From positions 38,936,001 to 38,969,000 of the forward strand of contig OZ286474.1 of assembly GCA_965644265.1 (NCBI GenBank): DNA of 33,000 nucleotides. Reading direction: 5' to 3'. The notes beneath the pieces are model-generated. The model saw only the letters and a list, made by a program, of their open reading frames with translations. It ran no database searches and was not told the origin of the DNA. Shown here in pieces: positions 1 through 33,000 of this stretch (the first letter of the stretch is position 1; every line of letters starts with the position of its first letter). The stretch is from Glycera tridactyla (taxonomy: Eukaryota). A program made the translations under genes and the position numbers.

Positions 1-63
1 CAAGTTCAAGGGAACACATGTAACATTTGGACAGTCAACTTCAAGATCTGGGCATGGAGAGAT

Positions 64-780
64 TTCTTGATATACTGATAAAATGAATTACTTCTATATC
101 ATTGTGTACGATTTTTTGGGTGATTTCCCAAACCGCTATGCAAGCACTACTGGCCACTTGTAAAGGGCAATTCATCTGGTTGTCAGGGCTACCTTGCTCA
201 CCAAGTGAACACCGAATAAAACTGCAATATTTATGGATATTCCTGACAAAAATGGGAGATAAAAATAGCAATACACCCCATCATCAGATCTATATTTAGC
301 AGCGGTTATCTGTTATTTATAACTGGATATAAACATACAAGGCGAACCATCAGCCTGTATCACCAAACAAATCGCTCTCGGCCTCTCACCTACTCAATGA
401 GCAATTCATTTACCCGGCAAGCACCCTTCGCCACGTGTCCACTTTGCTCAACTGCTTGCCAGCGCATCGGAGCATCACACATACTTGTGTCCACAAATCA
501 CAGGTACACGACTCCCACATTTGTCCACCTCACATGGTGGACAAAAATGGATATGGTGCACCATTTGTATGTGTGAAAAAGTGGATGGGATACACCATGT
601 GATAAGCTTGGAGGCATTACTCCTCATGGTTGAACACAGGTTATCTCTTGCATTTATTTTCCCAATGATTACCACCCAGCTGCCGTGATGTATTCCGCTC
701 ACTTATGTCCAAGGTCAATTGCTCACTTCAAGCATTTTTTCCTGAACACTTCATCATTCCTTCACAAATATACCTGCAAT
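64..780 (+). mobile_element. Heavily decayed LINE (L2/CR1-like) ORF2 remnant, RT to C-terminal region
   Basis: Frameshifted motifs occur in the expected order: FLIY-D (YADD-like, 64-80), SQTAMQALLATC (126-160), QVNTE/KTAIFM (LN..KT-like), HKSQVH and ME-YGAPFV (547-570; YK.QVRP.MEY..W-like), LEALLLMVEHR. Many stops and indels. Confidence 0.4.
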
Positions 781-861
781 CGGCAAGCATCTGTCTAGAA
801 TAATTCATATTATACCCCATCATTTTCTACAATCCGTACTTTATGTTAGCTTTTTATCAAC

Positions 862-1010
862 AGATCCAATATTCCTAAATATGGTCCACTGATCCTGATA
901 GCAAGTACCATATTCTGCATAATCAGCATCTCGGAGCACTTGCTAATTCATCAAGAGGCAAACCTACGCCATCAGTTGGTGAATTATCAGAAATCATTCA
1001 GTAAATGTAT
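862..1010 (-). mobile_element. Decayed LINE RT fragment
   Basis: The minus strand gives IY-NDF..SPTDGVGLPLDELAS, then ML-YA(E)-MVLA (YADD-like) and PYLGILD (KYLG-like), with indels. Confidence 0.35.
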
Positions 1011-1485
1011 TTTTCCAGTTACATTTGGGATGATGATTTTTTGCTGAATGCAGATCGAATAAAGAGCGGTGTCTTGGTATCTGTATTTTCACACCCTCTC
1101 ACTTTAACAAGTCAATCGTGAGTTTTTCTTGATCAGCCCGAGAAATAAAGAAATATGAAACTCACAGTAGAAATTCTTGCATATCTTATCCATGGGCGCT
1201 GCCCTGTTGGATCTGCCTCCTTGCTGATACAGATAGAGTGGAAGGGGGGAGGGGGGAATGAGGGTCATGCCCCAATTAGGGAAAATTTGGTAAATTCTTA
1301 AAGGGTTGTTATCAAGTGAGCAATGGAGAGAAATCAAGGACACAACCAAATTTTCAAGATTCAAGGCTCTCTGGCATAAGTGTAGTCCCCTGTGGCTCCT
1401 GAATTAGGAACATCATGGGCTCTAGCTCAATTATCAATCCATAATCATGGTGAATCAAAGGCCTGCTGACCCATAGTAGCAGATA

Positions 1486-1685
1486 CAGTAAAAGCTGCGA
1501 TGAGAGACTGAAAAGCAGATAAAGTAAAGGCTGCGAATAGAGATAGAAAAGCAATCTCTCAAAAGAGGTAGTCTCTCGTCGATGGTGGTGTATGTGACTT
1601 TGCCAATTAGAAAAGCTGCCCTTGAAAGGCAGTCTCCAATCAGAGGTGGTCTCATGACAAGGGTCTCTCATCGCAGCTCTCACTG
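1486..1685 (+). mobile_element. pogo/Tigger-like MITE, family A (GAGACC/GGTCTC motifs), degenerate
   Basis: Ends CAGTAAAAGCTGCG...CGCAGCTCTCACTG. Interior is homologous to 7394-7571 and 17331-17507. Confidence 0.75.
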
Positions 1686-2058
1686 CATTGGGATCACAAA
1701 CAGGCTAAAGGTCTGCAACAATGCTTAGGATACTTGGATTGTGAGATATTTTTTAACAGATATCCATCTGTGTTATGAACTTTAGAAAAGATAGAATACT
1801 ATTAAAGTTAGAGCAGGATCGGTGCTTCAATCATTGACTTTGGTTGGCAGAGCTATCCTTGGCCTTTCCCAAAAGAGCACCGTAAGTAGATTTCTTCAGC
1901 TATCAGACTTCAGTGCCACAGATAGAGTTTGCAAGCCTCTCTGCTTGGTGTGATTTGTTGGTGCCGTTTGACAAGCTCATTAGTCACTTATGAATACATA
2001 CTAATTGGAAGCTGTAGCTTATTATTTCACTGACAAACCATTCTTCATTACTCTGCTA

Positions 2059-2455
2059 TAGTGAAACCTGGAACGTGCGGCTCCAGACAAAGAGACCACG
2101 ATGGGAGAAAAGAAATTTGGGGTGTCAAAATCCAAGGCTGCAGTGACAATAATATGAGACCACAAAAGATGAACCTCCTTTGAGAGACCACTTCTCCACT
2201 GCGTCTCTTATGTTTACCATCGCCAAAAATACAGTCAGACCTGTCTAAGAAGATCACATTTGGTTACACCAAAAAGTGGTCTCTATAGACAGGTGGTCTT
2301 TGAAGAGAGGTCATTTACTGTTGAAAAGACTATCATGGTGGCAGCTCAGGGTGGTCTTTATAGAGAAGTGGTCTTTGGAGCACGTTCTACTGTACCTCAG
2401 ATAAGAGACCAACTCTTTTGAAAGCCCATGTCTTTTGTGACAATCAGGGCACTCC
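2059..2455 (-). mobile_element. Degenerate family A MITE interrupted by a family B MITE
   Basis: Starts TAGTGAAACCTG. After the nested element it resumes CCTCAGATAAGAGACCAACTCTTTTGA, matching AAATATACCTCCGATGAGAGACCACCTCTTTTGA of the copy at 11579-11754. Confidence 0.6.
2232..2392 (+). mobile_element. pogo-like MITE, family B (AAGACC/GGTCTT motifs), nested
   Basis: TA|CAGTCAGACCT...GTTCTACTG|TA. Homologous to 14972-15151 and 17510-17670. Confidence 0.8.
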
Positions 2456-2989
2456 TGATGCGAGTGGTCCTATTCTCTCATGATGTGGGATATAAACAAA
2501 TGCACTTATATTCAACAGAGGAAAACATGTCCTCTGCATGAAAGCTTCTCATTCACAATATTGCCAACCTACATGCCTTGTCACCCAAGAACAACAGATT
2601 AATGGGTGTCTCGTGGTAACAGTGTAAGCAGCACTTGCAAACTCACTGAAAAATTGATGGCGTATAAAGTGTGAACAAAGCGATGATAATCATCAATTAT
2701 TTGCCAATCAACTCCTCTTACGCACTGATGCAGATACCTAAAAAGAATACATTCATGATAAAATAAAGATTCATTCACATTTTGATGCCATCTTGTACAT
2801 TAGTACATCACCATCTTTATGACCTGAAGTTTACATCCAATTTGAATCTACCTAATGGTGCTTGCGAGATAATCTGCAATCTATTGCGATAACAGATGCT
2901 TTCCTTAATGGTTTTCTCAAATGTTTAAAGTGAGGAGAGCCCATAACTGAAGGCCTGAATTACCCTGGCAGTTTAAATTCAGATTACAT

Positions 2990-3490
2990 CACTGCTGATT
3001 GGCTAAGTGCAATCACATGGTACTGTGGGAAGAGCCAATGATGAGGCACCTCTCCATGTGAGATGTCAAGAATCACAAACGAGCTCACACACTATCTTCA
3101 CACTCCTTGACCGCATGCACTTGAATACTCTTCAATCACACCAATCTTGTTGATTTCCCATGGTTTTGGGGCTGATATCTGTGAAATGCTATTAGTAGAA
3201 GTGGGAATGACGTGTCTTTGTTGCTGACCATGACCTTTTGTCTTCATTGCTCATGCTGATTGAACATTTGAAGGGCATCCAAGGACTGCATCTCTGGAAG
3301 TAATGAATCCTAGGGTATCAGGCTATGGCAACATTGGCACTCTTCTAGGAACCTATTTGTGGGCTTCAATATCACTTTGATATCAAATTTCTTGTGAGAA
3401 TGTTTTGTACATTTGCAACACATCGCAAGCTATGGGTAAAGAATCATCAATAGATGAATTAATTCACTAGTCATGTGACAATCAGCAGTG
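2990..3490. mobile_element. Non-autonomous DNA transposon, EnSpm/CACTA-like
   Basis: Perfect 12-bp TIR CACTGCTGATTG (2990-3001) / CAATCAGCAGTG (3479-3490), with AT on both flanks. 501 bp, no ORF. Confidence 0.55.
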
Positions 3491-3780
3491 ATCAACGCAT
3501 TCCTCATGAGCTGAGGAAGGGGTGAGGATGCTTTACCTTGAAAACTACTCAACAACGTGTCACCATCCTTTATGTTACGAGATTGTCTTCTCCACATGTT
3601 GACCGACAGTCTTCACAAAAAACTTTTCAGCCACTCTCCCATTGGGAGAGCAGATTGGGAGAATCACTATCCCGAAAATGAATTCACTCTCCCGAATTTT
3701 TGTAAGTTCCACTAATATATATTTTCCTGAGGTTAGTTCTTCAGAATCATACATGTGCAGGCAAATGCAAAGCCTACTCA

Positions 3781-3835
3781 CAGATTCAAACTGATACTTA
3801 ACTGATTCAAATGATACTTAACTGATTCAAATGAT
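3781..3835. repeat. Minisatellite, ~20-bp unit (ACTGATTCAAATGATACTTA), about 2.7 copies
   Basis: Directly visible tandem copies. Confidence 0.85.
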
Positions 3836-4580
3836 GCACACTATCATGTGAGTAAATCTTCCAGATGGTGTTATCTATGTATTTATCTACCATTCACACA
3901 TTAGTCACACTGAACAAAAACTAGTAAACCATCAGAGACTCTCATGGGACTAATCAGAACTTTCACACGGGCTTCAGACTTTGTTAACAGATAGAGTATC
4001 AGACATCCACAAACCTTCTCCACTAAGCCAAGATAATACCCAAACCATTTATTCATGGTAAGCAGCAAGAATGCATGGAGATTTGTGTAAAATGAATCAT
4101 ATCCCTCTTGGTGGTCCCGTCATGTGATCTCACAACACCCAGATCATGCAAATATGAGGGGACTATTTTAAGGTCAGAATTCACGGTAATCACAGTGAAA
4201 GGATTCTTTCGTAGTAGCTTTCAAAATGCAACTGCATTCTTTCATCAGCTACGGGCTACTGCATATTTGCTGTTGCTGGATCACGTGAAGTTGGGATCAG
4301 ATTGCATGATCTTAAAGATGTCCCGATAGATAGTGGGGAGGCTATTTTGTATGAGCGATGACACTTGGGAAATGCCACATTTTTCAGTAATCAGCACCAA
4401 AAATGCAACTCAGAACATGATCAATTCTGAGCCAACAGAGGTCATAGAGACACCCACACATTCAATCACTCTGCTGACAGGTCCTCATCTGGAGGGCTTC
4501 CTATGATTATGACAGGCCATTTCACCTGTTGTGGAAGACTAGCAAACCAAGTCAATGCACTTCCTACAACCTTCAAATGG

Positions 4581-4769
4581 GTCACAGGGCTCTACGTTGC
4601 TACCTGTGGGTAGCCAATGGCTACAAAATTTACCCTCTACCTACCATATTTCAAAAGTTAGGAGCTAGCTGCCCCAATATATTTTGAGAGGTTGTAACTG
4701 GCAATGAGTTGAGTGGCTACCAGAATTGTGCACTGGCTACCGAAAATTTCAACGTAGGAGCCAGGTGAC
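4581..4769. mobile_element. Small TIR element with internal GGCTAC/GTAGCC motifs
   Basis: GTCACAGGGCTCTACGTTG at the left versus CAACGTAGGAGCCAGGTGAC at the right (imperfect inverted repeat). No clear TSD. Confidence 0.55.
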
Positions 4770-4913
4770 TCCCAAATATTTTGGCTAACATAAAGCCATG
4801 GGTCATTAGGTCAAACAAGCATATCTTATGAGTGTGATTTGGATAATTTCAGAGCATGCCATGATAAGTAAGATAATTGTGAACAGCAGAAAATATCACG
4901 AGTATGACTGGAT

Positions 4914-5038
4914 GGTCAATGGGTCTCTCAGTGTCTGTATGGGGGGTGGAGTGTGCCTCTGGCTAGTTGTGTGGTTCCTTTTTGGGAGTAGTCCACATAG
5001 CTCAGCATGCAAGACTGCTTGCTCCTAAACAGGCTAGG
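4914..5038 (+). repeat. Dispersed ~125-bp repeat, copy 1 (partner at 12328-12454, minus strand)
   Basis: About 75-80% identity by manual alignment with the reverse complement of 12328-12454. Confidence 0.85.
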
Positions 5039-5598
5039 CTTTTGGTCCTACCTAGTGGACACATAAGGGGCCAGATTATTATGATGAAAGAACAGCTGCC
5101 ATCGAGGGTGTTTATCACAAGTAGGTGGATATGATGCAAGGAGACAGAATATACTCTGTATCATATGTTGGAAAAACCAGTCTCAAACTAATGAATACTT
5201 GAACGAAAGATAACTAAATCCCAAAATAATCCCATTTATGGAACCAATTAGCCTCTATAATTGTCATCAAATGGAAACCGCTCACCAAATTCGAAGAAAT
5301 GTCATTGTGCTCCGATGCCTTTCAGGCACTAGATGAATATGCAAACAACTAAGGTGTGGTTGCCTGAAGTCAAATATGTACCTTATTTCAGTGCTATTCT
5401 CTACCATGCCTGGTTGAATAAACACTTTGTGTGGCTGAATTTCCAGGGCTCATGTTTAACTTTCTCTGTAACTGGCAAAGATTAACCACTGATTTTATTC
5501 TTCCTGCAAAAATAGAACTCTACTGGCAGAATAATTCTAACCTGAAATTGCAATATGATTATCATGTATTCAGTGCGCAGATAGAATAGTAACAGTAT

Positions 5599-5925
5599 CA
5601 GTGTCCAAACTAGAAATTGACTTCAGAGAGTGAAACACCCCTCTTTCTGAAAAATCAGGGATTTTTCAGGAAAACAGGGGCAGCCTGAAGGGAGGGGATT
5701 TTTTCCAAGCAATGCCATGATGTTTAACAAAAATGAAAGAAATGAGCTTGGTTGTGTGGCCAGGTGAAAACATCTACCTGGAAACAGAATTGAAGATTTT
5801 TTTTTTTAAATGCATCAATCAGGCTTTCTGATGGGGTGAAATGCACCTCTCCATCCAGACACAAGGGGCGTCCTGCCAGGTCCATCGGGCCATTCCTTCC
5901 AATGCCCCCTCTGGATTAGACACTG
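5599..5925. mobile_element. hAT-like non-autonomous element
   Basis: TIR CAGTGTCCAAAC / GATTAGACACTG (10/12). Flanks CAGTAT / AAGTAT. Confidence 0.55.
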
Positions 5926-6097
5926 AAGTATTGGGTCCATACAAAGAATAGATATCCATGTGAATTATCTAGATTGTTGGTCTCATATAATATACAATCA
6001 TGATATACAATCATGAAATATAAACTTTGAGTCTGGTGGCCATGCTACATCTCAATATTAGACAAGTACCTAATGATCTATCCCTTGGAACATCAAA

Positions 6098-6293
6098 GAT
6101 TGATTAATAGATTGAATGGTTTATGTTTAACGGCATGTATCAACCCAAAGGATTATGTATGCTGTGAATTCCTCGTCAAATGTTCTGTCCTCTGCAGGCA
6201 TCACTTACACAAAACCCTGAACACAAGATGATGGGAAACCTGAAAGGTTGTCGAGTGAAGTAGCTGCCAGTTCAGACACACCTCTACCTACTC
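6098..6293 (-). mobile_element. 5'-truncated non-LTR retroelement (SINE or LINE 3' end), family R
   Basis: Shares GGCATGTATCAACCC..CTGCAGGCATCAC..AAACCCTGAACACAAGATGATGGG..GAAGTAGCTG..CAGACACACC with other copies. (TTGA)-type tail at the low-coordinate end. Confidence 0.8.
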
Positions 6294-7114
6294 TTCATGT
6301 TATGACAATATTGATACAGTTGAACCTGTGATGCATGACACACTGATGGGACACTATCTGTCTAGAGACAACTTTAAATAAGCCACTCCTCTATAGCATA
6401 ATCATATATACATTCAATGTGACCATCCTTCTCAGAATACTGTTACTTGTCATTCAGTGAGGTCTCTTATTACAGACTATTCAGTATTTGATAAATTGAG
6501 AGAATTTCACATGAATGGCATCAGAAAAACACTACTGACAGAATTTTGCTGGCACTAACATGATACACTAGAGGTTTGCTGACAGTGATTGCAGTTTCCC
6601 AGCTTTGCGAGTTCAAATTTCAGTTCCCCATCTCCGTCTTGAATCTGAGTTTGAGATTTTCCATACATCAAACCTTTTTTTTTCAATTTTGAATGAGTGC
6701 AGAGATATTTCTACCTCTACATACAGCGGCAACTCAAATATATATGAGCTATTCAACCACAGTTATCATTTTGACCGCATAGCTTTTTAGTCCTGCTTCA
6801 CCGAAACAATTACTAGCGTTTGTATATGAGGTCATGATTATCGGCGTTTGTCAAGAGACAAAGTTATGCTCGGATGCAACCTGTCCACTTCCTCACTCCT
6901 TGGATGGCTACTGCAATGAGGCACTGGATGTCACTGAACGGACATTCTCATTCGTTTTTTATTTGCAGACCCTGGATAGAGTGACGTCATGAACGTGTCA
7001 TCTCCTTGTTAGCTTACTTAACACTGTCATTTCTTGACAGGATTTAAAAGTATATGCTCCCTAATGAAGTTCATAATTGTCATGGTCAGACAATTGAGTG
7101 AATAACTCTTAGTA

Positions 7115-7286
7115 TAGTAAAACCCAAGACCGCCCCAAATGCCATCAAAATGTGGTCTCTCAAGACAGGTGGTCTCTCAAGACAGGTGGTCTCTCATTTG
7201 AGGTATATTTGGCTATATCAAATAGAGAAGAGCCGATGAAGAGCGGTCTCCCATTAGAGGGTGGTCTCCCAAGACAGGTTTCACTG
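7115..7286 (+). mobile_element. Family A MITE with internal 17-bp tandem (GGTGGTCTCTCAAGACA)
   Basis: TA|TAGTAAAACC...GGTTTCACTG|TA. Confidence 0.8.
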
Positions 7287-7393
7287 TACTGAAATGTTCA
7301 GCTAAATGTTGCCAGTGTTACTGCTTTCTGTATGACATCTGAAATCACATGACATGAGTAGTATGTCTAGATTGACATGAACGCATGTTCATG

Positions 7394-7571
7394 CAGTGAA
7401 ACCTGTGATGAGAGACCACACTGAATGTCACCAAAAAGCGGTCTCTCAAAGAGAGGTGGTCTCTTGTCGGGGGTATATTTGACTATGTCAAATAGAAAAG
7501 CTGCCTTGGAAAAGCAGTCTCCCATCGGAGGTGGTCTCTGACCAGGGGGTCTCTCATCGCAGGTTTTACTG
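7394..7571 (+). mobile_element. Family A MITE
   Basis: CAGTGAAACCTGTGATGAGAGACC...GGTCTCTCATCGCAGGTTTTACTG|TA, ~24-bp TIR. Confidence 0.9.
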
Positions 7572-7720
7572 TAGTATATATATTGATGCCACTTTCACAG
7601 GTGACCAGACTAGGTACTTTGCAACTAATAAAATGAGGTCACATGACCTACGAGTGAATACAGAAATTTATATTAAACATGTGAAATACTGTAAGAAATA
7701 CACAACAACTTTGCATAGGA

Positions 7721-8192
7721 TTTGTTTGTTTGAGGCTTAACGGCATGTATCAACCCACAGGATTATGTATGTCGTGTGTTCCTGGTTAATGAAAGCTAGA
7801 TGGTCTCTCCCCTGCAGACATCACTCTCACAAACCCTGAACACAAGATGATGGGGAACTCCCTGAGAGGTTGTCAAGTGGAAGTAGCTGATGGTTCAGAC
7901 ACACCCCTACCAACTCTAACTCTACAAAAAAGACATATTGAACCTGATGATGGAACATCTAACTAAGTAACTGGCTGGAAACTAACACTCAAGCCTGATA
8001 GCTATGCTTTTTTTTACGCAAAGCGCAGTACTTGAAACAAGGAAAAGCATTAGGTTTGGAGAATACTCAAACAATGTCTTCAATTACGAACTGTCAACTT
8101 CAAACCAGCTTTACAATCATGGCTTGCCCTATGCTTGCAGTACAATGCCATCACACAACCCAGTAAACCTAGTCGCAGCCCTAGTAACCCAG
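7721..8192 (-). mobile_element. Family R retroelement, longest copy (~470 bp)
   Basis: (TTTG)n tail. Collinear homology with 30795-31230 over its whole length. Confidence 0.85.
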
Positions 8193-8543
8193 AACTGGTG
8201 TGCCCGCGTTTTGCATAGTGACAATATCTGCTAGAGGCAAACCATCAGCTACCTGCACCTGAGACCATTTCACTGAAGAAATAAGAAATAGCTTAGAGGG
8301 ATAGGAAAGAGGTCAAGAAAAAGAAATCTGGTGATAGTGCAATTTTGGTAGAAAATGCCTAAAGATAGATGATAGAAAATTTTGAAGGTACATGTATGTT
8401 TTCATTCAACCCCCCATTCCAAAACCCACCTTCATTCACCTGTGACTAAGCAGATCAGATGACAAATAATCAGAAAGTATCCCACACAACTAGCAACATC
8501 CAAAATTCATCCTGCGCAGGAGCAGGAGTAGTTTCAACAGCCA

Positions 8544-8880
8544 CAGGGTTCCCTCTATAGATCAGCGCTTTAGCTATAGCTAATCTGTAAGTCAAATGCT
8601 AAAGAAAAATTGAATTTGCTTGAATGATTTTCAATCCTGATGGCAAGAAGGTGGTGGTAGGGGTATATTGTGAAGAATTTTTCATTAATTTCATTCGATT
8701 TCATTAGAGAAATCCAATAGAAATTGTTTTGTAATAACAATGCCAGTGATTTACCATTTAGGTGAGCTGATTCAATGAGATGCTTTCTGATTCCAACATA
8801 GTGCTTACTGAATTGCTAAAATTATTTCCATTTCGCTAAAATCATTCGCTAAAAGCTTTTTCTTGCTAGAGGGAACCCAG
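8544..8880. mobile_element. CAGGG-ended non-autonomous DNA transposon (hAT-like)
   Basis: TIR CAGGGTTCCCTCTA / TAGAGGGAACCCAG (13/14), with subterminal GCTAAA motifs. No TSD seen. Confidence 0.65.
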
Positions 8881-9129
8881 GGTCAATGACTACACAAATA
8901 GTAGCTCAGGTGGGGTATTAATCCAAGTCAAGAGAAAAACCTTAATTGAATGATGGGACTAGGGTTAGAGTAATCAGCAAATGACACTTGTGCCTGCTTG
9001 CAACCAACTAAGGAAGGCGGGCAGCGGCATGATGTGATTTCCGGCGACAACTGATGAGCTTCTATCCTGAGAAAAGCAATGTCTCCAGCCTTCAACGACA
9101 CTCACAAGATTCTACCCCAATCAAAAGTA

Positions 9130-9261
9130 CAGTCAAACCCCTCTGTAAAGGCTGCCTTTGGTCACATCAATAAGTGTTCTACATAGGGAGGTGGTCTTCA
9201 AGAGAGGCCATTTACTGTTGAAAATACTACCACGAGGTGCTCTTTAGAGGAGGTTTGACTG
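9130..9261 (+). mobile_element. Family B MITE, internally deleted
   Basis: TA|CAGTCAAACCCCTCT...AGAGGAGGTTTGACTG|TA. Confidence 0.85.
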
Positions 9262-9399
9262 TACTGCTGACCAGGAGGGGCTTTGTGCAGAAGATTCCTA
9301 ACATGCTAATTGATTGATTGAGTAGGTCATAATGTCTCTTTAACCCAGGCAGGATTATTCGAGACTTCAACATACTGACCAATGACTTGCAGATATTTC

Positions 9400-9500
9400 T
9401 AATCTATGTATCAACCCTAAGTATGATGCAAATGTGTCCCTTGTTTATGGTAGCTAGATGCTTAGTCCTCAGCAGGCACTTTCACAGACCCTGTACACAA
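9400..9500 (-). mobile_element. Degenerate family R fragment
   Basis: TATGTATCAACCC..TGTGTCCCTTG..AGCTAGATG..CAGCAGGCA..ACCCTGTACACAA. Confidence 0.5.
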
Positions 9501-10238
9501 TTTTTTCCCCACCTTGTATAGTTGAAGATGTTGCTGAGAAGCAATAAAACCATCACAAATATATAAAGAAGGTTGCGCCCACAGCAGAGAATATTTTGGT
9601 CCAATGAATATTCAGGAAGGTAGCTGGCTTGCAACGAAAAACTTGAAAAAAAACCTGCAATCCAACAAATCATCCATTCTCAAGTTCTCAACTATGCAGA
9701 CTCCACCAACAGCCAACCAGGGGATCAAATATTTATAAAAGGTCAAAGGTCATCAAAATACCATACACTGTGCTCTATCACCACTTCTCTGGTGTGGGTC
9801 CATGTTTCTTCTCTCTCAATTTAATACTAGAGGTCACGCATCTGTTATGGATCTTCTTCGGCTGTTTTTAGAAGCGTTTCAGTTTAAAGAACAGATCTTG
9901 ATGCATTCACTATTCTGCATTGAAAATTCAAGACATTCTCATATGGACCCAGATCAACATTATAGCAATCTGTGAAGAAAACTGCAAATCAAACATCCAA
10001 CAGATGGATCCACTGGCTGTCTCCGAGGAGCTGTGGATGGAGTTGGACAGAGGTAAAGATTCCTTCAATCTTGGCTGGGCCACCAGGTCTCCCTTCTTCA
10101 GGGGTCTGAAATTTAAAGTGCCTGAAACCCCAACCTGGTATTTCACTGATGACTTGTCCAACTTTGCCTTGGTTGTTCATGGTCCTGCTGGCATTGTCAT
10201 TGTGCCGGATGAGTGTGGTATCATCTTTTCTACTTATA

Positions 10239-10725
10239 CAGTCGACCCTGCACTAACAGCCACTTGTGTATAGCGGCCACTCGCCTATAACGGCCACTCC
10301 CAACAGCGACCATCAAAATTTCACTATAAATTACCTTTCTACAGCGGCCAACCCCTGACTGCGGCCAGCGGCCACAATATTTGACGAATCTTATAAGAGA
10401 ACACTGCTAATAGCGGTCACGAACATGGAGAAAGGCCAATCGACACCATGTTTAATCAGTTTCATTGAGTGCAATTAGCGACGATCCTATTGATAGAACA
10501 AAGAAAACCATGTTGACAGCTGGTAGAGAGGCTAATTTGCGCCGTACCTCGGCTATTGTTAATTTGGCAAAAGATTAGCGGGCGATATTGGGAGTATTTG
10601 GTATGATGTACGTGTGTTCGTGACCAGGCCCAGTTATTCAAATCTCCCTCTCTACAGCAGCCAACCCCCATCAGCGGCCACTTTCATCCGCGACCGTCGA
10701 TGGCCGTTATGAGCAGGTTTGACTG
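10239..10725. mobile_element. pogo-like non-autonomous element, family D (GCGGCC motifs), 487 bp
   Basis: TA|CAGTCGACCCTGC...GCAGGTTTGACTG|TA, with repeated (A/T)GCGGCCAC motifs near both ends. Confidence 0.85.
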
Positions 10726-11578
10726 TAGTTGACCAAACAGAAGAGACATGATTGAAATGTTATGCAGAATATATATCCAACTGATAAGAAGTAAATGTAT
10801 ATGGATTTTATACATGTTGAAGCTATATGTTGAGGGAGTTATCCTGAAACCAAGTCCAGATAATGGCCAGCAGTGAGGGAGAGTTATAAATACACCTGCA
10901 TACCACACACAAACTATCCTACAGGCTTTCATTTGTTTTCTGTGTCTACAAAAGTTGTTGATATTTATCCTAGCTTCATGTAAACCAAATGACATCTCAT
11001 GGTGCTGGGAGGTGTGAGCTTGAATAACATTGCCATCAACTTCCGCTCTGGTTTTCTGTGTTCACTCTGCGTTCAGTCATAGCAACAGTTGATCAAAGTC
11101 CCAAACATAACAAAAGATCAACCTATATAAAAAATCCAAAACTGTGGGATCTCAACATCACCCTGTCTTGAATTTGCCAAATTCATTTGAGACTCTGGCA
11201 ATTGTCGTGGCTAGAATTATTGACTGAACACAGCAAGTTCTTGCTTCTTAATAAAATACACTCAACACTTATATCACTCCTAAGTTTAGGTATACCCATG
11301 GGCGTGGGTTCATTACCAGCTGTCAACATAGAAGTAAGCAAGAAGACATCAAAGAAATAAATAATACATGTTGATGAATAAATATGAAGACAGGCTAGTG
11401 GAAAATCCACTCTCTCTTGACATTTCCTGCCTCTTCCACTTATGTTGGGAGGTATATCATTCAACTCGAGTTCACAAGAAGTGAAACATCACTCAATTAA
11501 TCAACCTCTCATAATGAATATGCCAGAGTGGTAATAGGCAAATTTTTCACATCTTTCTGAACGTGGTGCTCAGTGGTA

Positions 11579-11754
11579 CAGTGAAACCTGTGACGAGAGA
11601 CCCCCGACGAGAAACCACCTCCGATGGGAGACCGCTTTTCCAGGACAGCTTTTCTATTTAACATAGTCAAATATACCTCCGATGAGAGACCACCTCTTTT
11701 GAGAGACCGCTTTCTGGTGACATTTAGGGTGGTCTCTCGTCGCAGGTTTCACTG
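11579..11754 (-). mobile_element. Family A MITE, near-intact (176 bp)
   Basis: TA|CAGTGAAACCTGTGACGAGAGACC...GGTCTCTCGTCGCAGGTTTCACTG|TA, 23/24 TIR. Confidence 0.95.
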
Positions 11755-12327
11755 TATTCATAAAGAAGAGAAACCATCAAGGATGGTCTAGATTTTGCAG
11801 AATTATGAGCCATATGGATATGGAAAGCTACCACAATTCATGTTTCTTGCATATCTCTGTCGTGATTCTTTTTAAGCAGAATCTTTCGTTTCTCAAAAAA
11901 ATCAGCTTACACAAATATTCCATGCTGTACACTACATTTTCTGACAGATAAGAATATATTTTCAGAGCTGCTTTTCACAATTTGTATATTTGTGTCTTTT
12001 GGTTGCTCCTCTCCAAGCTGGAATGTCTTCTGGCAATCCCAGCATTAAAGAAATATTATGCCACACACAATATCACCAGTGTACATGTGATTGGGATGGT
12101 AAATGGAGTAAGAAACTACATACCACCCATTCATCATTTTCCAGCCCATAGATTCTGTTCTTTCTCTTCTCTGATAAGACACAAATGATTTCCATGCTCT
12201 CTGAAGGCAATTTCATCATGATGAAACTGTTTCACAATACACCATTGAAATGTACAAATTACATTATTCAGAAATCTGCTGATTTCTTGAGGATTTGAAA
12301 CTGGGATCTCTAGCATGACTCCAACCA

Positions 12328-12454
12328 CCTAACCTGCAAAGGAGCAAGCTGCCCTGTATGCTGTGCTGAGTGGACCGCTCCAAAAAAGCAGCCACACACC
12401 TCAGCCAAGAGCACACTCCACTCCCCACACAGACACCTAGAGACCCAGTTGACC
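12328..12454 (-). repeat. Dispersed ~125-bp repeat, copy 2
   Basis: Reverse complement aligns with 4914-5038. Confidence 0.85.
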
Positions 12455-12594
12455 CGTTTTTTGTGTGAAATTTCCATGTTTTCGTAGACCATGCAAACCC
12501 CAACAACTAACAATGAATGGATATTTTATGGCATATGGTACTATGACAGGACTCCTGCAGGATGGCAGACTTGTCAAATCACCTGCATACATCC

Positions 12595-12680
12595 TGTGTC
12601 AAATCTCCACTCATTCTGGTCCGATTCTCGTGAGATAAACACCAAAATGATCAGAGCAAACTGCTCTTTCTGTGATATGT
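12595..12680 (+). mobile_element. Internal fragment of the CAGGGATGTGATTG family
   Basis: ATCTCCACTCATTCTGGTCCGATT..CAAAATGATCAG matches the interior of 13716-13996. Confidence 0.55.
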
Positions 12681-13325
12681 ATGTTTCCAAAAGAAGTTGA
12701 TAGGGCAAGATGGCATGCTCATCATTCACTTTGAATCCATCAATATGTCAATGGAAAACTCAATATTCTTTGTCATTTGTGATAGATTTACCAGCCTCTT
12801 CTGATATTACATTTTGCATGTATTTGACCAGACAATCCATCAGTCAGCAGGGAATGCATAGTTTTGTGGGAATTGTAGTGGTGTGCATGTATGTACCTGC
12901 CTCACAAGAAGCTACAGGAACAACTGTTAGGAGGAGTGAGATATATGTCAGGTGTTGGGGGTTGGGAATGTAGGCATGATATCACCCCGGTCCTGATTTC
13001 CAACAAGCAACCTCTGATGCTAGCCTCAATCATCCAGACAATAGCTGCCTCCTGTGAAGTTATAGTGGTGCCAACTGGGTCTGCAGTGTGGAGGCTACCA
13101 CTGATGCACGCCTACCAGAACATGGAGTGATAAAATGAATGGTAAAAAGAGAACTTTATGAGCACATTTGCAGTAAAATTGAGCTTGATCAGGAACAGCA
13201 GTAATGAGCCGATACTGCACCTTTTATGACATTCTGACCTTTTCTAGTTTTTTTTTCTAGTTAGACCTACCTACTTTATTCTGAGTGCATCTGATATCCA
13301 AAGTACACCAATCAGTATACTTTGT

Positions 13326-13616
13326 CAGGGAATGTGATTGGTCACCTCAAATACCCTGAAATCCTGCCAAAGGGCAATTTCGTGGACTGAATACCTCATC
13401 ATCTGCCAATTTATGACTGCTTTGACTCAGTCATATTTCCTGCCAACTATGTGCTCTATCTGCACTAATTCCAGTCCGGGTTTTGTGAACTGAAAGCCAG
13501 AATATTCAGCATGAAATTATATTTTCTGCCTGATGTATAACTTACGGCTATGATGATCAGAGACCCGAGATCTATTGATCAGAAATCTATGAATCTGTGG
13601 AACAATCTCATCCGTG
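13326..13616 (+). mobile_element. CAGGGATGTGATTG-family element, copy 1 (degenerate)
   Basis: CAGGGAATGTGATTGG...GGAACAATCTCATCCGTG. Collinear with copies 2 and 3. Confidence 0.7.
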
Positions 13617-13715
13617 TTCATATAGTGCTTCGATACATGAGTGCCTGGTGACTGCTGTACATCCTGAACACCATAACCACAACCACCACCATGCCCACTG
13701 AAGCCTTTGCTGCCA

Positions 13716-13996
13716 CAAAGATATGATTGGCTAACAACGAAAACCCTGAGAACCGGACCTGCGGCACATTTCACTAACATTTTGTGGAACAAAACCCCCC
13801 CAAAACTGCTAACTGATGGCTTCAAATTCCATTCAAACTTTGTGCTTTATCTCCACTTATTCTGGTTCGATTTCATGTTATAAAATGCAAAATGATCAGC
13901 AAAATACGTTCTTTTCTGTCAGATTCTTGGATCACCGCATTTCTGAGAAAAAAAAACAACCAAAATCCACGATTCCGTGGAACAATCACATCCCTG
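13716..13996 (+). mobile_element. CAGGGATGTGATTG-family element, copy 2
   Basis: CAAAGATATGATTGG...GGAACAATCACATCCCTG. Flanks CTGCCA / CTACCA. Confidence 0.8.
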
Positions 13997-14012
13997 CTAC
14001 CAGCACCATCAC

Positions 14013-14206
14013 NNNNNNNNNNNNNNNNNNNNNNNNNNNNNNNNNNNNNNNNNNNNNNNNNNNNNNNNNNNNNNNNNNNNNNNNNNNNNNNNNNNNNNNN
14101 NNNNNNNNNNNNNNNNNNNNNNNNNNNNNNNNNNNNNNNNNNNNNNNNNNNNNNNNNNNNNNNNNNNNNNNNNNNNNNNNNNNNNNNNNNNNNNNNNNNN
14201 NNNNNN
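14013..14206. other. Assembly gap (194 N) flanked by CAC/ACC-rich simple sequence
   Basis: Run of N. Confidence 1.
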
Positions 14207-14423
14207 CACTCTCACAACCACACAAACCCCCTCAAACAAATCATTCATTCGACAACTGTACCCATCTGACCCATGCATGAGCCTTGTCAGTCAATGTATA
14301 GATCACTTTAGTGGGCTATAAAATGAATCTGTTATAGTGGCTGCTTTGATTAGGACAGGGGCCTCATCAATGCTGATAGCCTCCTCGCTGATACAGTGAA
14401 GACCATGTTCTGGATTGAATGTG

Positions 14424-14704
14424 CAGGGATGTGATTGGCTCACAACCCAAAACACTGAAAACCTGACCGGAGGCAATTTTCACCAAGATTTTGTGGACTG
14501 AGAAACCCCTACAACTGCTAACTAATGGCTACTATGACTGCATATAAACTATGTGCCCTATCTCCACTAATACTAGTCCAATTTTCATGATCCAAAATCC
14601 AAAACAATCAGCATAAAATGCTTTATCCTGTCATATGCGGGGATTGCTGCATTTGTGAAGAAAAACCCGGAAATCCGTGGATCCGCGGAACAATCACATC
14701 CCTG
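14424..14704 (+). mobile_element. CAGGGATGTGATTG-family element, copy 3 (281 bp)
   Basis: Perfect 14-bp TIR CAGGGATGTGATTG / CAATCACATCCCTG. Identical 5-bp flanks ATGTG. Confidence 0.9.
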
Positions 14705-14971
14705 ATGTGGCATGTATCAAGTGGTGTTGGAGATTGGTACCTATTTTGAGAATCTACAAACTGGGATTTATTTTGAATGATTAATCAATTAGAATTTATG
14801 CTTAGTCCAGACTGATTTGGTGCATGAGAGATAGTGGCTGACATACCTTGAAACTGCATCAATTGGAGATAGCTACTGGTCCCTACACACCTCAAACTAC
14901 ATCAAATAACACAGATGCACTAATAAGTGACCTCTCTAACAATGGATCTGGCTGGAGGCAGACACACAATA

Positions 14972-15151
14972 CAGTCAAACCTTTTTATAAAGACCACCAT
15001 CGGTCGCATAAAAAGTGGCCTTTATAGGGAGGTGGTCTTTATGGAGATCATTTACTGTTGAATGTACTACCAATCCATGGTTGCAGCTCAAGGGGGTCTT
15101 TATAGAGGGGTAGTCTTCACAGAGAGGTGGTCTTTAGAGGAGTTTCGACTA
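14972..15151 (+). mobile_element. Family B MITE
   Basis: TA|CAGTCAAACCT...GAGGAGTTTCGACTA|TA, repeated GTGGTCTTTATAG. Confidence 0.85.
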
Positions 15152-15319
15152 TACCTGCAAAAAAGGCTTCTGTCAGTCACTTACTATTTCTGCCAGTCTA
15201 TTTCATCCCCATACATTGAAATGACTTCCCCCTGATATCAGCCTTCGAAATCTTGGATTATTTGAAATAAGGAAGTACCTGCTTCATCAATCCTAATTTG
15301 TTTCGCCGGATTTCTACTC

Positions 15320-15480
15320 AGGATACTGCTTTCACCAGACACCAGAATGATTTCAGTTAATCTCAGAGGGCGGGATCATCCTTGACTAATTGGCACACCT
15401 CTCCAAGCTTTCCATATCTCTCCAATCTTTCCGACCTATCGACGGTCAAGTCTCTTCTGGAGCAATTTCAAATTTCAATT
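15320..15480 (-). mobile_element. Possible decayed LINE endonuclease fragment
   Basis: EIAPEET*PSIGRKDW, then a degenerate GGGVA..VK-like stretch (GGAGAGGTGTGCCAATTAGTCAAG) and TEIILV. Confidence 0.3.
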
Positions 15481-16175
15481 TCATTCACAACTCTGGGATG
15501 GGCACCGAGGCTTTATTACAGTCTCATTCCTTGTGAATAACCAGATGAATTTTTTGTATGATTATATGTTGAGGAATTGATGTATTCTACGACTCACAAG
15601 GTACTTATAGGTAGTTACAATGTGCTGTTGTTACTGTAATTTTATTCAATAGATCTGAAAAGAAAAAAACCAGGATATGACGATGTAATTTGGAAAAAGG
15701 CGGCTCCAGGTAGCAGCTGTAATCAACAGACTCTGGTCTGATTCCTCATTTTACTGATGTTCAATCACTCCATGTTTGCTGTCATCGCCTGGTAATAAAC
15801 GATATGTCTATTGTCTATTGTCTAGTGAGTATAGCCCGCCCTACTCCTTTAAGAAACTTTCGAAGCTTCCATTTAAGTGATTCATATTACTTTCTCACTT
15901 CCACCTTCACTTGTGTGTTGTAACTGATAATGACCCAAAAGGATCAACAGACACAGAACCCATGTGATTCACAAGAATAGGAAAACCGCCTGCATTTAAC
16001 CATCAGTCAGTTTGCCAAGAGCTAAAGATTTTTTCATCTGTCTATTGAAATTAACAAATAGTCGGCAAAACTGGCTCATAGGAATTAGTCTAGAGCAAAT
16101 GAAGATAGCAATTGTATCCTCTGATAGGTCTAATATAGTCATGAAAAGTTTTCTTATGTCAGGAACTCAATATAT

Positions 16176-16830
16176 CACAGGGATCGTGATTGACCGCGGC
16201 CTCGCGCCATCGTCGCATCAAACGAACGAAACCTGCATGTTTTTTGCAGTGTGCGCCTGCCTGGGCGCATGAAAATCACACAATCTGGCATGGAAACGCC
16301 TAAAACTCACTGAAACTGGTGAAAATCCGGACCAAATCGGTCATTTTGGTTATATTTTGCTGTTAAAAGAGATGTTTATTCATCTTCATCTTCAAAAATT
16401 TCAAGATGGCACCCAAATCCCACGCGAACTCTCGGGGCGCGAGAGTATGATGAGATTTCGGCCTGTCTAGTACATGGCACGTGATCGGCCCAGAATGGCG
16501 GGAGGCTCTCAAATGGTTATACCTGCCAAGTGTTTCCATCACGTTTATAGCAAAAATATCGTGATTTCCTCAGAAACGACCATGGATTACAAAAGTAGGG
16601 TAATTTTTCGCGCATTTGGCACCATTTATTGATACCCGGCCGTATTTTTAGTGTTTCAGGAGTGATCGGGAATCGTGAAAAACATCGTTCAAGTGTAAGT
16701 GATTTGGGCACATAAAATTGCTGACAGGCGCACGAAATTTTTTTCCAAAATTATCTCTGATATCATGTTGAAATGAAAGTTATGACAAAATCAAAGTCAC
16801 TTCACAATGCAAAAGTTTTGATGCCCTGTG
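16176..16830. mobile_element. CpG-rich CAC-ended non-autonomous element (EnSpm-like), 655 bp
   Basis: AT|CACAGGG...CCCTGTG|AT. The CpG-rich interior is sharply bounded by these ends. TIR is short. Confidence 0.45.
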
Positions 16831-17206
16831 ATGTTGAATCAGGAGCTGATGGGTGAATGGGTGGAAAGTGGATCACAATACTGAATTAATCGATCATACA
16901 TGTGTAGCAATTACATTTTTTGTTTCCCCACTCACATTGATTCTGCCATTGAAGTCTCACCTCTATGTAGCTGATAATAGAGGGAGAGGGCGTGAATGAC
17001 TTGATGGACTCGCAGCTATTGAGGCGTGAAGTTATGGCACATTTTTCACTCAAACCGCGCACCCGTAAAACACGGAAATCAATACACTGCGGATTCACTA
17101 GGGTGATAACCAAGCTTGTCATGTTTGTGTGTATAAATATATATATACCCTGCCAACTACGCCACCTCATATTCTTCACTTTATTTCTGTAGGAGATATC
17201 CAAAAA

Positions 17207-17245
17207 ATGATTGATTGATTGATTGGTCAATCAATTGATTGATTG
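17207..17245. repeat. (ATTG)n microsatellite, probable family R tail
   Basis: GATTGATTGATTGATTGG..TTGATTGATTGA followed by a degenerate GGCATA. Confidence 0.7.
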
Positions 17246-17330
17246 AAGTTGATGGCATACATGAATCTGAAAGATGATGTATAACATTTATCCCTGATCT
17301 ATGAATGATGTATGCCCTGTTCCCCTAATA

Positions 17331-17507
17331 CAGTAAAACCTGCAATGAGAGACTGCCGTAAATATCACCAAAAAGCAGTCTCTCAAAAGAGGTGGTCTCT
17401 CGTCGAAGGTATATTTGACTATGTCAAAGATAAGAGCTGCCCTGGAAAAGTGGTCTCCCATCAGAGGTGGTCTCCTGTTGAGGGGTCTCTCGTCGCAGGT
17501 TTCACTG
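17331..17507 (+). mobile_element. Family A MITE
   Basis: TA|CAGTAAAACCTGCAATGAGAGAC...GTCTCTCGTCGCAGGTTTCACTG|TA. Confidence 0.9.
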
Positions 17508-17509
17508 TA

Positions 17510-17670
17510 CAGTCAAACCTCTCTATAAAGACCGCCTTCGGTTGCATCAAAAAGTGGTCTTTATAGAGAGGTCATTTACTGTTGAAAATAGTATCACAGT
17601 CGCAGCTCAGGGTTGTCTTTATAGGGAGGTGGTCTTTATAGAGAGGTGGTCTTTAGAAGAGGTCTGACTG
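17510..17670 (+). mobile_element. Family B MITE sharing the TA at 17508-17509 with the family A copy
   Basis: TA|CAGTCAAACCTCTCTATAAAGACC...GGTCTTTAGAAGAGGTCTGACTG|TA. Confidence 0.9.
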
Positions 17671-18225
17671 TAGTAGATTTCTCCCATGTGTGCTCTCCAG
17701 CACACACATCACCCTAAGTGAATGAATGAGTCCACAGGGACATATCATTATTATCGGAACCGCTATCTGTGCTTTCATTTATTATATCAATGTATGCCTG
17801 TGTCAATTCAAAATGAAGAAAAGACACCGGATGGATACGTCTGAAAGCTCCGCTTCCTAAAATTACGCTGTGAGTAACGTTTAAACTTCTACTACAAAAA
17901 TTCAAAATGTAATGTAGTCAGTTCTCAATTTCAGCCCTCATCATAGATGTAATGCTCTCTGATGATGTAAGAATATCAGTGACATTCACTGCAGTGTGAG
18001 AGCAATTATCCATTGAGAGCTCAATGATTATACAGAGCACAATATGTGTGCAAGTGAGAAAACATACCAGTAATACAATAGATGGGAATGTGCAGCAGTA
18101 TACATCATGAGCAGCAGACATGATGGACATGTTTATACATCATGTTCTAGGTTTCTCATAGACTAGCTGTAACCTGCATAAAACACTCGAATGAGATAAG
18201 AGTCATGTTTAAACATACATGTATG

Positions 18226-18597
18226 CAGGGAAATTCCTGAGTAGAGAAGCGAATGGGACAAATGTCCCAAGTGACCTGAAACCAATGGGACAAATCTGAG
18301 CTGAATGGGACAATTTCTCACCCATTCAAAATGGAATGCAAGATGTTTTATACTATAGTCTGCACACTGGAAGGAAAAATCTCATACCAAAGGTTTCTAA
18401 CTGTGAACTGGCAATGTTATCAGTGACAAATTTCCTGAAATAGATTCAGAAGTAGTTTGACTTAAATGAAACTCTGGCATCTGTTACCCCTTTGATCAGT
18501 GCAAATGAGACATTTGTCCCAAGCACACCCAGACAAATGGGACATTTGAGAGTTTAATGAGAGATTCTCCCCAAATCTTGCTCCAGGAATATCCCTG
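18226..18597. mobile_element. CAGGG-ended element with internal ATGGGACAA repeats (372 bp)
   Basis: TIR CAGGGAAATTCCTG / CAGGAATATCCCTG (13/14). Flanks GTATG / CTATG. Confidence 0.75.
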
Positions 18598-18770
18598 CTA
18601 TGATATGAACGCCTTCATGTCCTGAGATAAAGGTTCTGCCAATGGATATTGATGTGGATAATTGCCAATAATTGGTAGTCATCACAATTGCCCATATCAC
18701 ATTCATAACATCATGATGTTGGCCATCATTGCCGACCCCCAATGAAAAAGTGTGGAGATTGTTCGCTATA

Positions 18771-18947
18771 CAGTAAAACCTGTCTTAAGTTAAAAGTCAC
18801 GGGACCAAATTTTTCTTACACTTAAGACAGGATTTCGCTTAGCGAAGGACAATTATATTGAGAAAAAAGTATCCGGGCAGACCGTGGGGTATGCACTTAA
18901 GACAGGATTTCGCCTAGCACAGGTTTACACTCAAGCACGTTTTACTG
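18771..18947. mobile_element. pogo-like MITE (CTTAAGACAGG motifs)
   Basis: TA|CAGTAAAAC...GTTTTACTG|TA, with CACTTAAGACAGGATTTCGC twice. Confidence 0.85.
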
Positions 18948-19228
18948 TATTTCCCAAGATGGCAAACATCGAGCCCCAAATTGCTGATAGATCAAGGGTT
19001 TTCCCCGATGGTTCCAATGTTGTAACCACAAGAACCACATCGAATTGCCATGAAAAATTCCAAGGAACTGAATGCATGACCAAGATAGCCACTGTGAATT
19101 CTTCAAACTGTTAGCTGCAGAACAAACATATTCTGCCTGCACTGACATTGACATAACACAAAACAAATGAGAAGTACCAGCTAGAGGCAAATATTCAGTC
19201 CAAAGCAATGCTTTGAATGAAGCAAGTA

Positions 19229-19408
19229 CAGTCAAACTTGTCCTAAGCATGAAGCCGAGGGAAGTTAAAAAAAACTGTGTGCCTAGGACAAGTTCATGCT
19301 TAGAACAGGTCAATTACAGTGTGAACTACTCTGGAAGGATAATCAGAAACATGTTGCTTAGGGCAAGATCTTGCTCGGTACAAGTTTTGCTCAGGACAAG
19401 TTTGACTG
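19229..19408 (+). mobile_element. pogo-like MITE, family C
   Basis: TA|CAGTCAAACTTGTCCT...AGGACAAGTTTGACTG|TA, perfect 16-bp TIR. Confidence 0.9.
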
Positions 19409-19658
19409 TAGTACCATGAATGAGGCAATACGATAGGTTTTGAGGTTACATAACTTTCGAGTATTCAGAATTTTCTGGCTAATTTTCACCCATAATCATT
19501 GAACTGATGACTAGTATCAGGCTAGCATATCATATGTGATTAACTGTTTGAATGGGAAAATGTATCCAACTTCAGCATTTCCAGGCAGGACTCCTATATA
19601 AGGTGGTTTTGATAATTCTGATATATGTAGGAGGTGGTTCCAACACCCCCTCACTGCA

Positions 19659-19729
19659 GTCCTCCTAAATCACTGTTTAGCTGGTTTAGTTCAGTTTAGG
19701 AGGACTAAATAGGGGGACTGTTTAGGAGG
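19659..19729. repeat. Hairpin and repeat cluster of TTTAGGAGGA
   Basis: GTCCTCCTAAA (19659-19669) / TTTAGGAGGAC (19695-19705) perfect 11-bp inverted repeat, plus a third TTTAGGAGGA near 19720. Confidence 0.7.
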
Positions 19730-19839
19730 ATTCCTTTTCAGTAAAACACCTACTCACTGGCCATCCTCCCATCAGGAGATTAGGTGCAAAAATAGTCTGT
19801 TGAAGCAGCAGTTAGGAAGGCTACATGTATCTGCGATCA

Positions 19840-20193
19840 CAGTGAAACCTGCAGCGGAAGACCACATCTGACAGGAGACTGCACACCCACATTTAAGTCA
19901 GTTTGTTTGAGGTTTAATGGCATGTACCAACCCATGGGATCATGTATGCCATGTGTTTCTGGTCAATGAAAGGTAGAATTCTCTTGAAAAAAAAGACATC
20001 ACTTTCACAAACCCTGAACACAAGATGACGGGGAACCTAAGAGGTTGTTGGGTTGAAGTAGCTGACTGTTCTGACACACCTCTAACTCCTGAGCATGAAC
20101 ATAATGAACCTAAATATGACATATGTAACTATGTAACTGGCTGGAAGCTGACACTCCGAAATTCAGGGCGGTCTCTTGAAACAGGTTTCACTG
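19840..20193 (-). mobile_element. Family A MITE interrupted by a family R retroelement
   Basis: CAGTGAAACCTGC at the left. CAGGGCGGTCTCTTGAAACAGGTTTCACTG at the right. Confidence 0.7.
19900..20157 (-). mobile_element. Family R retroelement (nested)
   Basis: GTTTGTTTGAGGTTTAATGGCATG.. through GTAACTGGCTGGAAGCTGACACTC, collinear with 7721-7990. Confidence 0.85.
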
Positions 20194-20567
20194 GAGTAAA
20201 ACAGGCCACCGGTTGCCAATATCAGCATTTCAATTCCTCACGTCAAGTTCATAAAAGCCAGAATTCCAGCATGATCATGGGCAATGATAGTGGGTTGATG
20301 GCAACTCTTATATGGTGCCGACAATAGGCTACAAGCCACACCCTACAGGCAGCTAATACATGTAATCGCACACTGTACAATCGCTACCCCACCCAGCTAA
20401 TGGCTCCCTAATCCACAATATAGCTCCCAACAAACTGGCACAAACTCATCAAGACCACTTGCTTATCTGAAAGTCTATCAAATAGCCAACTGGATTCTAT
20501 ATAAACCATTCTGCTCTCCTCCAATTGACCCAGCAAAACCTATCATCAGATAACCTTCAAACTCCCA

Positions 20568-20570
<3 letters not shown>

Positions 20571-20608
<38 letters not shown>

Positions 20609-20742
20609 AATTGACATACCACGGCATGTATCATCCCAGAGGATTATACTGTATATATGATGTGTGTCCCTTGTCGATGAAAGCCAGATATTCTGTCCCC
20701 TGCAGGCATCACTCACACAAACCCTGAACACAAGATGATGGA
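20571..20742 (-). mobile_element. Family R retroelement with long (TTGA)n tail
   Basis: About 9 TTGA units, then CGGCATGTATCATCCC..AAACCCTGAACACAAGATGATGG. Confidence 0.85.
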
Positions 20743-20815
20743 CTGATGGCGATATCAAGGTTCATGACAGCGGACAATGGTGCACCATCATAGTCAAAGC
20801 TGGAGTGAGCTTGTA

Positions 20816-20934
20816 CAGTGAAACCTGCGACGAGAGACCCTCCGACGAGAGACCAACTCCGACGAGAGACCACCTCTTTTGAGAGACCACTTGTTGGTGA
20901 CATTTAGGGCGGTCTCTTGTCGCAGGTTTCACTG
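20816..20934 (-). mobile_element. Family A MITE, short form with 3 tandem CGACGAGAGACC motifs
   Basis: TA|CAGTGAAACCTGCGAC...GTCGCAGGTTTCACTG|TA. Confidence 0.95.
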
Positions 20935-20967
20935 TAATAAGCAATCAAGGAAGCAGTACAGCGAGTA

Positions 20968-21070
20968 CAGTAAGAGACCCGCTAACGTGAGATTCCATCT
21001 GATGAGAGACGGCTTTCCCTGGGCAGCCTTTCTATTTGACCCATGTTGATCACTCAACACAGGTTTCACT
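20968..21070 (-). mobile_element. Degenerate family A MITE fragment
   Basis: GATGAGAGACGGCTTTCCCTGGGCAGCCTTTCTATTTGAC matches the family A interior. Confidence 0.6.
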
Positions 21071-21149
21071 TTAGTTGGATAGAAATTTTTTGTGGTCCAA
21101 CAAACTCCATCAACTGTCAGCTAATGAATAAAATGACTCAATACAAACT

Positions 21150-21299
21150 CTTGAGCTCTATCTTCACTAATTCTGGTCCATTTTCCATCATCTAAAAGCC
21201 AAAATAATCAGCATAAAATATTTTTTTCTGCCATACACATGGAAAGCTGCATTTGTGTAACATGGCAATTTGTGAATCCGCAGAACAATCATATCCCTG
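21150..21299 (+). mobile_element. Right half of a CAGGGATGTGATTG-family element
   Basis: CTATCTTCACTAATTCTGGTCC..CAGCATAAAA..GAACAATCATATCCCTG. Confidence 0.75.
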
Positions 21300-21705
21300 T
21301 GCATACTGCCTGATGATGAAGAGATTTGGGATCCTTGCAATAAGAGATAATTCACTGACCATACAGCCACAGGCACGAGGCTTCTCAGTTGGGATAAAGA
21401 GATTCCCCTCATCCTAATAAAAATTGGGTGAAGTAATTTCTGGGGTATATTTCACGGATTAAACCTCTAATCCACACACTGCATCATCAATCTGTGCTTG
21501 AACATGATTTTGAGGCTTGAAACGTCTAAATATTGTGCTCCGAATACGGATTTTCCCTCATCCGATGATCCAACATCAAATAAATTAATCGTCACTGACC
21601 ACACCGAAACCTATCACAAGTGAATACCAATCTCTCAGCAATCAAAAAGAATTTGCACCAAATGTCACTCCTGATCATCTCGCAATTTTACATGACAAAC
21701 ACGAC

Positions 21706-22636
21706 TAGGCCTTGAACGATTCGCCGATACACTCACTGATCGATTATTTTTTCCCTATCGGCCTGGTCACGATACACCTGAAAAATTCCACGATATATCG
21801 TCAAATTGTTTAATTGATGAGAAACAGCAAGAAATACACCTCAAACGTGATAAATCCATTTGTTCGAGGGCGCAGCCATGTTGCTTTGACACCTGCACAG
21901 CCAGAGTGAATGAACCAATGAAAATACGTCTTCTGCGCATCTTGTTGTCATCTCGCGCTTGTGAGAATTATTTCACGAATAACAACTCAAATCAATTATA
22001 TTTTCATAAACTAGTGCCAGTAAAATGACGGGAAGCGATTTGTATACGTATTTGAGCTCTAAAATGAATATTTCTTGCTGTGTTTCGCGCTGAAAGGCAA
22101 GCAGTGTGAAACGCACGTGGTGTTATTCCGACGGGCGCCATCTTGATTTTTCACTCACTCTTGGTCACGACACATTTTTTCACCTCACCATCACGAGAAA
22201 ACTATACAATATATCACGAAACTGTTTCCGCAGTATGTTGCGCAATGTTACCGGAATTCGTCTGATATAGAGATTTGTTCAGATATCACCTCTATTCATT
22301 GAGTGGCGGAAGGGCAAAGCCACGAAGGTCTCATTTCTTCAGCAAGTCCCTCATTTTCGCCCAATTGACACCACATCTTTGGCCGCAGGCAAATATCATT
22401 TAAATAAGTCTCATCAAAAATCTGAGGTGATCATGGTCTTAAGCATCCCTCAATCTGCCTGCGTGAATTTTTTGGCCAGTTTCTGACTATCATTACGAGT
22501 GTGGGGCGCCAGGAAAGAGAAGTAATTTCTTGATGTTTTTGCAAAGAATTTGAGATATATCGTGGAGATATCGTATCGTGAGCAGCGTATCGCGATACGT
22601 ATCGATTCGTATCCGTGGTAAATCGTTCAAGGCCAA
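21706..22636. mobile_element. Non-autonomous hAT-like element, 931 bp
   Basis: Perfect 8-bp TSD AACACGAC (21698-21705, 22637-22644). TIR TAGGCCTTGAACGATT / AATCGTTCAAGGCCAA (15/16). Subterminal CGATA/TATCG motifs and inverted CCACGATATATC. Confidence 0.93.
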
Positions 22637-23136
22637 AACACGACCCAACTAAAGCATAGTATTCGTTCAAAGAGAAAATTATTTTCAGTCACTCAAAAAT
22701 GCAGTGCATATAAGATTTGGGGTTTGGACAAGCTGGAGCGTAGAACACATGTCTGCCAATCAAGGTTGAAAAGCAATTAAAAGACTTTCGGGTGTGCAGT
22801 GTGGAAGTGTAAAAGTAGCCCAGGTTCTCGATTATCCACTACAACAGAATATGGGTGGGGCCGGAAAATCTGTCCTGGCTCTGTTTAACACTCACTTGTC
22901 CAGTCATTACCGCCTCATCATTTCCCAGTTTGGAATGATTAGGAGCTCATGCTGGCGAAATTAGGACTCAATCAATGAATGTGACCAGTAAACAACACAG
23001 TCCTATCTCTTTTCTACCTCATTACATCGAGGACTGACCTGCTAATATATATCTTACGGTCAGGTGATCAGGAGGTGGCCGTGCTAGAAATTAGGATGGA
23101 ACTTCTGACCTCTTATTTTACTGGCAACTGGCAGTA

Positions 23137-23974
23137 AAGTAAAACCTCTCCTGAGCGACCACCCTACTCAAGAAATTAATGCACTCTTCAGGGATTTCTG
23201 TAAATGTGTTATATTTCATCAAATTCGCCATTGGAATGTTGATACAACCAGGATTTGTTATGGGAACTGAGAAACCCATACATATTATTACGGATCAGCT
23301 TGTGAGCTTTCAATTTGCAAAATATTCGGTCACCCCAACCACCTGTGAAGCCGTTGCCATGGCAACAAAATAAAAAAAAAATCATTCAATTCTGGGTTGT
23401 TTTGACCCAGCGCAGGACCAATCAATATAGGGTTTATAGAATCACATTTGGTACACAATTACTCAATTTATGCTGCTTTTCCCCACTTTGCTGGCACAAT
23501 CTTTAGTTAGGTCCTGAAATTCAAGAAAATATCATTTCTATGATGATTTCAAGCAGGATTTTCACATTTTCTGCAACAGAAGTAGGTTTTGTGAGAAATA
23601 TATTTCCTGATGAAAAATTGTGCCAATGCCTGATTATCAGGCCCTCATGGCTGCAAATTTTGATATCAAATTTTTGATGGTCCTGCGCTAGGCCTGAATA
23701 TATAAATTTGATTATAATTCCCACTTTTGTTGCCATGGCGATAGGTCAGAAGTGATAGCCTCGAATTAAATTTTGAACTTGCAATTTGGGGACATGTGTG
23801 CCCTTCAAGAAGATGTATGGTGTTTCATGCATCATTCGGAAAGTTGGGACACACAGCACTGGTAAATCAACACTTTAATGACATTTTCAGGGATGGGTAA
23901 AAGTGCATTAATCACCTGTCATGCAAAAGTGGTCACTCGCAAAAGATGGTCGCTCGACTAGGTCTGGCCTCCTG
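23137..23974. mobile_element. Degenerate pogo-like MITE (GCGACC/GGTCGC motifs) interrupted by a TTAA-flanked element
   Basis: AGTAAAACCTCTCCTGAGCGACCACC at the left. AAGTGGTCACTCGCAAAAGATGGTCGCTCG at the right. Confidence 0.5.
23180..23907. mobile_element. TTAA-flanked element with TGCACT termini (728 bp)
   Basis: TTAA|TGCACTCTT...AAAAGTGCA|TTAA. Internal inverted GTTGCCATGGC motifs. Confidence 0.55.
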
Positions 23975-25012
23975 ACATACATATACATAAAGAATACTGA
24001 CATTATCGTTCACTGATGAACATCGATACTTGCCAAATATTTCACAAAATGCACGCAAACGGTATAAAACAGAAATATACATATGTGATTGAGATTACAA
24101 AAATCTGCAGATTTGTGAACCAATCACATCGCTGATAGTTAGTTCCCCTTTCTATCATACAATGGCTGCCCTCTGAGAGCCTCCAAAACATCCTAGGATC
24201 TGAGAAATAATTGTATCCCTACTGCTTGTGGAATTGTCAATGATGTTGAGAGACAAGACAAAATCACCAGGAGCTTGTACATGTGACAACTTTGAACTTG
24301 AATATTATGCAATCCCCTTTATAAAACACCTTTTCATTGAGCCCACCTGTTCCATTGGGCTGTCCAGAAAAAAACCCTTCTGTGATGATGCGATGCATGG
24401 ATCTACTGCTGGCTGGACAATTGCACCTATTTTTAGAACACTGCACACAGATTCATATAATCTACTTCTCTGTGATTTACTAGATTCATGGCTCATGTCA
24501 AAGCCAGGTCAAATGTCAGCTGTCGCCAGTATGATTACAGGGATGCCACAGCATAACTTTTCACAAAGCTTTTTGGCGAGTAACGACCATTATTCTTCAC
24601 CGGTTGCCTGTAGATTCTTGCATCTTTATGGCGCCATACTGTGAGGGAGTGTATGTACCGACTCCAGACACTTGTACAAAATCCTTTGAGAGCTTCACGC
24701 TTCACACATGAGACTAAGAACATTAACTGAATATATATACATATCTGCAGTTGAACCAAATCCACTTAGGGTTTTTCCTCACCAGAAACTTTGCCTATAT
24801 GTTCAACCCTTCACACATTGATAAATGCAAGTGCACTAAAACAGAATTTCCTGAAACCTGACCAAATTTCCTGAAACTACCTCCCCATACTTTTTAAAGG
24901 GCCAGATTTATAACTTTCAGCCCAATTTCCAAAAACTTTTGGATTTTTGAGTTTGTGACGAATTTCCTGAATTTCCGAGACAAAATGACATATAACGCCC
25001 CTGTGCATGACC

Positions 25013-25122
25013 GATTGATTAATTTGAATTTGTTGACATGGATGAACCCATATGTACGCTGTGGATTCCTGATCTATCAATGCTGCATGCTGTCTTCTGC
25101 AGACATCACTCACACAGCTGCT
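25013..25122 (-). mobile_element. Degenerate family R fragment
   Basis: GATTGATT tail..GAACCC..CTGCAGACATCACTCACACA. Confidence 0.6.
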
Positions 25123-25379
25123 GGCAGAGAGTCACTTCAGATCTACTGTGACTAGAAGGGTCCTCTCACGAGAGGTTTCAATCTCTTCATTCTTGCCTTT
25201 GATGTACAGTGGCTACTCATACATCCCCATTAATGACCATTTGCAAGAATACAGAGCTCTGTGATCTCTGCCATCATGCACTGCCGCCTTGTGATTATGA
25301 AACACACACTTGATACAGCCTCTAGTTTTTCCGTCGGAGACGGTACTATTTTCACTTTGGGATTCCCACTTAATCTAGA

Positions 25380-26090
25380 CATTACTATCGTCTTTTTCAC
25401 GGGGGCAGATTCGCCAAGATTTGACAATGTTTAATGCACATGTTCTGTGAGCGACCGTTTGTAAATGATCGCTATTAAATCATCAGAATCGAACTGAAGC
25501 TGCTTGAAAGATGTGTGAAATGTGTGAGAAACAGTAATTTTCGCGTGAAACATTGCCAAATTCGGTCATAGTAGATATACTGACCTTGTGAGAACGTTTG
25601 AAACGAAAAATATATTATTGAAAGCGACTCTTGGCGGATTAACAGAGCATCATTAGCGGGAAACCCCTCCGTGACGTCATATCAGCGTGGCCAAAGATTG
25701 CCGAACCGTACGCAAAAGACCCAAACACTAGCTGAGCACCAGCCGAATGATCCCGAACACTAGCCGAGCATTGCCGAATCGACTGTCAATGATTTCTTGG
25801 GTCATCTCCAAAAGTTTCGTTAGCGATTGATAGTTCACTATTTCTGGCGAATATACGATGGATTCATGCAATTTATACATGGGTCATACACAGCTGGATA
25901 TGAAATACTTCACGACTGTATGCTGCCCCCAGCGACTGTGGCCGGGATCCCTTCAATCACGGCGATTTTTTTCGTACACAATAGTAGAAGAAACACGTGA
26001 GCGTGAGCATTCTTCAAAGAGATGCGTGCGTAGTGTCCCCTGGCGGCGACGATGGGGAACTACACATTCTCGAATAATGGCGGGGAATTC
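25380..26090. promoter_or_regulatory. CpG-rich island, possible promoter / first-exon region
   Basis: High CpG with no bounding TIR or TSD found. TGACGTCA at 25672-25679, CACGTG at 25994-25999, CTCF-like CCGCCAGGGGACACTA on the minus strand at 26031-26046. Candidate minus-strand GT-AG intron at 25503-25584. Confidence 0.35.
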
Positions 26091-26117
26091 AAATTAAATT
26101 TTCGTTTTCTCAGTCAA

Positions 26118-26184
26118 TCTCTGTCTCTCTCTGTCTCTGTCTGTCTGTCTCTGTCTCTCTCTGTCTCTGTCTCTCTCTCTCTCT
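26118..26184. repeat. (TC)n/(TCTG)n microsatellite
   Basis: Directly visible. Confidence 0.97.
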
Positions 26185-26537
26185 CCACACCATGCATTTT
26201 CTCTTTTTAAATTACCACCTCTCCGCTGTAGATCGACGACCATCCTTCTTTTTGAATGAATTTCTTGTTTATTACTGACACATACTTTGTTCACAACCAT
26301 GATGCAGATGTGACAATGATGCAGCTGATCCAACCCTTGACAAACAAGAATATTGAGATTGAAAGTCTTTTATTTTTAATCACAACGGATGCACAATGGT
26401 ATACACGATATAAATGATCAAATACACCCGTAATGGGTGAAATCATGTAATTGAAAGTAATCAGATATATTGTATATCGATTGACGAAAATTACAGTGAG
26501 TGATGATTACGATGTTTGCAATCAACCAATGAGAAAA

Positions 26538-26950
26538 GTCTACAAGATTCTGCTGCTTACCTATAAATCACTGCACAACAGGGCACTGAAGTATATTCAA
26601 AACCTACTAAAAGTGCACAGGCAATCTGGCATGAGTACACGATCCCACCAAGCAATCATCCTGAAAGTGCCTCCAAAGTCCCATCTCCGCACTTATTAGG
26701 GGACCGTGCATTTTACATAGTAGCACCCACTCTCTGGAATCTTCTACCAATCTCAGTCCTCCAGTGTGAAACCCTTGAAACTTTCCAGTCATGTCTGGAG
26801 ACGTAGCTCCTCATTGTCTTCAGGGCAGCATAGGAATGAGCCAAGAGAAGCTTTTCCAGTCATATGGCTGATCAAGCAAGTTCCTTTGAGCAGGGACTAC
26901 CCCTGATGATATGGCGCTATATAAATGCCACACATTATGATCATTTATCA
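26538..26950 (+). mobile_element. L2-clade LINE 3' end (ORF2 C-terminus plus 3'UTR)
   Basis: YKILLLTYKSLH..KYIQNLL..TRS...ILKVP...LRTY/GDRAFYIVAPTLWNLLP...ETFQSCLET with one 2-nt frameshift. This matches the L2 pattern FKILLLTYK..YGDRAF..AP.LWN.LP. Ends GCGCTATATAAATG..ATT-rich tail. Confidence 0.88.
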
Positions 26951-26954
26951 TATT

Positions 26955-26982
26955 GGGGGGTGGGGGGGTTGGGGGGGGGGGG
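26955..26982 (+). repeat. G-tract G6-T-G7-TT-G12
   Basis: Directly visible. Confidence 0.9.
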
Positions 26983-27323
26983 TCTTGCAAAAAATACCAG
27001 GATCCATGAAATTGCCATGATATTAATGGACAGCATCTTTGATAATGTTGATGGAATTTTCACCAACATGTGTCTCTGGGTGGTGTATCCATCAAAGGCT
27101 GGATATTGGCGAGATCAAAGCAGCGTCCCTGATTGTATCCAGGGATTCGTATCTGATGAATGAGGCCACTCATACACATGCAATATCATAATAGTACATG
27201 TGATCAAACAGGATGAGATTCATTTATACCCAGGCATCTGACCTTGACCCAATTATATATATTGATCAGCCAAGAGAAAACATGAAGATCGACTTATCAT
27301 GGCAACATGGCATATACCAGTAC

Positions 27324-27986
27324 AGTCGAACCTCTACAAAGACCGCCTTTGGTCGCATCAAAGAGTGGCCTTCATAGGGAGGTAGTCTTTACAGAGAGGT
27401 TATCTACTATTGAGAGTTGCGTGGTGTAGTGGTAGCGTCTTCACACTTGACCCAAATGTAGAACAGTTGTGGCTGCAGCTAGTCGTGGGATGGGTGACCA
27501 CGGCAGGGTGTGAGGATGCAGTGAGAAGCAGTATGGGCGAACCATACACTACACTAACAGTCACAAACTACAAGTGTGGTGTGGGGAAATGAGGCATGAG
27601 CTACACACCACCAGGGCTGGGTGATGGTGTGAGCACCTATCTGGGATCTGAAAACAATGATCCTAGGTCAGCAGTGGTGCTTTAATAAGTGCCTACAAAA
27701 ACCAGCTACACCGATACCCCTCCTCAGCATACACACACATGCAGGCACAAGAGAGGAGGTTCACAATTCAATCACAGGCAGAGGGTACCACCCTGCCAAG
27801 ATTAGACCTGTCACCCATGAATAGCTAACAGCAGGACTGGGAATGTCAGGACCTTCGTGCTCTGACAGTGGTACTGGACTGAGATCAGTCAAAACAGTCA
27901 ACCAAACCAAACCAAACCAAAATATAACATGGTTGCAGCTGAGGGTTTACTTTATAGAGATGTGGACTTTAGAGGAGGTTTGACTG
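27324..27986 (+). mobile_element. Family B MITE split by a SINE
   Basis: Left half TA|CAGTCGAACCTCT..GAGGTTATCTACTATTGA (to ~27415). Right half CATGGTTGCAGCTGAGGG..GAGGAGGTTTGACTG|TA (from ~27928). Confidence 0.85.
27416..27922 (+). mobile_element. SINE (~505 bp) with tRNA-like A box, 5S-like segment and (AACCA)n tail
   Basis: TGGTGTAGTGG at 27422-27432. TAGTCGTGGGATGGGTGACC at 27480-27499 (16/20 to 5S rRNA TAGTACTTGGATGGGAGACC). Tail ACCAAACCAAACCAAACCAAA. Confidence 0.7.
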
Positions 27987-27995
27987 TACTCTTAA

Positions 27996-29028
27996 CCCTT
28001 TGCGTCATGAAAGCCGTGACGTTGCGACTATTTGGCGTATGAATGCATCATGAGTGAGCCTTTGCTAGCATCGAGTGCGCCATGACGTGACAGCTGTCAC
28101 TTGCATACATTCACAAGCAGAGTCACGACAGAACATCAAGAAATTAGCGTTTCTTCTGAGGCGCCCCACACTCGCAATAATAGTTAGAAACTCACCAAAA
28201 AATTTGCCTGGGCTGATTGGAAGATGCTGTAATCGATGATCACCTCGGATTTTCGATCAGACAAGGGTAAATAGTATTGGCGAGCTGTCAAACAAGGGTG
28301 GTATCACGGGAAAAACGGATGAACGAGCTGAAAAATCATGACCTTGTCGGCTTGTCACTCACACCACGCCGAAAGTATAAGAGATATATGAATGAATTTT
28401 ATATCAAAAAAATCCTAGGAATATTGCGCAGAATAATGCGCAAATGATTTGATTCTATATCTTATAATTTTTCCGATGGCGGCCGTGGAACTTTCCGTGT
28501 TCCTTCCGTACCTCTCGTCTTCATTGCGGATTTCGATAAGATATATTTGTTTGATATGATAGTTGGAATAATAAATCCCGGAAATATGACGTATATTGGC
28601 TGTAAATCCATGGTGAAGACCAGTGCTATGAAGCGCCATTTGCCGGTTTTGGGCTTCCTTCTTGAGTCTAGACTCCCACAATTTCTTTGTGACGGATGTT
28701 GATACCGGCTTCCTCCAGCCTACTACGCCATCATTTCTTGTTGGGATCGCTGGGAAATCCTCCAATTATCGCCACAAGAACGGGTTCTTCACGTTGGTAT
28801 ACAGTTCATAGCGATATTCGAAGGGTAAGCCCTCCAAACCGTCGTTTCCGTGTAGTATATGCTTGTTCTCAATCGTGTTTTTTTGCGCCATGTTGTAATA
28901 CGCCATGACGCATCGCATGCATAATCTGCTATATGACGATATACGTCTTATGCATAATCAGCTGTATGTAAAAATACGTCTTATGCATAATCGGCTATAC
29001 GTCAAAATACGTCACATGGCGCAAAGGG
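27996..29028. mobile_element. Non-autonomous piggyBac-like element, 1033 bp
   Basis: TTAA|CCCTTTGCGTCATG...CATGGCGCAAAGGG|TTAA (13/14 TIR). CpG-rich. No DDD transposase motif recognised. Confidence 0.92.
28917..29015. repeat. 3 x 33-bp subterminal tandem repeat of the piggyBac-like element
   Basis: Units start at 28917, 28950 and 28983 (ATGCATAATCNGCT...AATACGTCTT). Confidence 0.92.
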
Positions 29029-29249
29029 TTAATGCTAGCAGTCAATACCATCAGCAGGTGTAGCTATCTAAAAGCTGGATTATAGATGAGAATGTCACCC
29101 TTCCTCTTCATCATTCTTTATACATGTTTCTGCTGGAGTCTCACAATAACAAATTTGATGGTTAGTTGGTTCATACAGTTTTCACTGGCATCAAGTACCT
29201 CTCAGGTTTCAAATAAAATGTTCTTATTCTTATTCTTATTCTTATGCCA

Positions 29250-29335
29250 TCCATGACTGATCTATGGAAGCTGGATACTGTGCTGCCTGCAGGCATCAAG
29301 GCATCATTCTAACAAACCCTGAACAAAATATAACG
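29250..29335 (-). mobile_element. Degenerate family R fragment
   Basis: CCTGCAGGCATCA..AACAAACCCTGAACAAAA. Confidence 0.55.
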
Positions 29336-29564
29336 AGGAATAAATGTGCATCATGCCCAAAAACTTTTTGTGGTCCTTAAGACGTCATTTCTTTTTAAAA
29401 ATAATCTTGATAATTTTTCGGTACTACTGAGAGGAATATACCTCACAAATATGTAGAAGTTCCTTACCATTCAATGAAGAAATGGCCACAGAAAGAAGAA
29501 GCCTATTCAGCACACAAATATAAATTCAAGCATGAGGAAACAGGGTCAACATGCAGTCACAGGT

Positions 29565-29678
29565 GAAGACATGTCACGCATGAATAGCTAACAGTGGCAT
29601 TCAGAACCATTTGGGACCTGTAGTACATGTGTTACTTGACTAAATTGACATAATAACAGTCAAAACAGTCAAACAAAA
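29565..29678 (+). mobile_element. 3' fragment of the 27416-27922 SINE family
   Basis: GTCACGCATGAATAGCTAACAG..CAGTCAAAACAGTCAAACAAA matches 27809-27905. Confidence 0.7.
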
Positions 29679-30794
29679 TAGAGAGGTCCAATTCTCAGTA
29701 ACATTAGCACTCCATAAAGCAAGTCATTTTTGTGAAATCAGCCACTAAAAGCATAGTCCCACTGAGAATGCGCAATTGACTGGCCAGCAATATTGTATAT
29801 GCTACTACGTGACATGACCGTAGGTAGGTAAGCTATCCTGAGAGTCACGTTGATGGAGATTGTTTCCTGTGATCCCACCCTGCACACTAGTACCACGCAG
29901 CAGCATGGGGTGAAGGATGATCTATACCCGCACTACTACTTCCATAATCTAAAGTCCATTCCACTCTCAACATTTTTTTCTGTTTTATAAACATTTTTCC
30001 AGCAAAAACTGCCCCCCCCCCCACAGGTCATTGTAAGTTAGATTTTCTGAAATTTCAATGATCTTTTCACGATCCATACAATCACTAATTCAGTAATTCA
30101 GATTCCCCTCCACTTCTTAGATTTTTTTTCTGTTTGTTATCGAAAATTTTCCTGCAATAGCTGCCCCACAGGGTTTATTGGGAGTGAAATTTTTCTGAAA
30201 TTTCATTCCTTTACCTGACCCAAACTTTTACCTCAACTAGCCTCTCACATAATTTCACAACTGATGATGGTATATCACCCATGGTAAATGGTCTTAACAA
30301 TGGTCTGCAGGAAGACCACTTTTTTGACAACCTTTTTGGCAACTAACCCTGTAACCTGTTCAATGAAAGTGATACTCATAGAGGTAAAAGTATCCAGCTC
30401 TTAAAGAATTGGAACACACCATGTATAATCCTACAGGTTGAGACCAACCAAACAACTGAACAACCAACCAATCAACTCTTGACAGATCTCAATGACTTAT
30501 GCAAAAAGCTAGGGACCATTATAACGAGTTTCCAGAGAATCCCATTGCTGTCTGCATGACACCAAAATGCACTCTACCTAGTGACCCCCTACCACACAAT
30601 TTCAGCAACACCCATTTCCCGGTTCCCTGCCAGCAAATCTGGGAAGGTTAAGAGGATTTCAATGTAGAGCAATATCATCTGACATGTTCTGCTTGACCTG
30701 ACCACATCTGCATGCTACCTGCCTGCCACCAGTCTTAAATTTGTCAAGCACTAAAGATGCTGGCATACCTCACTCTCACTGCATGTTTATTGGT

Positions 30795-31230
30795 TTGGTT
30801 GATTGAATGATTGTTTGATGTTTAACAATATGTATCATCCCAGAGGATCATGTATGACGTGTGCTCCTGGTTAAAGAAAACTAGATGTTCGCTCACATGC
30901 AAGCATCACCCTCACAAACCATGAGCGCAAGATGATGGGGAAGCTGAAAGGTGTCAAGTGGAAGTAGCTGACAGATCAGACACACCTCTCCCCACTCCAC
31001 ATTAACATATCAAACCTAGCAACGGCATATCCACTCCAGCCTGACAGCAAGGCTTTCTTTTTAGGCAAAGTGCAGCTTTTGAAACATGAGAAAGCATTTG
31101 GTTAGTAGAATACTCAACCAATGTGTTCAATTATGACCTGTCAACTTTAATCAACTTTACAATTATGGGTGCCCTATGCAGTACAATGCCATCACACAAT
31201 CAAGAAAGCCCAGTTGCAGCCCTACTAGCC
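30795..31230 (-). mobile_element. Family R retroelement, long copy
   Basis: Collinear with 7721-8192, including GCAGTACAATGCCATCACACAA and GCAGCCCTA. Confidence 0.85.
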
Positions 31231-31445
31231 ATGTAATATGAAGGTTTTTCTCAAATAAAAACCTCTGCAGATTCATTACTGGACGACCAGATTCTGGGAT
31301 GATTTTTAAAATTTCTTCAGAGTTAGGATATAGTCAAGTGACTCGAAGTGTGATCGTGATGATGTCTACCTGTATATTTGATTCCCAGTGTACCAACCAT
31401 ATCAATTTCGCATAGTTTTCATGATGAAGGCTGCAGAAATATGTA

Positions 31446-31576
31446 CAGTCGAACCTGCTCTAAAGACCACCTCTCTATAAAGACCACCTGAGCTGCGACC
31501 GTGGTAGTATCTTCAACAGTAAATTACCTCTCTATAAAGACCACCTGCCCATAAAGACCGCTTTTTGATGCGACCG
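31446..31576 (-). mobile_element. Family B MITE, inverted and truncated
   Basis: TA|CAGTCGAACCTGCTCTAAAGACCACCTCTCTATAAAGACC. The other end is missing. Confidence 0.85.
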
Positions 31577-31863
31577 CACAAACATCAACCGATAACATCA
31601 GCAGATTGACTGTCAAAATGCAATGAAATTGAGGTGTATGCCATTCAGAAGCAGGCATACTATCTGAAACCTGGCTGGATAATCAGCAGATATTCTGTTC
31701 TATGCTAATCTCTATAATCAGAACCCAAAATGGACAGGAATTCATAAAATTCACAAAACCAAGATATAATTTGTATACCTCACATCATACCTTATATTGG
31801 ATTTGACAGACATAGGTTCAAATGAAGACTTTCAAAAGTTTCACCTAGAAGAGTCATGGTGTA

Positions 31864-31989
31864 CGGTCAAAGTTCATGCTTAGTAGAGGTCAATTATAGA
31901 GGAAAAATACTCTGATGGGGTGATGGAAAATCTCATGCTTGGGGCAGGTTTTTGCTTAGTACAGGTCTTTCCCAGGACAAGTTTGACTG
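31864..31989 (+). mobile_element. Family C MITE, left-truncated
   Basis: AAGTTCATGCTTAG..GGTCAATTA..CAGGACAAGTTTGACTG matches 19229-19408. Confidence 0.8.
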
Positions 31990-32199
31990 TATTACAACAA
32001 TACAACATCATATTATGTCTCACCCATCAACAAACATGCTGTCTACTTGGAGGTACAAGCAGCAATACAACATTTTCTATATCACTCACCAGCAAATATG
32101 GCATCTAATAATCTATGGATTGAGAGCCTTGGGAGTCATTTACTCTCTGTGGCCAAATGGGTTTTTCTCTACCAATAATTCAATGAAGCAAGCTAGGTT

Positions 32200-32690
32200 A
32201 AGGATGAAGGATATATCCCTGCTGTTGACCCTTCCATCCCCATATTCTATATCCCTCATCGATGATGGAATGGCTTATTCACATCAATTTCATCCAAAAA
32301 AAATCTGTGAATCTTTCTAAAAAATGACATGATAATGACGATGAGAATTAAAATTATCCGGATCATTGTTTGGACATTGGGAGATTGAATAATTGATATC
32401 AGTAGCACGAAAAAGCTGAGAGAGGAGGAGATGAAATACTAGATGGTGGTGAAAGAGTTAATCCACTAATCCATCTCTAAATCCCTCTACAGCCTTGCTC
32501 TATAAGACTCATAATGTGCCAGAGAATGGTGGGGGTCAGTTTTGCCGTTAAATCATCACTCATAACGTCAGCTATGATTACCTCACCCAGGCACCAAACT
32601 CCCCTCCGTCAACTCTCTTCTAGTCTCTCTCAAACCACAGGCTACTTCCAGTTTTTTCAAGTCACAGATTATGACTCTATGACCCTCAAT
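32200..32690 (-). mobile_element. Decayed LINE endonuclease-domain remnant
   Basis: Ordered degenerate motifs: IEGHRVI, RD*KRVDGGE (RDR..GGG), TILWHIM, SGLTLSPPSS (G..YRPP), GGATAATTTTAAT (GDFN-like), GYILH (NILD-like). Confidence 0.45.
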
Positions 32691-33000
32691 GGTCATGGTC
32701 ATGTCTGGACCCACTTCCAATGTGATTTTAGTTGAATGATCAAAACCTTGCTAATATTTTACTTTTTAAAGAAAATGCAGATTTGTGTGCGAGTTTCTGC
32801 CCCAAATCTGCCATTTGGAAAAAAAATACAGCATATGAACCCTGAACTTTGTGGAGGTCAGTTATTATTGTAACGTCATCAGGCCGTGATGGACAATTGT
32901 CAGGCTCTGTTTTTCTGCATAATGTGCATTTATATCTTATTATACAATCACTTCTCATTTGTTCATCAGTGATGTTCATCGGTCGCAACTTACATGAATT

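Follow-up and report, generated by a model that had tools for sequence, protein, structure and literature searches.

Two short DNA transposons with unrelated ends, one hAT-type (element A) and one piggyBac-type (element B), lie in the 33,000-nucleotide stretch of Glycera tridactyla DNA analysed here (the window), and their interiors hold the same segment. The features that define the two elements are the following.

21698..21705, no strand assigned: left copy of the element A target-site duplication, 8 bp, AACACGAC, identical 8-mers being present on both sides.
21706..22636, plus strand: element A, a 931-bp non-autonomous hAT-type DNA transposon, with boundaries taken from coverage by 29 other copies.
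21706-21721 and 22621-22636: the 16-nt terminal inverted repeats of element A, TAGGCCTTGAACGATT / AATCGTTCAAGGCCAA.
21975..22030, plus strand: ~55 nt specific to subfamily A, at the place where the shared segment of the sister hAT subfamily E (locus L067) has its leftmost ~70 bp; A and E are 42% identical here, against 94% in the arms.
22031..22539, plus strand: shared segment in element A, the portion still alignable to family B (nhmmer with a three-consensus profile, E 4.6e-156).
22637..22644, no strand assigned: right copy of the element A target-site duplication, 8 bp, AACACGAC.
27992..29032, minus strand: element B, a piggyBac-type transposon of subfamily B1, non-autonomous and 1033 bp long; the range includes the TTAA sites at 27992-27995 and 29029-29032.
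28130..28554, minus strand: shared segment in element B; 53 bp are deleted where 28474 meets 28475, and a further 41 bp just past 28554.
28917..29013, no strand assigned: 2.9 copies of a 33-bp tandem repeat, subterminal in one arm of element B and not part of the shared segment.

Element A contains no open reading frame of at least 130 amino acids, and its right terminal inverted repeat carries one mutation (GGCCAA for the family's GGCCTA). The ends of the family read TAGGCC…GGCCTA and, at 16 nt, fit the hAT end consensus 5'-YARNG…. Among the 24 family A copies with both ends, 23 are flanked by an 8-bp duplication of their own (at most one mismatch), and the duplicated sequences vary from copy to copy, one duplicated locus excepted. 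With its 8-bp duplication and short hAT-type inverted repeats, family A is a non-autonomous family of the hAT superfamily, as the sequence-only reading of this DNA had proposed from the 8-bp duplication around element A.

Element B has the layout TTAA-CCCTTTGCG…CGCAAAGGG-TTAA; it is 91% identical to the B1 consensus and has internal deletions of 41 bp and 53 bp, intact members of its family being ~1126 bp long. The ends CCCTTTGC…GCAAAGGG were found in 28 of 30 family B copies, of which 21 are bordered by TTAA on both sides and the remainder are off by one base on one side. The terminal inverted repeats are of the CCC…GGG type (CCCTTTGCGCCATGTGACG in B1, CCCTTTGCTGCATGCGACG in B2). Family B therefore belongs to the piggyBac superfamily on both its TTAA duplication and its CCC…GGG inverted repeats, again as a non-autonomous family, and the TTAA/CCC shell read from the letters alone is borne out.

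The relationship between the two interiors was already visible by eye as a collinear match of 22190-22535 with the reverse complement of 28135-28480. A self-blastn of the window aligns 22198-22537 (plus strand) with 28471-28132 (reverse complement) at 69.5% identity over 344 columns (E 1.5e-31), within the ~65-70% estimated by eye. The pair scores 123 bits, against 17.9±2.2 bits and a maximum of 25.6 bits in 100 dinucleotide-preserving shuffles, so the match is real and significant. The sharing of a module thus stands, but its supposed size of ~340 bp does not: consensus A and consensus B1 align over 511 bp at 74% identity (E 1e-85), with a similar result for B2, and hAT subfamily E matches the B1 and B2 profiles over ~580 bp (E 2.5e-94 and 2.1e-99), giving a segment of ~510 bp between consensuses and ~580 bp when subfamily E is included. 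In element B, profile positions 164-508 fall on 28474-28130 and positions 31-111 on 28554-28475; the by-eye alignment had ended at 28480 because the window's copy of B has its 53-bp deletion there.

Across the stretch matching 21975..22030, where subfamily A has sequence of its own, subfamily E resembles the piggyBac family. The edges of the segment carry no inverted repeat, TTAA or duplication, and neither element contains a long internal inverted duplication, only short subterminal motifs. As a separate observation, contigs assembled from three small public runs of one study are interrupted at 22030-22032, which coincides with the left-hand limit of A's aligned segment; these contigs cover only repeats of the window and are uninformative on transcription.

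Each of families A and B has more than 1,600 candidate copies in the 2.04-Gb genome. In a pattern census, a segment motif was found at a fixed span of 216-218 nt from a hAT end at 213 places, and all 100 of the hAT-linked matches listed (213 in total) are hAT-type variants A, C, D, E or F. The segment motif lies 235-236 nt before a piggyBac end followed by TTAA at 42 places, all of them B1 or B2 variants. The 213 hAT-linked against 42 piggyBac-linked hits show that the matches are not confined to piggyBac shells, and the absence of a TTAA scar at the segment edges speaks against the hAT copy being a lone nested fragment. Among the matches listed, sequence variants sort completely by shell. The segment occupies a fixed internal position in every subfamily, subfamilies C, D, F, G and B3 being known only from pattern-match strings of at most 80 nt. 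Kimura two-parameter (K2P) distances in the segment are 0.16 between A and E, 0.15 between B1 and B2, and 0.32-0.37 between shells, the last being twice the subfamily-to-subfamily distance. The split between shells is older than the splits between subfamilies.

We consider it probable (roughly 0.75) that a single, ancient copying event carried the ~580-bp non-coding segment between the ancestors of family B and those of the hAT-type family A with its sisters C, D, E, F and G. Of the interpretations that the sequence-only reading had put forward, cargo swapping between hAT and piggyBac shells is the one supported, since both families are mobile and high-copy, carry the segment at a fixed position and make duplications of their own (23 of 24 copies in A, TTAA at 21 of 28 in B); the other two, a third element nested in both shells whose ends have decayed and a conserved functional module, are discussed below and found no such support. 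A single transfer of ~580 bp could have run from piggyBac to hAT or from hAT to piggyBac. The most likely molecular route would start from a double-strand break or an excision gap in one element, during whose repair DNA synthesis would take an ectopic copy of the other element as its template, a route accepted for the 'filler' interiors of Ds elements, P-MITEs and Pack-TIRs; as a variant, one element would have inserted into the other and then lost its own ends. The resulting chimera would have kept intact ends and would therefore have remained mobile in trans by the matching transposase. Both lineages would then have multiplied, reaching copy numbers of around a thousand or higher, with the segment as a passenger after its capture. 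Neither microhomology at the junctions nor a nested-insertion scar nor any other repair footprint is visible, and k-mers common to the segment and the arms of either family are not above shuffles in a polarity test.

Enzymes for such mobilisation could be supplied by the genome itself. Uninterrupted DDE_Tnp_1_7 (piggyBac) frames are numerous (best E 8e-93) and uninterrupted hAT dimerisation-domain frames are plentiful as well, and these frames could include the mobilisers of families B and A, respectively. On contigs C1, C4, C7 and C10, where coordinates were compared by eye, the segment adjoins no detected piggyBac or hAT transposase frame. In the nearest cases a hAT-type copy and a piggyBac frame lie 3.2 kb apart (C4) and another such copy lies 4 kb from a weak fragment (C7); an autonomous partner by co-location was considered here and rejected, and both pairs are taken as mere neighbours.

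Because the segment does not adjoin the transposase frames on these four contigs, it is seemingly native to neither autonomous partner, which would fit a different origin: both families may have taken it independently from a third source, an older repeat or host locus that is now rare, decayed or lost. The lack of above-chance motif sharing between the segment and the arms of either family points the same way, and, the shared region being by definition the mere overlap of what the two families contain, further third-source sequence could be hidden in what we call arms. We nevertheless regard this origin as unlikely. It requires each family to have captured the same ~580 bp on its own, when a single transfer would do, and the junction surveys, covering ~200 sampled left and right junctions, returned arms of the hAT or the piggyBac type and a few sporadic truncated copies, with no third shell and no free-standing copy. 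A profile search found no further context in ~300 kb of genome sequence. The same junctions, together with the bare edges of the segment, lend no support to a third element that was nested in both shells and lost its ends by decay. As a separate result, a metagenome scan gave zero matches to the segment.

A second question is whether the segment does anything for its carriers. It could be a functional module under selection, acting as an enhancer or stabiliser for two unrelated transposases or as a regulatory element spread by both vehicles. It has kept its place while both families radiated into subfamilies, the four consensus or representative sequences agree fully in three blocks of 12-15 nt, substitution density along it is mildly uneven (p 0.01-0.06), and one stretch, GCCGCCATCTTG (GGCGCCATCTTG in family A), bears a possible resemblance to the animal YY1 site. 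When the segment is compared with its flanks, it is the better conserved part, weakly, between B1 and B2 (87% against 79-81% in the arms); such a difference is not expected of a mere passenger, though the repeat-rich, indel-bearing arms may be the explanation. By contrast, the segment evolves faster than the arms in the hAT family, with A and E 85.0% identical in the segment and 93.7% and 94.7% in the arms, and within families, where copies diverge from their consensus by 4-6.5%, divergence in the segment is no lower than in the shell. Moreover, the first ~70 bp have been replaced in one subfamily, 94 bp are lost from the window's B copy, and no RNA-family, coding or structural signal was found: each of the six frames of the consensus segments is broken by stops, ten open pieces have no Pfam match at E <= 10, and Rfam has no match at E <= 1 in or near either element. 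An RNA gene or SINE was rejected on the last of these results. A functional module is accordingly a poor fit, and we hold selection on the segment to be very unlikely, even though MITE mobility is reported to be tuned by internal sequences (PMC9921582). The evidence as it stands points to a neutral passenger.

We also consider it very unlikely that the segment is a portable 'fitness cassette' which unrelated cut-and-paste superfamilies pass to one another and which aids propagation under either enzyme; a transposase-independent enhancer of excision or integration, an element-stabilising structure or an anti-silencing shield are imaginable examples. That the segment is the remnant of a protein-coding gene, for instance a Tc1/mariner-type transposase fragment, is barely credible: its sole support is a set of reverse-strand peptides noticed by eye ('…APHT.N..QK…MITSDF…') that resemble Tc1/mariner motifs, and such a relic was rejected on the stops and the empty Pfam search given above and on a blastx of the consensuses against the genome's DDE_3-type open frames, which returned nothing below E = 1, protein-level similarity between the shells being besides no better than that of the DNA.

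Several known systems resemble parts of this arrangement. Different SINE families share a central core (CORE-SINE, V-SINE and Deu-SINE), and these cores are retroposon parts conserved across very distant taxa, which suggests a function. Like them, the segment described here is a central module common to families that differ elsewhere; unlike them, it rides on cut-and-paste carriers, comes from the single genome examined and has no excess conservation. In maize, the interior of Ds elements, or 'filler DNA', is ascribed to copying from an ectopic template in double-strand-gap repair. Repair from an ectopic template has likewise been proposed for the interiors of the P-MITEs of Anopheles gambiae (PMC1562414). 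Families A and B agree with P-MITEs and Ds in having short arms with the family's terminal repeats and subterminal motifs around a centre unrelated to a transposase gene, and in amplifying as whole elements that produce family-typical target duplications. Whereas the interiors of the Anopheles P-MITEs showed no similarity to one another (PMC1562414), the interior here is common to a second high-copy family of another superfamily.

Gap filling with template switching has also been proposed for animal Pack-TIRs (PMC8277862). Like these and like Pack-MULEs and Pack-MITEs (PMC8277862; grapevine, PMC2817404), families A and B hold a foreign fragment of a few hundred base pairs between intact ends, and the chimera was mobilised and multiplied. 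Pack elements, however, contain pieces of host genes and mostly occur in few copies, while the cargo here is non-genic, seems to be the interior of another transposon and occurs thousands of times. The grapevine MITE subfamilies mPifvine-3.1 to 3.4 have identical terminal repeats and different interiors (PMC2817404); they share with our families the property that ends and interior are separable, recombining modules, and they are the converse case, with one interior and two unrelated sets of ends in Glycera. Literature searches found no described interior shared by hAT and piggyBac elements. Families A and B are thus a good example of a known assembly route, that of chimeric non-autonomous DNA transposons, and not a new kind of system.

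What the two families offer is a clean, high-copy case of non-autonomous DNA transposons built from separable parts, in which the ends choose the enzyme and the interior can be swapped. Repeat classifiers that go by similarity of the interior would lump the hAT and piggyBac families described here or give them wrong labels, and repeat libraries for this genome should therefore split them at the boundaries of the segment. The finding would gain in importance if the segment affects the mobility of its carriers or the regulation of nearby genes.

A sensitive self-comparison of the window aligned 22198-22537 (+) with 28471-28132 (reverse complement) at 69.5% identity over 344 columns (E = 1.5e-31). 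The two stretches paired by eye in the sequence-only reading scored 123 bits, compared with 17.9±2.2 (maximum 25.6) for 100 dinucleotide-preserving shuffles, and the similarity is therefore real and located where that reading had placed it. Both stretches are highly repeated in the source assembly (2.04 Gb, 207 contigs), which gave 1,698 and 1,909 first-look candidates for the first (element A) and second (element B), respectively. For each repeat, the unit was delimited from the way 29 other copies cover the window, and profile matches placed the shared segment within both units:

21706-22636 (+): element A, hAT-type, with ends TAGGCCTTGAACGATT / AATCGTTCAAGGCC(T→A)A and AACACGAC flanking both sides
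22031-22539: shared segment in element A
about 27992-29032 (-): element B, piggyBac-type, TTAA-CCCTTTGCG…CGCAAAGGG-TTAA
28130-28474 and 28475-28554: shared segment in element B

The proposed identities of the two shells were borne out by their copies. Of the 24 fetched A copies having both ends, 23 are flanked by an 8-bp duplication (one mismatch or none) whose sequence varies between copies, while the ends of element B were found in 28 of 30 copies, 21 of these 28 with TTAA on both sides. Neither element contains a long open frame. Thus, A is a non-autonomous hAT-type element and B a non-autonomous piggyBac-type element. Uninterrupted transposase frames of both superfamilies are numerous across the genome, with dozens of about 500-660 aa and some of about 1,060 aa for piggyBac, and of about 600-1,100 aa for hAT. 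Judging by these frames, cut-and-paste transposition may be ongoing in Glycera tridactyla, and the piggyBac frames of about 1,060 aa may be fusions or domesticated genes. On contig C10 (about 104,404,700-104,453,700), stop-containing piggyBac transposase fragments recur at least seven times, spaced about 8.8 kb apart, in a tandem array whose unit includes a broken piggyBac gene. The window itself includes a run of 194 N (14013-14206), an assembly gap or masked stretch.

We built majority consensuses from 19 A, 9 B1 and 12 B2 copies, B1 and B2 being piggyBac-type subfamilies and B1 that of the window copy. The A and B consensuses have 511 bp in common (74% identity, E 1e-85) and no other stretch beyond it. 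The window B copy and the B1 consensus agree at 91% identity, with stretches of 53 bp and 41 bp deleted from the copy, and it is because of the 53-bp deletion that the alignment by eye stopped at 28480. Homology and position of the proposed module of about 340 bp thus stand, but its size was underestimated. Indeed, for a copy of hAT subfamily E (locus L067), whose ends and arms are those of A, the match to the profiles of B1 (E 2.5e-94) and B2 (E 2.1e-99) extends over about 580 bp. Identity between A and E is 93.7% and 94.7% in the arms and 85.0% in the shared segment, and falls to 42% in a 55-nt stretch of A (21975-22030) that occupies the place of the ~70 bp at the left end of the E segment and is unrelated to the corresponding sequence in E and in the piggyBac family. 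The extended homology of E, together with this stretch, indicates that the shared piece originally measured about 580 bp, which amounts to about 61% of element length for hAT and 51% for piggyBac, and that its left end has since been replaced in subfamily A, a second, smaller replacement within the same element lineage.

The genomic distribution was probed by pattern searches yielding counts and matched strings. Two conserved segment motifs lie 68-82 nt apart at 156 occurrences, and the stretch between them falls into variants A, B1 and B2 along with numerous C, D, E and F (hAT subfamilies). A segment motif is followed 175-205 nt on by the hAT end at 213 occurrences, with a constant span of 216-218 nt, and all 100 matches listed are variants A, C, D, E or F; the same motif is followed 235-236 nt on by the piggyBac end and TTAA at 42 occurrences, all B1 or B2. 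Among these matches, then, no variant is found with both shells, and the distance from junction to end is constant within each. Outside the left edge (319 matches), the 100 flanks listed were piggyBac-type, including an abundant subfamily B3, hAT subfamily A, an E-like hAT termed G, and a few truncated copies; outside the right edge (322 matches), the 100 listed comprised 91 hAT arms, 6 piggyBac arms and 3 truncated copies. Two coincidences of coordinates, at C4:73117670 / 73118091-73118307 and at C4:108034194 / 108033655, tie a G left flank to a hAT right arm or end inside a single element. B3, which dominates the left-junction matches listed (e.g. C1:41765322 and C1:79168182), shows ~95% identity with B1 across the 74 nt available. 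Searches anchored on the two downstream segment motifs did not recover it, so that the downstream part of B3 either is missing or has a different sequence at those motifs. On C4, two A copies in opposite orientation (at about 130.18-130.19 Mb and at 134.03-134.04 Mb) have one 679-bp deleted form and one 8-bp duplication in common, and the piggyBac-type copy that lies about 6 kb from each of them is also identical between the two sites (C4:130181896 and C4:134036703). This has the look of one large inverted segmental duplication with about 3.8 Mb between its copies, and not of two separate insertions.

Segment K2P distances are 0.16 between A and E, 0.15 between B1 and B2, and 0.32-0.37 between shells; within families, copies are 4-6.5% diverged from the consensus, a figure biased low by sampling for similarity to the window. 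The distances and the sorting by shell point to one transfer before the subfamily radiations of both families, with separate amplification afterwards. We conclude that two mobile families with different ends hold one interior in common through a single old event. Of the interpretations first offered, cargo swapping is the one supported, as both mobile families carry the segment with shell-specific variants at fixed junction distances.

A conserved functional module is not supported, as the segment is not clearly constrained. Within families its conservation does not exceed that of the shell, and between A and E it falls clearly below that of the arms. B1 and B2 are somewhat more alike in the segment (87%) than in the arms (79-81%), and substitutions are spread along the segment with a mildly uneven density (p 0.01-0.06), but these are weak hints of constraint at most. 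Rfam returned no family within either element. The only public runs found were small and available as contigs, with coverage confined to repeats of the stretch, and cannot reveal expression. Further repeat families between A and B (24655-25048, 25246-25442, 26822-27018 and 27216-27412) have high depth in short contigs of these three runs, by far the highest at 26822-27018, and unique sequence is uncovered. Nor is a third nested element with decayed ends supported, since nothing at the segment's edges marks ends of its own, whether inverted repeats, duplications or TTAA scars, and neither a free-standing copy nor a third shell type occurs among the edge matches listed. An early impression, gained by eye, of a Tc1/mariner relic was dropped because stop codons interrupt all six frames of the consensus segments, ten open pieces taken from the two window copies match no Pfam family at E ≤ 10, and blastx against the genome's own DDE_3-type frames found nothing.

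As for mechanism, we infer that one family captured the segment from the other at the DNA level. In the usual account of foreign interiors in non-autonomous cut-and-paste elements, an excision gap or other break would be repaired with synthesis switching to an ectopic template. Quesneville et al. put this forward for P-MITEs (PMC1562414), and Tan et al. elaborated it for animal Pack-TIRs as gap filling and FoSTeST (PMC8277862). The same product would arise if one element inserted into the other and the inner element then lost its ends. The longer homology in subfamily E is symmetrical evidence, favouring neither direction of transfer. K-mer sharing of the segment with the arms of either family is not above chance, and no segment was seen beside transposase frames on four contigs compared by eye.

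Chimeric interiors and Pack-type capture are already established, as are transposon families with the same ends and different interiors (PMC2817404). Here the converse holds, with one interior between the ends of two superfamilies, both at high copy number; our searches of open-access text, which are no proof of absence, found no description of a hAT/piggyBac pairing of this kind. The case has practical use in annotating repeats and illustrates the modular evolution of transposons; to be notable beyond this, the segment would have to be shown to influence mobility or regulation.
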